Positions 1 to 64,000 of a DNA stretch of 64,000 nucleotides are shown here, in pieces. A program made the translations under genes and the position numbers. How positions within the stretch are numbered: position 1 is the stretch's first letter; each line of letters opens with the position of its first letter. The DNA lies in the NCBI GenBank assembly GCA_019058315.1, contig JAHPZH010000002.1, positions 64,001-128,000 of the forward strand, read 5' to 3'. A model generated the notes under the pieces. It saw only the letters and a list, made by a program, of their open reading frames with translations. It was not told the origin of the DNA and did not search any database. Source of the stretch: Candidatus Helarchaeota archaeon (GTDB taxonomy: Archaea; Asgardarchaeota; Lokiarchaeia; Helarchaeales; RDOG01).

Positions 1-1
1 A

Positions 2-271
2 ATTGAAATACCTTTTGTATTTGGCACCCATAAGCTTCCAAAAATTGACGAATTTGTGGGTAAAGATGCTGCTGTTGAAGCTATCAGCGAAAAGATGATG
101 GATGCTTGGATTGCATTTGCTCGAACTGGAAATCCAAACAATGATAATATCCCAGAATGGCCCCCATATGATGAAAAAAAGAGATCTACTATGGTCATTG
201 GTAAAGAAATCAAAGTTGTTAACAATATTTTTGAAAAAGAGCGTAAGGGTTGGGATGATATAACTTTATAA
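2..271 (+). CDS. Carboxylesterase type B, C-terminal part (truncated by window start)
   Basis: Frame is open from base 2 (IEIPFVFGT...WIAFARTGNPN...WPPYD) and parallels the C-termini of the two following esterases. Confidence 0.85.
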   Translation: MEIPFVFGTHKLPKIDEFVGKDAAVEAISEKMMDAWIAFARTGNPNNDNIPEWPPYDEKKRSTMVIGKEIKVVNNIFEKERKGWDDITL

Positions 272-318
272 ATTCTTCAAAAAAGATTTAGAAACTAAAT
301 AAAAATAAGAGGTTAAAA

Positions 319-1851
319 ATGACAACCATAACTAAAACTGAAAAAAATATAGTTGAAACTGAATTAGGAAAAATCCAGGGCTACAGCCATGAAGGCCTAC
401 AAATATTTAAAGGAATACCTTATGCTGCTTCACCCGTAGGAGAACTGCGTTTCAGTCCACCTGCTCCAAGAGAAGTATGGAGTGATGTATTAGATTGTAC
501 AACGTTCGGTCCATACGTCATACAAAGCCCTAGTGTTCTTGATATGTTTCTAGGAAAACCAAAACCTCAAAGTGAAGAGGATTGTTTAACACTTAATATT
601 TGGACACCAAAAACTGACGATGCTAATCGACCAGTGATGTTTTGGATACATGGTGGAGGTTTTATGAATGGAGGAGGTCCACTCCCGCTCTATCGTGGTT
701 CAAGTCTAGCTCGCCGAGGTAACGTAGTAGTTGTAAATATAAATTATCGGCTTGGTGTTTTGGGATATTCATATATTCCGGGCGTAACTGCTAATATAGG
801 AATGCTCGATCAGATAGCTGCTCTTGAATGGGTTAATAAAAATATTGAATCATTTGGTGGTGATCCAAATAATATCACCATTTTTGGAGAATCTGCTGGT
901 GCTATGTCCGTGAGTACCCTAATTGCCATGCCTGCTGCTAAAGGACTTTTTAATCGTGTTATTGCTCAAAGTGGGGCTGCTCATCCTTTAATTTACAATC
1001 CAGAATTAGCTAAAAAGAGCACAGACCGCCTAATGTCAGAACTTGGTCTTGAAGCGGATGATATAGAAAAATTGCGTAAATTACCTGTGAAAGAAATTAT
1101 AAAGGCCCAAAACAAAATTACTATGTCACCGAATCTTGCCGAATTTCTTCCATTTTCCCCTAGAATTGATAAGGAAACTTTACCGAAACATCCCTTAGAG
1201 GCAGTAAGTGAAGGTTCTGCAAAGGACTACGAGTTATTAATAGGTACAAATGCGGATGAAATTAAATTATTTAGTGCATTAGATCCGAATTTAAGCAACA
1301 TGGATGAAAAAGGGCTCTATAAATTTATAAAGAATATAATGGATATGTTTGGAGAAAACGGTACCAAAGTAAAACATTTATTAGAGACTTACAAAGAAGC
1401 TAGAAAGGGTAAATTATCTATAAAACCTTCTGAAATATTGGCTGCTATCGGTACAGATTTTACATTTCGCATTCCAACAATTCGTATGCTTGAAATATAT
1501 AGTAAACACCAAGAAAAAGTTTATAATTATTTGTTTAATTGGCCTTCTCCTGCATTAAATGGTAGATTCGGTTCTTGCCATGCTGTAGAAATCGCTTTTG
1601 TTTTGGGAACTATAGATCTTCCTAAAATGGATATATTCTTTGGAAAGGGAGCTGATGCTAAAACTCTGTGTGAAAGAACGATGGATGCATGGTTAAATTT
1701 CGCTAAATCAGGAGATCCAAATCATAAAAATATCCCAAAATGGCCTGTATATGATCAGGATAAGAGAGCAACAATGATAATTGATAAAGAGTTTAAAGTA
1801 GTCAATGGATATCGCGATAAAGAACGTTCCGCTTGGGACGATATTTTTTAA
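319..1851 (+). CDS. Carboxylesterase type B (pNB-esterase/COesterase family)
   Basis: FKGIPYA, EDCLTLNIW, HGGG oxyanion hole, GESAG nucleophile, catalytic His in CHAVEI. Confidence 0.95.
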   Translation: MTTITKTEKNIVETELGKIQGYSHEGLQIFKGIPYAASPVGELRFSPPAPREVWSDVLDCTTFGPYVIQSPSVLDMFLGKPKPQSEEDCLTLNIWTPKTDDANRPVMFWIHGGGFMNGGGPLPLYRGSSLARRGNVVVVNINYRLGVLGYSYIPGVTANIGMLDQIAALEWVNKNIESFGGDPNNITIFGESAGAMSVSTLIAMPAAKGLFNRVIAQSGAAHPLIYNPELAKKSTDRLMSELGLEADDIEKLRKLPVKEIIKAQNKITMSPNLAEFLPFSPRIDKETLPKHPLEAVSEGSAKDYELLIGTNADEIKLFSALDPNLSNMDEKGLYKFIKNIMDMFGENGTKVKHLLETYKEARKGKLSIKPSEILAAIGTDFTFRIPTIRMLEIYSKHQEKVYNYLFNWPSPALNGRFGSCHAVEIAFVLGTIDLPKMDIFFGKGADAKTLCERTMDAWLNFAKSGDPNHKNIPKWPVYDQDKRATMIIDKEFKVVNGYRDKERSAWDDIF

Positions 1852-1902
1852 TTTATAGAAATTATAACTTAATAAATCAAATCTAAATGAGAGGTTAAAT
1901 AT

Positions 1903-3429
1903 ATGAAAACTATTGCAAAATCTAAATCGGCAATTGTTGAAACGAATTCTGGAAAAATCCAAGGTTATACAGATAATGGGTTACAAATATTCAAGGGAAT
2001 CCCTTATGCCTCCCCACCGATAGATGAACTGCGATTCTCCCCTCCCCAACCGGTAGAACCGTGGAATGACGTGCTGGATGCTACCACATATGGTCCCTTT
2101 CCGCTACAAGGAGCTTCTGCCCTAGAGATGTTTCTAGGCAAAGCTAGCCCACAAAGCGAACCTGATTGTTTAACACTTAATATTTGGACACCTGAAACCG
2201 ATGATAAAGATCGTCCAGTTATGTTTTGGATACATGGAGGAGGTTTCATTAATGGTGGAGCAGCAGTTCAAGTCTATGATGGGTCATACTTAGCTCAACG
2301 GGGCAATACGGTGATAGTTACTATAAATTATAGATTAGGTGCCTTCGGTTATCTATATATTCCAGATGTTACCGCAAATGTAGGACAGCTTGACCAGATC
2401 CAAGCACTAAAGTGGGTTAAGGAAAATATAGCAAAATTTGGCGGAGATCCTAATAATATTACCATTTTTGGTGAGTCTGCAGGAGGTGAAGCGGTAGTAA
2501 CTTTACTTGCAATGCCAGCTGCCAAAGATCTTTTCCAACATGTAATTGCACAAAGTGCACCGATGGTTTATAATGCATCAGCAGGTAAGAAAAGTTCAGA
2601 ACAATTAATGTCATTGTTAGATATTGAAGCAGGCGATATTGATGCATTGCAGAAAGTACCTGCAAAAAAAATTATAAGGGCACAAAATAAAATAACTAAT
2701 CGTGGTGTTATTACAGATCTTCTTCCATTTTCCCCTAGAATTGATAAAAAGACATTACCCAAACACCCTTTAGAGGCATTACGCTCTGGTTCTGCAAATA
2801 ATGCTGATTTAATTATTGGAAGTAATGAAACGGAATTAACGCTTTTTACTCGTTTGGATCCCAGAATGAATAAGATGGACGCTGAAGGGATGCGGAAAAA
2901 TATAAATTCTATAGCAAATCTTTTAGGTCAAGATGAAAAGAAAGCTAATGAATTAATTAATTTATATAAGGAAAATCGAAAAGATTTACGTACCCCTCTA
3001 GATATAATGGAGGTTATTGGAACTGATTTTGTATTTCGTATTCCTGCAATTCGTATCTCTGAAGCACATCACACCCACCAGTCTAATACATACAATTACA
3101 TATTCACATGGCAATCACCAGCTTTCAATGGTCAATTTGGTGCCCCTCATGCGGTAGAAATTCCTTTCGTTTTTGGAACTCTTAATGCTCCAATGATAGA
3201 TCAATTAGTAGGTAAGGGTCCGGCAGCTGATACCCTAAAGGAAAAGACTATGGCTACTTGGATATCCTTTGCTAAGAATGGGAATCCAAATCATGATGGT
3301 ATTCCAAAATGGCCATCATATGATGCCGAAAAAAGAGCGACAATGTTAATGGGCAAAAAGTTTGAAGTGGTTAATGCGCTTTTTGATGCTGAGCGTGCAG
3401 CTTGGGAAAACGTAACATTCAATATTTGA
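1903..3429 (+). CDS. Carboxylesterase type B
   Basis: Same motifs (HGGG, GESAG, PHAVEI); paralogue of 319..1851. Confidence 0.95.
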   Translation: MKTIAKSKSAIVETNSGKIQGYTDNGLQIFKGIPYASPPIDELRFSPPQPVEPWNDVLDATTYGPFPLQGASALEMFLGKASPQSEPDCLTLNIWTPETDDKDRPVMFWIHGGGFINGGAAVQVYDGSYLAQRGNTVIVTINYRLGAFGYLYIPDVTANVGQLDQIQALKWVKENIAKFGGDPNNITIFGESAGGEAVVTLLAMPAAKDLFQHVIAQSAPMVYNASAGKKSSEQLMSLLDIEAGDIDALQKVPAKKIIRAQNKITNRGVITDLLPFSPRIDKKTLPKHPLEALRSGSANNADLIIGSNETELTLFTRLDPRMNKMDAEGMRKNINSIANLLGQDEKKANELINLYKENRKDLRTPLDIMEVIGTDFVFRIPAIRISEAHHTHQSNTYNYIFTWQSPAFNGQFGAPHAVEIPFVFGTLNAPMIDQLVGKGPAADTLKEKTMATWISFAKNGNPNHDGIPKWPSYDAEKRATMLMGKKFEVVNALFDAERAAWENVTFNI

Positions 3430-3492
3430 AAATCATATTATCTCTTTTTTTTTTGAAAATAAATTCTTAATAATTTAAGGTTCTAAAGAGAA

Positions 3493-4668
3493 ATGGATGC
3501 ACCAGAAAGAGTTTTAGCTGCAATAAATCATGAAGAACCAGACCGAGTGCCTGCATTCGAGTCGGCTTTTACTAATAATGCAATTATGAAACATTATGGG
3601 ATTTCTGTTGGAAAAGGAAGGACACCACCACCTAGTGATGATAGTGATGAAATTTCGGTACCTCCAGATGTTGTTAAAAAAATTGCTAAAGATAAATCCG
3701 TAATCAAATCGCAGCTCAAAAACTTGTATAAATTGTATCAGAAAGCTGGCATTGACCTTGTACCAAGTATAGCTAGTCTGTTCCCTAGAATGTTTTTGAA
3801 AAGTGGAAAAATGATTGATGAATACGGCAGAATTATGAAAACTGAATATTATAAAGATGGAACACCAATTTTAGGGTATGTTGGAGGATATTTTAAAAGT
3901 TTTGAGGATTATGAAAGTTGGGAACCACCTGATCCGCACTGGGAAGCAAGAATTAGTGGTTTTTTAGCAGGAAGAGAAATGCAAGAGAAATTAAATAATG
4001 AAATTTTCTCAATTCCATCAACGGGGTGTTTAATGGAAGTTTCATGGGAAAGTTTCGGATTAGAGTTATTTTCAAGGTTATTAGCAAGAAAAAAACAAGC
4101 AAAAAAGATTTTTGACGATCGTGGAAAATTCACTCTTGAATTAGTCAAGATTTTAGCAGAAAAGGATGCAAAAATTGTTCTTTTATGGGATGATTATGGG
4201 TATAAAAATGGTTTGTTCATGTCCCCAAAGAATTACAGAACTTACGTCTTTCCATGGCTGAAACAAATTTGCGATGCCGCACACAAGAGGGATTGTAAAA
4301 TTTTACTACATTCCGATGGAGATCTAATGAAAATATTCGAAGATATCGTTAAGTGCGGTGTAGACATTTTAAACCCAATAGAATCTACTACAGCTAATCC
4401 CGAATATGATATTTTTAAATTACATAAAACATATGGAGAAAAAATAACATTTGCTGGAAATCTAAGCCCAATTATGTTAACTATGGGGGAAATTTCTGAA
4501 ATTGAAGCATATGCGAAAAAATTAATTCGTGAATTAGCACCTGGTGGAGGATATATATTCAGTTCAGGACATAGTATAAACCCAGCCGTTACAGTAGATC
4601 GATTTCTTGCTATGCAAAATATTAAGAAAAAATACGGAAATTATCCAATTGGATTTATTCCTGATTAA
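3493..4668 (+). CDS. Uroporphyrinogen decarboxylase (UroD)/MtaA-CmuA family protein, probable corrinoid methyltransferase
   Basis: ERV..AINHEEPDRVP N-terminus, DEYG, DDYG, HSDG, GGGYIFSSGHSI. Confidence 0.85.
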   Translation: MDAPERVLAAINHEEPDRVPAFESAFTNNAIMKHYGISVGKGRTPPPSDDSDEISVPPDVVKKIAKDKSVIKSQLKNLYKLYQKAGIDLVPSIASLFPRMFLKSGKMIDEYGRIMKTEYYKDGTPILGYVGGYFKSFEDYESWEPPDPHWEARISGFLAGREMQEKLNNEIFSIPSTGCLMEVSWESFGLELFSRLLARKKQAKKIFDDRGKFTLELVKILAEKDAKIVLLWDDYGYKNGLFMSPKNYRTYVFPWLKQICDAAHKRDCKILLHSDGDLMKIFEDIVKCGVDILNPIESTTANPEYDIFKLHKTYGEKITFAGNLSPIMLTMGEISEIEAYAKKLIRELAPGGGYIFSSGHSINPAVTVDRFLAMQNIKKKYGNYPIGFIPD

Positions 4669-5333
4669 GAAACTTTTATTTTAGGCATGGATTTCTCCAT
4701 TAAATTCTTTATATGTTTAACTCCTTCAACTGCATCATCAGCAAAATCGTCTGCTCCCATTTTTTTTGCAAGTTCCATATTTAATGGAGCACCGCCAACA
4801 ATGATTTTAACTTGATCTCTAAGACCTTCATCTTTTAGAGCCTTATCAACAACCGAAATTTCTTCGACTGTCATAGTGAGAAGTGCACTTAAAGCAAGTA
4901 CTTTAGCACCTGATTCTTTTACCGTTTTAACAATTTTATCCGGAGGACAATCCATTCCCAAATCAATTATATTGAAGCCACTTGACATTAACATACTAAT
5001 GAGAATATTTTTACCAATATCATGATTATCACCCCTAACAGTCGCAATAACCACAGTTTGCTCTGTTCCTTTAACATCCGATTTTAGATATGGTTCTATT
5101 ACTTTAATAGCTTCTTTCATCGTTTCGCCTGCTAATACAAGATCTGTTAAAAAATATTCATTTTTCTCATATAGTTTTCCGACTTCATCTAATCCGTCGG
5201 TAAGAGCTTTCATAACATTTTTGGGATCGGTTCCAGCTTCTAATTCGGATTTGACTACATTAGGAATTTCGTCAATATCTAAATCGATTAATGTATCTTT
5301 TACTTCTTTCAAAGTCACTTTTACCATCTTCAT
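4665..5333 (-). CDS. Methyltransferase corrinoid protein (MtaC/MttC-like, B12-binding)
   Basis: B12 cap domain, GDNHDIGKNI (DxHxxG), LSALLT, IVGGAP. Confidence 0.93.
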   Translation of the reverse strand: MKMVKVTLKEVKDTLIDLDIDEIPNVVKSELEAGTDPKNVMKALTDGLDEVGKLYEKNEYFLTDLVLAGETMKEAIKVIEPYLKSDVKGTEQTVVIATVRGDNHDIGKNILISMLMSSGFNIIDLGMDCPPDKIVKTVKESGAKVLALSALLTMTVEEISVVDKALKDEGLRDQVKIIVGGAPLNMELAKKMGADDFADDAVEGVKHIKNLMEKSMPKIKVS

Positions 5334-5753
5334 TTTAAAATGTTTTATCTATAAAATAATGTATGTTTTTTAATTAATTTTTTATAAATTAATCTATCGA
5401 TTCATTCTATTTATGATGAATATGTTTAAAAGTGATTCTCATGAATTTAAATTCATTATCAAACCATTATTCATTAATTAATAAAAATAGCCTTTGTATT
5501 TCCAGTTCGGACAAAAAAGGAAGCAAATTCAGAATATAAATATTCAGAAGATTTAGACATATTATATCAAGACGTAGTAAATGATTTTATGTATGGAAGA
5601 TCTTAAATTGCATATGAGAATCTGCGAAAATAAGTCCAATGCTTTCTGCTGAACCTACTGGAAAATAAAAAAAAATAGATAGTAATAATTGAAAAATCAT
5701 AAAATTATTATATAGCTTATTTATTCAAAAAATAAAATACTAGTGTATTTATT

Positions 5754-6911
5754 ATGAAGTGTAAAGAAAGAGTAATAAAAGCGATTCACTTTGATAAGCC
5801 TGATAAGGTTCCAAGACATATAATGATGGATCCAAAAACTGATATGTTTCTATTTAGTACATATGAACCTTTAAGTTTTCAACCCACCAATTATCCCCCT
5901 CATATATTTGGAGGTCCTGCTGTTTATGGTGATTCAATATATCGTACAATGATTTATAAATGGAATGACGAAAACCGAATAAAATTAGGTTTACCAAAAG
6001 ATTGGTGGAATCATGAAATAAATAACGAATTACTAACAATTGATGAATGGGGTATTATTTGGAAAAGTGGAGCTGCAAGTAGAGATAAAAGCATGGGCCA
6101 TCCTTTTAGAGGTCCATTTCAAGATTCATGGGATAATCTTGATGATTATCAACCTCCTGATGCTACTGATAGAAATAGATTTAGATTCTGGAATAAACTT
6201 ACACAGGACTTTAGTAAAGATCAATATATCATGGGATGTCCTGCTCAAGCTTTTTTATATGATAAATCATCGTTTCTCAGAGGATTTACCAATATTATGG
6301 TTGATTTTGTAAGAAATCCAAAACAAGTTCATAAATTAATAAGCTATGTTACCGATTTTTTTTATGATCAAATCCCCCTTATTAAAGAAGTTTGTCCAGA
6401 GCTCGATGCTATTTTTGTTCTTGATGATCTTGGGACTCAAAAAAGCCCATTTGTATCTCCAAGGCTTTTCAAAAAATTTTATTATGAGCCTTACAAAAAA
6501 ATAATTGATTTAACTCATGATCTTGGTTTAGATTTTCTTTTACACTGTTGCGGACAAGTAAAAGAATTATTTCCTATTTTTCTAGATCTCGGAATAGATG
6601 TAATGCAATTTGATCAACCCAATTTAACTGGTGTTGAAAATTATAAAATATATGCTGAACAGCATAAAATGGCTTTTTGGTTAAGTTCTGATTTACAGAC
6701 AACTTTTACCCAAGGTACACCTGAAGATGTGGAAGAAGAAGTAAAATATTTTGTAAAAGAAATTGGAAATAACTATGGGGGGTTAATTTTTTCTATGTAT
6801 AACGATAATAGAGCAATGAAAACTCCAAAAGAAAATATAAAAGCTTTTAGGAAAGCTATGGACAAATGGGGAAAATATAACGAAAAAGGAATTATTGATT
6901 GGTTAGCTTAA
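5754..6911 (+). CDS. UroD/MtaA family methyltransferase-like protein (copy A1)
   Basis: ERV..AIHF..PDKVP, DEWG, LRGF, DDLGTQ, HCCG. Confidence 0.85.
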   Translation: MKCKERVIKAIHFDKPDKVPRHIMMDPKTDMFLFSTYEPLSFQPTNYPPHIFGGPAVYGDSIYRTMIYKWNDENRIKLGLPKDWWNHEINNELLTIDEWGIIWKSGAASRDKSMGHPFRGPFQDSWDNLDDYQPPDATDRNRFRFWNKLTQDFSKDQYIMGCPAQAFLYDKSSFLRGFTNIMVDFVRNPKQVHKLISYVTDFFYDQIPLIKEVCPELDAIFVLDDLGTQKSPFVSPRLFKKFYYEPYKKIIDLTHDLGLDFLLHCCGQVKELFPIFLDLGIDVMQFDQPNLTGVENYKIYAEQHKMAFWLSSDLQTTFTQGTPEDVEEEVKYFVKEIGNNYGGLIFSMYNDNRAMKTPKENIKAFRKAMDKWGKYNEKGIIDWLA

Positions 6912-6957
6912 TTACTTAAATAATTGTTAAAATTACTATAAAAAGGCGATAATAAGT

Positions 6958-8148
6958 TTGAATGCACAAGAACGGATATTAAAGGCAATTAATCACGAAG
7001 AACCCGATCGTGTCCCTTGGTTTGAATTAGGAATTGATAATTTAAAAATTATTGAGCATTATGGTGCCAGATACGAACTTCAAGGTTTTGGAAAAGTACT
7101 TAAAGATCTGTACAGCTCATTTAAAGGTGATAAAAAACAATTTTCTGAAAATTTTAACAAAATAGTTTATAGTAAAGCAGCTCTAAAAACGTTTATGAAA
7201 CCGATTGTTAAATTATATAAAAGTATAGGAATTGACGCAGCTGTTGTGCCTCTAGCCTTATACCCCCTTGAATATAATGAGGCTAGTTTCGTAGATGAAT
7301 ATGCTAGAAAATTTGATGTTATAAAAACTAGTGATGGTATGGATATTTTTTATTATAGAGGGGGTGCACTTAAAGATATTGACGATTATGAAGCATTTCC
7401 TCGCTTAAATCCTGATCTACCTTTGAGGAAAGACTCTTTTGAAGTAGCAAAAAAGTTAGAAAAACAATCTAATGGAAATATATGTATATTTCCCGCTTTC
7501 ACAGGTATAATGGAAGCGACATGGGAAGCATTTGGAATAGAAAATTTTAGTAGGTTATTAGCCAAACCAAAGATGATTAAAAAAATTTTTGATGATATGG
7601 GCAAGTTTGCGGTTGAATTAACAAAAAGGATTGTTGAATGGGGAGAAACTGGACCAATTTTAGTTTTTGACGATTATGGTTATAAAAAAGGATTATTTAT
7701 GAGTCCAAGGAATTATAGAAAATACGTTTTTCCTTGGTTAGAACAGATTTGTAAAACAGCTCATAAAGGCGGATTAAAAGTAATTTTACATAGTTGTGGA
7801 GATATTTCTGCCATCTTAGATGATCTCATTAAATCAGGTGTGGACGCCCTCCATCCAATTGAACCAACAACAGCAAATCCGGAATATAGTATTTTTAAAC
7901 TGAAAGAGAAAATTGGTAAAGATATAACTTTTGTTGGTAATGTATCTCCTCAAGATCTTTCAGATAAAGATCCGGATTTTATAAAAAATTATACAAAAGA
8001 ATTAATTAGAGATGTTGCTCCTGGAGGAGGTTTTATATTAAGTTCTGGACACAGTATTAATCCTGCAGTTAAATTAGAAAATTTTCTAGCAATGAAAGAA
8101 ATATTTGAAAAATATAGAAATTATCCAATAGGATTTATTCCCGATTAA
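6958..8148 (+). CDS. UroD/MtaA family methyltransferase-like protein (copy B1)
   Basis: AINHEEPDRVP, DDYG, HSCG, GGGFILSSGHS; TTG start. Confidence 0.85.
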   Translation: MNAQERILKAINHEEPDRVPWFELGIDNLKIIEHYGARYELQGFGKVLKDLYSSFKGDKKQFSENFNKIVYSKAALKTFMKPIVKLYKSIGIDAAVVPLALYPLEYNEASFVDEYARKFDVIKTSDGMDIFYYRGGALKDIDDYEAFPRLNPDLPLRKDSFEVAKKLEKQSNGNICIFPAFTGIMEATWEAFGIENFSRLLAKPKMIKKIFDDMGKFAVELTKRIVEWGETGPILVFDDYGYKKGLFMSPRNYRKYVFPWLEQICKTAHKGGLKVILHSCGDISAILDDLIKSGVDALHPIEPTTANPEYSIFKLKEKIGKDITFVGNVSPQDLSDKDPDFIKNYTKELIRDVAPGGGFILSSGHSINPAVKLENFLAMKEIFEKYRNYPIGFIPD

Positions 8149-8295
8149 AAATTAACAACTTAAACTCAGTATAATCCTTTTTGATTAACCTAATGGAAAA
8201 TTATAAAGAGAAAGTAAGTTTTACGATAGTTAATAAATGAAAAAATTATTAAATAAATTTCTTTATTTAAAAATAATAATTCTGGTGTATTTATT

Positions 8296-9453
8296 ATGAA
8301 TTGTAAAGAAAGAGTAATAAAAGCATTTCATTTTGATAAACCTGACAAGATCCCAAAACATATAATACTTGATCCAAGGACTGATATGTTCATATTATAT
8401 ACTTATGAACCTTTAAGTTTTCAACCCACCAATTATCCTCCTCATATATTTGGAGGTCCTGCTCTTTATGGTGATAAACAATATCGTACAATGATTTATA
8501 AATGGAATGACGAAAACCGAATAAAATTAGGATTACCAGAAGATTGGTGGAATCATGAAATAAATAACGAATTACTAACAATTGATGAATGGGGTATTAT
8601 TTGGAAAAGTGGAGCTGCAAGTAGAGATAAAAGCATGGGCCATCCTTTTAGAGGTCCATTTCAAGATTCATGGGATAATCTTGATGAGTATCAACCTCCT
8701 GATGCTACTGATAGAAATAGATTTAGATACTGGAATAAACTTACGCAAAGCTTGAATAAAGATAATTATATCTTAGGATGTCCAATGCTATGTTTCATAC
8801 ATAATAAATCATCATTTCTTAGAGGATTTACAAATATTATGGTTGATTTTGTAAGAAATCCAAAACAAGTTCATAAATTAATAAAATACGTTACTGATTT
8901 TTTTTATGATCAAATACCACTTATTAAAGAGGTTTGTCCAGAGCTCGATGCTATTTTTGTTCTTGATGATCTCGGGTCTCAACAAAGTCCGATTATATCT
9001 CCAAGACTTTTTAAAAAATTTTATTATGAGCCTTACAAAAAAATAATTGATTTAACTCACGATCTTGGTTTGGATTTTGTTTTACATTGTTGTGGACAAG
9101 TAAAAGAATTATTTCCTATTTTTCTAGATCTTGGAATAGATGTAATGGAATTTGATCAGCCCAATGTTACAGGTGTTGAAAATTATAAAATATACGCTGA
9201 ACAGCATAAAATGGCTTTTTGGTTAAGTTCTGATCTGCAAACAACTTTTACCCAAGGTACACCTGAAGATGTGGAAAAAGAAGTAAAATATTTTGTAAAA
9301 GAAATTGGAAATAACTATGGGGGTTTGGCGTTTTCTATGTATAATGATAATAGAGCAATGCAAACTCCAAAAGAAAATATAAAAGCTTTTAGGAAAGCTA
9401 TGGACAAATGGGGAAAATATAACGAACAAGGAATTATTGATTGGTTAGCTTAA
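8296..9453 (+). CDS. UroD/MtaA family methyltransferase-like protein (copy A2)
   Basis: Same length as, and nearly identical to, 5754..6911. Confidence 0.85.
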   Translation: MNCKERVIKAFHFDKPDKIPKHIILDPRTDMFILYTYEPLSFQPTNYPPHIFGGPALYGDKQYRTMIYKWNDENRIKLGLPEDWWNHEINNELLTIDEWGIIWKSGAASRDKSMGHPFRGPFQDSWDNLDEYQPPDATDRNRFRYWNKLTQSLNKDNYILGCPMLCFIHNKSSFLRGFTNIMVDFVRNPKQVHKLIKYVTDFFYDQIPLIKEVCPELDAIFVLDDLGSQQSPIISPRLFKKFYYEPYKKIIDLTHDLGLDFVLHCCGQVKELFPIFLDLGIDVMEFDQPNVTGVENYKIYAEQHKMAFWLSSDLQTTFTQGTPEDVEKEVKYFVKEIGNNYGGLAFSMYNDNRAMQTPKENIKAFRKAMDKWGKYNEQGIIDWLA

Positions 9454-9505
9454 TTAATAATTAAATAATATTATTAAAAATATCATAAAAAATGAGATAA
9501 TAAAT

Positions 9506-10696
9506 ATGAATGCTCAAGAACGGATATTAAAAGCAATTAATCACGAAGAACCTGATCGTGTCCCTTGGTTTGAATTAGGAATTGATAATTTAAAAATTGT
9601 GGAGCATTATGGCTCCAGATATGAACTACAAGGTTTTGGAAAAGTACTTAAAGATCTTTTTAGCTCATTTAAAGGCGATAAAAAAGTATTAAATGAAAAT
9701 ATAAAGAAATTAGTTTATAGTAAAGCAACTCAAAAAATGGCAATGAAACCAGTTGTTAAATTATATAAAGATATCGGCATAGACGCTGCTATTGTGCCTA
9801 TAGCCTTATACCATCTTGAATACGAAGAAAGTGGTTTCGTAGATGAATATGCTAGAAAATTTGATGTTATAAAAACTAGTGATGGTATGGATTTTTTTTA
9901 TTATAGAGGTGGTGTACTTAAAGATTTTGATGATTATGAAGCATTTCCTCCCTTAGATCCTGATCTCCCTCTTAGGAAATACTCTTTTGAAGTTGCAAAA
10001 GAATTAGAAAAAAAAGCAAATGGTGATATATACATAATTCCCGCTTATGCTGGAATGATGGAAGCAACATGGGAAGCATTTGGGATAGAAAATTTTAGTA
10101 GATTATTAGCTAAACCTAAGATTGTTAAAAAAATTTTTGATGATATGGGCAAATTTGCGGTTGAATTAACAAAAAGAATTATTGAATGGGGGGAAACTGG
10201 AGCATGTTTAATCTTTGACGATTATGGCTATAAAAAAGGATTATTTATGAGTCCTAGAAATTATAGAAAATATGTTTTCCCTTGGTTAGAACAAATTTGT
10301 AAAACAGCTCATAAAGGTGGAATAAAAGTAATTTTACATAGCTGTGGGGATATTTATACTATTTTAGACGATATTATTAAAGCAGGGGTTGATGCCCTCC
10401 ATCCTATTGAACCAACAACAGCAAATTCTGAATATAGTATTTTTAAATTGAAAGAAAAAATTGGAAAAGAAATGACTTTTGTTGGTAACGTATCTCCCCA
10501 AGATCTTTCAGATAAAGATCCTAAATTTATAAAAAATTATACAGAAGAATTAATTAGAGAAGTCGCTCCTGGAGGAGGATTTATTTTAAGTTCGGGTCAT
10601 TCTATTAATCCTGCGGTTAAACTAGAAAATTTTCTAGCGATGAAAGAAACATTAGAAAAATATGGAAAATATCCAATAGGACACAGTTCTAGTTAA
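9506..10696 (+). CDS. UroD/MtaA family methyltransferase-like protein (copy B2)
   Basis: Same length as, and closely similar to, 6958..8148. Confidence 0.85.
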   Translation: MNAQERILKAINHEEPDRVPWFELGIDNLKIVEHYGSRYELQGFGKVLKDLFSSFKGDKKVLNENIKKLVYSKATQKMAMKPVVKLYKDIGIDAAIVPIALYHLEYEESGFVDEYARKFDVIKTSDGMDFFYYRGGVLKDFDDYEAFPPLDPDLPLRKYSFEVAKELEKKANGDIYIIPAYAGMMEATWEAFGIENFSRLLAKPKIVKKIFDDMGKFAVELTKRIIEWGETGACLIFDDYGYKKGLFMSPRNYRKYVFPWLEQICKTAHKGGIKVILHSCGDIYTILDDIIKAGVDALHPIEPTTANSEYSIFKLKEKIGKEMTFVGNVSPQDLSDKDPKFIKNYTEELIREVAPGGGFILSSGHSINPAVKLENFLAMKETLEKYGKYPIGHSSS

Positions 10697-10753
10697 AAAT
10701 CAGTATTTTTAATTATTATCTTATTTAAATCTTTTTAGGTTTAATTTCTTTGA

Positions 10754-12022
10754 GTGATTAATATGTATTTAAATTCTTTTTCGAATCTTTTTAAGTTAAC
10801 AAATAGATCTAACCATCGTATTTCCAGTTGGGATAAAAAAGGAAGGAATAATGATTTTATTCATGTTGAGAGCAAAAAGACTGCGACTTTAGCCGAAATA
10901 CAAGGTCCTGGAATTATTAAACACATTTATTTTACTACAATTCTTCAAAATCCTCTTGATTTTAGGTACGGAATAATAAGAATGTATTGGGATCACGAAG
11001 AAAATCCTAGTGTTGAAGTACCTTTAGGGGATTTCTTTGGAGTAAGTAATTGTAAGGTACGTCTGATTAATTCATTAATCATTACTATTAATAGAGGAGC
11101 CTTAGGGAGTTATGGTTTTAATATGTATTTTCCAATGCCATTTTCTAAACATGCTAAAATTGAATTAGAAAATCAAGGACCATCAACATTAGGTGGTATT
11201 ATCTCCGCTTTTTGGTATCATATAGATTATGATAAATTAAATGAACCGTTACCTAAGGATACAGGTTATTTTCACGCCTTTTGGAATAAAGAAAAACTTA
11301 CAAAAATTTCAGAAAGAATTCCAGTAAAAAAGAAAAATGTTCAACTATGGAGCGGAAAAAATTTAACAGGTGAAGATAATTACGTAATTTTAGATACTGA
11401 GGGAAACGGACAGCTAGCAGGATTACTGCTGAATATAGATAATATAGCTGGAAGTTGGTATGGAGAAGGTGATGATATGATTTTTATTGATAATGATACA
11501 TGGCCTCCTTCTATTCACGGAACAGGTACCGAAGAGATTTTTGGAGGCGGTGCAAGCCCAAAACATGAATATTCGGGTCCATATACAGGATTCCATCTCA
11601 TTGAAAACTTTGATTATTCAGGAAATAATGGCATGTATCGATGGTATATTCATGATCCTATAAGGTTTAAAAAAAGAATTAGATGGACAATTGAACATGG
11701 TCATGCTAATAATTTTGAAAATGATTATTCCAGTGTGGCTTATTGGTATCAAAATGAGCCACATAAAAAATTCCCACCATTACTTCCAATAGACGAAAGA
11801 ATACCAAGATTACCAGATAATTTTGAACAGATTTGGTCAGAATGTAAATTAACCACAACTGAAGTATTTCTAAGGTTAAGTAGTTCAAAATCTAAATATT
11901 CAACAGTTATTGATAGATCATATCAAGACACTTTACACGATTTTATGCAAGGAAAATATCAAATAGCTTATGAAAATTTGAAAAAAATAAGAAAAAAGCT
12001 AAAAGAAAAATCTGAAGCATAA
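10754..12022 (+). CDS. DUF2961 / glycoside hydrolase family 172 protein
   Basis: GPG.I.HI, PSVEVPLGDFF, FPMPF, WYGEGD, HGTGTEE.FGG, YRWYIHDPIRF, IEHGHAN, SVAYWYQ. Confidence 0.88.
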   Translation: MINMYLNSFSNLFKLTNRSNHRISSWDKKGRNNDFIHVESKKTATLAEIQGPGIIKHIYFTTILQNPLDFRYGIIRMYWDHEENPSVEVPLGDFFGVSNCKVRLINSLIITINRGALGSYGFNMYFPMPFSKHAKIELENQGPSTLGGIISAFWYHIDYDKLNEPLPKDTGYFHAFWNKEKLTKISERIPVKKKNVQLWSGKNLTGEDNYVILDTEGNGQLAGLLLNIDNIAGSWYGEGDDMIFIDNDTWPPSIHGTGTEEIFGGGASPKHEYSGPYTGFHLIENFDYSGNNGMYRWYIHDPIRFKKRIRWTIEHGHANNFENDYSSVAYWYQNEPHKKFPPLLPIDERIPRLPDNFEQIWSECKLTTTEVFLRLSSSKSKYSTVIDRSYQDTLHDFMQGKYQIAYENLKKIRKKLKEKSEA

Positions 12023-12032
12023 AATAGGTCTT

Positions 12033-12134
12033 TTAAAGAATAAAAAAGATAAACAAAATCCAACTAATTGAAATAACTACTAAAATCAAAAAAATATTTA
12101 ATGTAAATTTCCCTAAACCAGATTTTTTTTCCAA
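12033..12134 (-). CDS. Putative 33-aa single-TM peptide (MEKKSGLGKFTLNIFLILVVISISWILFIFFIL)
   Basis: TTG start after AGGATGGA; basic N-terminus plus hydrophobic stretch; below the ORF-track cutoff. Confidence 0.3.
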   Translation of the reverse strand: MEKKSGLGKFTLNIFLILVVISISWILFIFFIL

Positions 12135-12351
12135 GAACTAATCCATCCTACTCATAATAATTAATTTTAATTTAAGATTCAGAAGTGAGATTTTTTGAAA
12201 GATACTAATTAAAATTATTAAAATAATTCTTATTATGAGTTATTGGACATTTTTTTAACATTTGAAAACTAGAATAAACTATTCCAAGGTCTTATTATAA
12301 AATAATGTTAAATCAAAGGTACTGAAAGAAAAAGAATAAATTCATAATTTA

Positions 12352-12738
12352 TTAGGATTTAAAAAAAGAGTTTTTAGTGTCTTCTCCATCTAAAATCCAA
12401 AGTAATATAATTCCAATAATGAAAATCATCAAAATAAGAGATATTATTGCTGATATAACCCAACCCCATTCCTTAAATGTAATAAGACCAAAAACAGTCA
12501 CTACTAATAAGATTCCTAAAAATAAAGATATTAATCCGATAATCGGTAACATTTCCAACAAAGGTTGACCAGTTATTACATTAGTATCAAAAAATCCCGC
12601 CCAACCCAATTGTATACCAAGATTTATTACTCTAAATGGTTCGATAAAAGAAAATATTCCAACATATAAGGAATATAATCCCCAGATTAAGAATAGGATA
12701 ATAATTACCCAATATCCGAATGTTCTTTTATTACTCAA
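12352..12738 (-). CDS. Hypothetical membrane protein (3-4 TM)
   Basis: Hydrophobic segments; K.WGW motif. Confidence 0.65.
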   Translation of the reverse strand: MSNKRTFGYWVIIILFLIWGLYSLYVGIFSFIEPFRVINLGIQLGWAGFFDTNVITGQPLLEMLPIIGLISLFLGILLVVTVFGLITFKEWGWVISAIISLILMIFIIGIILLWILDGEDTKNSFFKS

Positions 12739-12850
12739 TTTTTTTCAATCCTTGAAGTATTAAATTAATAAACATAAAAAAAATTTATCCAGCCATTTGA
12801 TTATAGTTTTCCTAAATTCATTCAAGTCAAATTGTTAAGTGAAATAAACG

Positions 12851-13462
12851 ATGAATAAAAAAATTGAAGATTATTCAAGCAAAAAGAAGTCAATTAAACC
12901 AATTCGACTTTCCAAACCGCGGATCCATCCATTAGACAAATCAAAATGGAACGAGGATGTGATATCACAATTAAAGAATTTGCAACAAGGTCCTAGAGGG
13001 CAGGTTCCTAATATTTTCACAACTCTGGCAAATCACCCAAAATTACTTAAACGATTTTTAGTGTTTGGACGTCACATCACCCTTAAATCGTCTCTTCCTC
13101 GACGAGACCGAGAAATGCTAATGCTTCGAATTGGATGGCTTTGCTACAGCGAATATGAATTTGGACAGCATGCTAAAATCGGAAAAAGTTGTGGTCTCAG
13201 CGATGAAGAAATCAAAATGATAATGGAAGGTCCTGATGCTAAGGGATGGGAGCCATTTGAAGCTGCTTTGCTTCGTGCGGTGGATGAACTCCATGCGGAT
13301 GCATTCATAACTGACTCTACTTGGAATGAAATTGCAGAACGTTACAATACCCACCAAATAATGGATCTTATTTTCACAGTTGGTCAATATAATCTGATAA
13401 GTATGGCTCTAAATTCTTTAGGAGTCCAACTGGATTCTTGGATTGATGGTTTTCCGAAATGA
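12851..13462 (+). CDS. Carboxymuconolactone decarboxylase/AhpD family protein
   Basis: NIF.TLA.HP, RE..MLR.G..C.SEYEFGQH, LRAVDEL, TVGQYN. Confidence 0.88.
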   Translation: MNKKIEDYSSKKKSIKPIRLSKPRIHPLDKSKWNEDVISQLKNLQQGPRGQVPNIFTTLANHPKLLKRFLVFGRHITLKSSLPRRDREMLMLRIGWLCYSEYEFGQHAKIGKSCGLSDEEIKMIMEGPDAKGWEPFEAALLRAVDELHADAFITDSTWNEIAERYNTHQIMDLIFTVGQYNLISMALNSLGVQLDSWIDGFPK

Positions 13463-13480
13463 TATTTAGAGGCACGCTTT

Positions 13481-13804
13481 ATGAATTTATTACAAACCTA
13501 TACTGATTGCTTAAAAAATGGAGATGCTGAAAAGCTTGCTTCGATTTTCACAGAAGATGCAATTTTTAATGATAATGGACCTAGTAAATTTGGACAAAGA
13601 CCCATTAATTTAAAAGGTAGAAATAAAATTGAAGCATTTTTTAAGAGAGCTCTAGCCAGAGGCGGATTTAAAATTTCAAATATAAATATAAATAAAAATG
13701 CTATGAGATATGATATCCAAATTGGGGAAACTTTATTTCTCGCTCTTGGTGTAATGAAAGAAGAAAAAAATCTGATTAAGGAATATAATGTTACTGTTGT
13801 ATAA
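13481..13804 (+). CDS. SnoaL/NTF2-like protein
   Basis: GDAEKLASIFTEDA...GR..I.AFF pattern. Confidence 0.75.
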   Translation: MNLLQTYTDCLKNGDAEKLASIFTEDAIFNDNGPSKFGQRPINLKGRNKIEAFFKRALARGGFKISNININKNAMRYDIQIGETLFLALGVMKEEKNLIKEYNVTVV

Positions 13805-13823
13805 AATCATGAGGGAATATTAA

Positions 13824-14543
13824 ATGTCGGACAAATTTAAAGAACATTTCGATTCGATAGCTGAAGAATATGATGATGAAAGGGAAGATTTTTCTAAAAT
13901 GGAAGCTATGGTCCTCATATACTCTTGTGGAAAAATTAAAGGTTGTAAGATTCTTGATATAGGCACTGGTACTGGTATAATAGCTCTTGAATTTGCAAAA
14001 CGAGTGGGAAATGAAGATGAGGTAATTGGTATTGACATATCCGAATCTATGCTTAAGATAGCAAAGAAAAAAGCAAAAGAAATAGGTGTAAATAATATCA
14101 AATTTAAGGTTGGCAGTTTTACCAATATACCACTTACAAACGAGAGTGTAGATATTATTGTATCAAGTGCAGCTCTCCACCATGTAAAACCACAAGAAAA
14201 GCTAAACGCTTTCAAAGAGATGTGGAGAGTATTGAAAATTGGTGGTAGAATTGTAATTAATGATGCAATGTACGAAAATGAAGAATGGAGAAGTATTTTT
14301 ATAGATATGGATTTATTAAAAAGACACCTTGAAAAAATCGGTTTTCCAAAAGAAAGAATGGATATGACTTTGGGATTGACAAAAACTAGCGTTGGACTCA
14401 TCGGTACATTCAGAGATGAATATGTTGAAAGTGTAGGTGCTATAAAAAAATATGCGGAAGAAGCTGGGTTTAAAGGAATAAAAATAAAGGTAACATTTAA
14501 GCCATTACCCGCCCATTGGGTTCTAAAAGCAAAAAAATTATGA
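13824..14543 (+). CDS. Class I SAM-dependent methyltransferase (UbiE-like)
   Basis: ILDIGTGTG, GIDIS..ML, LHH, E..RVLK.GG. Confidence 0.9.
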   Translation: MSDKFKEHFDSIAEEYDDEREDFSKMEAMVLIYSCGKIKGCKILDIGTGTGIIALEFAKRVGNEDEVIGIDISESMLKIAKKKAKEIGVNNIKFKVGSFTNIPLTNESVDIIVSSAALHHVKPQEKLNAFKEMWRVLKIGGRIVINDAMYENEEWRSIFIDMDLLKRHLEKIGFPKERMDMTLGLTKTSVGLIGTFRDEYVESVGAIKKYAEEAGFKGIKIKVTFKPLPAHWVLKAKKL

Positions 14544-14607
14544 TTTTCGAATTAAAGAAACAAATTAAATTTATAAATTATGCTTAATTATACTCCTCTG
14601 AATTCAA

Positions 14608-15924
14608 ATGGATTCCACTGAAACATCAAATAACACTGAGGAGCAATATTTACTCTCAGGAATGAATTTTTTAAAGGATGGAAAATTTGATGATGCTATA
14701 AAAGCATTTGATGATGCCCTAAAGATAAATCCAAATTCTTCATCAATTCACGCATATTTAGGTGATGCTTTAAGGAAAAAAGGATTATTTAATGAAGCGA
14801 TTAAAGAGAATAACGAGGCTATAAGACTCGAGCCTGATAATTTTGAGGCATATAATAATCTTGGACTAACTTTTTCGGATATGGGACAATATAATAGAGC
14901 TATCATGGAGTTTAGACAGGCTATACAACTAAATCCAATTTTTATAAATGCTTTTTTAAACCTCGGAGTTGCTCTTCTAGAAGTAGAGCTTTATGAAGAG
15001 GGGTTTCAAGCATTTAAAGAAGCTGTGCGAATAGCACCTAATGAATATTTGACTCATTATCAATTAGCAATAGCATTTTATAAAACTGGTATGATTAAAG
15101 ATGCAATTAATGAGTGTAAAGAAGCTTTAAAAATAGCTCCCGAATATTTAGATGCCCATGATCTTCTTGGTTTTCTTTTTTACATTAATGGAGAGCTTGA
15201 AGATGCAATAGAAGAATATAAAAAAGTACTAAGATCAAAACCAGAATATGCAGAAGCGCATTTTAATTTAGGAAATGTGCTTATAAGTAAAGAAAGTATC
15301 GATGAGGGAATTAGGGAATATAAAAAAGCATTAATATTAAAGCCTTCATTATATCAAGATTTCAAAAATCAAGCTTCAATGCAACATAAGACTTACATAA
15401 TAAAAGCATATGAAGAAATCAGAGATACTGAAAGTAAGGTTAAACCAACAGAAGATGAGCTAAATAAAGTAATTCAAAAATATGAAAAAAAATTGAAAAA
15501 AATAAATAGTAAAAAAAATCCTGTAGAATTTGCTGAGGTTTTAAAGGATTTAGGAGATTCCTACTTTACACTTGCAAATTCAAGTTCTGATGAAAAATAT
15601 CTAGAAGAGGGATTGTCTGGGTTTTTCCGAGTTGGAGATAAAGCAAAAAACTTAAAAAATGCTATAAACGCCTATAAGCAAGCCCTAGAAATATTTAATG
15701 TTCGAAATTTTCCAATTGAATTTGCAATGACTCAAATGAACCTTGGAAACGCATACTATTCTCTTTGTGAATTAGAAGAAACAAGAAAAAATCTTTCTAA
15801 TGCACTCCGAGTATATACCATAGCCTTTCCTACTCTAAAAGCTGATAAATATCCTCAATATCATCAAAAGATAAAAAATAATATAAAAGAAATACAACAA
15901 AGGTTGAGTTCTAATTCTATTTAA
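14608..15924 (+). CDS. Tetratricopeptide repeat protein
   Basis: About eight 34-aa TPRs (AI.L.P...A..NLG), then longer TPR-like repeats (F.AMTQMNLG). Confidence 0.9.
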   Translation: MDSTETSNNTEEQYLLSGMNFLKDGKFDDAIKAFDDALKINPNSSSIHAYLGDALRKKGLFNEAIKENNEAIRLEPDNFEAYNNLGLTFSDMGQYNRAIMEFRQAIQLNPIFINAFLNLGVALLEVELYEEGFQAFKEAVRIAPNEYLTHYQLAIAFYKTGMIKDAINECKEALKIAPEYLDAHDLLGFLFYINGELEDAIEEYKKVLRSKPEYAEAHFNLGNVLISKESIDEGIREYKKALILKPSLYQDFKNQASMQHKTYIIKAYEEIRDTESKVKPTEDELNKVIQKYEKKLKKINSKKNPVEFAEVLKDLGDSYFTLANSSSDEKYLEEGLSGFFRVGDKAKNLKNAINAYKQALEIFNVRNFPIEFAMTQMNLGNAYYSLCELEETRKNLSNALRVYTIAFPTLKADKYPQYHQKIKNNIKEIQQRLSSNSI

Positions 15925-15962
15925 ACTAATTCTCCGATTTTTAGATTAAGAAAAAATACGTT

Positions 15963-17084
15963 TCAGTCAATAAATTGAAGACAAAATCTTATAGCAGGAA
16001 TGATTTTGTATCCAATTCCAAACATATGTGGGCTTAAAGCTGCTTTTGGGTCAGAGAAAAAATCAAATGTATGATCAATTCCTAGACTTTTTAAGGTCTT
16101 ATGTATAGTTTCTGATCCAGCGCTCAATCCAAATTCATCTGTTTTTTCACAAGAAAGGAATAGGTGTAGTTGTTTCAAAGCTTCTGGATTATTTTTAATC
16201 ACATAATTGAGATCATATTTCTGCCAATTATTTAGTGCCTCTTGATTCATATCCACTATTTTTCCGTTTTCATCTCTCTTAATCGTTGGAAGTAGAGGTT
16301 TATCCTTAGAAAATATTAAGTCAACAGTATCTAGAATATCTGCCCAAGTCCTATCTCCGAACATTTCTGCTACCTTTTTGTTAAATATTCTTTCAACAAT
16401 TGGGACTCTAAGTTTCCAACTTAATAAATCAAAATTCCCCAAATTACCTGGACTTAAAGAAGCTACCGAGATGAATTTTTCGGGATTATAAACGGCTACA
16501 TATAGTGCTCCAAAGCCTCCCATAGATCCACCCATTAAAACCCTATGTTGCTTGTCAGGAATAGTACGGTAATTATTATCTATGTAATTTATAACGTCTT
16601 GGATAATATAATCCATATAATTCCCGCTGTGGGGGGAATTAACATAAAAACTTCCTTTCATAACAAAATCTCCTTTGAGATCCCTAAGTCCATCTTTATG
16701 TGGCGTGTGAAGACTCCCATCTGGTTGAACAAATATAAAAGGTGCTAATTCTCCATTTTCAATCAGATTATCAATGTTCTCATAGGTTGGCATTCGATCC
16801 AAATCAAGTTCTTTCCGAAGCCGTTTAGGAATTAAATCTAAAGGGATGGCCCGTGATTTGTCCTCAAGTGAGGTTACAGTCCAACTAGTGTTATTTCCAG
16901 CATAACCATGTAAATAATAAATTACGGGATATCTTTTTTCTTCATTTTCATAATATCCGGGAGGGAAATAAATACGAATATCACGTTCTACCGGGCTATT
17001 AAGGGGATTTCCCTCTAAACATTTCGAATGAAAAGTATCAGTCCTATATCTCTTTTCTAAAGCGGTTTTCGACAATTTTATCAC
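15963..17084 (-). CDS. Alpha/beta-hydrolase esterase (Fes/enterochelin-esterase-like)
   Basis: YPVIYYLHG, ID..YRT, GGSMGG nucleophile, C-terminal His. Confidence 0.88.
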   Translation of the reverse strand: MIKLSKTALEKRYRTDTFHSKCLEGNPLNSPVERDIRIYFPPGYYENEEKRYPVIYYLHGYAGNNTSWTVTSLEDKSRAIPLDLIPKRLRKELDLDRMPTYENIDNLIENGELAPFIFVQPDGSLHTPHKDGLRDLKGDFVMKGSFYVNSPHSGNYMDYIIQDVINYIDNNYRTIPDKQHRVLMGGSMGGFGALYVAVYNPEKFISVASLSPGNLGNFDLLSWKLRVPIVERIFNKKVAEMFGDRTWADILDTVDLIFSKDKPLLPTIKRDENGKIVDMNQEALNNWQKYDLNYVIKNNPEALKQLHLFLSCEKTDEFGLSAGSETIHKTLKSLGIDHTFDFFSDPKAALSPHMFGIGYKIIPAIRFCLQFID

Positions 17085-17140
17085 TTTTTTAAATTAATTA
17101 GGTTATTTTTGTAGATTTTTTTTATTAAACTAATTAAATA

Positions 17141-17503
17141 TTACCAAAAATCTTTAGATAATTCTAGTAGTTTGTTAAATGTATCCTCAATGACTTTTCG
17201 TCTGCCAATTTTAAATTTTTTGTCTGGACCAAGACTATCAATTTGAGAATCATAAATTTTAAGATAATCTCTCTTCCATCGATTCACAGTGTCTTCCTTG
17301 GGTGGAACAGCATTACATTTCTCAGACAATATTGAAATTATTTCAACACCTGGCATTAATTCTGATTCTCCGCATTGTTCAAGATCTGCAGCATCTCCAG
17401 ATTTAAATATATCTTCAATATTTTTTGTTATTTGGTTAATAATATCTCCTAAATAATCAAGAGCACCATCATTATCAAAATTGCCTACAGACCATGTTCC
17501 CAT
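17141..17503 (-). CDS. DUF4259-like protein
   Basis: N-terminal MGTW..G.FDND.ALD motif (family recalled, not searched). Confidence 0.7.
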   Translation of the reverse strand: MGTWSVGNFDNDGALDYLGDIINQITKNIEDIFKSGDAADLEQCGESELMPGVEIISILSEKCNAVPPKEDTVNRWKRDYLKIYDSQIDSLGPDKKFKIGRRKVIEDTFNKLLELSKDFW

Positions 17504-17629
17504 AATATCTACTCTTTATAATTAATAATATTAAATATAATTAGTTTTATTAAATGGTAAATTTAAAACGAATAATATTATTTATATAATTTATTAAAAA
17601 TTTTGATATTTTCAATTCTATTGAAAAGG

Positions 17630-18376
17630 TCAAGTTTCAATATATGTTGGTTTGAATTCTAATTTATTTTGATAACTTCTGCTAATCTCTTCATATTTTT
17701 TTAATTTTTGTTCAGAAACTTTTAAAGTCCTTAATATTGGCAATAAATCATTTAAATTAGTGAAATACTTGATTTGTCCAGTGTTTGTATCTTTATTTAT
17801 TAGATTTAATTCATGAAATCTCTGAATATAATACTTTAATTTCTTTGAACTTAACCCCGTCTTTTTTATTAATTCTATGAAAATGATACCAGGATTTAGT
17901 AATATGTATTCCAAAATTTTAAAGATTTCAGGAGTTTTAAGGGTAATAATCCTATTAAAATCGTTTAAATTTATATTGGAACTAAAATAGACAACTTTAT
18001 TCATAAATCTACTTTTTTTAATGAAATTAAAATCTTCTAACATTTTTAAATGCCAAGCAGCTAAACGAGGTGAAACATTTAAGTTTCTACGAATTGCTCT
18101 TAAATGAGAACCAGGGTTTTGACAAATATGTTGAAATATTCGATATCGTCTATCATTTTCAAAAATTGTTTCTTTTGTAATCTTAGTTCCTTCAATAATA
18201 TAATTTTTTAAGATAAGATTATAAATTGCTTGGCTAATTTCATTCTTAGGATATATTAATTCGCTAATTGAGGTTGAAAATAAATCTTCTATGTTTAATG
18301 GCTTTTCTTTAATTAAATTTTTTGCAATTTCTAAGATTAATTTCTCAATTCGTGTAAGTTTTAATGTCATTGTCAA
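17630..18376 (-). CDS. Multi winged-helix transcriptional regulator
   Basis: Tandem wHTH: R..IF..I..NPG.HLR.I...L......WHL..LE, and a second I..NPGI.F.EL unit. Confidence 0.82.
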   Translation of the reverse strand: MTMTLKLTRIEKLILEIAKNLIKEKPLNIEDLFSTSISELIYPKNEISQAIYNLILKNYIIEGTKITKETIFENDRRYRIFQHICQNPGSHLRAIRRNLNVSPRLAAWHLKMLEDFNFIKKSRFMNKVVYFSSNINLNDFNRIITLKTPEIFKILEYILLNPGIIFIELIKKTGLSSKKLKYYIQRFHELNLINKDTNTGQIKYFTNLNDLLPILRTLKVSEQKLKKYEEISRSYQNKLEFKPTYIET

Positions 18377-18527
18377 CCCTCTTTTTTGGAAATGTCGAAT
18401 TTATTAAATATTTTAAAATTTTTCACTGATTGACTATTTTTATTATTATGTAGTAGGAACATCATAATTCAAATCTCTATATTTAGTGGAAATTGGAGCA
18501 GATAGAGTAAATTGAGGATTTATTTAT

Positions 18528-21500
18528 TCACTCATTATCTTTTATCCTTTTGAGCATTTCTATAAATTCGTTTCTTTTATTCGTTGATAAGCTGGCTAAT
18601 TCCTTTAATAACTCTATTTTTTCAGATTTTGGAATATCAATTTTTATAATTGTATTTATCTCATCAATTGACAAGATATTAAACTCTCGTTTGAAATAAT
18701 TTTTAATTCTTTCATCTTTTATAGTATCTAAAGGATTTTTTATTTTAGCGAGCTTCTTAAGCTTAGTATTTAAATTTTTATCGGTTAAACCTAATTCTTC
18801 AGGTTCTTTTCTAAATTTTACAACAATTGAAATGGTAGATACCGCTGCTATTGCACCTATAATTATTATAATACTCATAGGTGAAGATAGAAAAATAATA
18901 ATATTGTCTTCTGAAGAAAATGCTAATACTATAATTATTGAAGGTTCGATAGGCTCCTCTGTTTCTATAATTACATAACCATAAATTGTTGAGCTGACAT
19001 TATTATTGTTAGAATCATTCGTCCAAATGGAGTAATTAATTGTTATTCCCTTACCATATCTAGGTACAGTATAACTCCAATATCCATTTTGAAGTGTGCC
19101 ATTAAAAAAGGTCATTTCAATGTATTGATATGTTCCAGTGTGGTTAATATTGATTAAAACCGTTTCTACTCCCACATTATCTTGAATATGAACATAAATA
19201 GTTACATTATCCTGATTTGTTGGTTGCATAGGAACTCTAGAAACCGAGATGATATTAGGATTCTCGCCGTCCCTCACGTTATATTGATATGGTCCATCAA
19301 TATTCGGAATATTTGAGGTGTCGTTTACCCAGACTGAATAAGATATCGTAGTTCCCACAGATAACGCTGGAATTGTATAGTTCCAATACCCATTTTGTAG
19401 AGTCCCGGATAAGTGATTCATAGAATAATTATAAGGAGTGCCAGAGTGGTTTGAAGTAAGAAATACTACATGGATACCGATATTATCAGTTATATGGGCT
19501 GTTATATTTACTAAGTTTAAATTGTTAGGGTTAGTTGGGTCTCTTGAGACAGAAATTATATCTGGACTTTCACCATCAACTATGATATATTGATATGATC
19601 CATTGGTATCATAGTTACCATATGTATCATTTCCCCAGATCGAATAAGAGACCGAAGTTCCCACAGCAACTGGTGGAATTGTGTAGTTCCAATATCCATC
19701 TTGAAGAGTCCCTGATAGGTGATTCATAGAATAATTATAAGGGGTACCAGAGTGGTTTGAGGTTAGAAATACTACATGAACACCAATATTATCGGTTATA
19801 TGAGCAGTAATATTTACTGAATCTAAATTATTAGGGTTAGTTGGCTCTCTTAAGACAGAGACTATATTAGGACCTTCACTGTCTCCCACAGTATATTGAT
19901 ATGGACCTTCGGTATTAGGAATATTGGATGTATCATTTGCCCAAATCGAATAAGAAATTATAGTTCCCGTAGGAACTGCTGGTATTGTGTAATTCCAATA
20001 CCCATCCTGAAGAGTCCCCGATAGGTGATTCATAGAATAATTATAAGGGATGCCAGAGTGGTTTGAAGTTAATAATACTACACCAATACCAACATTTTCT
20101 GTAATATGAACAGTAATATTTACTGAGTCTAGATTGTTGGGATTAATCGGTTCTCTGGAAACAGAAACTATATCGGGACTCTCACCATCTATCACTGTAT
20201 ATTGATATGGTCCATTTATATCAGAGTTATTAGATGAATCATTAACCCATATAGTATATGTAATAGTAGCTCCTGCTGGAAGAGTAGGAATTATGTAATC
20301 CCAATATCCATCATTTTTATATCCTGAAACAAAATCCATCACATAATCTGCTGAAGTTCCTGTGTGATTTGAATTGATTATTACAGTATCTATTTTTAAG
20401 TTGTCAGCACTATGTACAGTAATATTAACGGTATTCAAATTATTGGGGACCATCGGATATCTTGAAACAGACAATAAATTTGGATTATAAATATCATTGT
20501 TAACTGAATACATTGATACTTCAGATGTTCCCCATTCTCCATCTGTTTCATCTTGCCAGATCACATGTAATACTGAATTATTATCCATGGCGATGCTAGG
20601 ATTCCAACTAGCACCATCATTCCATCCAGTATAATCATCCGAAATTATGGTTGCATTGGACCAGCCCGCTGCGGTATAATTTGTATACATTATTTCTGAA
20701 TCTGGAAATTCAGGGCTTCCAATACCATACTGCCAATCTTCCCAAATTACATGCACTATTCCATTATTATCCACGGCAATACTGGGTCGCCAACTGTAAT
20801 TTTTATTCCAACCTGTATAATCATCTGAAATGACAGTTGCATTAGACCAACCTGTCGCAGTGTAATTTGCATACATTATCTCTGTATCATATATACTATT
20901 GGTCCACTCACCGACTGTGTAATCTTGCCAAGCAACATGTACATAACCATTAAGATCTGTGGCGATGCAAGGATTCAAACTGTCACCATCGTTCCATCCA
21001 AAAACGTCTGAAATAACTGTAGCATTAGACCAACCCGCGGTGGTACAATTAGTATACATTATTTCTTCATCTGTTCCCCATTCTCCATTTGTATCATCCC
21101 GCCAAACCACATGTATATTTCCATTCTCGTCCGTGGTGATGCTAGGACTAAAACTATTACCATCATTCCAGCCAGTACTATCATCAGAAATCACAGTTGC
21201 ATTGGACCAAACTCCAGCACTATAATTTGCATACATTATTTCATTATCTGTTCCCCACTCACCAAACGTACAATCCCGCCAGACTACGTGTATATCTCCA
21301 TTCTTGTCCGTGGCGATGCTAGGACCAAAACTATTACCATCATTCCAACCAGTACTATCATCAGAAATCACAGTTGCATTTGACCAGCCCGAACCGGAAT
21401 AGTTAGCGTACATTATTTCTCTATCGGAAATACCACCACCCCATTCACCAACAGTTTCATCAGACCAGACCACATGTATATTTCCATTATTATCTGTGGT

Positions 21501-21887
21501 GATGCTAGGATTCCAGCTATCGCCATCGTTCCATCCATAATTATCTGATACCATGATTGGATCAGACCAACCTGAATCATTATAACAAAGATAAAAAATG
21601 TCAAAATCATAGTCAGGATAACCAGTATCCTTCCGCCAAACTATATGAATATTTTCATCATTATCTGTTGCGATACTAAAACTTTCACCTATATATTCTG
21701 GAATTATTGTTACATTAGGCCAACCAGACCAATTAGAAATACCGACATTAAAATTTTCATGCCTTTTATTCAATGGAAGGTTTACATTAATAGGGTTATT
21801 TGGCACATATAAAAGTATAAAAATAACTGGAATCAATAGAATTAGAATAAGGATGTAAAAATTTATACGATTATTTTTATTTTTCAT
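18528..21887 (-). CDS. Large membrane-anchored surface glycoprotein: beta-propeller-like repeats, five ~102-aa Ig-like repeats, TM, cytoplasmic helical tail
   Basis: N-terminal signal anchor; about seven WSNATVISD...PSIATD..G.IHVVW.D repeats; five P.IVSVSR.P..PNN...GYWNYTIP repeats; many N-x-S/T sequons. Confidence 0.88.
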   Translation of the reverse strand: MKNKNNRINFYILILILLIPVIFILLYVPNNPINVNLPLNKRHENFNVGISNWSGWPNVTIIPEYIGESFSIATDNDENIHIVWRKDTGYPDYDFDIFYLCYNDSGWSDPIMVSDNYGWNDGDSWNPSITTDNNGNIHVVWSDETVGEWGGGISDREIMYANYSGSGWSNATVISDDSTGWNDGNSFGPSIATDKNGDIHVVWRDCTFGEWGTDNEIMYANYSAGVWSNATVISDDSTGWNDGNSFSPSITTDENGNIHVVWRDDTNGEWGTDEEIMYTNCTTAGWSNATVISDVFGWNDGDSLNPCIATDLNGYVHVAWQDYTVGEWTNSIYDTEIMYANYTATGWSNATVISDDYTGWNKNYSWRPSIAVDNNGIVHVIWEDWQYGIGSPEFPDSEIMYTNYTAAGWSNATIISDDYTGWNDGASWNPSIAMDNNSVLHVIWQDETDGEWGTSEVSMYSVNNDIYNPNLLSVSRYPMVPNNLNTVNITVHSADNLKIDTVIINSNHTGTSADYVMDFVSGYKNDGYWDYIIPTLPAGATITYTIWVNDSSNNSDINGPYQYTVIDGESPDIVSVSREPINPNNLDSVNITVHITENVGIGVVLLTSNHSGIPYNYSMNHLSGTLQDGYWNYTIPAVPTGTIISYSIWANDTSNIPNTEGPYQYTVGDSEGPNIVSVLREPTNPNNLDSVNITAHITDNIGVHVVFLTSNHSGTPYNYSMNHLSGTLQDGYWNYTIPPVAVGTSVSYSIWGNDTYGNYDTNGSYQYIIVDGESPDIISVSRDPTNPNNLNLVNITAHITDNIGIHVVFLTSNHSGTPYNYSMNHLSGTLQNGYWNYTIPALSVGTTISYSVWVNDTSNIPNIDGPYQYNVRDGENPNIISVSRVPMQPTNQDNVTIYVHIQDNVGVETVLININHTGTYQYIEMTFFNGTLQNGYWSYTVPRYGKGITINYSIWTNDSNNNNVSSTIYGYVIIETEEPIEPSIIIVLAFSSEDNIIIFLSSPMSIIIIIGAIAAVSTISIVVKFRKEPEELGLTDKNLNTKLKKLAKIKNPLDTIKDERIKNYFKREFNILSIDEINTIIKIDIPKSEKIELLKELASLSTNKRNEFIEMLKRIKDNE

Positions 21888-21968
21888 ATTTTTCCCTTGT
21901 TATTATTTTTCTAAACTACATGCATATCAAGATATTAGTTCAACAGTTGTTGGAATATTTAAATGAAA

Positions 21969-22043
21969 TACGTCCAATCTTTTTCGCTCTACGTCCATTT
22001 TTCTTTGCATTACGTCCATTTTTTTTTGCATTACGTCCATTTT
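21969..22043. repeat. Four direct repeats with core TACGTCCA at an exact 21-bp period
   Basis: Core starts at 21969, 21990, 22011 and 22032, separated by T-rich spacers. Confidence 0.9.
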
Positions 22044-22148
22044 GTATATACAAGAAAAATTTAAACAGATTATCTAATCATTTTAATTTAATTAACAAAT
22101 TGAAATTACTATTAAAGAATAAAATTAATTGTAAATAGGATATAAAGG

Positions 22149-23684
22149 TTGATTAAAATTAGCGAAAAGTTAAACGTTCTATTTTTTATAACTGACCAGA
22201 TGCGAGCTGATCATTTAGGATGTGCTGGAAATCCTATGATTAAGACACCCAATCTTGATGCACTTGCAAAAGATGGGGTGAGATTTTCACGCTTTTATTG
22301 TTCAAACCCCGTGTGTATGCCTAATAGAGCAACGTTTTTTACGGGACTTTACCCAAGTCTCCATGGTGTTAGGTGCAATGGAATCAACTTAGATCCTGAA
22401 ATACCTACAATTACTCAAACTTTACATAATGCGGGATACCATACGGCATCAATGGGTAAGATTCACTTAAATTGGCTAGCCCAAGGATACTCCCGAAAAT
22501 TTAAATCGTATGAAGCTTGGTTTGATTGGCTTTATAAACCGAGGGAAAAGGTTCTACAAATTCCGATACCATATTATGGATTGGATGAAGTGGAAATCAC
22601 AATTGGACATGGTGATACTATGGGTGGACATTATATAGACTGGCTTGAAAAAAAAGCTCCAGGTATGTTTGATTCATTAAAACAAAGAAATATCAGATTT
22701 TTGGAGGAATTATATTATGATACTCCTCTTCCAGCAGATTTATATCAAACAAATTATGTAACAGAAAGAACTATCGCATTTCTTGAACGGTTCTCACAAG
22801 GAGATTATAAAGAAAAGCCATTTTTTTTACATTGCTCTTATCCAGATCCCCACCATCCTGTCTGTCCTCCTCTACCATACAGAGACATGTATAAACCAGA
22901 AGAAATAAACCTATCTCCTGCATTTGTTGAATCATTAGAGGATCATGAAATGCTTGGGGCAGCACTTCAGAATCCTGTCATAGCAAGAATGGTTTTACGA
23001 GTAAGCACCGAAGAAGAAATACGCAAATTTTTAGCGTATACCTATGGTTCGATTAGTTGTATTGACCATGGCATAGGTCAGATCTTGGCATCTTTGAAAT
23101 CACTAGGACTCGAAAAAAATACTTTAATAATTTTTACAAGCGATCATGGAGATTTAGGTGGCGATTACAAGCTTCTACTGAAAGGACCCGCTCATTACAG
23201 AGGACTTTTAACTGTTCCTTCACTATGGAAAGTACCAGGAATTACAAAAAAAGGGACAGTTACAGACTCGCTTGCTAGTACGATCGATATACCAACCACA
23301 ATATTGTCCTTATTAAATATCGATAAGGAACTTTATCCACCCGAAATGCAAGGAGTTGATTTAACACCAATTTTAAAAGATCCTAAAACAAAAGTACAAG
23401 ACCATGTTATAATAGAAGAGGATGAAGAGCTTCCTAAGATGAAAAAAGCTATCGATACTAATGTTAGATTGCGAACAATGATTACAGAAACCCACAGGAT
23501 TACAATCCGACAAGGATACGAACAATGGGGCGAGATTATCAACCTCAAAAATGATCTGGTTGAAATGAATAATCTATGGTTTGATGATAATTCTAAAGAG
23601 CTTAGATTTAAATTGCTCAATAAATTCACCCATGAATTATTGAATATACAAAGTAGATTACCAAAAAAACAAGCTCTTACATAA
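22149..23684 (+). CDS. Sulfatase (Cys-type, arylsulfatase A-like)
   Basis: TDQ.R.D, CMPNRA..FTG (CxPxR), GKIH, PHHP, SDHG. Confidence 0.93.
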   Translation: MIKISEKLNVLFFITDQMRADHLGCAGNPMIKTPNLDALAKDGVRFSRFYCSNPVCMPNRATFFTGLYPSLHGVRCNGINLDPEIPTITQTLHNAGYHTASMGKIHLNWLAQGYSRKFKSYEAWFDWLYKPREKVLQIPIPYYGLDEVEITIGHGDTMGGHYIDWLEKKAPGMFDSLKQRNIRFLEELYYDTPLPADLYQTNYVTERTIAFLERFSQGDYKEKPFFLHCSYPDPHHPVCPPLPYRDMYKPEEINLSPAFVESLEDHEMLGAALQNPVIARMVLRVSTEEEIRKFLAYTYGSISCIDHGIGQILASLKSLGLEKNTLIIFTSDHGDLGGDYKLLLKGPAHYRGLLTVPSLWKVPGITKKGTVTDSLASTIDIPTTILSLLNIDKELYPPEMQGVDLTPILKDPKTKVQDHVIIEEDEELPKMKKAIDTNVRLRTMITETHRITIRQGYEQWGEIINLKNDLVEMNNLWFDDNSKELRFKLLNKFTHELLNIQSRLPKKQALT

Positions 23685-23692
23685 TTTTTATA

Positions 23693-23740
23693 GCTGATCA
23701 TTTAGGTTACGCAAGAATTTTTTTGTTAAAGACTCCAAAT
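23693..23740 (+). pseudogene. 16-codon remnant of a sulfatase N-terminus
   Basis: Translates as ADHLGYARIFLLKTPN versus ADHLGCAGNPMIKTPN in the upstream gene; GCTGATCATTTAGG is identical. Confidence 0.6.
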
Positions 23741-23830
23741 AGCCATTTTATAAGCCCTAATTTTTATTATGTTGTACGACTAACATAAATAAATATTAAA
23801 AAAAAATAATTAGATACCCTAAAAAAGCAG

Positions 23831-25372
23831 TTGATTAAAATTAGTGAAAAAAAAAACGTTCTTTTTATAATAACCGACCAATTACGTGCCGATCATTTAG
23901 AATGTGCTGGAAATCCTGTTATTAAGACGCCTAATCTTGATAAACTTGCAAAAGATGGGCTAAGATTCACACGTTTTTATTGTTCAAACCCGATGTGCAT
24001 GCCTAATAGGGCAACATTCTTTACAGGACTGTACCCTAGTCTCCATGGAGTTAGATGTAATGGTATTAATCTAAATACTAAAATTCCTACAATTACCCAG
24101 ACTTTGCATGATGCAGGATATCACACGGCATCAATGGGTAAGATTCACTTGAATTGGTCTGCTCCCGGATACTCTAGAAAATATAAATCAGTTGAATGTT
24201 CAACTGATTGGCTTTTTAAGCCTAAAAATAAGCGTCCAAAGATTCCAATACCATATTATGGATTGGATGAAGTAGAAATTGTAATCGGTCATGGAGATGC
24301 TGTTAGTGGACATTATTTGGATTGGCTTGAAGAAAAAACTAAAGGCACGGGCATTCTTGAGGATTTAAAAGCAAGATCTGCTAGAGCTTTTGAGAAGATT
24401 TATTATGACACTCCCCTCACAAAGGATCTTTATCAAACCACTTATGTAACGGAAAGAACAATTGCATTTCTTAAAAGATTTTCTGAAGGAAAATATGAAG
24501 GTAAACCATTCTTCATGCATTGTTCTTATCCAGATCCTCATCATCCTGTTTGTCCTCCTGCACCATATAGAGACATGTATAAGCCGGAAGAGATAAACCT
24601 ACCTCCTGCTTACATTGAATCACTAGAGGATCATGAATTAATAGGACCCGCTTTAAGAAATCCAATCATCGCAGCCATGGTTTTACGAAAAAGTACTGAA
24701 GAAGAAATACGCAAATTCTTGGCGTATACTTATAGTGCCATTACAATGATTGACCACGGAGTTGGTCAAATCTTAGAAGCATTAAAAACACTAGGACTCG
24801 AAAATAATACTATGGTAATATTTACGAGCGACCATGGAGATTTAGGCGGAGATTACAAACTCTTATTAAAAGGTCCAGCTCCTTATAAAGGAGTTCTAAA
24901 TATTCCATTAATTTGGAAAATACCCGGATTTACTAAAGAAGGGACGATCACGGATTCGCTTGCCTCTACTATTGATTTACCAACTACAATATTATCTTTA
25001 TTAAATATCGATAAAAAATTATATCCACCTGAGATGCTAGGATATGATTTAACACCAGTTTTAAAGGATCCGAAAGTTAAGGTACGAGATCATGTTATTA
25101 TTGAAGAGGATGAAGAATTGCCAATGATGAAAAAAGAAAGACAAGCCAATGTAAGACTACGAACAATGATTACAGAAACACATAGAATTAGTATCAGTTA
25201 TGGCTATGAACATTTTGGTGAAATTATAGATCTTAAGAATGATCCTCTCGAAATTAATAATTTATGGTTTTATGAAAACTCTAAAGAGCTAAGATTTAAA
25301 TTACTCAATAAGTTAACTCATGAATTATTAAATCTTCAAAGTAGACTGCCTCGCAAACAAGCCTTGACATGA
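23831..25372 (+). CDS. Sulfatase (Cys-type), tandem paralogue
   Basis: Same motifs; both copies end KQALT. Confidence 0.93.
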   Translation: MIKISEKKNVLFIITDQLRADHLECAGNPVIKTPNLDKLAKDGLRFTRFYCSNPMCMPNRATFFTGLYPSLHGVRCNGINLNTKIPTITQTLHDAGYHTASMGKIHLNWSAPGYSRKYKSVECSTDWLFKPKNKRPKIPIPYYGLDEVEIVIGHGDAVSGHYLDWLEEKTKGTGILEDLKARSARAFEKIYYDTPLTKDLYQTTYVTERTIAFLKRFSEGKYEGKPFFMHCSYPDPHHPVCPPAPYRDMYKPEEINLPPAYIESLEDHELIGPALRNPIIAAMVLRKSTEEEIRKFLAYTYSAITMIDHGVGQILEALKTLGLENNTMVIFTSDHGDLGGDYKLLLKGPAPYKGVLNIPLIWKIPGFTKEGTITDSLASTIDLPTTILSLLNIDKKLYPPEMLGYDLTPVLKDPKVKVRDHVIIEEDEELPMMKKERQANVRLRTMITETHRISISYGYEHFGEIIDLKNDPLEINNLWFYENSKELRFKLLNKLTHELLNLQSRLPRKQALT

Positions 25373-25398
25373 TTTTTTTATTAAAAATTCCTTTAATT

Positions 25399-25875
25399 TC
25401 ATCTTTTAGCACGTTTACGCCAAAAAGGAAGCGATTTAACTAAATCTCCACGCCAGGATTCACCAATATCTTCATTTTTTATCCACCAATTTATAATGTC
25501 TAATATGACATCTGCTTGTGCTGTGGATAATATCTTTAACCTTTTATCTCGATATTTTTTGAAATCACGTTCGCCTGGATAATGGAATAAATTCTGAACT
25601 AAAAGATCAAAACTGACAGAATCTATATCTTCGAGGGCAGCTTCTAAAATTACTGGTAAAAAGTAGTGAAATGCATTTTCATTTAATAACGTAAATTCTG
25701 CGGACATAAATAAAATATCATCTTTATTTAGTTTTTCTCGAGTCTTATTTCCAAATCTCCTCTCAATCTCTCTACATATCTTTCGGGGACATCCATCAGA
25801 AGCTGTTTTTGGCTGTTTTACGGATGAAAAAACTGCTCTTAATCGATTAATTAGACTCTGTTTATTAATTTCCAT
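25399..25875 (-). CDS. Hypothetical protein (DUF6714-like)
   Basis: L....F.YFLP and LS..Q...I motifs (recall only). Confidence 0.55.
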   Translation of the reverse strand: MEINKQSLINRLRAVFSSVKQPKTASDGCPRKICREIERRFGNKTREKLNKDDILFMSAEFTLLNENAFHYFLPVILEAALEDIDSVSFDLLVQNLFHYPGERDFKKYRDKRLKILSTAQADVILDIINWWIKNEDIGESWRGDLVKSLPFWRKRAKR

Positions 25876-26236
25876 AATTATCCAAGATTTTATTTAATAA
25901 TACTAAATCAAAAAGAAATATTATATTATTAATGTTTATGTGTAATGCCTTTGATTTAGAATTTATAGGAAAAGCTCAATATGTAAATGATAATTTTTAT
26001 TCTTTATCTTAAACTTGAAACGACTTTTTTCAAAAGACGTTTCCAATTCCTTTCCCTTTCTTCTTTCCAATCTCCGAAATTATTAATTTCTATTTTTGGG
26101 GAACTATGATAATTCCAAACAAGATCAAAAATTCTCATAAATAAATGAATAAATTTTCTATTTTAAAAAGAGTTAGGTAAAATGAATTTGAGATGATTTC
26201 ATTTATAAAAACTCGAATTGAGTTAGAAGAAGAAAA

Positions 26237-26809
26237 TTAAGTTTCTTTTATTGGTTTATAATCTTCTTTTGTCAAACCAAATGTCCAAGCTATTGCTTCT
26301 TTACAAGTATGGACTGTATGAGGCACTGCTAAAACATAAATTTCCTTTGTTGTTGCATCTTCGACCTTTACTAATTTCATAGGTGTCATACTTTTACCTA
26401 AATCAACTACAATTAATTGGGAGCTTCCATCTTGATGTTCAACAAAACCTCCTAATTCACGAAACAATCTATCAATACCAAAACGTCTCATTAAAAGGCT
26501 TCTAATTTCAATATTTTTACAATTTAATATTTCACGTGCGGTTATTGTGTCGAGCTTAAAAAATAACTGATAATCTTTAAGTCTCTCTAAGATTTGATAT
26601 TCTTTCCAACGTCCCTTGTTTTTTCGGAAAAAATTTTGTAAATTACCTTCATGTTTCCCGTTTTTATCAATCCAAAAGAAACGACTGTCCCTTGTTATGC
26701 CTAATTTCCTATCATCTTGAAGCCAAAGTATTCCACGCCACAATCTTGAAGGTATTAAATGTTCTTTATTCAAAAAATCCTTTAAGATTTCTTTAGTCTT
26801 TTGATGCAT
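26237..26809 (-). CDS. DUF6745-like protein
   Basis: N.E.R......G, V...D.TT...Y.L.VP, A.AWTFGL, C-terminal ET. Confidence 0.7.
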   Translation of the reverse strand: MHQKTKEILKDFLNKEHLIPSRLWRGILWLQDDRKLGITRDSRFFWIDKNGKHEGNLQNFFRKNKGRWKEYQILERLKDYQLFFKLDTITAREILNCKNIEIRSLLMRRFGIDRLFRELGGFVEHQDGSSQLIVVDLGKSMTPMKLVKVEDATTKEIYVLAVPHTVHTCKEAIAWTFGLTKEDYKPIKET

Positions 26810-27108
26810 TAATCAGTTACCCAAGGATCTCTCTTTGTTATTGGATCAAACTCTCTCTGTCTTGTAACTTCATAAATTCCAGGTTCTAATTCAATAGGTG
26901 CGTGTTCTTCGTGAACTAATGCTCCACCACTATATACTTCTAAATACATTTGACTACCCCAACTGTAAATTGAACCATTTTGTATTCGATGTGCATGTCC
27001 TGTTGCTTCACCCATAACAATAATATCTGTTTCTAATTTTTTTACTTTTTTTGGAAGTTTTTCAATCTTTTTAACTAAAACATCACCTTGTCTATATATT
27101 TTACTCAA
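26809..27108 (-). CDS. Small His-rich beta protein, usual partner of DUF6745
   Basis: YRQGDV, GEATGHAH, HEEH, L.PG.YEV.RQRE.DP; stop overlaps the next start. Confidence 0.72.
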   Translation of the reverse strand: MSKIYRQGDVLVKKIEKLPKKVKKLETDIIVMGEATGHAHRIQNGSIYSWGSQMYLEVYSGGALVHEEHAPIELEPGIYEVTRQREFDPITKRDPWVTD

Positions 27109-27288
27109 AAAAACACCTCTAATTTTTCTTAATGTTCCTAATATCGAAAATTTCGATCCTTATTTTTTAGTTTTTCTAGCTACTGATTGTTTTCTCGAAA
27201 AACTTAAAGGAAAACTTTTCTTATTTTTGTTGTTTAATACAGATTTATAAATTTATGTAATTTGAATAGAATGATTTGGGCCTAAAAT

Positions 27289-28311
27289 TTGAAGGATTTT
27301 AAATCTGAACTTAGTAATATTGAGGGTGTATATCGATTCAAAATCGAAGTTCCTTATGATGTTAAATTTGTTTGTGTATATCTATTTCAACTCGATAATA
27401 AAAACATCCTATTTGATGCAGGTTTAGATTTTGGCGAATGGAGCAAATCTTTTTTTTCATTACTTCAAGAGACAGGCATTTCAATAAAGGAAATTGATTA
27501 TTGCATTGTTTCACATCATCATGTAGATCACATTGGACTTCTTAAAAAATTTAAACGCAAAAATCCCAATATGCAAATATTAATGAATGAAATTACTAAT
27601 AACATATTAAAATGGGAAAATGATGTTAGAAAGACCAAAGATATTGAATCCGAGACGAATGAACTCATTAAAAAAATGAAAAGTTTTGGTCTTAGTGAAA
27701 TAAATGGAAGAAAGATGGTTCGTTGGTTTAAGATGTGGCCAAATTTAAGAAAATACCATGAACCAGATAAATTATTACACGATGGAGATGAGATTTCTTT
27801 CGGAAAAAGTAAATTAAAAATAATTTGGACCCCAGGTCACTCTTTAGGGCATATATGCGTTTTTGATTATACTAATAAACATCTTTTTTCGGGGGATCAT
27901 ATTCTTTCTGGAATTACACCACACATTGGGTTATTTGTTGTTAATCCATTACTTGATGAAAATTATAATTTTGAAAATATATTAGAGCATTACTTAAAAT
28001 CTCTAGATAGAATTGATAAATTGAATCCAAAAATAATTTTCCCTGCGCACCAAGAAATCATTTATCATCCCCATGAACGTATCTTAGCAATTAAAGAACA
28101 TCATAATAATAGACTAAAGGAAATTTCAAGTATAATTAAAAATAATCCAATGAGTCCTGTTAAAATTTCTCGAATTCACTTTGGATCTGATTTGGATCCA
28201 ATTAACTCATTCCTTGCACTGAGTGAGGTTGTAGCTCATCTAACGTTTTTAGAAAACCAAGATAAAGTGAAACGAATTGAAAAAGATGGAAAATATTTAT
28301 TCAAATGCTGA
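27289..28311 (+). CDS. Metallo-beta-lactamase fold hydrolase with C-terminal winged helix
   Basis: SHHHVDHIG, TPGHS.GH, SGDH, PAH. Confidence 0.9.
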   Translation: MKDFKSELSNIEGVYRFKIEVPYDVKFVCVYLFQLDNKNILFDAGLDFGEWSKSFFSLLQETGISIKEIDYCIVSHHHVDHIGLLKKFKRKNPNMQILMNEITNNILKWENDVRKTKDIESETNELIKKMKSFGLSEINGRKMVRWFKMWPNLRKYHEPDKLLHDGDEISFGKSKLKIIWTPGHSLGHICVFDYTNKHLFSGDHILSGITPHIGLFVVNPLLDENYNFENILEHYLKSLDRIDKLNPKIIFPAHQEIIYHPHERILAIKEHHNNRLKEISSIIKNNPMSPVKISRIHFGSDLDPINSFLALSEVVAHLTFLENQDKVKRIEKDGKYLFKC

Positions 28312-28326
28312 TATGAATGGGGAATT

Positions 28327-29118
28327 ATGGAATCATTAAATTATGATAAAATGTCTAAATACTATGATGAAACAAGAATTTTTAATCAAAATTGTTTTAA
28401 TAAAGCAATTGATTATATTGTAAAACGGTTTCCTCCAAATATTTATAAGAAATTGTTTGAACCAGGAATAGGGACTGGTAGAATTTCAATTCCATTAGCT
28501 CTAAGGGGATATAATATATATGGTATTGATATTTCAACCGAAATGTTAAAAATATTACAGAAACGACTAGATCAGATCAAAAATATAAATTTTGTTTATA
28601 AAAAGGCTGATGCAACAAAAATCCCTTATAATACAAATGAATTTAATTTGGCTATAATTGTTTATCTTTTTTATTTTATTAAAGAATGGAAAAAAGCAGT
28701 CAATGAAATTATAAGAGTAGTAGATGGGCCAATAATTTTAATGCATACTGGTTATGGGGAAGAAGTACCATTTTTAAACGAAAGATATAAGCAATTATCG
28801 GAAAAATTTGGTTTTTCTATTAAAAATATTGGAGTTAAAAGTACAAAGGAAGTAGTAACTTATTTAGAAAATTTAGGATATCAAACCGAATGGATAAAAG
28901 ATAAATGGAAATGGAAATCACACATTCAACTTAATGAAGCAATTGATTATTTAGAAAAAAGAGCATATTCATTTTCTACTTTTCCTCCTGAAGATATACA
29001 CGTCAAGGTAATAAGAAATTTAAGAAATGAAATTAAAGCGAAATATGGAAAAATAGAGGAGTCAATAGAGGTTACTAATCAAGTTTATTTTGGAATAGTC
29101 CAAAAAAAGCCTTCTTGA
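28327..29118 (+). CDS. Class I SAM-dependent methyltransferase
   Basis: EPGIGTGR, GIDIS.EML, ADA. Confidence 0.88.
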   Translation: MESLNYDKMSKYYDETRIFNQNCFNKAIDYIVKRFPPNIYKKLFEPGIGTGRISIPLALRGYNIYGIDISTEMLKILQKRLDQIKNINFVYKKADATKIPYNTNEFNLAIIVYLFYFIKEWKKAVNEIIRVVDGPIILMHTGYGEEVPFLNERYKQLSEKFGFSIKNIGVKSTKEVVTYLENLGYQTEWIKDKWKWKSHIQLNEAIDYLEKRAYSFSTFPPEDIHVKVIRNLRNEIKAKYGKIEESIEVTNQVYFGIVQKKPS

Positions 29119-29158
29119 ACCAAATAAGAGAATAATCCAGTTTAACTCGAATAAGGTT

Positions 29159-30190
29159 TTATAATTTTTCAATTGATTCTTTTTTTTCGGTTTCTGATGA
29201 TTTATATAGTGCCTTAATCAATCTCAACACTTTAGAACTTTCTTCTATGGTGTTTAAATAAGGTTTATCATGTAATATCCACTCTGTAAATGCTTTAATT
29301 GAATTTACTAAATGTGGTAGTTCTTTTTTTTGTGGGTCCATCTCAAGAGAGTAATTTTCTACACCCTTCCATTTCAAGGAACTAGGCCATGGACCATTAT
29401 AAAAGCAATGTCCCTTCTCACCAAATATTTTTAATTCCACTTTGTCTTGTAAAACACTTATTGGAGGAGTAATCAAGGAAGCACAATTGATTTGTGCATG
29501 AACTTTGTTTTCAAATTCTACAATTCCGAAGCCAACATCTTCAACTTCGATTAAATCCGGAAATTTTAATGTATCTATTTTTCCCATAATTGAAATTGGC
29601 TCGCCTAATGCCCATATCATTATATCAATGATGTGAGAACCATGAATTAATAGGGTTCCACCCCCAGAAGTATCCCATTTTGTTCTCCACATCCCTTGTT
29701 TAAAATAAGCCTCATCTCGACTGAAAAAAATATTACAATTTGTATAGTAAATTTTACCCAAATGCCCATTTTGAACGGCAGAAGCTAATTCATGACAAAC
29801 AGGGTCATAGCGATAATTATAATTAAAACCAAGTTTTAAATTGCGATATTTTTTATCTAATTTGTTTATTATACGAGCATCCTCTACTGAACAAGCGACA
29901 GGTTTTTCGCATAAAATATGTTTTTCTGCTTTAAAAGCTTGCTTAATCTGGGGCATATGGAGATGATGGGGAGTGGCAATATAGACCGTATCAATTTCTT
30001 CTTTATTATACATCTGATCGATATCTGTATAAGCATGGCTTTTTCCCCCAATTGATTTAGCTTTTTTTAAATCGACATCTGTAGCCGCAACAATCTTTAG
30101 ATTTTCAACTTTTCTTCCCATATACTTAAAAAGGTTTGAAAACATCCCGCAACCAATAACACCTACTTTTATCAATTCTTTTTCTCCCAA
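29159..30190 (-). CDS. Gfo/Idh/MocA oxidoreductase
   Basis: GVIGCG, IATP...H, CEKP, GGG.L...G.H.ID. Confidence 0.92.
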   Translation of the reverse strand: MGEKELIKVGVIGCGMFSNLFKYMGRKVENLKIVAATDVDLKKAKSIGGKSHAYTDIDQMYNKEEIDTVYIATPHHLHMPQIKQAFKAEKHILCEKPVACSVEDARIINKLDKKYRNLKLGFNYNYRYDPVCHELASAVQNGHLGKIYYTNCNIFFSRDEAYFKQGMWRTKWDTSGGGTLLIHGSHIIDIMIWALGEPISIMGKIDTLKFPDLIEVEDVGFGIVEFENKVHAQINCASLITPPISVLQDKVELKIFGEKGHCFYNGPWPSSLKWKGVENYSLEMDPQKKELPHLVNSIKAFTEWILHDKPYLNTIEESSKVLRLIKALYKSSETEKKESIEKL

Positions 30191-30204
30191 TTACTCACCC
30201 TATC

Positions 30205-30846
30205 TTATTTTTGCCCCTCTAAAACCCATTCTACAGCTCTTTGTATAATTGATCTGAAAACTTCTTTTTTTAGGGATAGCACCCCATGTCCTAACGAACA
30301 AAAAAAAACTCTACCTTTTCCATAATTTTTGATCCACATTAATGGTTCAGGTTTAGGATCATCAGGATCATGATAATCTGCTTCAGCTAAGACATGAATA
30401 TCATTACCCATAGAAAAATCATGTCGATAGGGTTCATCTTTAAAGGAAAAATCATCCAATCCTTTAATAATTTGATGATTTCTATCCAGAATTTTAATAT
30501 CGAAAGTTTGTATTCCTTTATGGCTAATAAATCGCCCACCTAGCATTTCAAAATATTTAGGATGCTCTTTAAATGAAGCAGATGCACCATGTAATCCAAT
30601 AAACCCTTTCCCAATTCTAACAAAATCTAGAATGTTTTTTTCTTGTGTTTCGGTTAATTCTCCCATTTGACTGAAAAAAATTGTTGTATCATAGGAGAAA
30701 AAATCTTTTCCGCTAAAAATATCTGTATTATCATACATACCTATTAAACAATTTGGTAAAATCTCTTTAAAACGTTTATAAATGGTTTTAAACGACGAAT
30801 ATCTCCCACCAAGATATAACAAGATCTTATTTTTTTTATTACTCAT
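30205..30846 (-). CDS. ThuA (trehalose utilisation) domain protein
   Basis: G.GFIGLH, GG.F..H, DE.Y, W...YGKGRVF..SLGH. Confidence 0.88.
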   Translation of the reverse strand: MSNKKNKILLYLGGRYSSFKTIYKRFKEILPNCLIGMYDNTDIFSGKDFFSYDTTIFFSQMGELTETQEKNILDFVRIGKGFIGLHGASASFKEHPKYFEMLGGRFISHKGIQTFDIKILDRNHQIIKGLDDFSFKDEPYRHDFSMGNDIHVLAEADYHDPDDPKPEPLMWIKNYGKGRVFFCSLGHGVLSLKKEVFRSIIQRAVEWVLEGQK

Positions 30847-30876
30847 TTTTCAAATCCTATTTTGATTGTACAAAAA

Positions 30877-31530
30877 TCATTGCCATATAGCAGTTTCCCA
30901 CTCAGTTTGAGGAATTAAAAAACTTATCAATTCTGGATTGATTACCTTAAAAATAAATTCCGCTTGGGGGACGTTCTCCAATGCATAGTATTCATCGTAA
31001 AATTTATCCTTTTCCTCTTCTGGTAAATCTTTAGGCCATTCTCTCCAGGGAAAATTCTTTTCATTAATTATTTTCGTTGATTTTATATATTTATTGACTT
31101 CTTTTTTAAATTCTTCATCATTTTCTTCCATGATAATATGATATTTCTTGTTTTCTCCAACACCTTCAGTTCCATATCCAGCGACTTTAAGTCCTTTATA
31201 TGTATAATTTTCTAAATCAATCTGTTCATATTCCTCTTTGGTTATATATTTTATATAACCCATAGATAGTTTCTCCATAAATTTAAGAGTTCCATAAGAT
31301 TTAGTATTTTTAGCAAGTTCTCTAGCTTCGTTTTTTGAAATTGGTAAATTACTTTCGCGAGGAAAAAAATAATTTTCTAACATATTTCTCCAGCACTCTA
31401 CGATGATACTCATAGCAAATGTTTTCGTATTCGGAATATAATCTACATCAGGATGAATAACAAAAATTGTACATTTTACCACTGTTTGATCAATCTTATC
31501 AATTCTAATCCTGTAAAGTGCAGATCCCAT
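30877..31530 (-). CDS. Hypothetical protein
   Basis: 217-aa ORF with native composition; no motif recognised. Confidence 0.7.
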   Translation of the reverse strand: MGSALYRIRIDKIDQTVVKCTIFVIHPDVDYIPNTKTFAMSIIVECWRNMLENYFFPRESNLPISKNEARELAKNTKSYGTLKFMEKLSMGYIKYITKEEYEQIDLENYTYKGLKVAGYGTEGVGENKKYHIIMEENDEEFKKEVNKYIKSTKIINEKNFPWREWPKDLPEEEKDKFYDEYYALENVPQAEFIFKVINPELISFLIPQTEWETAIWQ

Positions 31531-31704
31531 TTTTATTCATCGGGAATTTTTTCATATAATTTATCAAAAAATTCGTTGATAGAATTCATAACATTCATTT
31601 TATTCATTAAATTCAACATGTTTAATATTTTAAAACTATTTTAATCAATTATATACAATCATTTGATTAATAATTTAAAAATATTTAATGGATAAATTGT
31701 AAAA

Positions 31705-32874
31705 ATGGATTCCCGTGATCGTGTATTAACTGCACTGGATGGAGATCAACCCGATCAAGTTCCTCTATTTGAGTTAGCAATAGATAATTCTCAAAATAAT
31801 CTAAAAACTCTTTACAATTTCATTCCAGGTATACAAAAATTAATGCAAAATAAATTTAATAATACTCTCATTCGATTTCTAGGTAAAGCAGCTGGAAAAA
31901 GGATAACTAATACACTTATAAGAAAAATAGGGATGAAAGGAGGAAAATTTGCTACACTTACATTAGTAAAAGCTGCTCGGCATTTTGGAATTGATGCAAC
32001 TACTTTAATGATTGGAATTTTATTTGCATCTAATTTTAAACTCTCAAGTAGATTTGATTATTACGTTGATGAATACGGGAGAATGGGTGCAATTAATAAG
32101 GATACCTTAACGTGGTATAAAGGCGGAATAATGACTCCAGAATTATTAGATGAATGGGGATTTCCAAAACCTCTTGAACCGAGCCGTTTAGAGCTTTATC
32201 ATGAGGGTTTAGAATTAAATAAGGATAACAAAATTATGCTTATGGCTATGCCTGGGGGAATGTTCCAACCGATTGTTGAAGGAGTTGGCTATGAGAGATT
32301 TTGTTACTATATTTATGACAAGCCATCATTTTTAAGGAAATTATTTGCACTTCAAACCAAATATCTCACAGAACTCAGTAAATATTGTATAGAAAATGGA
32401 ACAGAATGTATTGCCTTTGCGGATGATTCATGTTATAAGAGTGGGCCAATGATAAGTCCAAAACTTTTTGAAAAATGGATTTTTCCAGGATATAAGAAAA
32501 TTTGTAACGCTATACATAAAAGGGGTGGAAAAACATTACTTCATTCTGATGGCGATACCCATATGATAATAGATGGTTGGATAAAAGCAGGAATCGATGC
32601 TATTCACCCATTTGAACCACCAATGTGGGATCTCAAGGAGGCTAAAGAAAATTGGGGGGATAAAATCTGTATATGTGGAAATGTAGACTGTGGAATAGCG
32701 TTAGTTTATGGACCAAAACAAAGAATTATTGATGAGGTAAAAAGGTGTATAAATGCCGCTGCTGAAGGTGGAGGATACATGTTAAGTAGCTCTAATACAA
32801 TTCATTATGGGGTGCCGATTAAAAATTATGAAATTATGGTCGAAACTGGTAGGAAATATGGGGTTTATCGCTAA
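31705..32874 (+). CDS. UroD/MtaA family methyltransferase-like protein
   Basis: SRDRV..AL.G..PD.VP, DEYG, DD, HSDG, GGGYMLSSSN. Confidence 0.85.
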   Translation: MDSRDRVLTALDGDQPDQVPLFELAIDNSQNNLKTLYNFIPGIQKLMQNKFNNTLIRFLGKAAGKRITNTLIRKIGMKGGKFATLTLVKAARHFGIDATTLMIGILFASNFKLSSRFDYYVDEYGRMGAINKDTLTWYKGGIMTPELLDEWGFPKPLEPSRLELYHEGLELNKDNKIMLMAMPGGMFQPIVEGVGYERFCYYIYDKPSFLRKLFALQTKYLTELSKYCIENGTECIAFADDSCYKSGPMISPKLFEKWIFPGYKKICNAIHKRGGKTLLHSDGDTHMIIDGWIKAGIDAIHPFEPPMWDLKEAKENWGDKICICGNVDCGIALVYGPKQRIIDEVKRCINAAAEGGGYMLSSSNTIHYGVPIKNYEIMVETGRKYGVYR

Positions 32875-32907
32875 TTTTTTTTAACATTAAATCTCAATAA
32901 AAAATTG

Positions 32908-33150
32908 CTATAAAATTGATATTTCATTTTGTATTTCAACATCAGTAAGATAATAAGCTAAATTAGATTCAAAACATATTTTCTTCATAAATTTGATTAG
33001 TTCAAAAACATCCTCAAATTCAATAATAACTTTAGGATTTTCAAAAGCAAGATCTTCTTTTTTATATAACATTAATTTATTCCTTTCTACTTTAGGAATC
33101 AAAGTTATATTATCAACTTTAAAAATTAATGGTTCTTTCTTCAATTTCAT
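32908..33150 (-). CDS. Small hypothetical protein
   Basis: 80-aa ORF preceded by GGTGGAGAG. Confidence 0.5.
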   Translation of the reverse strand: MKLKKEPLIFKVDNITLIPKVERNKLMLYKKEDLAFENPKVIIEFEDVFELIKFMKKICFESNLAYYLTDVEIQNEISIL

Positions 33151-33266
33151 TCATTTTTTTTAACAACTCTCCACCAAGACTATTAAAAAATTGAGTAATA
33201 TTAGAATAACATATAAAAGAATCATGCAATTTTGTAGTAATTAAATTACAAATTAAGAATTAATTA

Positions 33267-33725
33267 GTGTTTAATATGGGAAAAATTATAGAAGCTAAAT
33301 GTAATTGCGGCTTCGAGCAAGAAATATTCGTGGATAGAGGCAAGGTTCCAATGGCATTATGTATATATTGCAAAAATAGTTTTAGGATAGAAGCAGAACA
33401 AGCTATTGAGAAAAAGGTAATACCTTGTCCTGATTGTGGGAAGGATGTAGCTACCTCGATATGTTTTGCACCCGCATTATGTGAAAAATGTAAAAAAATT
33501 ATCATACTTAACTATGCACAAATGCCAGTAATTTGCCCTGATTGTGGAGGAAATGCAATATTCTATAATGAATCTTCTCTTCAGAAACCAAACAAGGCAG
33601 CAGGACCAGCTATTTCATGGGGAATGGATATAGAAGGTGATTTTAAACTTCCTCAAGCAGAATACAAATGTCCAAGCTGTGGACAAATGTCTTTACAATT
33701 TAAACATGAAGGTTTTTGGGATTAA
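33267..33725 (+). CDS. Multi zinc-ribbon protein
   Basis: CxC plus five CxxC pairs (CIYC, CPDC, CEKC, CPDC, CPSC). Confidence 0.78.
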   Translation: MFNMGKIIEAKCNCGFEQEIFVDRGKVPMALCIYCKNSFRIEAEQAIEKKVIPCPDCGKDVATSICFAPALCEKCKKIIILNYAQMPVICPDCGGNAIFYNESSLQKPNKAAGPAISWGMDIEGDFKLPQAEYKCPSCGQMSLQFKHEGFWD

Positions 33726-33795
33726 AATACAATTATCAAATAATTAACATTAATAATATTTCAAAGAGAATGATAAAGAAAGGCAGATGAATTAG

Positions 33796-34635
33796 ATGAT
33801 TATATGTGATATTTGCAATGGACCGATACAAGATAAAAAACATTATATCTGTGAACATTGCGATAAAGGATTTCATTTTAAATGCGTCAAGAAGAAGAAA
33901 TACTTATTTAGAGAAGATCACGACACAAGACAGTGTAGATATTGTCATAATCCCATGATTGATATGGAAGAAGAAGAAAAATACGAGAAAAAAATGGAAA
34001 AACAACTTCAAGATGAAGAAGAAAGAAAGGTAATAGAAGAAGAAAAAGCATTAGCTATGCTGGATCGTAAAACACAACGAAAAATGCTCACCGGTGTAAG
34101 AGAATCTGTAAAAAAGAAAATGAAGGGATTAAAAAGTGGGTTTGATGCAATCCTTAATATTGAAGATTATAAAGATGATTGGACTCTCATTCATGGAAGG
34201 ATCCCTATATTAGATGATGATTTTCTATTTTTTCATCGAATTAATGAAGCTTTAAATCAGCATCCAAATTTCTTGCATTTTCAAATTAGACATTACTTAG
34301 AATCAATAGATTACATTATAGAAGATGAAGCGGTTCCATTACCACTAGAATTTGATATAGAAGGTGGAAAGATTAAAATTTTCAATTATTCAGGTTATTT
34401 AAGTGCCATTATTGAATGTAAAGGAATAAAACTTAAAGGGGCTACAAACATCTATGTAAAAGAAGAAGGCATATGTTACTATAGTAAAGATTTCGAACCC
34501 CCTTTTGTGAAAGGAAATATTCACTTTTCATTTGCTGGTTCTGTTCAAAATATGAATAAAGAAGAATTAAAATCAGATATTGAGAAATTAAATCAAAAAA
34601 TAATTGAATTTTTAAAAACTGATGTTCCCTATTAA
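33796..34635 (+). CDS. Protein with an N-terminal PHD-like (C4HC3) zinc finger, coiled coil and C-terminal alpha/beta domain
   Basis: CDIC-x11-CEHC-x4-H-x2-C-x16-CRYC. Confidence 0.75.
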   Translation: MIICDICNGPIQDKKHYICEHCDKGFHFKCVKKKKYLFREDHDTRQCRYCHNPMIDMEEEEKYEKKMEKQLQDEEERKVIEEEKALAMLDRKTQRKMLTGVRESVKKKMKGLKSGFDAILNIEDYKDDWTLIHGRIPILDDDFLFFHRINEALNQHPNFLHFQIRHYLESIDYIIEDEAVPLPLEFDIEGGKIKIFNYSGYLSAIIECKGIKLKGATNIYVKEEGICYYSKDFEPPFVKGNIHFSFAGSVQNMNKEELKSDIEKLNQKIIEFLKTDVPY

Positions 34636-34676
34636 AATAAGACATTTAGATTTGAATATTTTAAGGATGTAATTAA

Positions 34677-34973
34677 TTGAGTCATTCCTATGAATTTTGG
34701 CAAGAATTTTTAGATTTTTTTATAATCAAGGATGCAGTAGTAATGATTTGTGAACATAATAAGTTGAAAACTGTAGGAACTAAAGAGGAGTTGATAATGC
34801 GTTTATTAGACTCAATTAGTGGAGAAATTACAGTGTATAAAATAGCAAATTTATTTCCAAAAGAAGATATGAAAATATTTTCTGAAGAGAAAGAGGGGAG
34901 AGTTTCTGGAACTAGGGCTGAAATCTTACAAAGTGTTATTAATATTTTTAAAACAAACAAAGGAATGAAATAA
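34677..34973 (+). CDS. Small protein with two SAP-like (helix-extended-helix) motifs
   Basis: ICEHNKLKTVGTKEELIMRL and FSEEKEGRVSGTRAEILQSV. Confidence 0.62.
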   Translation: MSHSYEFWQEFLDFFIIKDAVVMICEHNKLKTVGTKEELIMRLLDSISGEITVYKIANLFPKEDMKIFSEEKEGRVSGTRAEILQSVINIFKTNKGMK

Positions 34974-34980
34974 TTTTAAG

Positions 34981-35487
34981 CTATTTGGAAAACCTTTTCT
35001 TTAACTCTTGTTTAAGATCCTTAATACTCGCTACAATTGTTCCCTTTGTTAAATAAATAAACTGTTCCACTTGAATATTAATGATTCCGCCAATATTTTC
35101 TGGACTTAATCTAAAATCACCTCGATATCCTAGTATAGGTCTTCGATTATTATGTTTACCACAAAAATAACCAATTTCTGCAGCAGTACCACTATCTACA
35201 TCTGAACCATCTAGAACAGCTATTAAACCATCGGCTTCATTAAGAAAATTTACATTATTCATACCTATTTCAAAATTAATTGACTGCCATGTCTTTTTGG
35301 CTACACTTACTTTTAAGCTATTTTCTTTATTTTTAAGTTCTTCTATTTTGTCTTTAGGGGAATGTTCCCAGGGATCCATTATTTCACATCCTATATCCCT
35401 CAATTCAGGTAGAAATTCTTGATAATAGAAGAATCTTCCCGCTTCTGAAAAGCCCAAAGGACTTGCTATATAGATTTTTGGAGGCAT
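34981..35487 (-). CDS. Nucleoside 2-deoxyribosyltransferase family protein
   Basis: KIYIASPLGF, DPW, DG.DVDSGTAAEIGY; real start is probably ATG at 35487 (the longer track ORF overlaps the next gene). Confidence 0.88.
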   Translation of the reverse strand: MPPKIYIASPLGFSEAGRFFYYQEFLPELRDIGCEIMDPWEHSPKDKIEELKNKENSLKVSVAKKTWQSINFEIGMNNVNFLNEADGLIAVLDGSDVDSGTAAEIGYFCGKHNNRRPILGYRGDFRLSPENIGGIINIQVEQFIYLTKGTIVASIKDLKQELKKRFSK

Positions 35488-35564
35488 AGTTTTGATTAGA
35501 ACGTAGAAACTTAAATATATTTCTGGATTAATGTTAGCTAGAAAAGGAAATAGAGATAATAGAA

Positions 35565-36527
35565 ATGGTAGATTATTTCGATGTTTTAAAAGCGTACAAA
35601 AGAATTCGAGATGTGGTAAATGAAACACCTGTTATGACCTCAAGAACGTTGGATAAATTGACTAATGCGGAAGTATATTTGAAATGTGAGAACTTTCAAA
35701 GGATCGGGGCTTTCAAAATGCGTGGGGCGTACAATACAATTTCAAAATTAAATGATGAGCAAAAAGCAAATGGAGTTATTGCTCATTCTAGTGGAAATCA
35801 TGCTCAAGCTGTTGCTTTATCTGCAAAATTACTAGGAATTAAAGCGACAATTGTAATGCCTATCACTTCTCCCAAGGTGAAAGTTGAGGCCACCAGAGAT
35901 ACGTATGGTGCGGAAGTTGTTATGTGCGAAAATACTATTGACGCTAGACATAAAAAAACGGAAGAATTGATAAAAAAATATGGATATACATTAATTCATC
36001 CATACGATAACGATGATATAATTGCAGGGGCGGGAACAGCAGCATATGAGCTTTTGAATAAAGTTGGAAATTTAGATATGGTATTTGCACCTGTTGGTGG
36101 TGGAGGGTTACTAAGTGGAACATTATTAGCTGTTAAAGGAGATAACCCTGAAATTGAAGTATATGCCGTTGAACCTAAAAATGTTGATGATGCATATAGA
36201 TCTCTCATATCTGGAAAAATCGAAAAAAATATCACAATAAATTCTATTGCAGATGGATTATTAACAAATCTAAGTGAAAGAACGTTTAAAATCATACAAG
36301 AGAACGTTGATAAGATAATTACTGTATCTGAAGAAGAAATTGTAAATGCAATGCAGTTTCTATGGGAACGGATGAAACTTGTTGTAGAACCATCTGGAGC
36401 ATGTTCCCTTGCGGGAGTTCTGTCAAAACAAATTCCTGTTGAAAATAAGAAAATTGGGGTTATAATTAGTGGAGGAAATATTGATCTAAAAGATTTTTTT
36501 AATCTTATTCGAAAAAAAATTAAATAA
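35565..36527 (+). CDS. PLP-dependent threonine/serine dehydratase (serine racemase-like, no regulatory domain)
   Basis: KCENFQRIGAFKMRGA, SSGNHAQ, PVGGGGL, EPSGA, SGGN. Confidence 0.93.
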   Translation: MVDYFDVLKAYKRIRDVVNETPVMTSRTLDKLTNAEVYLKCENFQRIGAFKMRGAYNTISKLNDEQKANGVIAHSSGNHAQAVALSAKLLGIKATIVMPITSPKVKVEATRDTYGAEVVMCENTIDARHKKTEELIKKYGYTLIHPYDNDDIIAGAGTAAYELLNKVGNLDMVFAPVGGGGLLSGTLLAVKGDNPEIEVYAVEPKNVDDAYRSLISGKIEKNITINSIADGLLTNLSERTFKIIQENVDKIITVSEEEIVNAMQFLWERMKLVVEPSGACSLAGVLSKQIPVENKKIGVIISGGNIDLKDFFNLIRKKIK

Positions 36528-36537
36528 TAATATCGAT

Positions 36538-36711
36538 TTAAGTTTTTGGTCTTTTTATTTTAATTGAACAATCATCAGTAGCACACCCAGTACCAAATTT
36601 AGTCCCAAATTTTTCTTTCTGACATTTAGGACATATATATTTTCCGTGATATTCCCCATCTCCTTCAAAAATAAAGGATGTTTTAGTGCTACAAAAAATA
36701 CATTTTTCCAT
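36538..36711 (-). CDS. 57-aa zinc-finger microprotein missed by the ORF track
   Basis: MEKCIFCSTKTSFIFEGDGEYHGKYICPKCQKEKFGTKFGTGCATDDCSIKIKRPKT; fills the intergenic gap. Confidence 0.68.
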   Translation of the reverse strand: MEKCIFCSTKTSFIFEGDGEYHGKYICPKCQKEKFGTKFGTGCATDDCSIKIKRPKT

Positions 36712-36769
36712 ATTTTATTAAAAAGTAAATAAATTATATAACTCATATTATTCAAAAAGGTGAATTTTT

Positions 36770-37273
36770 ATGAGTGATAAAATTAATATTAAGCTTGAAA
36801 AGAGTAATACTATGCGTGCTGCATTCTTTTATGAATTTTCTAAAGCTCCTGAAGAAGATTCTTGGAAGAAGGCATATGTTTGGGCAGAAAAAAAGGGACT
36901 ACTTAAGAAATATAAAGAAACAAGGATTTTTGGAAAGAATATTTACCCAACAGAAAATCCAGAACCCCATGGTTATGGTTTTTATGTAACCATTACTCCG
37001 GATATTAAGTTTGAGAGTAATATAATAGTTCGTTTGATACCAGGAGGGCTTTATGCAGTAGTTAGATGTGAGGGATTTGAGCAAATGGGATTAGCTTGGC
37101 CTATGTTGTGGGATTGGGTTAAAAATAGTGAATATGAATATATAGGCGAAACCAAGGAAGAATATGGCTATGAATTAGGTCTTGAAGAACACATTAATTG
37201 GTATGCTACACTAGTAGAAAAAAGTGAAAATAATTATATTTTTAATCTTATGATTCAATTGTGGGAAAAATAA
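36770..37273 (+). CDS. GyrI-like small-molecule-binding protein
   Basis: PE..SW.....WA...GL, IPGGLYAV, W..L..W...S.Y, LEE. Confidence 0.82.
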   Translation: MSDKINIKLEKSNTMRAAFFYEFSKAPEEDSWKKAYVWAEKKGLLKKYKETRIFGKNIYPTENPEPHGYGFYVTITPDIKFESNIIVRLIPGGLYAVVRCEGFEQMGLAWPMLWDWVKNSEYEYIGETKEEYGYELGLEEHINWYATLVEKSENNYIFNLMIQLWEK

Positions 37274-37332
37274 AAAATATGAAGCATCATTTATGAAAAA
37301 TTAAAAGACTTACTGAATTTATTGGTGTTAGG

Positions 37333-38415
37333 ATGTATTTTGGTCCAATCCCTCTATTGATGATATTTCTTGGATACATTTCCGTAGTTCCAGTATTTAT
37401 TGGGAGTTTAATAAGTTTTTACCAATTTTTTAAGACAAATGAACGCTTTATTATCTTTCAAGGGGTGGGCTATTTATTTTGGGCGTTGTTTTTATTATTC
37501 ACGGCATATTCCTTTCAAATTAAATTAAGTTCTTCATTACAAACAGCATTCAGCTTATTAGTTGTAGCAGAATATTGTGCGATTCTATTTGTAGACTCGA
37601 TTTCACGTGAATCCTTTGATATAAGAAAATTTGTTGTTCTCACTTTTGTCTCAGGTGTTTTTTTAGTATCAATTTTTTCATCTAATTCGATGATATTTGT
37701 TACTTCGGGATATGGTGAGGATTTTCTTGATGTTAGCGAACTGGCATTTTTAAGCTTCTTTTTTCTGTTAATGATAGGAACATGTATTTTATTCTATTTT
37801 TCTGTGATGCTGGTTAGAAAGGCTCCTAAAAATCTAAGATTTCATATTTTTATTGCATTTATTGGAAATTTAATAGGTGTAGTTTTAGCCTCGATCAGTT
37901 TAGGGCTTGGTTTTGATAAAATATTTCCTGGTATATCATTTCTTCTTGTTGGTTTTGGGCAATTAATAGTAGCAATTGTATTTGCTGCTCAACCAAAACT
38001 ATCTTATGTTCTACCTTTCAAAGCTTCAAGCCTAACTATTGTTGAAACTACTGGTGGTATTCCAATTTTTTCTTATAAATGGGTTAAAAAAGAGGAAATG
38101 GATGAAGGACTATTTTCTGGAATAATTCATGCGATAACTCAAATTTTAAATGAATCCGTTAAAGCAGGAAATATTAATGAAATTTCTTTGGATGAGGCTA
38201 TTCTAATTGTAAGGAGAAGTAGAAAATATCCAATAGCTTGTATACTAGTTTCAACAAAATCTTCAAAATCTCTCCGTCAAGCACTGAACTCGTTCGCCGA
38301 ACGGTTCTTCAAGGATTTTGCACCTAATTTTGCAAACCCAAATGAAATGGAGCAATTTTCTCCTGCTACTAAATTGGTCGCAGAATATTTTCCATTCGTT
38401 CCTGAATATGATTAG
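37333..38415 (+). CDS. ~7-TM membrane protein fused to a C-terminal longin-like domain
   Basis: Seven hydrophobic helices, then LTIV...GGIPIFSY.W, LFSGII.AI..IL.E, I.EI.L, LRQAL..FAERF..DF. Confidence 0.72.
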   Translation: MYFGPIPLLMIFLGYISVVPVFIGSLISFYQFFKTNERFIIFQGVGYLFWALFLLFTAYSFQIKLSSSLQTAFSLLVVAEYCAILFVDSISRESFDIRKFVVLTFVSGVFLVSIFSSNSMIFVTSGYGEDFLDVSELAFLSFFFLLMIGTCILFYFSVMLVRKAPKNLRFHIFIAFIGNLIGVVLASISLGLGFDKIFPGISFLLVGFGQLIVAIVFAAQPKLSYVLPFKASSLTIVETTGGIPIFSYKWVKKEEMDEGLFSGIIHAITQILNESVKAGNINEISLDEAILIVRRSRKYPIACILVSTKSSKSLRQALNSFAERFFKDFAPNFANPNEMEQFSPATKLVAEYFPFVPEYD

Positions 38416-38476
38416 AAAATATAAGTATAATTTAATATTTAATTGTTTTAATTGGAATGTACTAATCTAATAGGAG

Positions 38477-38803
38477 TTGAAAAAATTAGCTGATATAATC
38501 TTTAAAGGGATATTAAATGGAATTGTAGTTTCATCTGTTACACAATTAATAGGACATCCTGGTGTGAATTTAATTTTTAGAATGAGATTAAATGATGTAA
38601 TTGAAGGTATACCCGAAGAAATTGCAGTAAGTTTCTCTTCATCTAGACACTATTATGAACTTTTAAGTTTAGGTATAGAAAAAAACGATATAGTACAAGT
38701 TAGTGGAAAAATAAGAAAATCTCATAGTTCATTTTGGAATATAGATTCCGTGATTATGATAGCTGAGCACGTATTAAACGAAACAAAAAAAATTGGATAT
38801 TAA
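38477..38803 (+). CDS. Small hypothetical protein, possible OB fold
   Basis: IEKND.V.V.GK beta pattern. Confidence 0.55.
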   Translation: MKKLADIIFKGILNGIVVSSVTQLIGHPGVNLIFRMRLNDVIEGIPEEIAVSFSSSRHYYELLSLGIEKNDIVQVSGKIRKSHSSFWNIDSVIMIAEHVLNETKKIGY

Positions 38804-38836
38804 AACTTGGGATTCTTCAAATTTCATCTTTATTTC

Positions 38837-39379
38837 CTAGTGTATAGCTAGTATAGCTAAAATTAAATAAATTAAAGTAGGATCCAAAATAGGAGAACTC
38901 ACTAATAATACTAAAAATACTTGAATAACAAAAGAGATTATACAACAAAAAATTAGTCTATAATTTATCCTGAAAATTCTAATTTTAGCGTTTATGTTTA
39001 TTTCGAATTTTTTTAATATTGATAAGCCAATTTCATTAAAATCTCTTATCTTGTTTGCAATACTATCTTTATCTGTTAATATAAATTTCTCAACATTATA
39101 TGATTCGTATTGTTTTAAACCAATTGAATACAAACCAATAATTATAGGGATAAGAAAACAAAATAGATTAATTATAATCGAAAAAAATAAAATTTCACTG
39201 ATCTCATATCGATTTAAAAAAAAACTAACGATAAATGTGGCAGCAGTTAAAAAAATTCCCGCAAAATTAATTATACTTACGTTCTTATTCTCTATGTTTT
39301 GGTCTCGAGTTCGTTCATAATCGTTAACAATCTTAATTAACTCGGAATAAAATTGATCTTTTTGAATTTCTTCTGCCAT
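38837..39379 (-). CDS. Hypothetical membrane protein (3-4 TM)
   Basis: Hydrophobic segments. Confidence 0.6.
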   Translation of the reverse strand: MAEEIQKDQFYSELIKIVNDYERTRDQNIENKNVSIINFAGIFLTAATFIVSFFLNRYEISEILFFSIIINLFCFLIPIIIGLYSIGLKQYESYNVEKFILTDKDSIANKIRDFNEIGLSILKKFEININAKIRIFRINYRLIFCCIISFVIQVFLVLLVSSPILDPTLIYLILAILAIH

Positions 39380-39550
39380 ATTTTAATTCCTAACTTTTTC
39401 ATTTTTAAATTATAGGATTTACATATTCTTTAGAAAAATTCGAAAAATGGAATAGATATTAATCTAGTAGATGTGAGAGTTGGATTACAAATTTTTTTTT
39501 GAAAATTAGATTGTTTAAAAAAAAGAAAATAAAAAATATAAATTATTTTT

Positions 39551-39688
39551 GGACTCAGATTCCGCCCATATCATCAAATGCTAATCAGCAGTAAGATTTT
39601 ATCATCATTGTCACAGAATTTCGTGATAAAATCCGGCGACAATGCCTGGTAATTTCAAAAGATAAATCGATACTGCTATTAACATTTT
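39551..39688 (-). ncRNA. Box C/D sRNA (core 39551-39613) with a probable ~75-nt 5' extension
   Basis: Minus strand: C box ATGATGA (39608-39602), 13-nt guide, D' CTGA (39588-39585), C' TTGATGA (39577-39571), 12-nt guide, D CTGA (39558-39555), terminal GAC/GTC stem; TATA-like element ~39708-39715; T-rich tract downstream. Confidence 0.82.
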
Positions 39689-39810
39689 AATCACGTAAAT
39701 AAATTATTTTTAAAATATCTATAGTAATTCATAAGCTCATAATTTTAATACTTTTGCTTTCCCAATTAAATTCCTCAGAAAAGAGATATAAAAAAAAATA
39801 AGAATAGATT

Positions 39811-40017
39811 TTATTTCGGAGGTTTAGCATCTGGACGTGCTTCTGTTGCAGGTTTTCCTTCAATTCCCCAGTGTGCTTTTGGTATTTCGTTAATAATAAC
39901 TTCTACAGCATATTTAGGAATGCCAAGATTTACAAAGACATCAGTTATTCCCGCAATCACTTTTTTTATATTTTCTTCTGAAAAACCTTTCCATACATAA
40001 ATTTGAGCTAAAGGCAT
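39811..40017 (-). CDS. 4-oxalocrotonate tautomerase family protein
   Basis: MPLAQI (catalytic Pro1), IT......G.P..AV.V.I.E.....WGI.G. Confidence 0.88.
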   Translation of the reverse strand: MPLAQIYVWKGFSEENIKKVIAGITDVFVNLGIPKYAVEVIINEIPKAHWGIEGKPATEARPDAKPPK

Positions 40018-40091
40018 TGATTCCACCTTTTTAGATTAGATCATTAATTAAATTATGGGTTTTTAAATAAAAATTTGATATGACTCAATTA

Positions 40092-40115
40092 TCTCCTCAT
40101 TTGCTTTCTAGGTTA
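40092..40115. repeat. Direct repeat copy 2 (23/24 identical to 41465-41488, the pre-23S trailer)
   Basis: TCTCCTCATTTGCTTTCTAGGTTA versus TCTCCTCATTTGCTGTCTAGGTTA. Confidence 0.88.
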
Positions 40116-40138
40116 GTATAAATCGAAGCGAGTTAAAC

Positions 40139-41275
40139 TTAACGAATAATATTTCTGCAATATTCACAATTGACAGATTCTCCCTTTTTTAACTTTTCAA
40201 CTTGATGCAAAGTAACTGGGGCATGACAATAAGGGCAATTCCACATCTTTCGTTTTCTTAAAACTCTTTTACCTTTTGGCTTTGGTTTTGGTTTTATATC
40301 TGGAGTTTTAAGAGAAATTATTAGAATCGCAATTATTAAAATACCAACAAGTACAGAAGCAATAATTAATGATACTATTGTTAGTGATAAACCCCTAGGA
40401 CTAATTAGTGAAGGGTTTAATGCTATAATACTAATTAATATATCTATACGAAATGGGGATACCTGATTATTTGCTAGCCAAATCCAACAATTTTCAGAAA
40501 ACTGGCGATTATGACCAGAATATACTTGCGAATCACCAATCATTCCTTCCCCAAAAACATTCCATAATAATCTTCCTTTTCCTTTTTGTAAATAGACTAC
40601 TTCACCATTTCCACTATTTGAAATTACAACTGTAAGTTCATTAGTTGAACTTGAAAGATCTATTGTAGATAATGATGGATAAACCCAACTGGTATGGGTG
40701 ACATCAACCATGAGTGGGGAATCCCAATCAATACCTGACCAACCACTTGGTGGAGGGCCATAGAATACATTAAATTTATTTGATACGGAAACTTGAGAAG
40801 CATCTTTATTATCTCCTAATATATATATGGATCTACCACTTCTAACCCAATTATCAAGTGCTGTTAATTCACTAGCACTCCAACTAGAGCCCCCGTCTCC
40901 AATAACAACTATAGTATAAGTACTCAATGATTCTGTGGTAATTGTTGCCGTAATGTCCTCTACTGTTGCACCAAAAAATTTTGCTTGGTTAAGTATATAG
41001 CTATATTGCAAATACAAATTTGATTCACCATGAGTCATTATACAACCTATTTTTTCTCCGTCCATTTGAGATTGATGAATATAAAAATCATTAAGGTTAG
41101 CTAAATTGGCATTTAATACAGCAAAATGATTCGTATTTATTAATTGCATGCAACTACATGTTATTAAACTGAGAACTAATACTATACTAATCTTAATTTT
41201 TAATTTCAGACCACATTTCGTTTTGATTAGCCTCCTTTTATTTAAATAGCCTCCTACTATTAAATATCCAATCAA
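40139..41275 (-). CDS. Membrane-anchored protein: extracellular GATase-like/DUF4350-type domain, TM, cytoplasmic zinc ribbon
   Basis: Signal-like N-terminus, EL.AL..WV.SG..I.ILGD, GKGR, TM helix, CPYC...CEYC; true start uncertain. Confidence 0.72.
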   Translation of the reverse strand: MIGYLIVGGYLNKRRLIKTKCGLKLKIKISIVLVLSLITCSCMQLINTNHFAVLNANLANLNDFYIHQSQMDGEKIGCIMTHGESNLYLQYSYILNQAKFFGATVEDITATITTESLSTYTIVVIGDGGSSWSASELTALDNWVRSGRSIYILGDNKDASQVSVSNKFNVFYGPPPSGWSGIDWDSPLMVDVTHTSWVYPSLSTIDLSSSTNELTVVISNSGNGEVVYLQKGKGRLLWNVFGEGMIGDSQVYSGHNRQFSENCWIWLANNQVSPFRIDILISIIALNPSLISPRGLSLTIVSLIIASVLVGILIIAILIISLKTPDIKPKPKPKGKRVLRKRKMWNCPYCHAPVTLHQVEKLKKGESVNCEYCRNIIR

Positions 41276-41439
41276 TTATTGTTATAAAATTTGATAGATC
41301 AAATTTCATTTAAGATTATATACTATTAGAATTTCTGAATTAAATATTTAAGTATCTGAAAAAAAAATTAGAAAAATTTCGGTTAAATCATCTGAAAAAT
41401 CAATTTTAACTATTGGATTGCTAAAAAAATAAAAATCAA

Positions 41440-41498
41440 ATTATATCATACAACGTCTCACTCTTCTCCTCATTTGCTGTCTAGGTTACTTTCGAGCC
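41440..41498 (-). other. 3' arm of the pre-23S processing stem (pairs with 44713-44767)
   Basis: GGCTCGAAA, CAGCAAATGA and TATGATATAAT blocks occur inverted at both rRNA flanks, with a relaxed bulge-helix-bulge-like centre. Confidence 0.8.
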
Positions 41499-41499
41499 T

Positions 41500-44650
<3,151 letters not shown>

Positions 44651-44712
44651 GGCTCTACTCGTAATTACCCTATATCGATTACACTCGACAAGTATTTTCC
44701 CTGCCAATTTCT

Positions 44713-44767
44713 GGCTCGAAATTGTATTTCGCCCAGCAAATGAAAGTAAGATGTTCTATGATATAAT
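44713..44767 (-). other. 5' arm of the pre-23S processing stem within the leader
   Basis: Complementary to 41440-41498. Confidence 0.8.
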
Positions 44768-44964
44768 CCGCACTGGCTGGCGTTCTTCCCATCATCGTAC
44801 ATCCATCCCGGCCGCGTCGGCTCAAAATGTACTAGGTATGTGGGCATTACCACAGCACAGCCACACAAATTGCAATCCAATGCATTTAAACCGAGATAAA
44901 GTCAACTATATCTCGTATTAATAGATACTTATCGCATGAGACAACGGTTTCTTAAACTCAGAGG

Positions 44965-44985
44965 CGATATAAATTAAATTAATAA
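44965..44985 (-). promoter_or_regulatory. Probable TATA promoter for the stand-alone 23S transcript
   Basis: TTTATAT on the minus strand at the boundary between the GC-richer leader and AT-rich DNA. Confidence 0.45.
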
Positions 44986-45502
44986 TTTCCTTAGTCAACC
45001 AAAAATGGTATCATTCAAATTTTACCACTATTTTTCATATTTTCTTTTTATTTAAAATTTGCCTATTTTATAAACAAACCAAATTTGCATTAATAATAAA
45101 ATTCTATTCAATGATAAATAAAAGAATTAACAAGTTCATTAAAATTTCAATTTGATAAAAATAAAAAATCTTGAACCATATTATTTTACATAGAATTGAT
45201 AAAATTTAACTTAAAAAAAATAAAAATAGATATTTTTAAAGATTTGAATTTGAATAATTAGGATATTTTAGAAATTGATTTTATTAAATTATTATTAAAA
45301 AGTAACCATTAGGTCTTTAAATTTACAATTTTAAAATTATTTTAGATTTTTAACCTTAAAAATACAAAGATAAAACTTAGGATTTATGGAAAATCTAGAT
45401 TATTAAGTATTATAGTAGAAACTTTTTATCAAATATTAAAGTCAAAAGCATTTAACCGAAAAGATTATTAAAAGTTGATAATATAAATATTTTTAAGTTA
45501 AT

Positions 45503-45640
45503 AATGTATGTCGAGGTTAGAAATGTCGAAGGGTTAAGAAGACATAGACCTAAAATGAGCCCTTCTCTTGGAAGTCTACTTTTTAACCCCCTCCTCCCTA
45601 CATTCCCCTTTTACTTTTCAAGAGGAAGGGCTCACCCAAA
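45503..45640 (+). ncRNA. Candidate novel structured RNA: two hairpins with complementary loops
   Basis: TATAAATA at 45482; hairpin 1 AGGT..ATGTC/GACAT..ACCT; hairpin 2 TGAGCCCTTCTCTTG/CAAGAGGAAGGGCTCA with a 37-nt pyrimidine-rich loop. Confidence 0.55.
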
Positions 45641-45800
45641 ACTAATAAATAACTTTCAATTATACATCCTAATCATATTTACATGATTCTATTCGCGACT
45701 AGATCCATTTTAGGAATAAATCATGAATTTTTTAAACCCAATTATCGAATATTGAAAGATAAATCGGAAGTGGACGAATATAAATAATGAAAAACAGAGA

Positions 45801-46562
45801 ATGGACGAAATAATAAAACTTCTTAAAGAAAAATATACAGTAGATATCCATTTTAAGGATAATCCATTTGAAATGTTTATTCGTACTATCTTATCTCAAA
45901 ATACTAATGATAAAAATAGAGATAGAGCTTTTCAACGCATGAAAGAAGAATTTGAAGATTTAACACCTGAAAAATTAGCTAATTCGGACTTAAAAAAAAT
46001 TGAGGATGCAATAAAAGTAGCAGGATTGTATAGAGTAAAATCTGTTAGAATTCACGAGATCTCAAAATATATTATGGACAAATTTGATGGAGATATCGAT
46101 AAATTATTAACTCTTCCATTTAAAGAAGCTAGAAAAAAATTAATTGAATTAAAAGGTATTGGATATAAGACAGCAGACATAATGTTATTGTTTTATTGTA
46201 ATCATCCAACTATTCCTATTGATACACACATTACCCGAGTTTCAAAAAGGCTAGGTTTTGCGGAACAAGATGCAAAATACGAAAAAATTAGAGAAAGTTT
46301 AGAAAAACTTATTGAAACGGATATTACAGTTTATAAAGAATCCCATCTTCTACTTATTGAACTTGGTAGGGATACATGTAATGCAATAAATCCAAAATGT
46401 AAAAATTGTATCGTAGAAAGTCTATGCCCAAAAATAATAAAAAAACGAGAAAAGAAAAAGAAAAAAGTAAAGGTTAAGAGTAAAACTAAAAGAAAATCTA
46501 AAATTAAAGTAAAGAAAAAAACAAAAACTTCAACAAAGAAAACCAAAAAAACAAAAAAATAA
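45801..46562 (+). CDS. nth: Endonuclease III (HhH-GPD, 4Fe-4S) with Lys-rich C-terminal tail
   Basis: ILSQNT.D, LKGIG.KTA, PIDTH..RV..RLG, C-x6-C-x2-C-x5-C. Confidence 0.93.
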   Translation: MDEIIKLLKEKYTVDIHFKDNPFEMFIRTILSQNTNDKNRDRAFQRMKEEFEDLTPEKLANSDLKKIEDAIKVAGLYRVKSVRIHEISKYIMDKFDGDIDKLLTLPFKEARKKLIELKGIGYKTADIMLLFYCNHPTIPIDTHITRVSKRLGFAEQDAKYEKIRESLEKLIETDITVYKESHLLLIELGRDTCNAINPKCKNCIVESLCPKIIKKREKKKKKVKVKSKTKRKSKIKVKKKTKTSTKKTKKTKK

Positions 46563-46599
46563 TATAATAGGTTGAAAGGATAATTAAAATTTTCTATAT

Positions 46600-47118
46600 T
46601 TATTTTAGAGCTGAGATTATTTCTCTACAGAATGCGGGTAAATCATCGGGCTTCCGAGAGGTTATTATATTGCCATCTCTAACTACTTCTTTATCTACAT
46701 AATTAGCACCCGCATAAATAACATCATCTTTAATAGCAAAGTAACATGTTGCAGTCTTACCTTCTAAAATTTTTGCAGAAACGAGTAATGATGCTCCATG
46801 ACAAATTGCAGCAATAATTTTATTTTTATCAAATGCAGTTTTTACCAATTTTACAACGGATGGATATCTTCGTAATTTATCAGGTGCCCATCCACCTGGA
46901 ACAATAACTGCGGAGTATTTATCAATATCTACTTTACTTGCTGGTAAATCGACAGTAACTGGATATCCATGTTTACTTTGATAATCATTGCTAGTACCGG
47001 ACCCAACAATAGTAACTTTAGCTCCTTCTTCGCGCATTCTTAATAAAGGATACCAAAGTTCAAGATCTTCATAATCATTTTCAGCCAAAACTATTATTTC
47101 TTTTCCCTTTAAACTCAT
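46600..47118 (-). CDS. pfpI: PfpI/DJ-1 family intracellular protease/deglycase
   Basis: ED.EL.YP, VPGG.APD.LR, AICHG, TSR.PDDL. Confidence 0.92.
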   Translation of the reverse strand: MSLKGKEIIVLAENDYEDLELWYPLLRMREEGAKVTIVGSGTSNDYQSKHGYPVTVDLPASKVDIDKYSAVIVPGGWAPDKLRRYPSVVKLVKTAFDKNKIIAAICHGASLLVSAKILEGKTATCYFAIKDDVIYAGANYVDKEVVRDGNIITSRKPDDLPAFCREIISALK

Positions 47119-47238
47119 TCAAATTATCTCCGATAAACTTTGTAAAATTAAAATTACTTTGATATTATAATTGAAGAAATTTTAAAAAACCCTTTTTGAT
47201 TTCTTATAAAAGAATAAAATGCTTTCAGTTGAGTAATC

Positions 47239-48663
47239 GTGCCACGAGCTGATATAGATTCGATTTTCAATCCAAAGAGTGTTGCAATTATTGGAGCTTC
47301 AAGGCAAGAAACACGAAATGGATATCATGTTTTAAAAAATATCAAAGATATTAGTTTTACTGGAAAAGTTTACCCTATAAACCCTAAAGCAGATGAGATT
47401 CTTGGATTTAAAGTCTATAAACACCTCAAAGAAATTGAGGGGGATGTGGATAACGCAATAATCATATTGCCAACCAATATAGTAGTACAAGCGGTTCAGG
47501 ATTGTGTTGAAAAAGGAGTAAAATCGGTGATTATAATTACTGAGGGGTTTGCCGAGACCGGGACTGATGAAGGGAAAAATTTTCAACAAGAATTGAAAAA
47601 AATTGCCAAATCCAGCTCTATTCGCATTGTAGGACCTGGAACAATGGGAGTAGTTAACCTTCCTAATTTCACTTCAACATATGTGAACTTAGGAGGGCTT
47701 CAACAAGATGGTAAACTAGCTTTTATAGCCCAAAGCGGCATATTTGCTGGTGGGATGGTTCGGTATTTTGCATCTCATGATTCTAAATTGAGCAAGATCA
47801 TTAGTTTAGGAAATAAAATTGATGTTGATGATTCTGATATCATTGATTATTTAGCAGAGGATAAACAAACGAGAGTAATTGCTTTATACATGGAGGGAAT
47901 TAGTTCTGTGGAAAGACTCAAAAAATCGGCAAGAAATTTTGCTATAAAAAAAGGTCCAATTGTTCTATTGAAGGGCGGACGGACTCCAGAAGGAGCTAGG
48001 GCGGCAAGATCCCATACATCTTCTCTAGCAGTAGATGACCGAGTTTTTGATGGACTTGTTAGGCAAGCTGGCATGGTTAGAGTTGAAAGTCTTGATGAGT
48101 TTATAGACACAGCTAATGCGTTTGCGATTTATAATGGTCCAGTAAAAGGGAATAGGGTTGCAATTATTACTTATTCTGGGGCGGTTGGGGTTCTAACTTC
48201 TGATCAGTGTGTCCGTCATGGCTTGCAATTGGCCAAATTTTCTGATGAAACTAATGCAAAAATACACGAAGTGGTTCCAGATCGAAGGTGGGGTGGTAAT
48301 CCTATTGATACATACCCTGCAACCATTAAATCTGGCACTCAAAGGACTTTTACCACTTGCCTCGAAGCTTTAATGAATGATGAAAATGTAGATTGTGTTT
48401 TAATGACCGTTTGGGGAGATACACACCCGGATAGCCATGAAAATAAGTATAGTATGCTTGTTAAAAATTTAATTTTAAAATATCAAGAAAAGTATCAAAA
48501 ACCAGCTGTGATGGGTGTCCTTGGCGAAAAAATAGGTATTGAACGCCAAAAGAAATTTTTCACTGATAATGGGATTATTGCTGTAACCTTCATGGATAGA
48601 GCGCCAAAAATATTAATGAATATGTACAGATATTATCAATTTAAATCCAGATATTCGAATTAA
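47239..48663 (+). CDS. acdA: Acyl-CoA synthetase (ADP-forming) alpha subunit
   Basis: F.PKSVA.IGAS, YPINP, QSG, LGNK.D, KGGRT..GA.AA.SHT, NP.D. Confidence 0.88.
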   Translation: MPRADIDSIFNPKSVAIIGASRQETRNGYHVLKNIKDISFTGKVYPINPKADEILGFKVYKHLKEIEGDVDNAIIILPTNIVVQAVQDCVEKGVKSVIIITEGFAETGTDEGKNFQQELKKIAKSSSIRIVGPGTMGVVNLPNFTSTYVNLGGLQQDGKLAFIAQSGIFAGGMVRYFASHDSKLSKIISLGNKIDVDDSDIIDYLAEDKQTRVIALYMEGISSVERLKKSARNFAIKKGPIVLLKGGRTPEGARAARSHTSSLAVDDRVFDGLVRQAGMVRVESLDEFIDTANAFAIYNGPVKGNRVAIITYSGAVGVLTSDQCVRHGLQLAKFSDETNAKIHEVVPDRRWGGNPIDTYPATIKSGTQRTFTTCLEALMNDENVDCVLMTVWGDTHPDSHENKYSMLVKNLILKYQEKYQKPAVMGVLGEKIGIERQKKFFTDNGIIAVTFMDRAPKILMNMYRYYQFKSRYSN

Positions 48664-48702
48664 AAAATTTAAATTATTTTTATTGGCGTTTTTTAAAAAG
48701 GG

Positions 48703-49087
48703 TGTGGTCGTGTGGGAAGAGTAAGCCCTTTTCTGTTACAGGAAGCATGTTTCCATGCGTTTCCTTTGATGGTATTCGGCTACGCGTCCTACCCGCTGGG
48801 TTCGTCACAGGTGCTCATCCCCAGCCTACTTGGACTTGCTCCCACAGTCTTGAGCTGTTTCAACGGTTCCACAAATCTTTTCAACGGATTAACTCAATTT
48901 TGTTGCCAAAATCTTCTCGGACCAAAGGTCCTCAGCCGCATCATCATCATATGATTTATGGGCGTGTCATTTCTGTTCTCAGTGGCGGAGTCTCCTCCGG
49001 TGGTTTACCCACACTGCTACCTGGAAGGAGAAGGACTTTCCTCAGACAAATAAATGTCCGGCGACCATCCTTTCTCTCACGACCACA
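48703..49087 (-). ncRNA. rnpB: RNase P RNA
   Basis: Minus strand GAGGAAAGTCC ... AACAGAAA ... TGAAAC ... GAGCAAG ... AACAGAAAAGGGCTTA; terminal P1 TGTGGTCGTG/CACGACCACA. Confidence 0.95.
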
Positions 49088-49186
49088 TATAATAATTGTC
49101 TTCATAACATAAAAATATTTTATTTAATCTTTACATTGTAATTGTGAAATCTAAATTTTTTCGTTATTTCAAATAATTGACAGAAA

Positions 49187-49735
49187 ATGAAAAGAAGAAA
49201 ATATGCTTCAAAGAAATGGAGGGCTGCTCCAGTCCGTTTATTTGTATATGATGCTCAACAATGTGATAAACATAAATGTACAGCTCAAAAATTGAAGAAT
49301 AAGGAATATGTGAAGTTTCTAAAAATTAATCAAGTGCCAACAGGTGCTATAATATTAGATCCTTTGGCAATGCGTTCAATTTCCAAAGAAGATCATGATT
49401 TTGTAATGAATGGGCTGTTAGCAATAGATTGTTCATGGAATAAGTATGATGAAACCATAACAAAATCAATAAAAGCAAAATTAAATAGAAGATGCCTTCC
49501 ATACCTAGTGGCTGCAAATCCAATCAATTATGGAATACCATCTAAGTTAAGCACTGCAGAAGCTCTTGCTGCAGCATTATATATTCTAGGATATAAGGAT
49601 TTTGCTCATGAAATTTTATCTTGTTTTAAATGGGGTAATAATTTCTTAATTTTAAATGAAGAACCACTTGAAGATTATTCGAAAGCTAAAAACAGTGCTG
49701 AGATAATTTCAATTCAAGAAGAATACATCCCTTAA
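49187..49735 (+). CDS. tsr3: 16S rRNA aminocarboxypropyltransferase Tsr3
   Basis: QCD..KCT..KL, IDCSW, LPYLVAANP.NYG...KLSTAEALAAAL. Confidence 0.93.
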   Translation: MKRRKYASKKWRAAPVRLFVYDAQQCDKHKCTAQKLKNKEYVKFLKINQVPTGAIILDPLAMRSISKEDHDFVMNGLLAIDCSWNKYDETITKSIKAKLNRRCLPYLVAANPINYGIPSKLSTAEALAAALYILGYKDFAHEILSCFKWGNNFLILNEEPLEDYSKAKNSAEIISIQEEYIP

Positions 49736-49828
49736 ATAGAATTTTTTCATATAGATTATTTTTAAAAGCAAAGATTATCTAATTAATTGGTAGAGTCTTG
49801 TTGTTTTTTATTGGAAAAAAAAAGATTT

Positions 49829-50013
49829 AGCGCGATAGGGTAGTCAGGAGATCTCCTGATAAGCCCTTTGGTGAAAATTTGGAGACTTGATATCCCGCAG
49901 GGCTCATAAATCGTAAGATTTATTTCTAAAAATTGAGAAACCCTGAGATCGGTGGTTCGAATCCTTGGCGGACACTATTGGACACCGAGGCGAAAATCCA
50001 CCTCGCGCTACCA
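49829..50013 (+). tRNA. Initiator tRNA-Met(CAT) with three BHB/BHL introns (49851-49891, 49909-49939, 49962-49996)
   Basis: Spliced sequence AGCGCGATAGGGTAGTCAGGAGATCCCGCAGGGCTCATAACCCTGAGATCGGTGGTTCGAATCCACCTCGCGCTACCA; A1-U72 and GGG/CCC anticodon stem. Confidence 0.93.
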
Positions 50014-50233
50014 CTTCCCTTCTTTTAAAAATTAAATAAATAGAATGTATTTCGTGTGTTTTTTAATAATATTTGATAATAGGTTTAATAATTTCTGATA
50101 ATGATGCTAAAATTTTAGTAATGTTTGATAATGCTCTCTAATATAATGATGATATTCAGAAATTTTCTGAATTATATAGAGTAAGGTGAAAGCATTATTA
50201 AAGAAAAATTTAATAACTTTTTAACTTTAATTT

Positions 50234-50620
50234 ATGATTATGGATAATAAGTGGAAAGGTGTGATAATTGAAGAAAGTCTGGATGACAAATCTATTCTTG
50301 ACAGGGTCAAAATTGTTAAGTCTAAAAAATCAACATTGGAAAAAGAAGCTGAAAAAGGCACAATGACATTCCATTACATTGAACTAAATCTTGAAAAGAA
50401 AGATGGATTTGTAAAAAAGGCTCTTGGCTCAATCAAAGATGGCTGGTATCTCCATATCTGCAAAGATGGTGTTATGGTAGTGATTTATAGAAATAAGGTG
50501 TTTGAATTCTCATCTGATGAGCAAGATAAACTTAACCAAGCAAGAGATTATGGAATATCTATTAGCATTCTAAAAGAACAGATGCCATTTGAAGTTTTAG
50601 TTAAAAATCCATATGGTTAG
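50234..50620 (+). CDS. Hypothetical protein
   Basis: G.IIEESL.D, WY.H, GI...Q motifs; start may be the ATG at 50240. Confidence 0.7.
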   Translation: MIMDNKWKGVIIEESLDDKSILDRVKIVKSKKSTLEKEAEKGTMTFHYIELNLEKKDGFVKKALGSIKDGWYLHICKDGVMVVIYRNKVFEFSSDEQDKLNQARDYGISISILKEQMPFEVLVKNPYG

Positions 50621-50722
50621 TTGTTTGTAATTACAAAAAAGTATAAGTGAAATTATAAATTTTTCAAACACAAGCGATAAAAAGAAAGTATTTAATAAAC
50701 ATTTTAACTTTAATTGATTATT

Positions 50723-50791
50723 ATGAACGATACTCTTATCTTTTTAAGACATGGTAAGGTAAAGATAAATAGAAGATATTCAAAAATTTAA
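50723..50791 (+). pseudogene. Truncated histidine phosphatase N-terminus
   Basis: MNDTLIFLRHGK (RHG motif), stop after 22 codons. Confidence 0.5.
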
Positions 50792-51046
50792 TGAAATTTT
50801 TGATAAATTTAGAAATAAAGAAAAGTCCTATTTAAAACTATTATACTTGAATTGAAAGATCACATAAAACAATTTCAAGATTGTATTAAAGAATATAAGA
50901 TGCCTTATCTAATCATTAATCATTATCAAACATTTATAAAAAAGGCATTTCGATCTAAAAAGTATTATTTGCCAACAATAAAAGAATTATAAAAGAGAAC
51001 AAAATTAATAACATTATATAAAATAAAAATAACAGAGGGTGTTAAT

Positions 51047-51916
51047 TTGCCAATTCACATAATTCCTGATAATTCTGAAAACTTAATCGAAGGGGCATAT
51101 TTACCTGGTGAAATTTTAAGAGGAGAAATTATTGTTAAAACGAAGAAAAGAATTAAAGCAAGAAAATTAAGTGCCATTTATGTAGGTATGGAACATACAT
51201 CCGTAACAAGAGGTGGCGGGAAAAATAGTCACACCTATTCTGAAACATATTATCATTTCAATATTGAAGATGTTTTTATGGAACCAAAACCTGGTGCGAA
51301 TTCTATAATTCTTGATGGTAGTTATAGCTTCAATTACGAATTTGAAATTCCAGAAAATGCTCCACCATCATTTAAACTCCATAATTCAGTAATTCAATAT
51401 TTAATAGATGTTAAAATTGATAGAGCTATGACCTCAGATATACATAAGAAATTAGGATTTCTTGTAATACCAAATTCCCTTGAAAAAATAGAACAAGGAC
51501 CACTAACTGATCTTATGAGAGCAGATAGTTATATTCCAGAGTGTACATTAACATGCAAAAAAGAAATATTTAATGAAGGAGATACAGTTGATATAGAACT
51601 CAATGTTCTAGTTAATAGAGAACCAAAAATAAATGATATTAGAATTTCTATAGAATCGATATCTACTAAAACTGCAAGAGGCTACACTGATACATTTCCA
51701 AGTATAATCAAAGGTTGGAAAATTAGTAAAAAAAACCTGAAAATAGGCGAAAATCTATTCAACTTATCCTATGAAATTCCAATGAATATACCTTATTCTG
51801 TATTGGGAATGCTAATAAAAAGAAATTATTTTGTTCATTTAAAGCTAAATAGACGATTTCATCCCGATAACCATATCTGGCTTCCTATTATTATAGTGCC
51901 ATCTATAATAGAATAA
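51047..51916 (+). CDS. Arrestin-fold protein (arrestin N and C domains; ARRDC/SpoOM-like)
   Basis: Y.PGE...G, G.E.T, G.YSF.Y.F.IP..APPSF, I.Y......IDR; second beta-sandwich with PYS..G.LI...Y. Confidence 0.82.
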   Translation: MPIHIIPDNSENLIEGAYLPGEILRGEIIVKTKKRIKARKLSAIYVGMEHTSVTRGGGKNSHTYSETYYHFNIEDVFMEPKPGANSIILDGSYSFNYEFEIPENAPPSFKLHNSVIQYLIDVKIDRAMTSDIHKKLGFLVIPNSLEKIEQGPLTDLMRADSYIPECTLTCKKEIFNEGDTVDIELNVLVNREPKINDIRISIESISTKTARGYTDTFPSIIKGWKISKKNLKIGENLFNLSYEIPMNIPYSVLGMLIKRNYFVHLKLNRRFHPDNHIWLPIIIVPSIIE

Positions 51917-52153
51917 TTTTATTAGTAGAATATGGAATTATTAGATCAAAATTAATCGATCTTGAATGCAACTCCCATTGCTTACTTTCTATATAAATTC
52001 AGTTGACATAGCACAACCTTTAGAGATTATCTCTTCCTTTAAAATAACACTTTTAGGTTGTTTATATCTAAAAAAGTCATCCATAATCTGATCAAAATCT
52101 GTATCTATGACTTTCAAGAAAATTAATCTAATTAGATGGGTAAATAGATCATT

Positions 52154-53128
52154 ATGGATTTTGACTTTTTTATGACCCATTATATAAAAATTAACGATGT
52201 AATGCCAATAGTAATAGGTTATGAGAATTATTCACCGAAAAAAGTCGAATTTTTAAAGAAATACCAAGGAAAACAATTTATTCACTCCGGGAACTGGTGG
52301 GGGATTGACGTAAAGAAAAGAACTAAAGAAAAAGTGCTAGAAAATCAAGAAAAAATGTTTATCAAAAATAAAACTATAGGATTTATGTCGATGAATGTTC
52401 CTGCGAGTTTAAAACGCCCAGATTATTGGAATATGCCAAAGAAAACTAGAGAGCGAGCAATAAATTCTTGTTTAGAGAATGCAAACTGGGTTTTAAAGAA
52501 CAAAAATATAAAAACCAAAATATATTGTTCCTTGGAAGTCACAACATATCAAGAAAGTATGAGTTGGTTTAAAAAAGCTATGGATGCGGGTCATGAAGCT
52601 TATTGTAGAGGTATAGCTGAATTTTTAAGAAGTCCAAAATATCGTAAAGAAGGACTAAAAAAAATAATGGAAATTACAATTGGTGCAAGGAATATAATAG
52701 GTGATAACCCTTTTCATCTTTCTGGAACTGGTAGTTTATATTTAATGCCGATTTTAGCCTATTTAGGTGCATCAAGTCTTGATGGAAGCACTCCAATTAC
52801 AAGTGCTCTAGCAAGGGGAACTATATATGACAAAAATGGTAAAGGATTTAAAGCTAGCTCTCTAAAAACATGGAAATGTGAATGTGATGTGTGCAAAGAA
52901 TACAGCGAAAAAGAAATAATTAGATTATTTAATACTGATAGACATTTTCGAGTATTACATAATATTGAGATATGGAGGAATGAGATTAATAAAATAAAAT
53001 CTTGTCATGATAGAAATGAGCTTAAAGAAATGATAGAAAATTCAATTAAGACCAAAAAATCTAAATATTTTGAAAGAACTTGGAATGAAACTAACGAATT
53101 ATTGAAAAAATTCAATATGGGGATGTGA
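52154..53128 (+). CDS. tRNA-guanine transglycosylase (TGT)-fold protein, divergent
   Basis: HLSG.G......LAYLG.SSLDGST, zinc site CECDVC...HN. Confidence 0.78.
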   Translation: MDFDFFMTHYIKINDVMPIVIGYENYSPKKVEFLKKYQGKQFIHSGNWWGIDVKKRTKEKVLENQEKMFIKNKTIGFMSMNVPASLKRPDYWNMPKKTRERAINSCLENANWVLKNKNIKTKIYCSLEVTTYQESMSWFKKAMDAGHEAYCRGIAEFLRSPKYRKEGLKKIMEITIGARNIIGDNPFHLSGTGSLYLMPILAYLGASSLDGSTPITSALARGTIYDKNGKGFKASSLKTWKCECDVCKEYSEKEIIRLFNTDRHFRVLHNIEIWRNEINKIKSCHDRNELKEMIENSIKTKKSKYFERTWNETNELLKKFNMGM

Positions 53129-53192
53129 TTTAATCTCGAAATTAATTTTAACTATATTTTTTATACCAACTATTGATGAATTCACTGGAGAT

Positions 53193-53819
53193 TTGACATA
53201 CACCTTCGATATATTTGAAAGCATAGATAAAATTGAGACATTAGTTATAGTTATGCCTGAAGAATTCTCAATTGCACTAGAAGATGAGGAAGAAGATGTA
53301 CATCCCTCAATCGTGGTGAAACTCACTTTCTATGATTTAATACAAACTTGGTCTAAACTGCTTTTAGCTGATAAAATTGTAATTTATCATGACATTGAAA
53401 TAGATAAAGCCGGGATAGAGTTAGAGGGATTTCGAAATAAATTTTGGGGAATAAAAAATGATCCTCTATTAGATTTTATCCACATAGGGCGAAAATATTT
53501 TGTTTGGCTTCAAGAACAAATTAAAAATGTAGACGTTGGAAATAAGGAAATGTATACTTTCTTTTCCAAATTTTACCAAAAGGAATGTCTTGTAGATTTT
53601 GATGAGACTGATTCTCTTCAGAAGATTATCTATGATAGTTTAATAAAACAAATGAGAAAAATATTTGAAAAAAGGAAAAAATATACACGAAAATTAACTC
53701 AAAAAATTTATGAAATTCTAGATCAACATTATAAAAACCAAGCTATAATTGAATGGGATAATTTAATGAAACATGGAAAACTATTATATTATGCACCGAA
53801 AAAGAAACCTATTTTTTAA
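53193..53819 (+). CDS. Hypothetical protein
   Basis: 208-aa ORF; frame is open upstream to ~53106, so the start may be earlier. Confidence 0.62.
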   Translation: MTYTFDIFESIDKIETLVIVMPEEFSIALEDEEEDVHPSIVVKLTFYDLIQTWSKLLLADKIVIYHDIEIDKAGIELEGFRNKFWGIKNDPLLDFIHIGRKYFVWLQEQIKNVDVGNKEMYTFFSKFYQKECLVDFDETDSLQKIIYDSLIKQMRKIFEKRKKYTRKLTQKIYEILDQHYKNQAIIEWDNLMKHGKLLYYAPKKKPIF

Positions 53820-53824
53820 TCAGA

Positions 53825-54637
53825 TTATGAAAATGAATTCAATTTCTCATTAAAGGCATTTATATCCTTTTCTAATTCACCATCATCAAGATTATTTGCA
53901 TTCCCCGCCATACTAATTTGTGTCTTTGTTTGAGTAATTAATTGTTTTCCATCAAAAAAAATCGAGCAAATTCCCTCATGTAAGATGAAAATAGATAAAG
54001 TTTCAGATGAATCGGTCGATCTACTATTTTTTAATCCAACTAAATATCCATTATACTCGCTAATTCTGGACTTTTCTTGATCAACTTCAATTGTTTCAGC
54101 TAAAGGCTTTTTCATCTTGATAGTCTTATATCCTAAATCTTCTAGGAAACTACGAAGTGTAAGATGTAAGAAATTAGGATGCTCTTGTACTTCAATTTTC
54201 TTTTCATGAAAAAATTTGAATTTTCTTAAAGTCAATGTATCAAAAGATGGTGTTTTTTCAAGAACTTTTTTAATATCCTTATCTTCTTCCGTTATTGAAG
54301 AGTCTGTCTCTGATTTAAGTTTTAAACCTTTAGGAATATATGATTTAATTTTATCTTTTATAGAAGTTTTCTTTTCCACACCCCATTCTTCAATAATATC
54401 ATCAAATCCAGTAATTTGACCTTTAACTTCTATTGGTTCTAAACCTTGTTCCTTTCTAAGCTCCAGTTCTTTAATTTTTTTGTTGATTTTTGCTAAAAGA
54501 GCTTTTTGTTCGTCAAATTCTTGAAAATATTCAGCAGCGCTAATAGCCCCTCGCTTTAAATTTCGATCTAATATTTCAAAATTATCTATGACGTCTTTTT
54601 TTTTGAGTTTTAGATCTTTAAGCTGTTTTTCGTACAA
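53825..54637 (-). CDS. Hypothetical protein with N-terminal coiled coil
   Basis: Heptad-rich N-terminus, G.IS..EY motif. Confidence 0.65.
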   Translation of the reverse strand: MYEKQLKDLKLKKKDVIDNFEILDRNLKRGAISAAEYFQEFDEQKALLAKINKKIKELELRKEQGLEPIEVKGQITGFDDIIEEWGVEKKTSIKDKIKSYIPKGLKLKSETDSSITEEDKDIKKVLEKTPSFDTLTLRKFKFFHEKKIEVQEHPNFLHLTLRSFLEDLGYKTIKMKKPLAETIEVDQEKSRISEYNGYLVGLKNSRSTDSSETLSIFILHEGICSIFFDGKQLITQTKTQISMAGNANNLDDGELEKDINAFNEKLNSFS

Positions 54638-54685
54638 TATCTTTCATCAAATACTAACAGAAATAATAATATTTAAAGGTTTAAA

Positions 54686-54814
54686 TGGTGGGACCGCCGG
54701 GCTTCGGTCCCGGGATCTCTCGGTTTCTAAAATATCTTTAATCAAATTATCAGCCGAGCGCTTTAACCATTCTAGGTGTAGCCGATCTGACTCCACAAGC
54801 TAAGCCACGGTCCC
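54686..54814 (-). tRNA. tRNA-Ile(GAT) with two introns (D-loop 54770-54797; canonical 54725-54747) and an atypical T-loop
   Basis: Spliced sequence GGGACCGTGGCTTAGCTTGGTTAAAGCGCTCGGCTGATAACCGAGAGATCCCGGGACCGAAGCCCGGCGGTCCCACCA. Confidence 0.88.
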
Positions 54815-55017
54815 AATTATGTCTAGACCTTTCTTATATCTTCCTAAGTCACAAAATCTATAATTTTTTAAATTCTTTTTGCTGAATCTCAAATCACAGA
54901 TTCATAGTATTTAAACTGTTGATTTTTTTTAAATATTACTTTTTTCATAATATTCAGAATACTCGTAACTTCCTAAAAAAATAAAAAATTTTTAGGTATT
55001 AGGTTCATTATTTTATA

Positions 55018-55123
55018 TGGTGGACCGGCCGGGACTCGAACCCGGGACTTGTGGTTGAAAATAATTATATTTTCAATCTCCACATTGCGAATGTGGCGAT
55101 CATACCAACTGATCTACCGGCCC
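55018..55123 (-). tRNA. tRNA-Ala(CGC) with a variable-region intron (55049-55077, position 45/46)
   Basis: G3-U70; CCACA-TTCGCAA-TGTGG; splice motif GTGG/CCAC with AGA and AAG bulges; encoded CCA. Confidence 0.92.
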
Positions 55124-55154
55124 TATGCAAATTCAACTTTAACAATTTATTTTC

Positions 55155-57626
55155 TTATATTTTCCACCCAACTGTTATATTAGGTTTCTCTAGTTCAAAA
55201 GTTTCATCTACATTTTTCTCTGGAATTTCTTTTACAAATTCTAATCTGGATATTTTTATTGTATTTGAAATAATGGAAGCTTGAGATTCAAGATCTTTGG
55301 GTATATCATCGGCAAATTTTAAGTAAACAGTTGAAATTGGTTTTGAAAGGGGTAATCTCCTTTTAGATTTTGCATCTCGTAGCTTCTTAATGATCTTTAT
55401 TGCGAGTTCACCTTTAGTAACGAGTTCTTTATCGATGATTTTAATAGGTTTTGGCCAAGATGATAAATGTATACTTGGTATATCTTCATTTTTGGCAAAT
55501 ATTAAATTATAAATTTCTTCTGTAATAAATGGCGCAAATGGTGCAAATATCTTAAGGGAATTAAAAATGATAAAATAAAGGACATATTGAGCAGTTTTCA
55601 AATCTGAATCATTGATTTTATTGTAAATCCTGGATTTAACAGCTTCGAGATAATCATCACAGAAATCATGCCAGAAAAATTGTCTGAATGCAGTTAAAGC
55701 ATTATGGAAGTTATAGACTTCTAGATTTTCTTTACTATTTTTAATAACATTATTAAATTCATGTAAAATCCATGTATCTATAGGGGTTAATTTCAAATCC
55801 TTTGGTTTGACTTCTTTAAACTTAAATTCTATTAAATTAGGAGAAGAAAAACGGCAAGCATTCCATAATTTTCTCAAAAATCTAAAACTATATTCTAATT
55901 CCTTAGTTGTATAGGGATAATCATCTCCTAAAGTTCCTATTGCTGCCCATTGTCTTAGCGCATCAGCGCCATATTTTTCCAATGGTTCTTCAGGAGCAAC
56001 TACATTACCATAACTCTTGCTCATTTTTCGACCATCTGTACCAGCAACCATACCGTTTATCAGTAAATCTTTGAAGCATGGTTTATTTGTTAATTTTAAA
56101 CATCTAAATATTGTGTAAAATGCCCATGTCCTAATAATTTCATATCCTTGCGGACGCATTGTGCTAGGATATGTCTTTTTAAAATATTCATCATTTCTTC
56201 CCCATTTAGAAATTGCTAATGGGGTAACGCTACTATCAATCCAGCAGTCACAGACATCTTTAGTAGGTTTGATTTGTCCACCACACTTAGGACATTTATC
56301 AACTGGTGGCGGAACTTGATTAGTGTCAATAGGTAAACTGCTTTTTTCAGCAGGGATGATATGATTACATTTACCACAATACCAAAAAGGGATTGGAGTT
56401 CCAAATACTCTTTGTCGTGAAATAACCCAATCCCAATCGAGTGATTCTGTCCAATCTATTAGTCTTTTAATCATGTTTGATGGATACCAATTCATTTTTT
56501 TTGCTGCTTTTATAATCTCTTCCTTAAAAGGTTTTACTTTTATAAAATATTGATCAATTGGTAGATATTCGATTGGTTTGAAACATGAACTTCTCTCTGT
56601 ATGAACAATTACACGATGAGGGAGGTCTTCTACTTTTTCTATTAGTCCAAGATCTTCTAAATCTTTTACCATTTTTTCTCGGGCTTCCTCAATATTCATA
56701 CCCTTGTATTTTCCCGCTTCATCTGTCATACGACCATATTCATCAATGACTTGAATTGAAGGTAAGTTATATTCTACTTGCCATCGAATATCAGTTTCAT
56801 CACCAAATGTACAAAGATAAACAATTCCAGTTCCAAATTCCATGTCTACTTCAGAATCTTGAATTATTTCGACTTCACGCTCAAAAATTGGTAATTTTAC
56901 TTTTTTTCCTGATAAATTATAATAACGAGAGTCATCTGGATGAATAAAAACTGCTACACAAGCAGGCAACATTTCAGGTCTTGTTGTTGCTATTGTAATA
57001 AACCCACTACCATCCGTTATAGGCATTTTCATATACCAAAGATGACCTGGTTCATCGATATAACCCACTTCTTGTTTTGCTAAAGCTGTCCTACAATGTG
57101 TGCAATAATGAATAGGGAATTTCTTTCTGTACAACCATCCTTTTTCATAAAAATAAAGTAATGAAGATTGAACTAGCTTTAAGTAGCTTTTTTCCATGGT
57201 CCTATAAGTCTCATCCCAATCTGCGGAATATCCCAATGCATCAAATTGCCTCATCATCTGTGAAATTGCTTCGTCCGTCCATTCAATGCATTTTTGTAAA
57301 AATAATTCTCGATCATCCTTTGCTACTTTATATTCTTTTTCTACCTTCAATTCTGTAGGGAGTCCATGGCAGTCAAACCCTTGTGGAAAATAGACGTTAT
57401 AACCTGTCATCCGTTTAAATCGTGCAGGAATATCAATCCAAGAATGACCTAATATATGCCCCATATGTAAAGTTCCTGAAGTAAATGGAGGAGGTGTGTC
57501 TATAGAATAAATTGGCTTATTCAATGTAATATCAAATTTATAGATTTTATCTTTTTTCCATTTTTTAATCCATTTAGCCTCGATTTTAGAAAAATCAAAG
57601 TTTTTTGGCATTTTAAATGTTGTCAC
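55155..57626 (-). CDS. valS: Valine--tRNA ligase (archaeal type)
   Basis: DTPPP..SG.LHMGH, ATTRPE, DW.ISRQR, KMSKS. Confidence 0.95.
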   Translation of the reverse strand: MTTFKMPKNFDFSKIEAKWIKKWKKDKIYKFDITLNKPIYSIDTPPPFTSGTLHMGHILGHSWIDIPARFKRMTGYNVYFPQGFDCHGLPTELKVEKEYKVAKDDRELFLQKCIEWTDEAISQMMRQFDALGYSADWDETYRTMEKSYLKLVQSSLLYFYEKGWLYRKKFPIHYCTHCRTALAKQEVGYIDEPGHLWYMKMPITDGSGFITIATTRPEMLPACVAVFIHPDDSRYYNLSGKKVKLPIFEREVEIIQDSEVDMEFGTGIVYLCTFGDETDIRWQVEYNLPSIQVIDEYGRMTDEAGKYKGMNIEEAREKMVKDLEDLGLIEKVEDLPHRVIVHTERSSCFKPIEYLPIDQYFIKVKPFKEEIIKAAKKMNWYPSNMIKRLIDWTESLDWDWVISRQRVFGTPIPFWYCGKCNHIIPAEKSSLPIDTNQVPPPVDKCPKCGGQIKPTKDVCDCWIDSSVTPLAISKWGRNDEYFKKTYPSTMRPQGYEIIRTWAFYTIFRCLKLTNKPCFKDLLINGMVAGTDGRKMSKSYGNVVAPEEPLEKYGADALRQWAAIGTLGDDYPYTTKELEYSFRFLRKLWNACRFSSPNLIEFKFKEVKPKDLKLTPIDTWILHEFNNVIKNSKENLEVYNFHNALTAFRQFFWHDFCDDYLEAVKSRIYNKINDSDLKTAQYVLYFIIFNSLKIFAPFAPFITEEIYNLIFAKNEDIPSIHLSSWPKPIKIIDKELVTKGELAIKIIKKLRDAKSKRRLPLSKPISTVYLKFADDIPKDLESQASIISNTIKISRLEFVKEIPEKNVDETFELEKPNITVGWKI

Positions 57627-57707
57627 TGCAAATCCCTCATAAGAAATTAATAATATTCTAATAAATTTGAAATAAAAAAATAAAAGTTTTTGTTAAAATT
57701 TTTCTAA

Positions 57708-60140
57708 TTAATTCTCCATTTTTTCAAGAATCTCTTTTATAACGAGCTCTTTGCTTCTCTCTTCTAAAAATGTTTTAATATTTGGAACCCAAGATTGCCA
57801 GTCAGGATACATTCGAGCTTTATAAGTTATTGGTGTAGGTATATCTTCGGATAGTTCTTTACCTTCATCTTTTTTACGTTTACGAATCTCTAATATTTTT
57901 TCATATTGTAAATTCTTTGGTAACATTTGAAATCGCTCGAATTGATAACCAAAGATTGCTCTTCCTTGAGTAGCTGATCTAATTTCATCTGCTATTCCCA
58001 CACCCTCTCTTTGTCCTACCGCTTCTGAAGCCGGTAATTCTGCTTGAATCTCGGCAGTATTTGCTACTTGTTTAGTATCTACCACTTTGCCCCTATGTTG
58101 TGTTAAGATTGTCATAACCGCTCCCATAAAATCAACTGGGACTTTTATATCAATTCTTAAAATTGGTTCGAATAAACTGGGATTTGATGTAAGAAATGAA
58201 ATTCCTAACGCTGAAATAGTCATAACCATTATCTGTCCAAACCTAGTATGTGTAGGATCCTCGTGAACAGTTGCATCTGTTACAACTGCTCTAATACCAT
58301 AACCGGGTTCGTTAGCAAGGTTCGATCTAAAGCAAAAATCTCGAAATGTAGAGATTATATAAGATTTAATTCGATCTAATCTTTGAACACCAGTAGAACC
58401 GTTGACTAACATATTATTTCCTTCAATTGCCCAGATTCTACGTGCTTCCTTTCTATCCCAACCAGCTTCTTCTCTTAAGATCTTTGCCCTTTCCTTAGCA
58501 TCTTGATATTCAGAAATTTTACCTTGACGAATTATTTTCATAGTCTCTTGATTCAACGGTTCAATATATAGAACAAGTTTATTATGCCCTTCAGTGCATT
58601 TTGTTTTAATTTCTACTCCAGCCATTAATGGTGTCTCATAATAAACTGTAATGGGAGTTGAAATTTTTATAGGAATCTCATCTTGAATTCGCTCGGTTAT
58701 AATTTCAAGCTGAAGAGGGTCAATGCCACTTAGAATGTATTCACCACTTTCTTGGTCTTTTTTAAAAGTAGCTGTTGGATCAGCGAGAACCCATTTTGAT
58801 ACAACATCACCTAATTTAGCCAAGTCTTCAGGTTTTTCTGGTTTAATACTTTGACTTACGACTGCATCTGAGGCGTAAATTATCTCTTCAAATCCAGGTA
58901 AGTCATCATCTTTATTTTCTTCTGAAATAAAAGTTTCACCCGCTGGATGAATTTCGGGTAATTCCATTGCAAATAAATTTCCGGCTGGAATTTCATCAAC
59001 AGGTAAAATTGTATCTATTTCTTGTACTCCAAGCCTTCTAACTCTGATAGATTTTTTAGCATTCTTCAAAAATATGGTATCTCCAGTACGTAAAGTACCA
59101 CTCCAAATCCTACCAATTAAAGTTGCTCGTTTTGTTTTTGGATGAATAAAAAGCTTAGTAATCATTCCAAGTAGTGGACCATCTTTTCTTATATTTATTA
59201 AAGCCCAACCTAACCATTTTTCCAGATCATCTTTAAATTCTGATGCGTCATCAGCATCTTTTACAGAAAGTGCATTCTTAAGATCTCCGCTCCAGATTTT
59301 AATCATTCGATATTTTTGTGCCTCTATGGGACTAGGTAAATGGTTTATAATAACTTCTAATAATGCCTCATCTAAAGGTAAATTCTCCTTTAACCATCTA
59401 ATTGGTTCTTTATCATTTTTTTCTATTGATTCTCTATATTTATCCATAACAATTTTGGCATTTAAATTCTTTTTTTGTAACATTGGGATAGTAAAAGCCC
59501 ATCCATCTTTAGCTGAACCAAAAACTACTTGTCCCTCGGCTGGATTCAAATTCCACTTTCCTTTAAATGGTTCTGGAGACACTTGTTCTATATGAGAATT
59601 TACTTCTGCAATAATTGATTCAAATTTCTTTGTGATTTCATCAGGTGGAAGTTTTAATTCTCTTATTAGACGATCAACTTTATTAATGAATAGGACAGGT
59701 TTACACCATTCATTTCCTACTGAAAGACCAATATTTGTTATTGTTTGAGTCATAATACCTTCCAGCGCATCAACCAAGATAACGGCTCCATCAGAACCTC
59801 GAAGCGCCCGGGAAACTTCCCCAGTAAAACTAATATGACCTGGAGTATCATTTATTTCCAACAAATATGTCTTTCCGTCATAATCATAATTTAGAAGAAC
59901 AACACTTGTAAATATTGTAATGCCTCTTGCTTGTTCTTCTTCATCATAGTCTGTTAATCTCTTTTCTCCTTCATATTCTGCGGACATAAGCCCAGCTCTT
60001 CCCATTAAATAATCACAAGCTGTGCTTTTGCCATGATCAATATGTGCTACGATGGAGAAGATTCTCCGTTCTTCTAGCGGATGTTCTTTAATCATTTTTT
60101 GAATTTCATCTGCATTCTTTACTTTTACCAATTTATTCAC
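57708..60140 (-). CDS. Elongation factor 2 family GTPase; paralogue lacking the HRG diphthamide motif
   Basis: AHIDHGKS, RGITI, DTPGH, NKVD, GSAK; domain IV loop reads HEDPTHTRFGQ. Confidence 0.9.
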   Translation of the reverse strand: MNKLVKVKNADEIQKMIKEHPLEERRIFSIVAHIDHGKSTACDYLMGRAGLMSAEYEGEKRLTDYDEEEQARGITIFTSVVLLNYDYDGKTYLLEINDTPGHISFTGEVSRALRGSDGAVILVDALEGIMTQTITNIGLSVGNEWCKPVLFINKVDRLIRELKLPPDEITKKFESIIAEVNSHIEQVSPEPFKGKWNLNPAEGQVVFGSAKDGWAFTIPMLQKKNLNAKIVMDKYRESIEKNDKEPIRWLKENLPLDEALLEVIINHLPSPIEAQKYRMIKIWSGDLKNALSVKDADDASEFKDDLEKWLGWALINIRKDGPLLGMITKLFIHPKTKRATLIGRIWSGTLRTGDTIFLKNAKKSIRVRRLGVQEIDTILPVDEIPAGNLFAMELPEIHPAGETFISEENKDDDLPGFEEIIYASDAVVSQSIKPEKPEDLAKLGDVVSKWVLADPTATFKKDQESGEYILSGIDPLQLEIITERIQDEIPIKISTPITVYYETPLMAGVEIKTKCTEGHNKLVLYIEPLNQETMKIIRQGKISEYQDAKERAKILREEAGWDRKEARRIWAIEGNNMLVNGSTGVQRLDRIKSYIISTFRDFCFRSNLANEPGYGIRAVVTDATVHEDPTHTRFGQIMVMTISALGISFLTSNPSLFEPILRIDIKVPVDFMGAVMTILTQHRGKVVDTKQVANTAEIQAELPASEAVGQREGVGIADEIRSATQGRAIFGYQFERFQMLPKNLQYEKILEIRKRKKDEGKELSEDIPTPITYKARMYPDWQSWVPNIKTFLEERSKELVIKEILEKMEN

Positions 60141-60341
60141 TTTTCAAATTTAATTAGAGCATAGTCTACCTATTTGTTGAGATTCAAAATGTAATTTGGT
60201 TAACAAAAAAGTTAGTTATTACATTTAAGAGTCAAAATTCTCTATTGTATCTTTTTTTTAAGATTCAATTTAAGATAATAAATTATCAAGTCTTTATAAA
60301 TCTTAATAATCTATCTCCAATATTTAGAGAATTGATAATCA

Positions 60342-61748
60342 ATGAATGTTTCTAAAAAAATCATAAATGTAGTGCTATTAGGTCATATTGACCATGGTAA
60401 AACAAAATTGGCAGAAAAATTAAGTGAAAAAATATCAACAGCCGGTTTAGACAAACATCCCGAGGAACAAGAGCGCGGTATATCGATCGATATAGGCTTT
60501 ACTGCATTTGAACTTAAAGAATATTTAATAACCCTTGTCGATGCACCCGGTCATGCAGATTTAATAAGGAATGTTGTAGCTGCATCGTCTATATCTGATG
60601 CCGCGATTCTTGTGATAGCGGTTGATGAAGGTCCGATGATTCAAACCGGAGAACATATTGTGATATTGGATAGTTTTAAGATTCACAATGTAATAATCGC
60701 TCTCAATAAAATTGATTTGGTTAAAAATGACATAATTCAAAAAAGAATTGATGAAATAAAAAATTTATTAAAGGAAACATCTTTTCCAAATGCTCCCATA
60801 ATTCCGATATCCGCTGAAAAAGATATTGGGATTGAAGAATTAAAAAAAGCTTTGTATTCTATTCTATCTTCTCCCAAACGGCAAACTGATGGACCTTTTA
60901 AAATGCCGATTGATCATGCTTTCCCAATAAAAGGAACAGGAACTGTTATAACTGGAACTATCCATCGTGGAAAAATTACTATAGGCGATAAAATTGAGAT
61001 TATGCCTCTAAAAATTCCTATAAAAATAAAGGGTATACAAATTTTTAAAGAACCTGTTCAATCTGCTAAAGCAGGCGATCGCGTGGCATTAGCAATTTCG
61101 AGATTGGATTATCATAAAATTGAACGTGGATATTATGCTTGTTCTCCAGACAGCCTTAAAATATCTAAAAATTTAATTATTAAGGGTAAAGTTAACTCTC
61201 TTTTTAAAAAAGTCATTAAGTCTGGGATTAGAGTTCATATAACTGTTGGTATGCCGACTGTTTCTGCTATTATTTATCCATTTAAAATTGAAAATTCTAA
61301 AAACATATTATTAGAAAAAATAAGCTCAAATGAAGAATTTTATGCGTACTTACAATTAGATAAACATGTCACTACAGAAATAGGGGAACAATGTTTAATT
61401 TCTCGACTGGAACTTCCTCCAACCACTTTAAGAATTGTTGGGAATGGAATAATAGAGAATTCAGAACCATCTGATATTGAATTATATAAGGAATCGAGTC
61501 GTAAAGGTACCTTAAGATCAATCAAAAATCAAAATGATTTAGTAGTAAGATACGTTATAGATGGTTTATCTAAAAGCAAATTTGGAGCGGAAAAACTGTT
61601 AAATAAAGAAATTTATACTGAAAATGGAAAAAAAGGAAAGATTCTTTCGCCTTTTGGAACAAAGGGCGGAGTCATAGCCAAATTTAAAGAAAAACCAGAT
61701 GAAAATATTATAGTTTATTTAAAAAAATATAAAAAGGTTAAAATATGA
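60342..61748 (+). CDS. selB: Selenocysteine-specific elongation factor (archaeal SelB/EFSec)
   Basis: GHIDHGKT, RGISID.GF, DAPGH, QTGEH, DHAF.IKG.GT, C-terminal GKI..PFGT.G domain; Sec context. Confidence 0.93.
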   Translation: MNVSKKIINVVLLGHIDHGKTKLAEKLSEKISTAGLDKHPEEQERGISIDIGFTAFELKEYLITLVDAPGHADLIRNVVAASSISDAAILVIAVDEGPMIQTGEHIVILDSFKIHNVIIALNKIDLVKNDIIQKRIDEIKNLLKETSFPNAPIIPISAEKDIGIEELKKALYSILSSPKRQTDGPFKMPIDHAFPIKGTGTVITGTIHRGKITIGDKIEIMPLKIPIKIKGIQIFKEPVQSAKAGDRVALAISRLDYHKIERGYYACSPDSLKISKNLIIKGKVNSLFKKVIKSGIRVHITVGMPTVSAIIYPFKIENSKNILLEKISSNEEFYAYLQLDKHVTTEIGEQCLISRLELPPTTLRIVGNGIIENSEPSDIELYKESSRKGTLRSIKNQNDLVVRYVIDGLSKSKFGAEKLLNKEIYTENGKKGKILSPFGTKGGVIAKFKEKPDENIIVYLKKYKKVKI

Positions 61749-63067
61749 AAGATTTAGATAAATATTTTCGTAATATCATTCCAGATCATATGTTAGATCG
61801 TGGTATTACAGTATTAGAGACTTATTTGAAACCAATAAGAATTTTATTGGAACAGAGAAGTATTCCTGAAGAAGGTTGGAATAAGGAGTCAATTAAACTT
61901 TTTTTAAAATTACTTTCACTGATGGATACTGATAAAGATCCAATCGCCGCCCGAGTTGGTGAAAGAGAAGCAAGGATGGCATCTCCATATATCGCGGAAT
62001 TAGCTCAAGGATTTTGCCATGGAATTGGTAGAAGTGGGGTTATTGCAACTTCCCAACCAAAAGCACCTGGTGGATCAATCATGTATAATCTAGCAAATAG
62101 ATTAGCATTATATGCAATAAAAAAGTTTGGTGTTCCAAATGCAAAAGGGGCTATAGTCTTTCCATTAGCTACTGGTATGTCAATTGCTTTAGCATTAGCG
62201 GTGGCAAGAGATATCACAAAATGTAAAAAAGTAATTTTTCCAAGATTAGATCATAAATCACCTTTAAAAGCTATTAGATTAGTTGGTCTGACTCCTGTTA
62301 TAATAGAAGGACAAATTTATGGAGACGCTGTGCGTATACCACCTGAAATTATAGAAAAAGCGATAGATAAAGAAACAGCAGCTATCCTATCAACAACCAC
62401 ATTCTTTCCACCTCGAGAAGCTGATGATATCAAAGCCATTGCGAAAATAGCAGAAGAACATCAAATTCCACATATAATCAATAATGCATATGGTGTTCAG
62501 AGTAGAATTTTAATGAAAAAAATCCAAGGCGCAATCGATGCTGGTCGTGTTGATGCATTTATCCAAAGCGTAGATAAAAACTTCCTGGCTCCCATAGGAG
62601 GAGCAATAGTTGCCTCCCCTAATAAAGAATTTTTAGAAAAAATTAACCAATCATATGCTGGTAGAGGAACTGCAGCACCAGTCGTTCAATTTTTAGCTGC
62701 AATCTTAACGCTTGGAGTGAAAGGATATGAAAGATTACGTGATGAACAAGAAAAAAATTTTAAATTATTAAAGGAACTACTTCTCAAAACAATAGAGAAA
62801 TATGGCGAAAGAGTATTAAATGTCGAAAATCCTGTAGCTATCGCAATATCAATGACTAAAAGGGATCCTCAAAAAGTAGGAGCGGCGTTATATTCTCTTA
62901 GAGCCACCGGCCCAAGAGCTCCATCCTCTAAGGATTGGGGATCATGTACAAACGAATATAATTGTCCTTATTTAGTGCTGAATGCAGCAATTGGTGTAAA
63001 AAAATCCGATATTATACAAATTAATGAGAAGTTAGAAAAAGCACTCCAACAAATAAAACCAAATTAG
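61745..63067 (+). CDS. spcS: O-phosphoseryl-tRNA(Sec) selenium transferase (SepSecS)
   Basis: GERE.R, HGIGRSG....QPKA.G, P.ATGM, H.INNAYG.Q, QS.DKNF..P.GG; ATGA overlap with selB. Confidence 0.95.
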   Translation: MKDLDKYFRNIIPDHMLDRGITVLETYLKPIRILLEQRSIPEEGWNKESIKLFLKLLSLMDTDKDPIAARVGEREARMASPYIAELAQGFCHGIGRSGVIATSQPKAPGGSIMYNLANRLALYAIKKFGVPNAKGAIVFPLATGMSIALALAVARDITKCKKVIFPRLDHKSPLKAIRLVGLTPVIIEGQIYGDAVRIPPEIIEKAIDKETAAILSTTTFFPPREADDIKAIAKIAEEHQIPHIINNAYGVQSRILMKKIQGAIDAGRVDAFIQSVDKNFLAPIGGAIVASPNKEFLEKINQSYAGRGTAAPVVQFLAAILTLGVKGYERLRDEQEKNFKLLKELLLKTIEKYGERVLNVENPVAIAISMTKRDPQKVGAALYSLRATGPRAPSSKDWGSCTNEYNCPYLVLNAAIGVKKSDIIQINEKLEKALQQIKPN

Positions 63068-63140
63068 TTTAGAATTATTTCTAAAAAATAATTTATAATA
63101 AAAATCAAGTCCTTTATATGAGCAATAATAGTAATTTTGT

Positions 63141-63232
63141 GGCAGACTGTGCCGTAGGTGGTCCTGCGGTCCGGACTTCAGATCCGGGATACTCGAGAGA
63201 GTATGCGGTTCGATTCCGCCAGTCCGCCGCCA
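63141..63232 (+). tRNA. selC: tRNA-Sec (TCA), archaeal 9/4 fold
   Basis: 9-bp acceptor GGCAGACTG/CAGTCCGCC (one A-C), 7-bp D-stem, 6-bp anticodon stem with CTTCAGA loop, long variable arm, 4-bp T-stem, G73-CCA; TTTATA at ~63113. Confidence 0.95.
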
Positions 63233-63257
63233 ATTCTCATTTTTGGTGTAATTTAAA

Positions 63258-64000
63258 TTGAATCTTGAAGCAATAACAGAATCTATTAGAAATTTTGATG
63301 GTGTTAAAAGAAAAGAAGGCATAGCTATATCAATTAAACCATTAGAAGAAACATTAAACTTGGGAAATGTGAACGTAATAAAATCATTTGGTGAAGATGC
63401 AGCCGTTTTTGAAGTGCCAAATTATGATAATGATTATTTCCTATTAGCATTGGACGGTATGTGGAATAAATTGGTTGAAGCTGATCCATGGTTAGCTGGA
63501 TATTTTTCGATTTTAGTAAATGTTAATGATATTGTAGTTAAAGGGGGAACACCATTAGCTTTATTAAACATCATATCTACTACTGATGATTCATATACCA
63601 AAGAAATAATGGATGGTATTGTAGAGGGATGTAAAAAATTCTCAGTTCCAATGGTAGGAGGACATTATCATCCAAAAGCTAATAATAATTCATTATCTGT
63701 TGCTATTTTGGGTAAAGTTAAAAAAACCGCTGTTTTATTTTCTGATTCTGCCAAGGTTGGAGATAGTATTTTAATGGGAATTGATATGGATGGTAGTTTT
63801 AATACGAAATTCAAATATGCTTTTAACACAACTCAGCATAAGACACCTTCTCAAATTAACAAGATCTATCAAGTATGGCGGGATATTACTCATAAAAGTT
63901 TAGCATCAGCAGGTAAAGACATATCGAATCCAGGAATTTTAGGAACTTTAGGAATGCTATTAGATGCTAGCGATAAAGGAGGACGTGTGAATATTTTAAA
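63258..64000 (+). CDS. PurM/SelD-fold protein, methanogenesis marker protein 2-like (runs off the window; not in the ORF track)
   Basis: TTG start; IRNFDGVKRK, FGEDAA, LALDGMW, DPWLAGY..ILVNVNDI...GG.P, VGGHYHP, KDISNPG.LGTLGMLL. Confidence 0.85.
   Translation, partial: MNLEAITESIRNFDGVKRKEGIAISIKPLEETLNLGNVNVIKSFGEDAAVFEVPNYDNDYFLLALDGMWNKLVEADPWLAGYFSILVNVNDIVVKGGTPLALLNIISTTDDSYTKEIMDGIVEGCKKFSVPMVGGHYHPKANNNSLSVAILGKVKKTAVLFSDSAKVGDSILMGIDMDGSFNTKFKYAFNTTQHKTPSQINKIYQVWRDITHKSLASAGKDISNPGILGTLGMLLDASDKGGRVNIL

What the first reader, a model, noticed from the sequence alone, without database searches (positions are those of the whole stretch)
39551..39688. Box C/D sRNA with a 5' leader that base-pairs with its own boxes and both guides (self-gated or self-targeting guide RNA)
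Seen on the minus strand: a textbook C-D'-C'-D core preceded by ~75 nt carrying three antisense elements. AATGTTAAT-AGCAGTA (39686-39671) pairs with TACTGCTGATTAGCATT and covers box D'. GGATTTTATCA (39634-39624) pairs with TGATAAAATCT and covers box C plus the D' guide. CATTGTCGC (39644-39636) pairs with GTGACAATG and covers the terminal stem. All three use G-U pairs only on this strand. In addition, ATT(G)TCGCC-GGATTTTA (39643-39627) matches the D guide (GGCGGAAT) and D' guide (TAAAATCT) back-to-back in the antiparallel order of a dual substrate. A TATA-like element places the start at the hairpin base. Known archaeal C/D sRNAs are mostly ~55-60 nt without such leaders. Inference: a conformational switch, built-in decoy or cis-substrate controlled by L7Ae binding or processing.
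Basis: partly seen in the sequence, partly recalled or inferred. Interest (0 to 1): 0.78.

Follow-up and report, generated by a model that had tools for sequence, protein, structure and literature searches.

The report
Guide RNA with self-pairing leader
An Asgard archaeon carries a textbook small methylation-guide RNA gene, and the 75 bases in front of it are a decayed back-to-front copy of the RNA's own first half, so the raw transcript should fold shut over its protein-binding box; whether this lock is used or is a duplication scar is untested.

Summary
On the minus strand, 39612-39552 is a canonical archaeal box C/D sRNA: boxes C, D', C' and D are all perfect, the guides are 13 and 12 nt, and the kink-turn geometry is exact with a 3-bp terminal stem. 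It is the only perfect four-box pattern in this 5.8-Mb genome and in 160 relatives of its class. L7Ae, Nop5 and fibrillarin genes are present. The upstream 75 nt pair with the sRNA's first 43 nt exactly as listed. The predicted fold is -43.5 kcal/mol (z -4.4), against -30.7 on the other strand. Opening it to free box C costs about 27-31 kcal/mol. Three other C/D sRNAs of the same genome show nothing similar (z about 0).

The caveats are substantial.
- Adjacent inverted repeats this strong occur in 0.7% of random places in this genome.
- No orthologue, covariation or RNA data could be found.
- One natural strain variant breaks a pair.
- Both guides are orphans.
- The "dual cis-substrate" reading fails the box+5 pairing rule.

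Most likely this is a genuine lineage-specific sRNA gene with an inverted partial self-copy as leader. If that leader is transcribed, it masks box C until it is removed. A regulated switch remains speculative. The scan noted a comparable "self-locking" C/D sRNA earlier in another genome.

The parts
39703..39716 (-). TATA-like run (UUUUAAAAAUAA), candidate promoter; would put the transcription start near 39690-39680
   Evidence: Sequence. There is no comparable TATA-like run 20-40 nt upstream of the sRNA 5' end, unlike two other sRNAs of this genome. This is an inference; no transcript data exist.
39790..39798 (-). T9 run after the tautomerase gene (stop at 39811), a likely archaeal terminator that separates the sRNA unit from the upstream gene
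   Evidence: Sequence; Pfam Tautomerase match for 39811-40026. The terminator role is inferred.
39671..39686 (-). Leader outer arm AAUGUUAAUAGCAGUA; pairs with 39593-39577 (3' end of the D' guide, box D', the spacer)
   Evidence: One U.G pair (U39682.G39581); G39586 is bulged.
39661..39668 (-). Leader middle arm GAUUUAUC; pairs with 39603-39595 (end of box C and 5' part of the D' guide)
   Evidence: Minimum-energy fold; inverted repeat I3.
39645..39660 (-). 16-nt unpaired insert in the leader arm, opposite 2 nt of box C
   Evidence: gap in the alignment of the leader to the reverse complement of the core.
39636..39644 (-). Leader inner arm CAUUGUCGC; pairs with 39614-39606 (5' terminal-stem strand and the first 3 nt of box C)
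   Evidence: I4. One G.U pair (G39637.U39613).
39624..39634 (-). GGAUUUUAUCA. It is either the 5' side of a small apical hairpin (with 39622-39616) or, alternatively, an 11-bp pairing with 39604-39594 (box C 3' half and D' guide)
   Evidence: fold from a start at 39637; I13: 10 nt, 100% complementary.
39552..39612 (-). Box C/D sRNA body (61 nt). Box C 39608-02; D' guide 39601-39589; D' 39588-85; spacer 39584-77; C' 39576-71; D guide 39570-59; D 39558-55; terminal stem 39612-10 with 39554-52
   Evidence: Weak hits to many C/D families, all below gathering scores.
39517..39536 (-). T6, T4 and T8 runs downstream of the sRNA, a likely terminator of the sRNA unit
   Evidence: Sequence; inferred.

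Best explanation
This is a genuine, lineage-specific box C/D methylation-guide RNA gene with its own promoter and terminator. Its roughly 75-nt 5' leader is a decayed inverted copy of the sRNA's own first 43 nt, most likely made by a local inverted duplication or template switch. If the leader is transcribed, as the promoter layout suggests, the primary transcript folds into an interrupted hairpin of about 40 bp. The 3' arm of that hairpin ends at 39577, before box D (39558-55) has been made. Box C, the D' guide and box D' are therefore buried, and the C/D kink-turn cannot form. The leader thus acts as a cis mask, giving a 'pro-sRNA'. A working L7Ae-Nop5-fibrillarin particle can assemble only after the leader is cut off or displaced. 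What is shown: the anatomy, the pairing, its strand bias, its rarity, and the presence of the protein genes. What is inferred: the transcription start, folding in the cell, leader removal, and any benefit from it.
For: - The four boxes are perfect, the spacing is 13/8/12 nt and the kink-turn geometry is exact.
- It is the only such pattern in the genome and in 161 genomes of the class.
- Fibrillarin and Nop5 genes lie next to each other, and L7Ae-family genes are present.
- The fold is -43.5 kcal/mol, z -4.4. The opposite strand gives -30.7, z -2.5.
- In the ensemble, box C positions 1-3 and 6-7 and most of the D' guide are paired more than 95% of the time, while C', the two ends of the D guide (39570-69, 39563-59) and box D stay free (its middle, 39568-64, is paired). 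Forcing the kink-turn costs 27-31 kcal/mol.
- Leader against the reverse complement of the core gives p = 7e-4.
- Three other C/D sRNAs of the same genome give p = 0.5-0.93 and z between -0.6 and +0.1.
- Both substitutions between the arms, and the one in the alternative element, are G.U on this strand.
- The TATA-like run sits at the right distance from the hairpin base, and there is none just upstream of the core.
- In a 97%-identical strain, A39609>G turns an A-U pair into G.U, so the pair is kept.
Against: - There are no transcript data at all.
- No orthologue was found, so there is no covariation test.
- In the same strain, C39580>A breaks a G-C pair of the outer helix without compensation.
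- Adjacent inverted repeats of this strength occur in 0.7-1.5% of random places in this genome. Across a scan of many windows, some sRNAs will have one by chance.
- Both guides are orphans, so even the activity of the sRNA is unproven.
- The region is so AT-rich that the promoter call is weak.
- Flanks of Sulfolobus sRNAs can be changed without affecting maturation (PMC7994747).
Confidence: 0.42

Rival explanations
1. The leader is a neutral scar. It is a local inverted duplication or quasi-palindrome at the DNA level with no role. Either transcription starts downstream of it, or the leader is trimmed away like any other precursor flank, and the sRNA matures normally or is itself decaying.
For: - Local inverted repeats are about ten times commoner in this genome than random pairing predicts (0.68% against 0.07%).
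- The arms differ by a 16-nt insert, two 1-nt indels and a 2x1 internal loop.
- A natural variant breaks a pair.
- No conservation was detectable.
- The other sRNAs lack such leaders.
- Archaeal sRNA maturation is reported to be independent of flanking sequence (PMC7994747).
- The guides are orphans.
Against: - A fold of -41 to -43 kcal/mol covering box C would interfere physically if it is transcribed.
- All substitutions are wobble-compatible on the sRNA strand. This is weak evidence, about 1 in 8.
- Two separate leader elements are antisense to the same box C / D' guide segment.
- There is no TATA-like run at the usual distance from the core.
Confidence: 0.38
2. The leader is a regulated conformational switch or decoy. 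The two alternative leader pairings (39644-36 or 39634-24 with the core) toggle in response to L7Ae level, temperature or processing, which sets how much active guide is made.
For: - Two mutually exclusive pairings both hit box C.
- The G.U pairs are strand-specific.
- The terminal stem is unusually short at 3 bp, against 4-10 bp in the other sRNAs of this genome. Kink-turn formation would therefore depend strongly on protein and on competing structure.
Against: - Both alternatives are 'off' states. No leader structure was found that would stabilise an 'on' state.
- The cost of 27-31 kcal/mol is far more than L7Ae binding is likely to pay without leader cleavage (inference).
- There is no conservation and no second example in this genome.
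Confidence: 0.12
3. The leader is a cis-substrate. It would be ribose-methylated by the sRNA's own guides, by analogy with the intron guide of pre-tRNA-Trp.
For: Leader 39643-39627 contains short matches to both guides side by side. Leader 39675-39661 is antisense to the whole D' guide apart from a small internal loop.
Against: - For the D' guide match at 39634-27, the box+5 nucleotide is unpaired.
- For the D guide match, a bulge lies beside the box+5 position and only 8 pairs form.
- For 39675-61, the duplex is interrupted directly after position 5.
- When the leader is paired, box C is buried too, so no particle could form on the same molecule.
Confidence: 0.03
4. It is not a C/D sRNA at all. 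The box pattern would be a coincidence inside an unrelated hairpin RNA or DNA palindrome.
For: - There is no target, orthologue or expression evidence.
- Rfam scores are below every gathering threshold.
- Across a scan of many gigabases, a few perfect four-box patterns are expected by chance (my estimate).
Against: - About 0.006 chance hits are expected in this genome, and none is found at one mismatch.
- The kink-turn register is exact, the guides are 12-13 nt and the K-loop spacer is 8 nt.
- The gene lies in an intergenic region, with a promoter-like run and T-run terminators.
- The organism has the full protein set and other C/D sRNAs.
Confidence: 0.08

Closest known systems
Archaeal box C/D sRNAs (guides of the L7Ae-Nop5-fibrillarin 2'-O-methyltransferase)
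   Same: All four boxes, guide spacers of 12-13 nt, a terminal kink-turn and an internal K-loop, an intergenic gene and the partner proteins encoded. Orphan guides are also common in known sets; 28% of Pyrobaculum guides are orphans according to PMC7994747.
   Different: No rRNA or tRNA target was found. There is a long 5' leader antisense to the sRNA's own box C, D' guide and D' box, and the terminal stem has only 3 bp. Described archaeal precursors have flanks that are irrelevant to maturation.
Box C/D guide inside the intron of euryarchaeal pre-tRNA-Trp (Haloferax, Pyrococcus; Clouet-d'Orval et al. 2001, cited in PMC7994747)
   Same: A C/D guide embedded in a larger precursor, where the guide pairs in cis with another part of the same transcript and competing structures must be resolved during maturation.
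   Different: In pre-tRNA-Trp the cis pairing is a proper guide-target duplex that obeys the box+5 rule and leaves the boxes free. Here the pairing covers the boxes themselves and fails that rule, and there is no tRNA and no bulge-helix-bulge motif.
Eukaryotic pre-snoRNA hairpins cut by RNase III (yeast Rnt1p); from my own knowledge, not checked in a paper here
   Same: A double-stranded stem in the precursor next to a C/D RNA. This genome encodes a small RNase III-domain protein.
   Different: Rnt1p stems are formed by flanking sequence, not by box C. No cleavage signal was identified here, and the link to the RNase III gene is pure inference.
Earlier scan finding e1-5290182: a C/D sRNA of ammonia-oxidiser-like archaea with a 3' tail antisense to its own box C
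   Same: A box C/D sRNA whose naked transcript should fold shut over box C.
   Different: That one is a short 3' tail, said to be conserved across a family, on a guide with a 16S target. This one is a 75-nt 5' leader, in a single lineage, with orphan guides. I did not re-test that finding.

Membership tests
Archaeal box C/D sRNA | Box C (RUGAUGA) near the 5' end and box D (CUGA) near the 3' end | tested here: met
   AUGAUGA at 39608-02 and CUGA at 39558-55.
Archaeal box C/D sRNA | Internal D' and C' boxes forming a K-loop, with a spacer of about 3-10 nt | tested here: met
   CUGA at 39588-85, an 8-nt spacer, and UGAUGA at 39576-71, all perfect.
Archaeal box C/D sRNA | Guide spacers of about 12 nt between C and D' and between C' and D | tested here: met
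   13 nt and 12 nt.
Archaeal box C/D sRNA | A terminal stem directly flanking a 3-nt bulge, giving kink-turn geometry | tested here: met
   C39610-G39554, A39611-U39553 and G39612-C39552, with A39609/A39608/U39607 as the bulge. This is only 3 bp, against 4-10 bp in other sRNAs of this genome.
Archaeal box C/D sRNA | Partner proteins L7Ae, Nop5 and fibrillarin encoded | tested here: met
   PF01269 at 309.8 bits and PF01798 at 218 bits, adjacent on C3; PF01248 at 107 bits on C5.
Archaeal box C/D sRNA | At least one guide complementary (9-10 bp or more, box+5 nucleotide paired) to rRNA or tRNA | tested here: not met
   No hit above the reversed-sequence control in LSU, pre-LSU spacers, the SSU 5' half, 43 tRNAs with flanks, the tRNA array or the RNase P region. 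The best matches are 8 bp to the universal SSU decoding-site sequence in relatives and 8 bp to the tRNA-Sec T-arm. The genome's own SSU 3' half is not in the assembly. Orphan guides are accepted members of the family, so this lowers confidence but does not exclude membership.
Archaeal box C/D sRNA | Expressed as an RNA of about 50-70 nt bound by the C/D proteins | not testable with these tools
   No RNA run was listed for this DNA.
Archaeal box C/D sRNA | Match to a curated Rfam C/D family | tested here: inconclusive
   Best scores are 19.7 bits (snoU54, gathering score 35) and 18.6 bits (snoPyro_CD, gathering score 45), with about a dozen C/D families at E 0.07-8 on the same 60 nt. These models are lineage-specific.
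RNA conformational switch | Two alternative structures, each conserved or covarying, with a trigger | not testable with these tools
   Two alternative pairings exist, but no orthologues were found. The only variation comes from strains about 97% identical; one change keeps a pair and one breaks a pair.
Cis-acting C/D guide with its own substrate (pre-tRNA-Trp type) | A continuous guide-target duplex with the box+5 nucleotide paired and the boxes free | tested here: not met
   Depending on the element, the box+5 nucleotide is unpaired, lies next to a bulge, or lies next to an internal loop. Box C is buried in the same structure.

The most novel reading that the evidence does not exclude
An auto-inhibited 'pro-guide' RNA. 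In this Asgard archaeon, assembly of a C/D methylation particle would be gated by a leader hairpin that must be cut away, possibly by the genome's small RNase III-type enzyme. That would be a eukaryote-like (Rnt1-type) route of pre-snoRNA processing, and the first cis-inhibitory leader described for an archaeal guide RNA.
Probability: 0.1. Interest if true: 0.75.

Novelty: new variant of a known kind. Interest (0 to 1): 0.4.

Why it matters
Box C/D guide RNAs are thought to mature passively in archaea: the proteins bind the kink-turn and nucleases trim whatever flanks are left. A guide whose own leader hides the kink-turn would be a built-in control point for particle assembly, in the archaeal group closest to eukaryotes, where snoRNA maturation is elaborate. 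It would also show how guide genes change by local inverted duplication. If the leader is only a scar, the locus is still useful as one of the few catalogued Asgard C/D sRNAs, and as a case of an orphan guide with perfect boxes.

Tried and rejected
- Expression: no RNA holder was listed for 39300-40100 or for 39530-39730.
- Contigs of four sediment or marsh runs laid on the stretch gave only strains about 97% identical over the sRNA. More distant contigs cover only the tautomerase gene and then run on unlike.
- Orthologue searches all came back blank.
  - BLAST of 261 nt in 60 relatives hit only the AT-rich tail.
  - The D-guide pattern with 3 mismatches in 161 class genomes hit only coding sequences; two of the hits looked, by eye, like a histidine-kinase coding motif.
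  - The perfect four-box pattern gave nothing in the class.
  - Transition-tolerant patterns for either guide gave nothing in genome contigs, metagenome contigs or viral contigs.
  - A covariance model of hairpin plus core gave nothing in the 7 genomes of the order.
  - The scan's own index of look-alike stretches gave nothing.
- These blanks are weak evidence. The exact guide of a second, clearly rRNA-directed sRNA of this genome is also absent from all 160 relatives.
- Synteny could not help. The 180-aa and 378-aa neighbours have no usable orthologues in the order. The 180-aa protein has one homologue, 96% identical, on a 767-nt contig with only 44 nt upstream.
- Genome-wide target search by runs of 10 bp or more gives thousands of chance hits and was dropped.
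- The single perfect 12-mer target, at C2:116289-116300, lies antisense to a 449-aa ORF, so that mRNA has the guide's own sense and is not a target.
- The sigma-70 promoter and intrinsic-terminator scan is not relevant to archaea and found nothing above shuffles.
- No bulge-helix-bulge motif and no second kink-turn could be seen in the hairpin by eye.

Full report
**Setting.** The window is G000:C5:64001-128000 of a 5.8-Mb, 30%-GC archaeal assembly of 12 contigs. It carries an archaeal 23S rRNA, RNase P RNA and tRNA-Sec. Earlier notes of the scan describe Asgard-type genes and multi-intron tRNAs in it. The feature lies in a 430-nt intergenic region on the minus strand. Upstream is a 71-aa tautomerase gene (39811-40026; Pfam PF01361). 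Downstream is a 180-aa gene of no known family (38837-39379). The 23S rRNA gene lies 2 kb upstream on the same strand.

**The core is a canonical box C/D sRNA.** Read on the minus strand:
- terminal stem 39612-10 with 39554-52;
- a 3-nt bulge A39609/A39608/U39607;
- box C at 39608-02;
- a 13-nt D' guide at 39601-39589;
- box D' at 39588-85;
- an 8-nt spacer at 39584-77;
- box C' at 39576-71;
- a 12-nt D guide at 39570-59;
- box D at 39558-55.

A pattern scan finds this as the only perfect C-D'-C'-D arrangement in the genome. There are no hits at one mismatch, 10 at two and 34 at three, which is what chance gives for the relaxed classes. My estimate of the chance expectation for a perfect hit is about 0.006. 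It is also the only perfect hit among 161 genomes of the class. Fibrillarin and Nop5 genes sit side by side on C3, and L7Ae-family genes are present. Rfam gives only sub-threshold hits to about a dozen C/D families on exactly these 60 nt. I rate it a genuine sRNA gene at close to 0.9.

**The leader pairing is real.** A fourth antisense element, 39668-61, was not listed. The nested minimum-energy structure pairs 39686-71 with 39593-77, 39668-61 with 39603-595, and 39644-36 with 39614-06, with a small apical hairpin at 39634-16.
- For 146 nt the energy is -43.5 kcal/mol, z -4.4, with 0 of 200 shuffles as good.
- The complementary strand folds to only -30.7 kcal/mol, z -2.5. The reason is that the substitutions between the arms are G.U on the sRNA strand.
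- In the ensemble, box C positions 1-3 and 6-7, most of the D' guide, two of the four box D' nucleotides (C39588, U39587) and most of the spacer are almost fully paired. C', the two ends of the D guide and box D are free; its middle (39568-64) is paired.
- Forcing the kink-turn, or freeing the whole body, costs 27-31 kcal/mol.
- The 3' arm ends at 39577, which is 19 nt before box D begins. The hairpin can therefore close before the kink-turn partner exists. This last point is an inference.

**How unusual is it?**
- Aligning the 76-nt leader to the reverse complement of the core scores 29. That is p = 7e-4 against 423,000 random windows of this genome.
- The duplex energy is at p = 3.5e-3.
- The alignment shows that the leader is an inverted copy of core positions 1-43. 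It has a 16-nt insert where box C would be, two 1-nt indels and two transitions.
- Adjacent inverted repeats are common in this genome. 0.68% of random 140-nt windows reach the same score between their two parts, and 1.5% of windows below 30% GC do.
- Four C/D sRNAs of this genome were compared. They were the focal one, a sarcin-ricin-loop guide in the tRNA array that I found independently, and two more that I located from earlier scan notes. Only the focal one has such a leader (p = 7e-4, z -4.3). The others give p = 0.5-0.93 and z between -0.6 and +0.1.

The feature is therefore specific to this gene and is not a general biogenesis motif of the organism. Its statistical weight is that of roughly a 1-in-150 event. 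A scan of many windows will turn up a few of those.

**Is the leader transcribed?**
- A T9 run follows the tautomerase gene at 39798-90, and T6/T4/T8 runs follow the sRNA at 39536-17. This suggests a separate unit.
- The best TATA-like run, at 39716-03, would place the start near 39690-39680, at the base of the hairpin.
- Two other sRNAs of this genome have TATA-like runs 20-40 nt from their 5' ends. The focal core has a GC-richer stretch there.
- Upstream regions here are so AT-rich that this evidence is weak.
- No RNA run could be listed.

I put co-transcription of the leader at about 0.6.

**Conservation.** None could be assessed. The searches that came back blank were:
- BLAST;
- guide patterns;
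- the perfect four-box pattern in the class;
- transition-tolerant guide patterns in genome, metagenome and viral collections;
- a covariance model in the order;
- synteny through the neighbouring genes.

As a control, the exact guide of the sarcin-ricin-loop sRNA is also missing from all 160 relatives. These blanks therefore say little. Contigs from other sediment runs give strains about 97% identical, with three changes in the unit:
- C39580>A breaks a G-C pair of the outer helix. It lies in the spacer, so it is neutral for the sRNA itself.
- A39609>G turns an A-U pair into G.U.
- C39649>U lies in the unpaired insert.

That is one change for the structure, one against and one neutral.

**Targets.** There is no complementarity above the reversed-sequence control in the 23S rRNA with its spacers, the 5' half of the 16S rRNA, 43 tRNAs with flanks, the tRNA array or the RNase P region. 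The 3' half of the 16S rRNA is missing from the assembly. In three relatives, the best D-guide site is 8 contiguous pairs on the universal decoding-site sequence, with box+5 at C1400 in E. coli numbering and two mismatches next to box D. An equal 8-bp match lies in the T-arm of tRNA-Sec in this window. Both are marginal. The guides are best called orphans, which is common among archaeal sRNAs (PMC7994747).

**The cis-substrate idea fails.**
- 39634-27 pairs with positions 6-13 of the D' guide, so the box+5 nucleotide is unpaired.
- 39643-35 pairs with the D guide over 8 bp, with a bulge beside box+5.
- 39675-61 pairs with the whole D' guide, but with an internal loop directly after position 5.
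- In all of these states box C is buried.

**Reading.** The parsimonious account is a real, lineage-specific sRNA gene that acquired an inverted partial copy of itself just upstream. If that copy is transcribed, the RNA is born locked and needs leader removal to work. The genome encodes a 134-aa RNase III-domain protein. The four archaeal control genomes lack that family, so a nuclease for double-stranded RNA may be available, but nothing links it to this RNA. Whether the lock is selected as a gate or timer, or is a tolerated scar, cannot be decided from one lineage. My estimates are:
- about 0.42 for a leader that is transcribed and masks the RNA;
- about 0.38 for an inert scar;
- about 0.12 for a regulated switch;
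- 0.03 for a cis-substrate;
- 0.08 for not being an sRNA at all.

These readings overlap and are not meant to sum to one.

**Relation to earlier scan notes.** The same stretch was noted twice by first readers (e1-5470031). A different genome gave a C/D sRNA with a 3' tail antisense to its own box C, said to be conserved in a family (e1-5290182). Another gave hairpin-scaffolded C/D cassettes (e1-2626226). I did not re-test either. They suggest that self-masking C/D precursors may recur and deserve one experimental test.

Noticed in passing
G000:C3:629503-629559, minus strand (L056:1501-1557), outside the window: A second C/D sRNA inside the tRNA array, with degenerate D' (CAGA) and C' (UGUGAA) boxes and a 4-bp terminal stem. 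Its D guide is 12/12 complementary to the sarcin-ricin loop UACGAGAGGAAC, with box+5 on the ricin-target adenine. Its D' guide hits the same site shifted by one base. The exact guide was not found in 160 class relatives.
   Followed up: partly
G000:C5:129441-129516 (+) and G000:C5:532352-532433 (-), outside the window: Two more C/D sRNAs with long terminal stems of 7-10 bp and variant boxes (D box CUGGA; C box AUGACGA). One D guide matches the anticodon loop of a CAU tRNA. I used them as controls; neither has a self-complementary leader.
   Followed up: partly
G000:C5:209555-209680 (+), outside the window: Two minimal units of the form UCCCA-AUGAUGA-12 nt-CUGA. The second is closed by a stem of about 10 bp. 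Both 12-nt guides contain AGGUGAU. They look like single-guide half-size C/D RNAs.
   Followed up: no
G000:C11:19659-20063 (L059:1459-1863): A 134-aa protein with an RNase III catalytic domain and no double-strand-binding domain (Mini-III-like). The family is absent from the four archaeal control genomes of the search.
   Followed up: partly
G000:C12:50-897: Only the 5' half of the 16S rRNA (model positions 4-828) was found in the assembly, near one end of a 31-kb contig. The 3' half was not found, so any target there cannot be checked in the organism's own sequence.
   Followed up: partly
window 63213-63220 (+), in tRNA-Sec (63141-63228): AUUCCGCC in the T-loop and T-stem of tRNA-Sec is an 8-bp Watson-Crick match to the 3' end of the D guide. 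The box+5 nucleotide would be the second C of the 3' T-stem strand. The match is marginal and may be chance.
   Followed up: partly
class-wide (161 genomes): No other genome of the class has a perfect C-D'-C'-D arrangement at archaeal spacing. The other sRNAs of this genome have degenerate internal boxes and long terminal stems. C/D sRNAs of this group therefore seem to differ from the compact hyperthermophile type.
   Followed up: partly
whole genome G000: Adjacent inverted repeats are about ten times more frequent than pairing between unlinked windows. 0.68% of adjacent pairs reach alignment score 29, against 0.07% of unlinked pairs.
   Followed up: partly
window 39483-40100: Other sediment and marsh metagenome runs hold strains about 97% identical across this intergenic region. 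More distant relatives share only the tautomerase gene and diverge immediately outside it.
   Followed up: partly

What the first reader, a model, noticed from the sequence alone, without database searches (positions are those of the whole stretch)
45482..45780. Unannotated structured RNA with loop-loop complementarity and a C-rich anti-SD-like loop
Seen: TATAAATA (45482) ~22 nt before a GC-richer island. Hairpin 1 (45514-45551) carries GGGTTAAGAAG (45531-45541). Hairpin 2 (45556-45634, ~20 bp) has a 37-nt pyrimidine-rich loop containing CTTTTTAACCC (45579-45589), an 11-bp complement with one G-U, which gives a kissing/pseudoknot or switch. The 5' AATGTA can also pair with TACATT in that loop, flanking an exposed CCTCCTCCC. 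A third hairpin (45682-45725) has a TCCATTTT loop complementary to GAAGTGGA (45766-45773) just before nth. It matches no tRNA, SRP, RNase P or C/D pattern I recognise, and it is transcribed divergently from the rRNA promoter. Inference: a new ncRNA class (SD-pairing sRNA or Y-RNA-like scaffold) or a regulatory leader of nth.
Basis: partly seen in the sequence, partly recalled or inferred. Interest (0 to 1): 0.72.

Follow-up and report, generated by a model that had tools for sequence, protein, structure and literature searches.

The report
Multi-copy pyrimidine-loop small RNA family
The flagged stretch is one of about 13 copies of an undescribed small non-coding RNA gene found only in Helarchaeales-type Asgard archaea: a changeable stem holding up a long, almost invariant, unpaired C/U-rich loop whose function is still untested.

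Summary
Window 45556-45634 is a stable hairpin (z -3.6) with a 39-nt loop that contains no G. A TATA box lies about 24 nt before the predicted start.

It is not a one-off. Covariance models find 13 copies in this genome and 1-8 copies in four of six other genomes of the same order, which public titles call Candidatus Helarchaeota. About 40 metagenome contigs also carry it. It was found in 0 of 144 other Lokiarchaeia genomes, gave one marginal hit in 150 Asgard genomes, and has no Rfam match.

The loop UUUUUAACCCCCUCCUCCCUACAUUYCCYUUUU is almost invariant. All 15 stem pairs show compensatory changes (85-90% paired, against 32-51% in slid controls). G-U excess and conserved TATA boxes favour the + strand.

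- Hairpin 1 and the "kissing" pairing occur only in the closest paralogs.
- The third hairpin is at chance level.
- Neighbouring genes differ between copies, so this is not an nth leader.
- No Ro60 gene was found, so it is not a Y RNA.

The most likely mode of action is a trans-acting sRNA that uses the C/U-rich loop to pair with purine-rich, Shine-Dalgarno-like sites, as LhrC and RsaE do. A protein-binding scaffold is nearly as likely. No target or expression data could be obtained.

Other first-stage readers flagged five paralogs in this genome as isolated elements. None recognised the family.

The parts
45482..45489 (+). TATA box (TATAAATA) of the sRNA gene. The predicted transcription start is about 45512-45515.
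   Evidence: The sequence is. Paralogs carry (A/G)AGTTTAAATA-type boxes 23-24 nt before a purine start, and many f3-type members carry GGTTTAAATAG-type boxes. Homology among paralogs starts about 55 nt before the RNA, so it includes the promoter. The start site is inferred, not measured.
45508..45555 (+). 5' leader of this copy. It holds a tandem duplication (45508-45522 ATGTCGAGGTTAGAA and 45523-45540 ATGTCGAAGGGTTAAGAA) and an insertion. It is homologous to the ATGYAGGTT-A7 leader of sibling copies, that is, the P1 5' strand plus the A-rich bulge.
   Evidence: Comparison with paralogs. The pairing GGGTTAAGAAG/CTTTTTAACCC is used in the MFE. It is not conserved outside the closest paralogs.
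45556..45574 (+). P2 stem, 5' strand
   Evidence: Fold with z -3.56. There is covariation in 15 of 15 pairs across 24 and 39 distinct members.
45575..45613 (+). 39-nt unpaired pyrimidine-rich loop with no G: UCUACUUUUUAACCCCCUCCUCCCUACAUUCCCCUUUUA. It includes CCUCCU, which is identical to the last six bases of the 16S rRNA.
   Evidence: The first 38 of the 39 nt are identical in 4 copies of this genome, and the last base differs in three of them. The 28-nt core is almost invariant in other families of the order and in metagenome contigs. The 16S 3' end is GGATCACCTCCT.
45614..45634 (+). P2 stem, 3' strand (one bulged G)
45633..45648 (+). Conserved CACC(C) tail, which is the 3' strand of P1 (GGU/ACC here, GUG/CAC in f3-type members). 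The stretch shared with paralogs ends here. No clear oligo-T terminator follows in this copy.
   Evidence: Alignments. P1 is 95.6% paired on an independent alignment. Homology with paralogs ends at about 45648. No terminator-like site is found.

Best explanation
Window 45482-45648 (+) is a stand-alone gene, with its own TATA promoter, for a small non-coding RNA of about 100-135 nt. It belongs to an undescribed multi-copy family restricted to two families of a Helarchaeales-type order of Asgard archaea.

Shown:
- The RNA is a closing stem made of P2 (12-17 bp), a short P1 (GGU/ACC or GUG/CAC), an A-rich 5' bulge and, in most members outside this genome, an outer helix P0.
- The stem displays a 39-50-nt loop that contains almost no G and so cannot fold on itself.
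- The loop sequence is under very strong purifying selection, whereas the stem changes freely with compensation.

Inferred:
- The loop is the working part and acts in trans.
- The most likely mode is antisense pairing of its C-rich core (CCCCCUCCUCCCU, which contains the ribosome's own anti-Shine-Dalgarno CCUCCU) with purine-rich, Shine-Dalgarno-like stretches of mRNAs. This would mask ribosome-binding sites, as the C/U-rich sibling sRNAs of low-GC bacteria and sRNA41 of Methanosarcina do.
- The many gene copies would supply dosage, and the divergent paralogs would supply different specificities.

Odds: a real transcribed ncRNA family about 0.9; action through the loop in trans about 0.75; SD-type base pairing as the mechanism about 0.4. 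The confidence figure given for this explanation is that of the full statement, mechanism included.
For: Family and structure:
- There are 13 CM hits in this genome; 8, 6, 6 and 1 in four relatives of the same order; and 46 hits on contigs fetched by a 19-mer.
- All 15 P2 pairs carry double changes. Pairing is 89.5% and 84.8%, against 32-51% for slid controls.
- An alignment not fitted to the model still gives 78.2% paired against 35-45%, and recovers P0/P1/P2.

Strand and transcription:
- G-U/U-G cells number 22 and A-C/C-A cells 15. One search counts 9 unpaired cells at one column whose register I judge misaligned in the f3 rows (inference). If all nine are A-C, about 6 remain elsewhere.
- TATA boxes stand at a fixed distance.
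- The unit duplicated among paralogs is the promoter plus the RNA only.

Not coding: no frame is open in more than 16 of 54 members.

Loop as seed:
- It has no G and is identical or nearly so across families.
- Divergent paralogs keep the U-run / CCCUCC-type / U-run pattern.
- The genome is 30.5% GC and uses SD sites: G rises to 0.26-0.35 at -12..-8, with GGAG/GAGG/GGTG peaks.
- The 16S rRNA ends in CCUCCU.

Precedents:
- LhrC has five copies, is poor in G, and its CU-rich UCCC motifs block the SD. This motif is described as typical of low-GC bacteria (PMC4132741).
- The archaeal sRNA41 masks ribosome-binding sites in polycistronic mRNAs (PMC5867862).
Against: - No expression evidence. The only RNA runs found are contig-level metatranscriptomes. 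They cover the 23S rRNA and its leader but not this locus, which is uninformative.
- No target signal. Duplexes with translation-initiation regions are no stronger than with a reversed loop or with coding windows.
- There are only 26 sites with 10 or more contiguous complementary bases, and few lie at starts.
- No long antisense partner exists in the genome.
- Invariance of about 28-45 nt is more than SD pairing alone needs, and fits a protein platform or a multi-target hub equally well.
- Several copies lack a clear oligo-T terminator, so the 3' ends are uncertain.
Confidence: 0.4

Rival explanations
1. Protein-binding scaffold or sponge. The stem presents the invariant single-stranded C/U-rich loop as a platform for one or more RNA-binding proteins. 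Candidates are an Sm-like protein on the U-runs, a KH-type poly(C)/anti-SD-binding protein, or a lineage-specific partner. The result would be an abundant RNP or a titrator, similar in layout to Y RNAs or to CsrB-type sponges.
For: - Every base of about 28-45 nt is invariant across two taxonomic families and about 40 metagenome contigs, while the stems drift.
- P1 GUG/CAC and the A-rich bulge are also nearly invariant, as expected for a protein-recognition site.
- No RNA target signal was found.
- The high gene copy number suggests abundance.
- In the f3-type genomes one copy always lies 19-66 nt behind a gene for a protein with six zinc ribbons.
Against: - No partner protein is identified.
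- No TROVE/Ro60 gene is present.
- The zinc-ribbon protein has no detectable orthologue in this genome, and it flanks only one copy per genome.
- The divergent paralogs change the loop sequence while keeping only its composition. That fits graded base-pairing specificities better than a single protein site.
Confidence: 0.3
2. Selfish or decaying repeat (MITE- or SINE-like element) with no cellular function. The copies spread as mobile DNA, and the hairpin is its inverted repeat.
For: The element is multi-copy and restricted to one lineage. It lies in many unrelated intergenic contexts, with local clusters (three copies within 3 kb on C1, two within 1.7 kb on C11) and degenerate copies (C10, C3:1275637).
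Against: - The pattern is the reverse of a MITE. The 'inverted repeat' arms vary with compensation, and the middle is invariant.
- G-U excess points to selection on RNA.
- The shared unit is the promoter plus the RNA, with no terminal repeats, no flanking homology and no transposase nearby.
- Neighbours are housekeeping genes.
- The loop is conserved across families far beyond neutral decay.
- No copies occur in viral contigs.
Confidence: 0.07
3. Cis-acting element of neighbouring genes. It would be a leader of nth, or a 3'-UTR or terminator structure for the convergent or upstream gene.
For: - nth starts 160 nt downstream on the same strand.
- Seven of the 14 listed own-genome loci lie 7-201 nt from the 3' end of a convergent gene.
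- On the opposite strand the stem of some copies is followed by T7-T8.
- Some f3-type copies follow the zinc-ribbon gene closely, with no obvious TATA box of their own.
Against: - Neighbouring genes are unrelated from copy to copy, and orientation relative to them varies.
- Most copies have their own TATA box at the correct distance.
- The T-run on the opposite strand is absent in f3-type members, which have only AAA there.
- Nothing between 45648 and nth is conserved or structured.
Confidence: 0.06
4. DNA-level signal. The hairpin or the G-runs of the minus strand would act in single-stranded DNA, as an origin, a priming site or a G-quadruplex. Readers of other copies proposed this.
For: The minus strand carries GGGG..GGG..GG..GGGGG. 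Other first-stage notes on paralogs raised origin or priming ideas.
Against: - Stem mismatches are G-T on the + strand far more often than on the other strand, which points to RNA.
- Promoters are conserved.
- Thirteen dispersed copies among housekeeping genes do not fit an origin.
- The G-runs do not make four tracts of three or more.
Confidence: 0.03

Closest known systems
LhrC1-5 (and LhrC-like) sibling sRNAs of Listeria monocytogenes (PMC4132741)
   Same: Both are multi-copy small RNAs of a low-GC organism. Both are poor in G and have redundant CU-rich motifs (CUCCC...UUUU) exposed in loops. In LhrC these motifs pair with the G-rich Shine-Dalgarno region and block translation.
   Different: LhrC is bacterial. 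It has two stem-loops with short motifs and a Rho-independent terminator, and its targets are proven. Here there is one long stem and a single 39-50-nt loop that is invariant over about 28-45 nt. The promoter is archaeal, there is no sequence or Rfam relation, and no target is shown.
RsaE/RoxS and other UCCC/C-rich-motif sRNAs of Firmicutes (PMC6158497; Rfam RsaE)
   Same: Unpaired C-rich motifs that pair with G-rich ribosome-binding regions, conserved across a whole taxonomic group.
   Different: No match to the Rfam models. The architecture, domain of life, copy number and loop length all differ. The mechanism is not demonstrated here.
sRNA41 and sRNA162 of Methanosarcina mazei (reviewed in PMC5867862)
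   Same: These are archaeal intergenic sRNAs reported to mask ribosome-binding sites, including internal sites of polycistronic mRNAs. The best single predicted site here is an internal RBS of an ABC-transporter operon.
   Different: They are single-copy, their sequence is unrelated, and they are found in a euryarchaeon. The predicted site here is not statistically distinguishable from controls.
Y RNAs (Ro60-associated RNAs of eukaryotes and some bacteria)
   Same: About 100 nt long, with the ends paired into a long stem that holds a large pyrimidine-rich loop. Small multigene family with an upstream TATA-type promoter (own knowledge).
   Different: No TROVE/Ro60 gene is found in this 94%-complete genome, while the control genomes gave hits. 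There is no Rfam Y_RNA hit at E up to 10. The loop here is a terminal loop, not an internal one.
CCUC-rich small RNA of Hermodarchaeota noted earlier in this scan (e1-5477888; unchecked AI note)
   Same: An Asgard sRNA in which a closing stem displays several unpaired anti-SD-like CCUC motifs.
   Different: It is reported as single-copy per genome and 135-145 nt long. I did not see its sequence. My model found nothing in 150 genomes of the phylum except one marginal hit, so a relationship is untested.

Membership tests
Any Rfam family (release 15) | Score at or above the family's gathering threshold | tested here: not met
   There is no hit in 45482-45780 at gathering. At E up to 10 only noise appears: Spy490380c at 26 bits against 65, and BTnc231 at 15 bits against 80. 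An f3-type member gave the same result.
Y RNA | A Ro60 (TROVE-domain) partner encoded in the genome | tested here: not met
   PF05731 gave no match in the own genome (94% complete), while 2 control genomes gave hits.
Y RNA | Conserved Ro-binding lower stem with a bulged helix, and a match to the Y_RNA model | tested here: not met
   There is no Y_RNA hit at E up to 10. The lower stem here is GUG/CAC with an A-rich bulge. I did not compare it structurally with the Ro site.
C-rich SD-targeting sRNAs (LhrC, RsaE/RoxS type) | Unpaired C-rich (UCCC/CCUCC) motifs in loops of an sRNA from a low-GC, SD-using organism | tested here: met
   The loop is CCCCCUCCUCCCU and has no G. The genome is 30.5% GC. 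There is an SD signal at -12..-8, and the 16S rRNA ends in CCUCCU.
C-rich SD-targeting sRNAs (LhrC, RsaE/RoxS type) | Pairing with ribosome-binding sites of target mRNAs | tested here: inconclusive
   Duplex energies on 4949 start regions are no better than with a reversed loop or with coding windows. The start calls are crude and there is no conservation filter. There is no experimental test.
MITE / small mobile repeat | Conserved terminal inverted repeats with target-site duplication, with the whole unit conserved as DNA | tested here: not met
   The arms vary with compensatory changes and the centre is invariant. Homology among paralogs runs from -55 to +8, which is the promoter plus the RNA, with no terminal repeats.
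Small protein gene (ORF 45504-45686, 60 aa) | An open frame conserved among homologues | tested here: not met
   No frame is open through the element in more than 16 of 54 members. There is no Pfam hit. Loop-length differences are not multiples of three.
tRNA / tmRNA / box C/D / H/ACA guides | Cloverleaf or box motifs recognised by ARAGORN or Rfam models | tested here: not met
   ARAGORN finds only tRNA-Sec in the window. There are no Rfam guide-RNA hits.

The most novel reading that the evidence does not exclude
The family is the RNA core of an abundant RNP specific to Helarchaeales. The 39-50-nt invariant, structure-free pyrimidine loop, which carries the ribosome's own CCUCCU 3' end, would act as a decoy of the 16S rRNA tail or as a docking platform for a dedicated protein. 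It could then set global translation or ribosome-biogenesis capacity, rather than act as an ordinary gene-specific antisense sRNA. This would be an archaeal counterpart of eukaryotic pyrimidine-loop RNPs such as Y RNPs, in the lineage closest to eukaryotes.
Probability: 0.2. Interest if true: 0.75.

Novelty: new variant of a known kind. Interest (0 to 1): 0.58.

Why it matters
Almost nothing is known about regulatory RNAs of Asgard archaea, the closest prokaryotic relatives of eukaryotes.

This is a well-supported RNA gene family with clear boundaries. It has promoters, three covarying helices and about 13 copies per genome. Its loop is conserved as strongly as rRNA, which implies an important and probably abundant function in Helarchaeales.

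If the loop pairs with Shine-Dalgarno sites, this would be the first multi-copy 'sibling' anti-SD sRNA system described in archaea. If it binds a protein, it would define a new archaeal RNP.

In either case it supplies a covariance model for annotating these genomes, and a concrete RNA to look for in metatranscriptomes and enrichment cultures.

Tried and rejected
- Expression. Laying three of them plus one DNA run gave contig cover of the 23S rRNA and its leader up to about 44996, and none at 45480-45650. With contigs and low depth this says nothing.
- Long antisense partner. An ungapped G-U-tolerant scan of both genome strands found only the antisense of the family itself, plus chance hits inside coding regions.
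- Short perfect complements. Only 26 sites have 10 or more contiguous complementary bases.
- rRNA pairing. The best 23S duplex (-30.4 kcal/mol) is matched by 22 of 150 shuffled loops.
- Translation-start targeting. There is no enrichment over a reversed loop or coding windows. The top site, an internal RBS of an ABC exporter operon on C3 at about 716850, is not distinguishable from chance.
- Telomerase-like template idea. The f3 loop contains AACCCCAACCCC, but the genome has no GGGGTT-type repeats.
- Triplex targets. No extended parallel purine tracts were found.
- Ro60. Absent.
- Partner gene by synteny. The six-zinc-ribbon gene flanks one copy in each of the three f3 genomes, G003, G005 and G006, but has no detectable orthologue in this genome.
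- Viral contigs. No copies.
- Literature searches found no description of sRNAs in Helarchaeota.

Full report
**1. What is at the coordinates**

The window comes from an AT-rich archaeal genome (30.5% GC). The 23S rRNA lies on the minus strand at 41496-44654, and RNase P RNA and tRNA-Sec are nearby. Between the 23S leader and a HhH-GPD glycosylase gene (nth-like, 45801-46562) there is a GC-richer island at 45500-45650. Its GC is 0.35-0.45, against 0.08-0.23 in the flanks.

These are TATAAATA at 45482, GGGTTAAGAAG at 45531-45541, CTTTTTAACCC at 45579-45589, AATGTA/TACATT, CCTCCTCCC, and a long hairpin at 45556-45634.

- Folded alone, that hairpin (19 pairs, one bulge, 39-nt loop) is far more stable than shuffles (z -3.56).
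- The whole 151-nt stretch is not (z -1.1).
- Neither is the region of the 'third hairpin' (z +0.44).
- No Rfam family matches, even at E up to 10.
- ARAGORN finds no tRNA there.

**2. It is a member of a multi-copy family**

A BLAST of 45480-45800 against the window's own genome found that 45552-45648 recurs at seven other places. Its central 28 nt also recurs in several genomes of the same order.

Side by side, the copies show one pattern. The loop is identical or nearly so; it reads UCUACUUUUUAACCCCCUCCUCCCUACAUUCCCCUUUU followed by A or U. The flanking stems differ but stay complementary. CACC(C) follows the stem. An (A/G)AGTTTAAATA box precedes it, 23-24 nt before a purine.

A covariance model built from six copies (R1), and a second built from 24 (R2), gave this distribution:

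| Searched | Hits |
|---|---|
| Own genome | 13 |
| G003, G005, G006, G001 (same order) | 8, 6, 6, 1 |
| Third family of the order (2 genomes) | 0 |
| Other genomes of the class (144) | 0 |
| Genomes sampled across the phylum (150) | 1 marginal |

Public record titles identify the relatives as Candidatus Helarchaeota MAGs: Hel_GB_A, Meg19_1012_Bin_504, an 'uncultured archaeon', and one MAG labelled Deferrimicrobium. An exact 19-mer of the loop occurs on 40 metagenome contigs and on no viral contig. R2 confirms 46 family members on the fetched contigs.

**3. Structure and strand**

On the model-derived alignments all 15 pairs of the main stem (P2) show changes on both sides. Pairing is 89.5% (24 sequences) and 84.8% (39 distinct sequences). 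Slid controls give 32-51%, and no shuffle of 500 reaches the observed covariation score.

Those alignments are fitted to the model, so I also aligned 30 members with their flanks by MAFFT alone. RNAalifold again found P2 and part of an outer helix. I then tested a three-helix structure that I wrote out by hand:
- P0, 11 bp
- three unpaired bases on the 3' side
- P1, GUG/CAC
- an A-rich bulge on the 5' side
- P2

This structure is 78.2% paired, against 35-45% when slid, and 22 of 24 pairs have double changes. P1 and the bulge are almost invariant.

In the stems G-U/U-G cells number 22 and A-C/C-A cells 15. One search counts 9 unpaired cells at one column whose register I judge misaligned in the f3 rows (inference). 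If all nine are A-C, about 6 remain elsewhere. Together with the TATA boxes, this favours the + strand of the window.

No reading frame is open through the element in more than 16 of 54 members. It is therefore not a small-protein gene.

**4.

Homology among paralogs runs from about 55 nt before the RNA to 8 nt after it, which is the promoter plus the RNA and nothing else. For the window copy, only 45552-45648 aligns.

The leader of the window copy carries a tandem duplication (45508-45522 and 45523-45540) and an insertion.

That segment, and the ATGTAGG just before it, are complementary to the two ends of the loop in four or five closely related copies. Across the family, however, leader-loop pairing is no better than with shuffled leaders: the median z is -0.31, and 7 of 54 members reach p <= 0.05. 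A pseudoknot or switch is therefore possible for this young subfamily but is not a family feature.

Nothing downstream of 45648 is shared or structured. The genes next to the 13 copies are unrelated: a Ras-like GTPase, GNAT, a hydrolase, an SbcC-like protein, a TPP enzyme, an alcohol dehydrogenase, an M20 peptidase and nth. They are often convergent with the RNA gene. This excludes an nth leader and argues against a mobile island.

**5. Mechanism**

Two things are shown. The stem is selected only for pairing. The loop is selected base by base, and it cannot fold because it has almost no purines. The loop is therefore the functional surface and is presented single-stranded.

The organism uses Shine-Dalgarno sites: G is enriched to 0.26-0.35 at -12..-8, with GGAG/GAGG/GGTG peaks. 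Its 16S rRNA ends in GGAUCACCUCCU. The loop core CCCCCUCCUCCCU contains the same CCUCCU. Divergent paralogs change the loop but keep U-runs flanking CCCUCC-type motifs.

This is the signature of the C/U-rich, G-poor sRNAs of low-GC bacteria that mask ribosome-binding sites. LhrC1-5 is a multi-copy example (PMC4132741), and the archaeal sRNA41 acts on internal ribosome-binding sites (PMC5867862). I therefore favour trans antisense action on purine-rich sites, at about 0.4.

I could not support that computationally:
- There is no long partner.
- There is no excess of strong duplexes at start regions over controls.
- There is no specific rRNA complement.

Invariance over about 28-45 nt, and the invariant P1 and bulge, fit a protein platform nearly as well (about 0.3). 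No Ro60 gene exists. The zinc-ribbon gene that precedes one copy in each of the three f3 genomes (G003, G005, G006) has no detectable orthologue in this genome.

The MITE-like, cis-element and DNA-signal readings are each contradicted by the covariation pattern, by the promoters or by the gene contexts.

**6. Expression**

Not established. The only RNA runs found are contig-level wetland and sediment metatranscriptomes. They cover the 23S rRNA and its leader up to about 44996, which places the rRNA start near 44950-45000, about 0.5 kb from the divergent sRNA promoter. They do not cover the sRNA. A DNA run from another sediment holds two other paralogs of the family (loose ends).

**7. Novelty**

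There is no Rfam family, no paper found on Helarchaeota sRNAs, and no viral copies. Earlier first-stage notes of this scan flagged five paralogs in the same genome as isolated curiosities without recognising the family. A separate note describes a CCUC-rich sRNA in Hermodarchaeota, and its relation to this family is untested.

I class this as a new variant of a known kind, the kind being C/U-rich-loop sibling sRNAs. It differs by its domain of life, by its copy number, and by the length and invariance of the loop. The function is open.

Noticed in passing
window 41496-44654 (-) and 44655-45000: The 23S rRNA gene is not linked to a 16S gene. The only 16S 3' end found lies at the start of contig C5, about 109 kb from the 23S gene. 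Metatranscriptome contigs extend the pre-23S leader to about 44950-44996.
   Followed up: partly
window 55021-55123 (-): Rfam calls a 103-nt tRNA (55 bits) that ARAGORN does not report. It probably contains an intron.
   Followed up: no
L041:411-1478, L032:1669-2853, L037:294-1460, L072:7001-8125: In each of the three f3 genomes (G003, G005, G006), and on metagenome contigs such as L072, one sRNA copy lies 19-66 nt behind an orthologous gene of about 360-395 aa with six zinc-ribbon/DZR repeats. No orthologue was detected in the window's genome. It is a possible partner, or simply a conserved neighbourhood.
   Followed up: partly
L110:1501-1607 (-) = G198:C16:6008-6114: This is a marginal model hit (33 bits) in a 2-Mb Asgard genome of another family. 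It has the same layout: GGUG, an A-rich stretch, a 14-bp stem, and a loop with a U-run followed by CCCCCUCUCCCCCCU. It may be a distant relative or an analogue.
   Followed up: partly
G000:C1:428554-431416 and G000:C11:639416-641163: The sRNA genes form local clusters, with three copies within 3 kb and two within 1.7 kb. They are interleaved with housekeeping genes on the opposite strand.
   Followed up: partly
L108:1040-1080 (G000:C3 ~716840-716880): The internal ribosome-binding site of the second gene of an ABC exporter pair (AATGTGAGGAGGAGGGAGTGTAAATG) pairs with about 20 of 24 loop bases. It is the best predicted site, but it is not significant against controls.
   Followed up: partly
L054, L055, L057, L061, L065 (DATKTP01 contigs): A MAG titled 'Candidatus Deferrimicrobium sp.' carries eight copies of this Asgard sRNA, and the genome tool places it in the same order as the Helarchaeota MAGs. 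The public label looks wrong.
   Followed up: no
L039:700-860 (G006:C63): A truncated second copy (the 3' half of the loop and stem) directly follows a full copy. This indicates local tandem duplication.
   Followed up: no

What the first reader, a model, noticed from the sequence alone, without database searches (positions are those of the whole stretch)
60342..64000. Compact selB-SepSecS-tRNA(Sec) cluster extended by a SelD-fold 'methanogenesis marker 2' gene
Seen: selB overlaps SepSecS (ATGA), tRNA-Sec follows 73 bp later, and 25 bp after its CCA a PurM/SelD/ThiL-fold ORF begins. That ORF keeps the ATP/Mg acidic motifs (GEDAA, DG, NVND, GGH, KDIS..G) but lacks the N-terminal Cys/Sec-x-x-Lys of true SelD. 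Known: SepSecS needs selenophosphate from SelD, the marker-2 family has no established function, and Sec genes in methanogens are mostly dispersed. Inference: this protein may be an alternative or accessory selenium (or sulfur) activating enzyme, reminiscent of the Cys/Sec-less eukaryotic SPS1, which would give the family a function. PSTK and canonical selD are not in the window.
Basis: partly seen in the sequence, partly recalled or inferred. Interest (0 to 1): 0.76.

Follow-up and report, generated by a model that had tools for sequence, protein, structure and literature searches.

The report
Marker-2 gene beside Asgard selenocysteine genes
The selenocysteine gene cluster is real and is followed by the Asgard version of the uncharacterised 'methanogenesis marker 2' enzyme; this neighbourhood is old and widespread in Asgard archaea, but the evidence argues against the enzyme being a replacement selenium activator.

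Summary
Observation confirmed. selB (60342-61748) overlaps SepSecS (61745-63067) by ATGA. tRNA-Sec (63141-63232) follows 73 bp later. 25 bp after it, a 328-aa PurM-superfamily gene starts and runs 244 bp past the window end.

That gene is the orthologue of methanogenesis marker 2 (Mmp2). It scores 357 bits against a TIGR03267 cut-off of 365 and is 42-47% identical to methanogen proteins. It is not SelD.

The linkage to the Sec genes is conserved: Helarchaeales 3/3, Freyarchaeia 3 genomes, Atabeyarchaeia 2 genomes, Thorarchaeia 41 genomes. However, the same block also carries TFB, TBP, tRNA-splicing endonuclease, DUF47 and a zinc-ribbon protein, so it looks like an inherited mixed block rather than an operon with one purpose.

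A Sec-containing canonical SelD lies elsewhere in this genome. SelD was found in 23 of 24 Sec-positive Asgard genomes tested. Four Sec-negative lineages lost SelD but kept Mmp2, and methanogens carry Mmp2 next to MCR-activation genes or nifB.

The 'alternative selenophosphate synthetase' reading is therefore rejected. An accessory role in selenium or sulfur handling remains possible but unlikely (about 0.15). Biochemical function is still unknown.

The parts
60342..61748 (+). selB / aSelB (Sec-specific elongation factor), 468 aa
   Evidence: TIGR00475 291 bits (cut-off 242). Pfam hits GTP_EFTU, GTP_EFTU_D2 and aSelB_III.
61745..63067 (+). SepSecS (O-phosphoseryl-tRNA(Sec) selenium transferase), 440 aa; its start overlaps the selB stop (ATGA)
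   Evidence: TIGR03531 482 bits (cut-off 225); PF05889 E 1e-119. Overlap read directly.
63113..63119 (+). TTTATAT, a TATA-like box 22-28 nt upstream of tRNA-Sec
   Evidence: Direct reading. That it is a promoter is inferred from the usual spacing of archaeal promoters (my own knowledge).
63141..63232 (+). tRNA-Sec (anticodon TCA), CCA encoded
   Evidence: ARAGORN. Rfam RF01852 63.5 bits against gathering score 47.
63240..63248 (+). T5 run followed by GGTG (Shine-Dalgarno-like), 9 nt before the TTG start
Evidence: Direct reading.
63258..64000 (+). Mmp2-like PurM-superfamily gene (328 aa; continues to window-equivalent 64244), TTG start
   Evidence: - TIGR03267 357.4 bits (cut-off 365) over 1-321 of 323 positions; AIRS and AIRS_C domains.
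- The N-terminus aligns with homologues from residue 1.
- AF2 model pLDDT 97.4.
- Just beyond the window (64241-65176, minus strand) lies a convergent NapH-like membrane polyferredoxin. The same pairing is seen in Thorarchaeia.

Best explanation
**What the gene is.** The ORF after tRNA-Sec is the Asgard orthologue of 'methanogenesis marker 2' (Mmp2; TIGR03267, arCOG00640, COG2144). It is an ATP/Mg-binding enzyme of the PurM superfamily.

**What the sequence shows.**
- It keeps all four acidic nucleotide/metal motifs.
- It keeps an N-terminal Gly...Arg-Lys lid that corresponds to SelD's G-U-x-C-K loop.
- It has no conserved Cys or Sec.

**Likely chemistry (inferred).** It most likely uses ATP to phosphorylate or activate an oxygen of a still-unknown acceptor, as ThiL, PurM, PurL and HypE do. 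It probably does not load selenium.

**Why it sits beside the Sec genes.** Its position beside selB-SepSecS-tRNA-Sec is a remnant of an ancestral Asgard gene block. That block also contains PSTK, TFB, TBP, tRNA-splicing endonuclease, DUF47 and a zinc-ribbon coiled-coil protein. The adjacency therefore reflects inherited gene order more than a shared pathway.

**Expected role in this organism.** This is a Helarchaeal alkane oxidiser with three McrA-like genes, Mmp3, Mmp7 and NifB. The protein presumably performs the same unknown maturation or cofactor step as in methanogens, where it is encoded with MCR-activation genes or nifB.

**Shown:** identity of the genes, orthology, synteny, distribution. 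**Inferred:** the chemistry and the lack of a dedicated selenium role.
For: **Family identity.**
- TIGR03267 357 bits, full length.
- 42-47% identity to methanogen Mmp2.
- In the tree, Asgard clade A (SH-aLRT 99) is sister to the methanogen/ANME clade.
- The Freya orthologue passes the curated cut-off (374 bits).

**Not another PurM-type enzyme.**
- SelD model 46 bits against a cut-off of 125; ThiL model 80 against 184.
- The genome has its own SelD(U), ThiL, HypE and PurM. A 746-aa frame on C3 matches PurM-superfamily models twice; I read it as PurL but did not scan it.
- Structural neighbours tie: PurL Z 27.0, HypE 26.8, SelD 25.1, ThiL 25.1.

**A mixed synteny block.** Thorarchaeia and Atabeyarchaeia share DUF47, EndA, fam9, a Zn-ribbon protein, Mmp2L, selB, SepSecS, fam3, PSTK and TFB within about 16 kb. 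TBP sits in the Atabeya block. Mmp2L stays beside the Zn-ribbon gene or DUF47 even where the Sec genes are elsewhere, in Lokiarchaeales and Borrarchaeum.

**Distribution.**
- SelD is present in 23/24 Sec-positive and 0/25 Sec-negative genomes tested.
- Mmp2 is retained in Sec-negative Odin 3/4, Baldr 1/1, f15 19/19 and f21 1/1.
- SelD is never in the block (coordinates compared).

**Methanogen context.** DUF2117-Mmp2-Mmp3-Mmp6-Mmp5-Mmp15-Mmp17-NifB in Methanobacteriales; NifB-Mmp2 in Methanosarcinales.

**This genome.** It has 3 McrA-like genes, Mmp3, Mmp7 and NifB.
Against: - The linkage to the Sec genes survives in both deep Asgard clades of the family and in two different arrangements. That is more than most neighbours manage.
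- Every Sec-positive Asgard family sampled has the gene.
- The block holds every Sec component except SelD and has a SelD-superfamily paralogue instead.
- Orthologues in MCR-less and NifB-less Asgards (Freya, Atabeya, Jord, Baldr) show that an MCR- or NifB-bound role cannot be the whole story.
- No substrate is known and no experiment exists.
Confidence: 0.55

Rival explanations
1. Accessory selenium or sulfur handling, SPS1-like. The protein would bind or shuttle selenophosphate or selenide to SepSecS, or activate sulfide or selenide directly without a Cys relay. It would have been kept next to SepSecS for that reason.
For: - Linkage within 5 kb of SepSecS in Helarchaeales 3/3, Freya 3, Atabeya 2 and Thor 41 genomes.
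- No Sec-positive family lacks the gene.
- The N-terminal G...K lid aligns with SelD's catalytic loop, and the ATP/Mg motifs are intact.
- Here the gene starts 25 bp after tRNA-Sec with an SD-like GGTG and no room for its own promoter.
- From my own knowledge, not tested here: eukaryotic SPS1 lacks Sec/Cys and has been reported to associate with SepSecS.
Against: - No conserved Cys or Sec.
- Kept in four Sec-negative Asgard lineages that lost SelD and in Sec-negative methanogens. Methanobacteriales loci carry it, and 0 of 61 genomes sampled from that phylum have SepSecS.
- Its methanogen neighbours are MCR-activation genes and nifB.
- In Hel_GB_B it is convergent to SepSecS, and in G297 the tRNA lies antisense between the two genes, so co-transcription is not conserved.
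- The Methanococcus selenium-response study lists Mmp4 and Mmp14 as selenium-responsive, not Mmp2 (PMC11097638).
- SPS1 itself now has a non-selenium structural role in the Zincore complex (PDB 9hjt title).
Confidence: 0.15
2. Dedicated maturation factor of the MCR/ACR activation machinery or of NifB-made [8Fe-9S-C] clusters. On this reading, in this alkane-oxidising Helarchaeon it serves the three MCR-like enzymes, and the Sec adjacency is irrelevant.
For: - Mmp2 overlaps the start of Mmp3 in the Methanobacteriales operon Mmp2-Mmp3-Mmp6-Mmp5-Mmp15-Mmp17-NifB, and sits directly after NifB in Methanosarcinales. NifB is a neighbour in 36 loci.
- The MCR activation complex contains Mmp3, Mmp7, Mmp17, McrC and A2 with three L-type clusters, presumably made by NifB (PMC12176620).
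- This genome has McrA x3, Mmp3, Mmp7 and NifB.
Against: - McrA was found only in Helarchaeales among 301 Asgard genomes. NifB-like genes were found only in G000, Thor, Odin, some Borr and one f25 genome.
- Close orthologues (44-48% identity) nevertheless occur in Freya, Atabeya, Jord, Baldr and f21, which have neither.
- The Helarchaeal genes group with other Asgards, not with methanogens.
- Mmp2 did not co-purify with the activation complex; the paper does not mention it.
Confidence: 0.15
3. A tRNA- or translation-linked role, for example an ATP-dependent tRNA modification step. This is suggested by neighbours such as tRNA-Sec, PSTK and EndA in Asgards and the preQ0/archaeosine genes in Methanosarcinales.
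For: - The Asgard block holds tRNA-Sec, PSTK, selB and EndA.
- The Methanosarcinales order is QueC-DUF366-QueE-QueD-NifB-Mmp2.
Against: - NifB lies between the que genes and Mmp2.
- No RNA-binding domain is detected.
- Contexts in other lineages (ANME-1: HAD-like-Mmp2-CofH; Baldr: hydrogenase module; Jord: acyl-CoA ligase) show no tRNA theme.
Confidence: 0.05

Closest known systems
Methanogenesis marker 2 protein (TIGR03267; arCOG00640 'AIR synthase-like protein'; COG2144 'selenophosphate synthetase-related protein')
   Same: - Full-length match, 357 bits, positions 1-321 of 323.
- 42-47% identity to Methanobacterium, Methanosarcina, Methanoperedens and ANME-1 proteins.
- Same invariant residues: G15, R18, K19, D47, N90-D91, G134-G135-H136, K220-D221.
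- Sister clade in the tree.
   Different: - It scores 8 bits under the curated cut-off.
- It belongs to an Asgard clade that also occurs in organisms without MCR.
- Its neighbours are Sec-decoding genes rather than mmp/nifB genes.
- The family's function is unknown in any organism.
Selenophosphate synthetase SelD/SPS2 (TIGR00476)
   Same: - PurM-superfamily fold: Z 25.1, rmsd 3.2 A over 271 residues to E. coli SelD.
- Acidic ATP/Mg motifs.
- An N-terminal loop whose Gly and Lys align with SelD's G-U-x-C-K.
   Different: - 46 bits against a cut-off of 125.
- Val replaces Sec/Cys and Arg replaces the second Cys; there is no conserved Cys anywhere.
- A true SelD with in-frame TGA exists on another contig.
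Eukaryotic SPS1 (SEPHS1), the Sec/Cys-less SelD paralogue
   Same: Works-like resemblance only. It is a SelD-superfamily protein without the selenium-binding residue that keeps the Lys, and it is encoded or found together with SepSecS. The SPS1-SepSecS association is from my own knowledge and was not tested here.
   Different: - SPS1 is a close SelD paralogue. Mmp2 is a separate family, as near to ThiL, HypE and PurL as to SelD.
- Structural match to human SPS1 is Z 22.8 at 14% identity.
sll0787 / MSMEG_0567 AIR-synthase-like proteins of the Nit1C cluster (TIGR04049/TIGR04050)
   Same: Second-best family hit (258 bits, full length). Same superfamily branch in the tree of representatives.
   Different: Below the cut-off (321 bits). 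No nitrilase, GNAT or MSMEG_0568-type radical SAM neighbours are present here.
Asgard Sec machinery as described by Mariotti 2016 (PMC4989117) and the ISME J 2024 survey (PMC11227280)
   Same: Same components: tRNA-Sec, EFSec/selB, SecS/SepSecS, PSTK, and SPS as a selenoprotein.
   Different: - In Lokiarchaeum the genes were on separate contigs, except EFsec and tRNA-Sec about 6 kb apart.
- The 2024 survey flagged only an Asgard-exclusive hypothetical protein near the Sec genes, not Mmp2.
- The compact block with an Mmp2-family gene was not found described in the papers I searched.

Membership tests
Methanogenesis marker 2 (TIGR03267) | Whole-protein HMM score at or above the curated cut-off (365 bits) | tested here: inconclusive
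   357.4 bits, 8 bits short, over the full model. The Freya orthologue in the same clade scores 374.1. Thor, Loki, f15 and Borr relatives score 239-322.
Methanogenesis marker 2 (TIGR03267) | Groups with methanogen Mmp2 in a tree and is the single family member in the genome | tested here: met
   Asgard clade A (99) is sister (86) to the methanogen/ANME clade. There is one hit in G000; the next best is ThiL at E 4e-20.
Methanogenesis marker 2 (TIGR03267) | Restricted to organisms with MCR (the property that made it a 'marker') | tested here: not met
   This genome does have 3 McrA-like genes. But clade-A orthologues occur in Freya, Atabeya, Jord, Odin, Baldr and f21, and McrA was found only in Helarchaeales among 301 genomes.
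SelD / selenophosphate synthetase (TIGR00476) | HMM score at or above 125 bits | tested here: not met
   46.5 bits. The genome's true SelD scores 235.
SelD / selenophosphate synthetase (TIGR00476) | Sec or Cys in the N-terminal G-[UC]-x-C-K loop | tested here: not met
   The profile alignment puts Val16 at the Sec position and Arg18 at the second Cys. No Cys is conserved in the family.
SelD / selenophosphate synthetase (TIGR00476) | Catalytic Lys of the N-terminal loop and acidic Mg/ATP motifs | tested here: met
   K19 is conserved in at least 90% of 94 family members and aligns with the SelD Lys. D47, D91 and D221 are invariant or nearly so.
SelD / selenophosphate synthetase (TIGR00476) | Selenide-dependent ATP cleavage to AMP, Pi and selenophosphate | not testable with these tools
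   This needs an enzyme assay.
ThiL (TIGR01379) | HMM score at or above 184 bits | tested here: not met
   80.4 bits. A separate ThiL scoring 294 bits lies at G000:C5:768239-769279.
HypE (TIGR02124) | HMM score at or above 251.6 bits and a C-terminal Cys that carries the thiocarbamate | tested here: not met
   No HypE hit for the full protein at E 0.001 or better. The C-terminus reads ...SGKSR without Cys. A separate HypE scoring 410 bits is in the genome.
Archaeal/eukaryal Sec-decoding set | selB, SepSecS and tRNA-Sec above their curated thresholds; PSTK and SelD in the genome | tested here: met
   selB 291/242, SepSecS 482/225, tRNA-Sec 63.5/47. A PSTK-like gene scores 170 bits, below the 290 cut-off but the best hit in the genome. 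SelD with TGA scores 235/125.

The most novel reading that the evidence does not exclude
Mmp2 would be a Cys-independent chalcogenide-handling ATPase. It would activate or escort sulfide/selenide, or thio-/selenophosphate, for more than one client: SepSecS in Sec-using Asgards, and NifB-type or MCR-activation iron-sulfur clusters in methanogens. This would explain why a SelD-superfamily gene, rather than SelD itself, has stayed inside the Asgard Sec block in two deep clades, and why it sits beside nifB in methanogens. It would give 'methanogenesis marker 2' a function.
Probability: 0.1. Interest if true: 0.8.

Novelty: new member of a known kind. Interest (0 to 1): 0.42.

Why it matters
Mmp2 is one of the last 'methanogenesis marker' proteins with no function and no solved structure. 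Three results narrow the hypotheses:
- It is not tied to MCR, NifB, SepRS or the Sec trait in Asgard archaea.
- It is nearly universal in the Loki, Thor, Hel, Freya, Atabeya, Borr, Odin and Baldr lineages.
- It keeps a SelD-like Gly...Lys lid without the selenium-binding residue.

The work also documents a compact, deeply conserved Asgard Sec block (PSTK, selB, SepSecS, an unknown 216-233-aa protein, tRNA-Sec). That block is useful for anyone studying how the eukaryote-like Sec system arose. The unknown 'fam3' protein is a better candidate for a missing Sec factor than Mmp2.

If the minority reading were true, it would link selenium/sulfur activation with complex iron-sulfur cluster assembly.

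Tried and rejected
1. **Mmp2 tracks NifB: rejected.** NifB-like genes were found only in G000, Thor 58/76, Odin 3/4, Borr 2/5 and f25 1/21. They were not found in Freya, Atabeya, Jord, Loki, f15 or Baldr.
2. **Mmp2 tracks MCR: rejected.** McrA occurs only in Helarchaeales.
3. **Mmp2 makes thiophosphate for SepRS/SepCysS: rejected.** SepRS is absent in Thor, Odin, f15 and f21 (all Mmp2-positive) and present in f6, f7 and f24 (all Mmp2-negative).
4. **Mmp3 is a paralogue of Mmp2: rejected.** This was an artefact of single-linkage clustering; BLASTP gives E 0.3-0.8.
5. **Fold comparison to single out SelD: no discrimination.** PurL, HypE, SelD and ThiL all score Z 25-27. There is no solved Mmp2 structure.
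6. **Expression and co-transcription: not testable.** No RNA holder was listed among the public runs.
8. **ESM Atlas:** returned only the protein's own family labels.
9. **Contexts in Sec-negative or unlinked lineages:** Odin, Baldr, f21, Jord, f15, Loki and Borr show no common theme.
10. **First alignment for the locus search** was too diverse and was repeated with 13 sequences.
11. **Fold of fam3:** no PDB match at E 0.001 or better.

Full report
**1. What is in the window**

Mechanical ORF listing gives selB at 60342-61748, SepSecS at 61745-63067, and an ORF from 63258 that runs off the window end.
- selB scores 291 bits on TIGR00475 (cut-off 242) and carries the archaeal SelB domain III.
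- SepSecS scores 482 bits on TIGR03531 (cut-off 225).
- The two genes overlap by ATGA.
- ARAGORN and Rfam both call a tRNA-Sec at 63141-63232.

Read directly:
- A TTTATAT box lies 22-28 nt before the tRNA.
- A T5 run follows the encoded CCA.
- GGTG lies 9 nt before the TTG start of the next gene.

The N-terminus of that gene aligns with homologues from residue 1. Its transcript must therefore begin inside or upstream of the tRNA. That implies read-through from the tRNA, which is an inference only. No RNA data were available.

**2. The PurM-fold gene**

The window is G000:C5:64001-128000, and the full gene is 328 aa.

Scores against curated models:

| Model | Family | Bits | Cut-off |
|---|---|---|---|
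| TIGR03267 | methanogenesis marker 2 | 357.4 | 365 |
| TIGR04049 | sll0787 | 258 | 321 |
| TIGR01379 | ThiL | 80 | 184 |
| TIGR00476 | SelD | 46 | 125 |

The TIGR03267 match covers 321 of 323 positions.

- Database relatives at 42-50% identity come from many Asgard classes and from Methanobacterium, Methanosarcina, Methanoperedens and ANME-1.
- The genome has separate, clearly scoring ThiL, HypE and PurM genes, and a canonical SelD whose N-terminal loop reads HG-U-SCK with an in-frame TGA. A 746-aa PurM-superfamily frame on C3 is probably PurL but was not scanned.
- An AlphaFold model is very confident (pLDDT 97.4).
- The model is equally close to PurL, HypE, SelD and ThiL (Z 25-27; Foldseek E 1e-18 to 1e-21). 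'SelD-fold' therefore means no more than 'PurM superfamily'.
- No Mmp2 structure is in the PDB.

A profile alignment against the genome's own SelD corrects one detail of the reading. The family's invariant G15 and K19 fall on the Gly and catalytic Lys of SelD's loop. Val and Arg replace the Sec and the second Cys. No Cys is conserved in the family.

**3. Is the linkage conserved?**

Yes. I scanned 301 Asgard genomes for the protein, for a family profile and for SepSecS, fetched 20 loci and annotated them.

Arrangements found:
- **This genome (G000):** selB-SepSecS-tRNA-Sec-Mmp2L, then a convergent NapH-like gene and a Zn-ribbon gene.
- **Hel_GB_B:** selB-SepSecS, with Mmp2L convergent.
- **A third Helarchaeale (G297):** selB-SepSecS-fam3-tRNA-Sec (opposite strand)-Mmp2L.
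- **Freyarchaeia:** PSTK-NTase-NTase-KARI-selB-SepSecS-fam3-Mmp2L.
- **Atabeyarchaeia:** Zn-ribbon-NTase-selB-SepSecS-fam3-Mmp2L-TBP-TFB-PSTK.
- **Thorarchaeia** (named through): DUF47-EndA-fam9-Zn-ribbon-Mmp2L-NapH-like-selB-SepSecS-fam3-tRNA-Sec-PSTK-TFB.

In all 41 Thor genomes where both genes were listed on one contig, they lie about 3.8-4.6 kb apart.

The genes are not linked in three groups:
- Lokiarchaeales: separate contigs even in 10-contig assemblies.
- Borrarchaeum.
- Jordarchaeales: about 16 kb apart.

A tree shows two Asgard clades:
- Clade A holds Hel, Atabeya, f21, Baldr, Odin, Jord and Freya. It is sister to methanogen Mmp2.
- Clade B holds Thor, Loki, f15 and Borr.

Both clades contain Sec-linked members, so the linkage is probably ancestral.

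**4. Why the linkage is weak evidence of function**

The same block keeps genes with plainly different roles together over the same evolutionary distance: TFB, TBP, tRNA-splicing endonuclease, a PhoU-like DUF47 protein and a Zn-ribbon coiled-coil protein.

Where the Sec genes have moved away, Mmp2L still sits by the Zn-ribbon gene (Lokiarchaeales) or by DUF47 (Borrarchaeum).

Orientation is not conserved even within Helarchaeales.

**5. Distribution**

Per GTDB family, Mmp2-family hits against SepSecS hits:

| Pattern | Families (Mmp2 hits; SepSecS hits) |
|---|---|
| Both present | f1-f3 all; f4 66/68 and 65/68; f5 7/7 and 7/7; Thor 73/76 and 65/76; Jord 4/5 and 4/5; Atabeya 3/3 and 3/3; Borr 5/5 and 5/5; Freya 4/6 and 6/6 |
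| Mmp2 only | Odin 3/4; Baldr 1/1; f15 19/19; f21 1/1 |
| Neither | 16 families, 105 genomes |
| Sec only | none |

The Sec trait is thus nested inside Mmp2 presence. These are related lineages, so only a few independent events underlie the pattern.

The informative comparison is with SelD. It was found in 23 of 24 Sec-positive and 0 of 25 Sec-negative genomes tested, always with the TGA and never in the block. Four Sec losses took SelD with them but left Mmp2 in place. That is not how a dedicated Sec-pathway gene behaves.

Outside Asgard, Methanobacteriales carry Mmp2, while 0 of 61 genomes sampled from that phylum have SepSecS.

**6. What methanogen context says**

Clustering the neighbours in 80 fetched loci and annotating them gives three recurrent contexts:
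- **Methanobacteriales:** DUF2117-Mmp2-Mmp3-Mmp6-Mmp5-Mmp15-Mmp17-NifB.
- **Methanosarcinales:** QueC-DUF366-QueE-QueD-NifB-Mmp2.
- **ANME-1 and relatives:** HAD-like-Mmp2-CofH.

The MCR activation complex contains Mmp3, Mmp7, Mmp17, McrC and A2. It carries three [8Fe-9S-C]-type clusters that NifB presumably makes (PMC12176620). Mmp2 is not mentioned in that paper. The literature I could search says nothing on Mmp2 function beyond 'not verified'.

This genome is a Helarchaeal alkane oxidiser with three McrA-like genes, Mmp3, Mmp7 and a NifB-like gene. An MCR-related role would therefore be the default here. However, close orthologues sit in Asgards with neither MCR nor NifB, and the Helarchaeal genes are of Asgard rather than methanogen descent.

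I also tested SepRS as a possible partner and rejected it.

**7. Verdict**

- The conservation of the neighbourhood is a real result. I did not find it described: the 2016 Lokiarchaeum paper reports dispersed Sec genes, and the 2024 Asgard selenoproteome paper flags only an Asgard-exclusive hypothetical protein.
- The functional inference is mostly not borne out. The protein is an Mmp2 orthologue, not a SelD substitute.
- Its most likely mechanism is generic PurM-type, ATP-dependent activation of an unknown acceptor.
- The Sec adjacency is best read as inherited gene order.
- An accessory selenium or sulfur role keeps a minority probability. The reasons are the persistence of the linkage in two clades, the SelD-like lid, and the absence of SelD itself from an otherwise complete Sec block.

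Noticed in passing
L017:6452-7150(-), L018:7529-8209(+), L020:7941-8624(-), L024:4914-5564(-) and 7 more loci; G000:C6:155489-155899(-): An unannotated 189-233-aa protein ('fam3', no Pfam hit) lies next to the Sec genes in 11 of 13 Asgard Sec loci: directly after SepSecS in 10, and upstream of selB on the opposite strand in the Jord locus L023. Its AF2 model (pLDDT 88.9) has an alpha/beta N-domain plus a helical bundle and has no PDB match at E 0.001 or better. In this genome it is missing from the cluster; only a 137-aa frame on contig C6 matches (E 3e-19). It is a better candidate for an unknown Sec factor than Mmp2, and it may be the 'hypothetical protein' mentioned in PMC11227280.
   Followed up: partly
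G000:C5:430985-433074 beside PSTK at C5:433175-433906; L018:630-2828; L020:1325-2482 and 11542-12642: Paralogous proteins of about 350 aa resembling NTP_transf_2 (nucleotidyltransferase) sit next to PSTK or selB in Freyarchaeia, Atabeyarchaeia and this genome.
   Followed up: partly
window 64241-65176 (beyond the end; L015:4242-5177, minus strand) and L024:8881-9939: A NapH/NosR-type polytopic membrane polyferredoxin (CxxxCP motif plus two 4Fe-4S motifs) is convergent with Mmp2L here. It lies between Mmp2L and selB in five Thorarchaeia loci (30% identity), and it is absent from the Freya, Atabeya and methanogen loci.
   Followed up: partly
L119:8638-9441(-) with SepSecS at 11041-12375(-); L120:11005-11808(+) with SepSecS at 8073-9407(+): In Borrarchaeum (G041, G058) a NifB-like radical SAM gene lies 1.6 kb from a stand-alone SepSecS, with two opposite-strand genes between them. 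This may be chance.
   Followed up: partly
window 57708-60140 (-): An 810-aa EF-2 paralogue is divergent from selB. It scores 571 bits on aEF-2, below the 738 cut-off. It was also noted by another reader (e1-5470023).
   Followed up: no
window 55021-55123 (-): Rfam calls a 103-nt tRNA (55 bits) that ARAGORN did not report. It is probably an intron-containing tRNA.
   Followed up: no
G000:C5:376522-378207, C3:197876-199567, C11:316575-318257; C2:121992-123530; C11:401162-402067; C9:38691-39476: The genome carries three McrA-like genes plus Mmp3, Mmp7 and a short NifB-like gene. This is the alkyl-CoM reductase toolkit of Helarchaeales.
   Followed up: partly
G000:C11:67648-68751 (+): A further PurM-superfamily paralogue (368 aa) falls below every curated cut-off: HypE 117 bits, ThiL 95, SelD 84. 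It is unassigned.
   Followed up: no
L040 (DATKTP010000192.1) and L057 (DYFG01000100.1): Two public records are labelled 'Candidatus Deferrimicrobium sp.' and 'Nitrosotalea sp.'. The first carries a Helarchaeal Sec locus and the second an ANME-1-type MCM-HAD-Mmp2-CofH locus, so the organism labels look wrong.
   Followed up: no
Lokiarchaeales hits (e.g. G171:C54:60558-61520, G216:C13:32536-33501): Many Lokiarchaeales Mmp2-family matches are flagged with one or two in-frame stops (mostly TAA), although the open frame is about 320 aa. This is probably alignment overhang at the ends. I did not check it.
   Followed up: no
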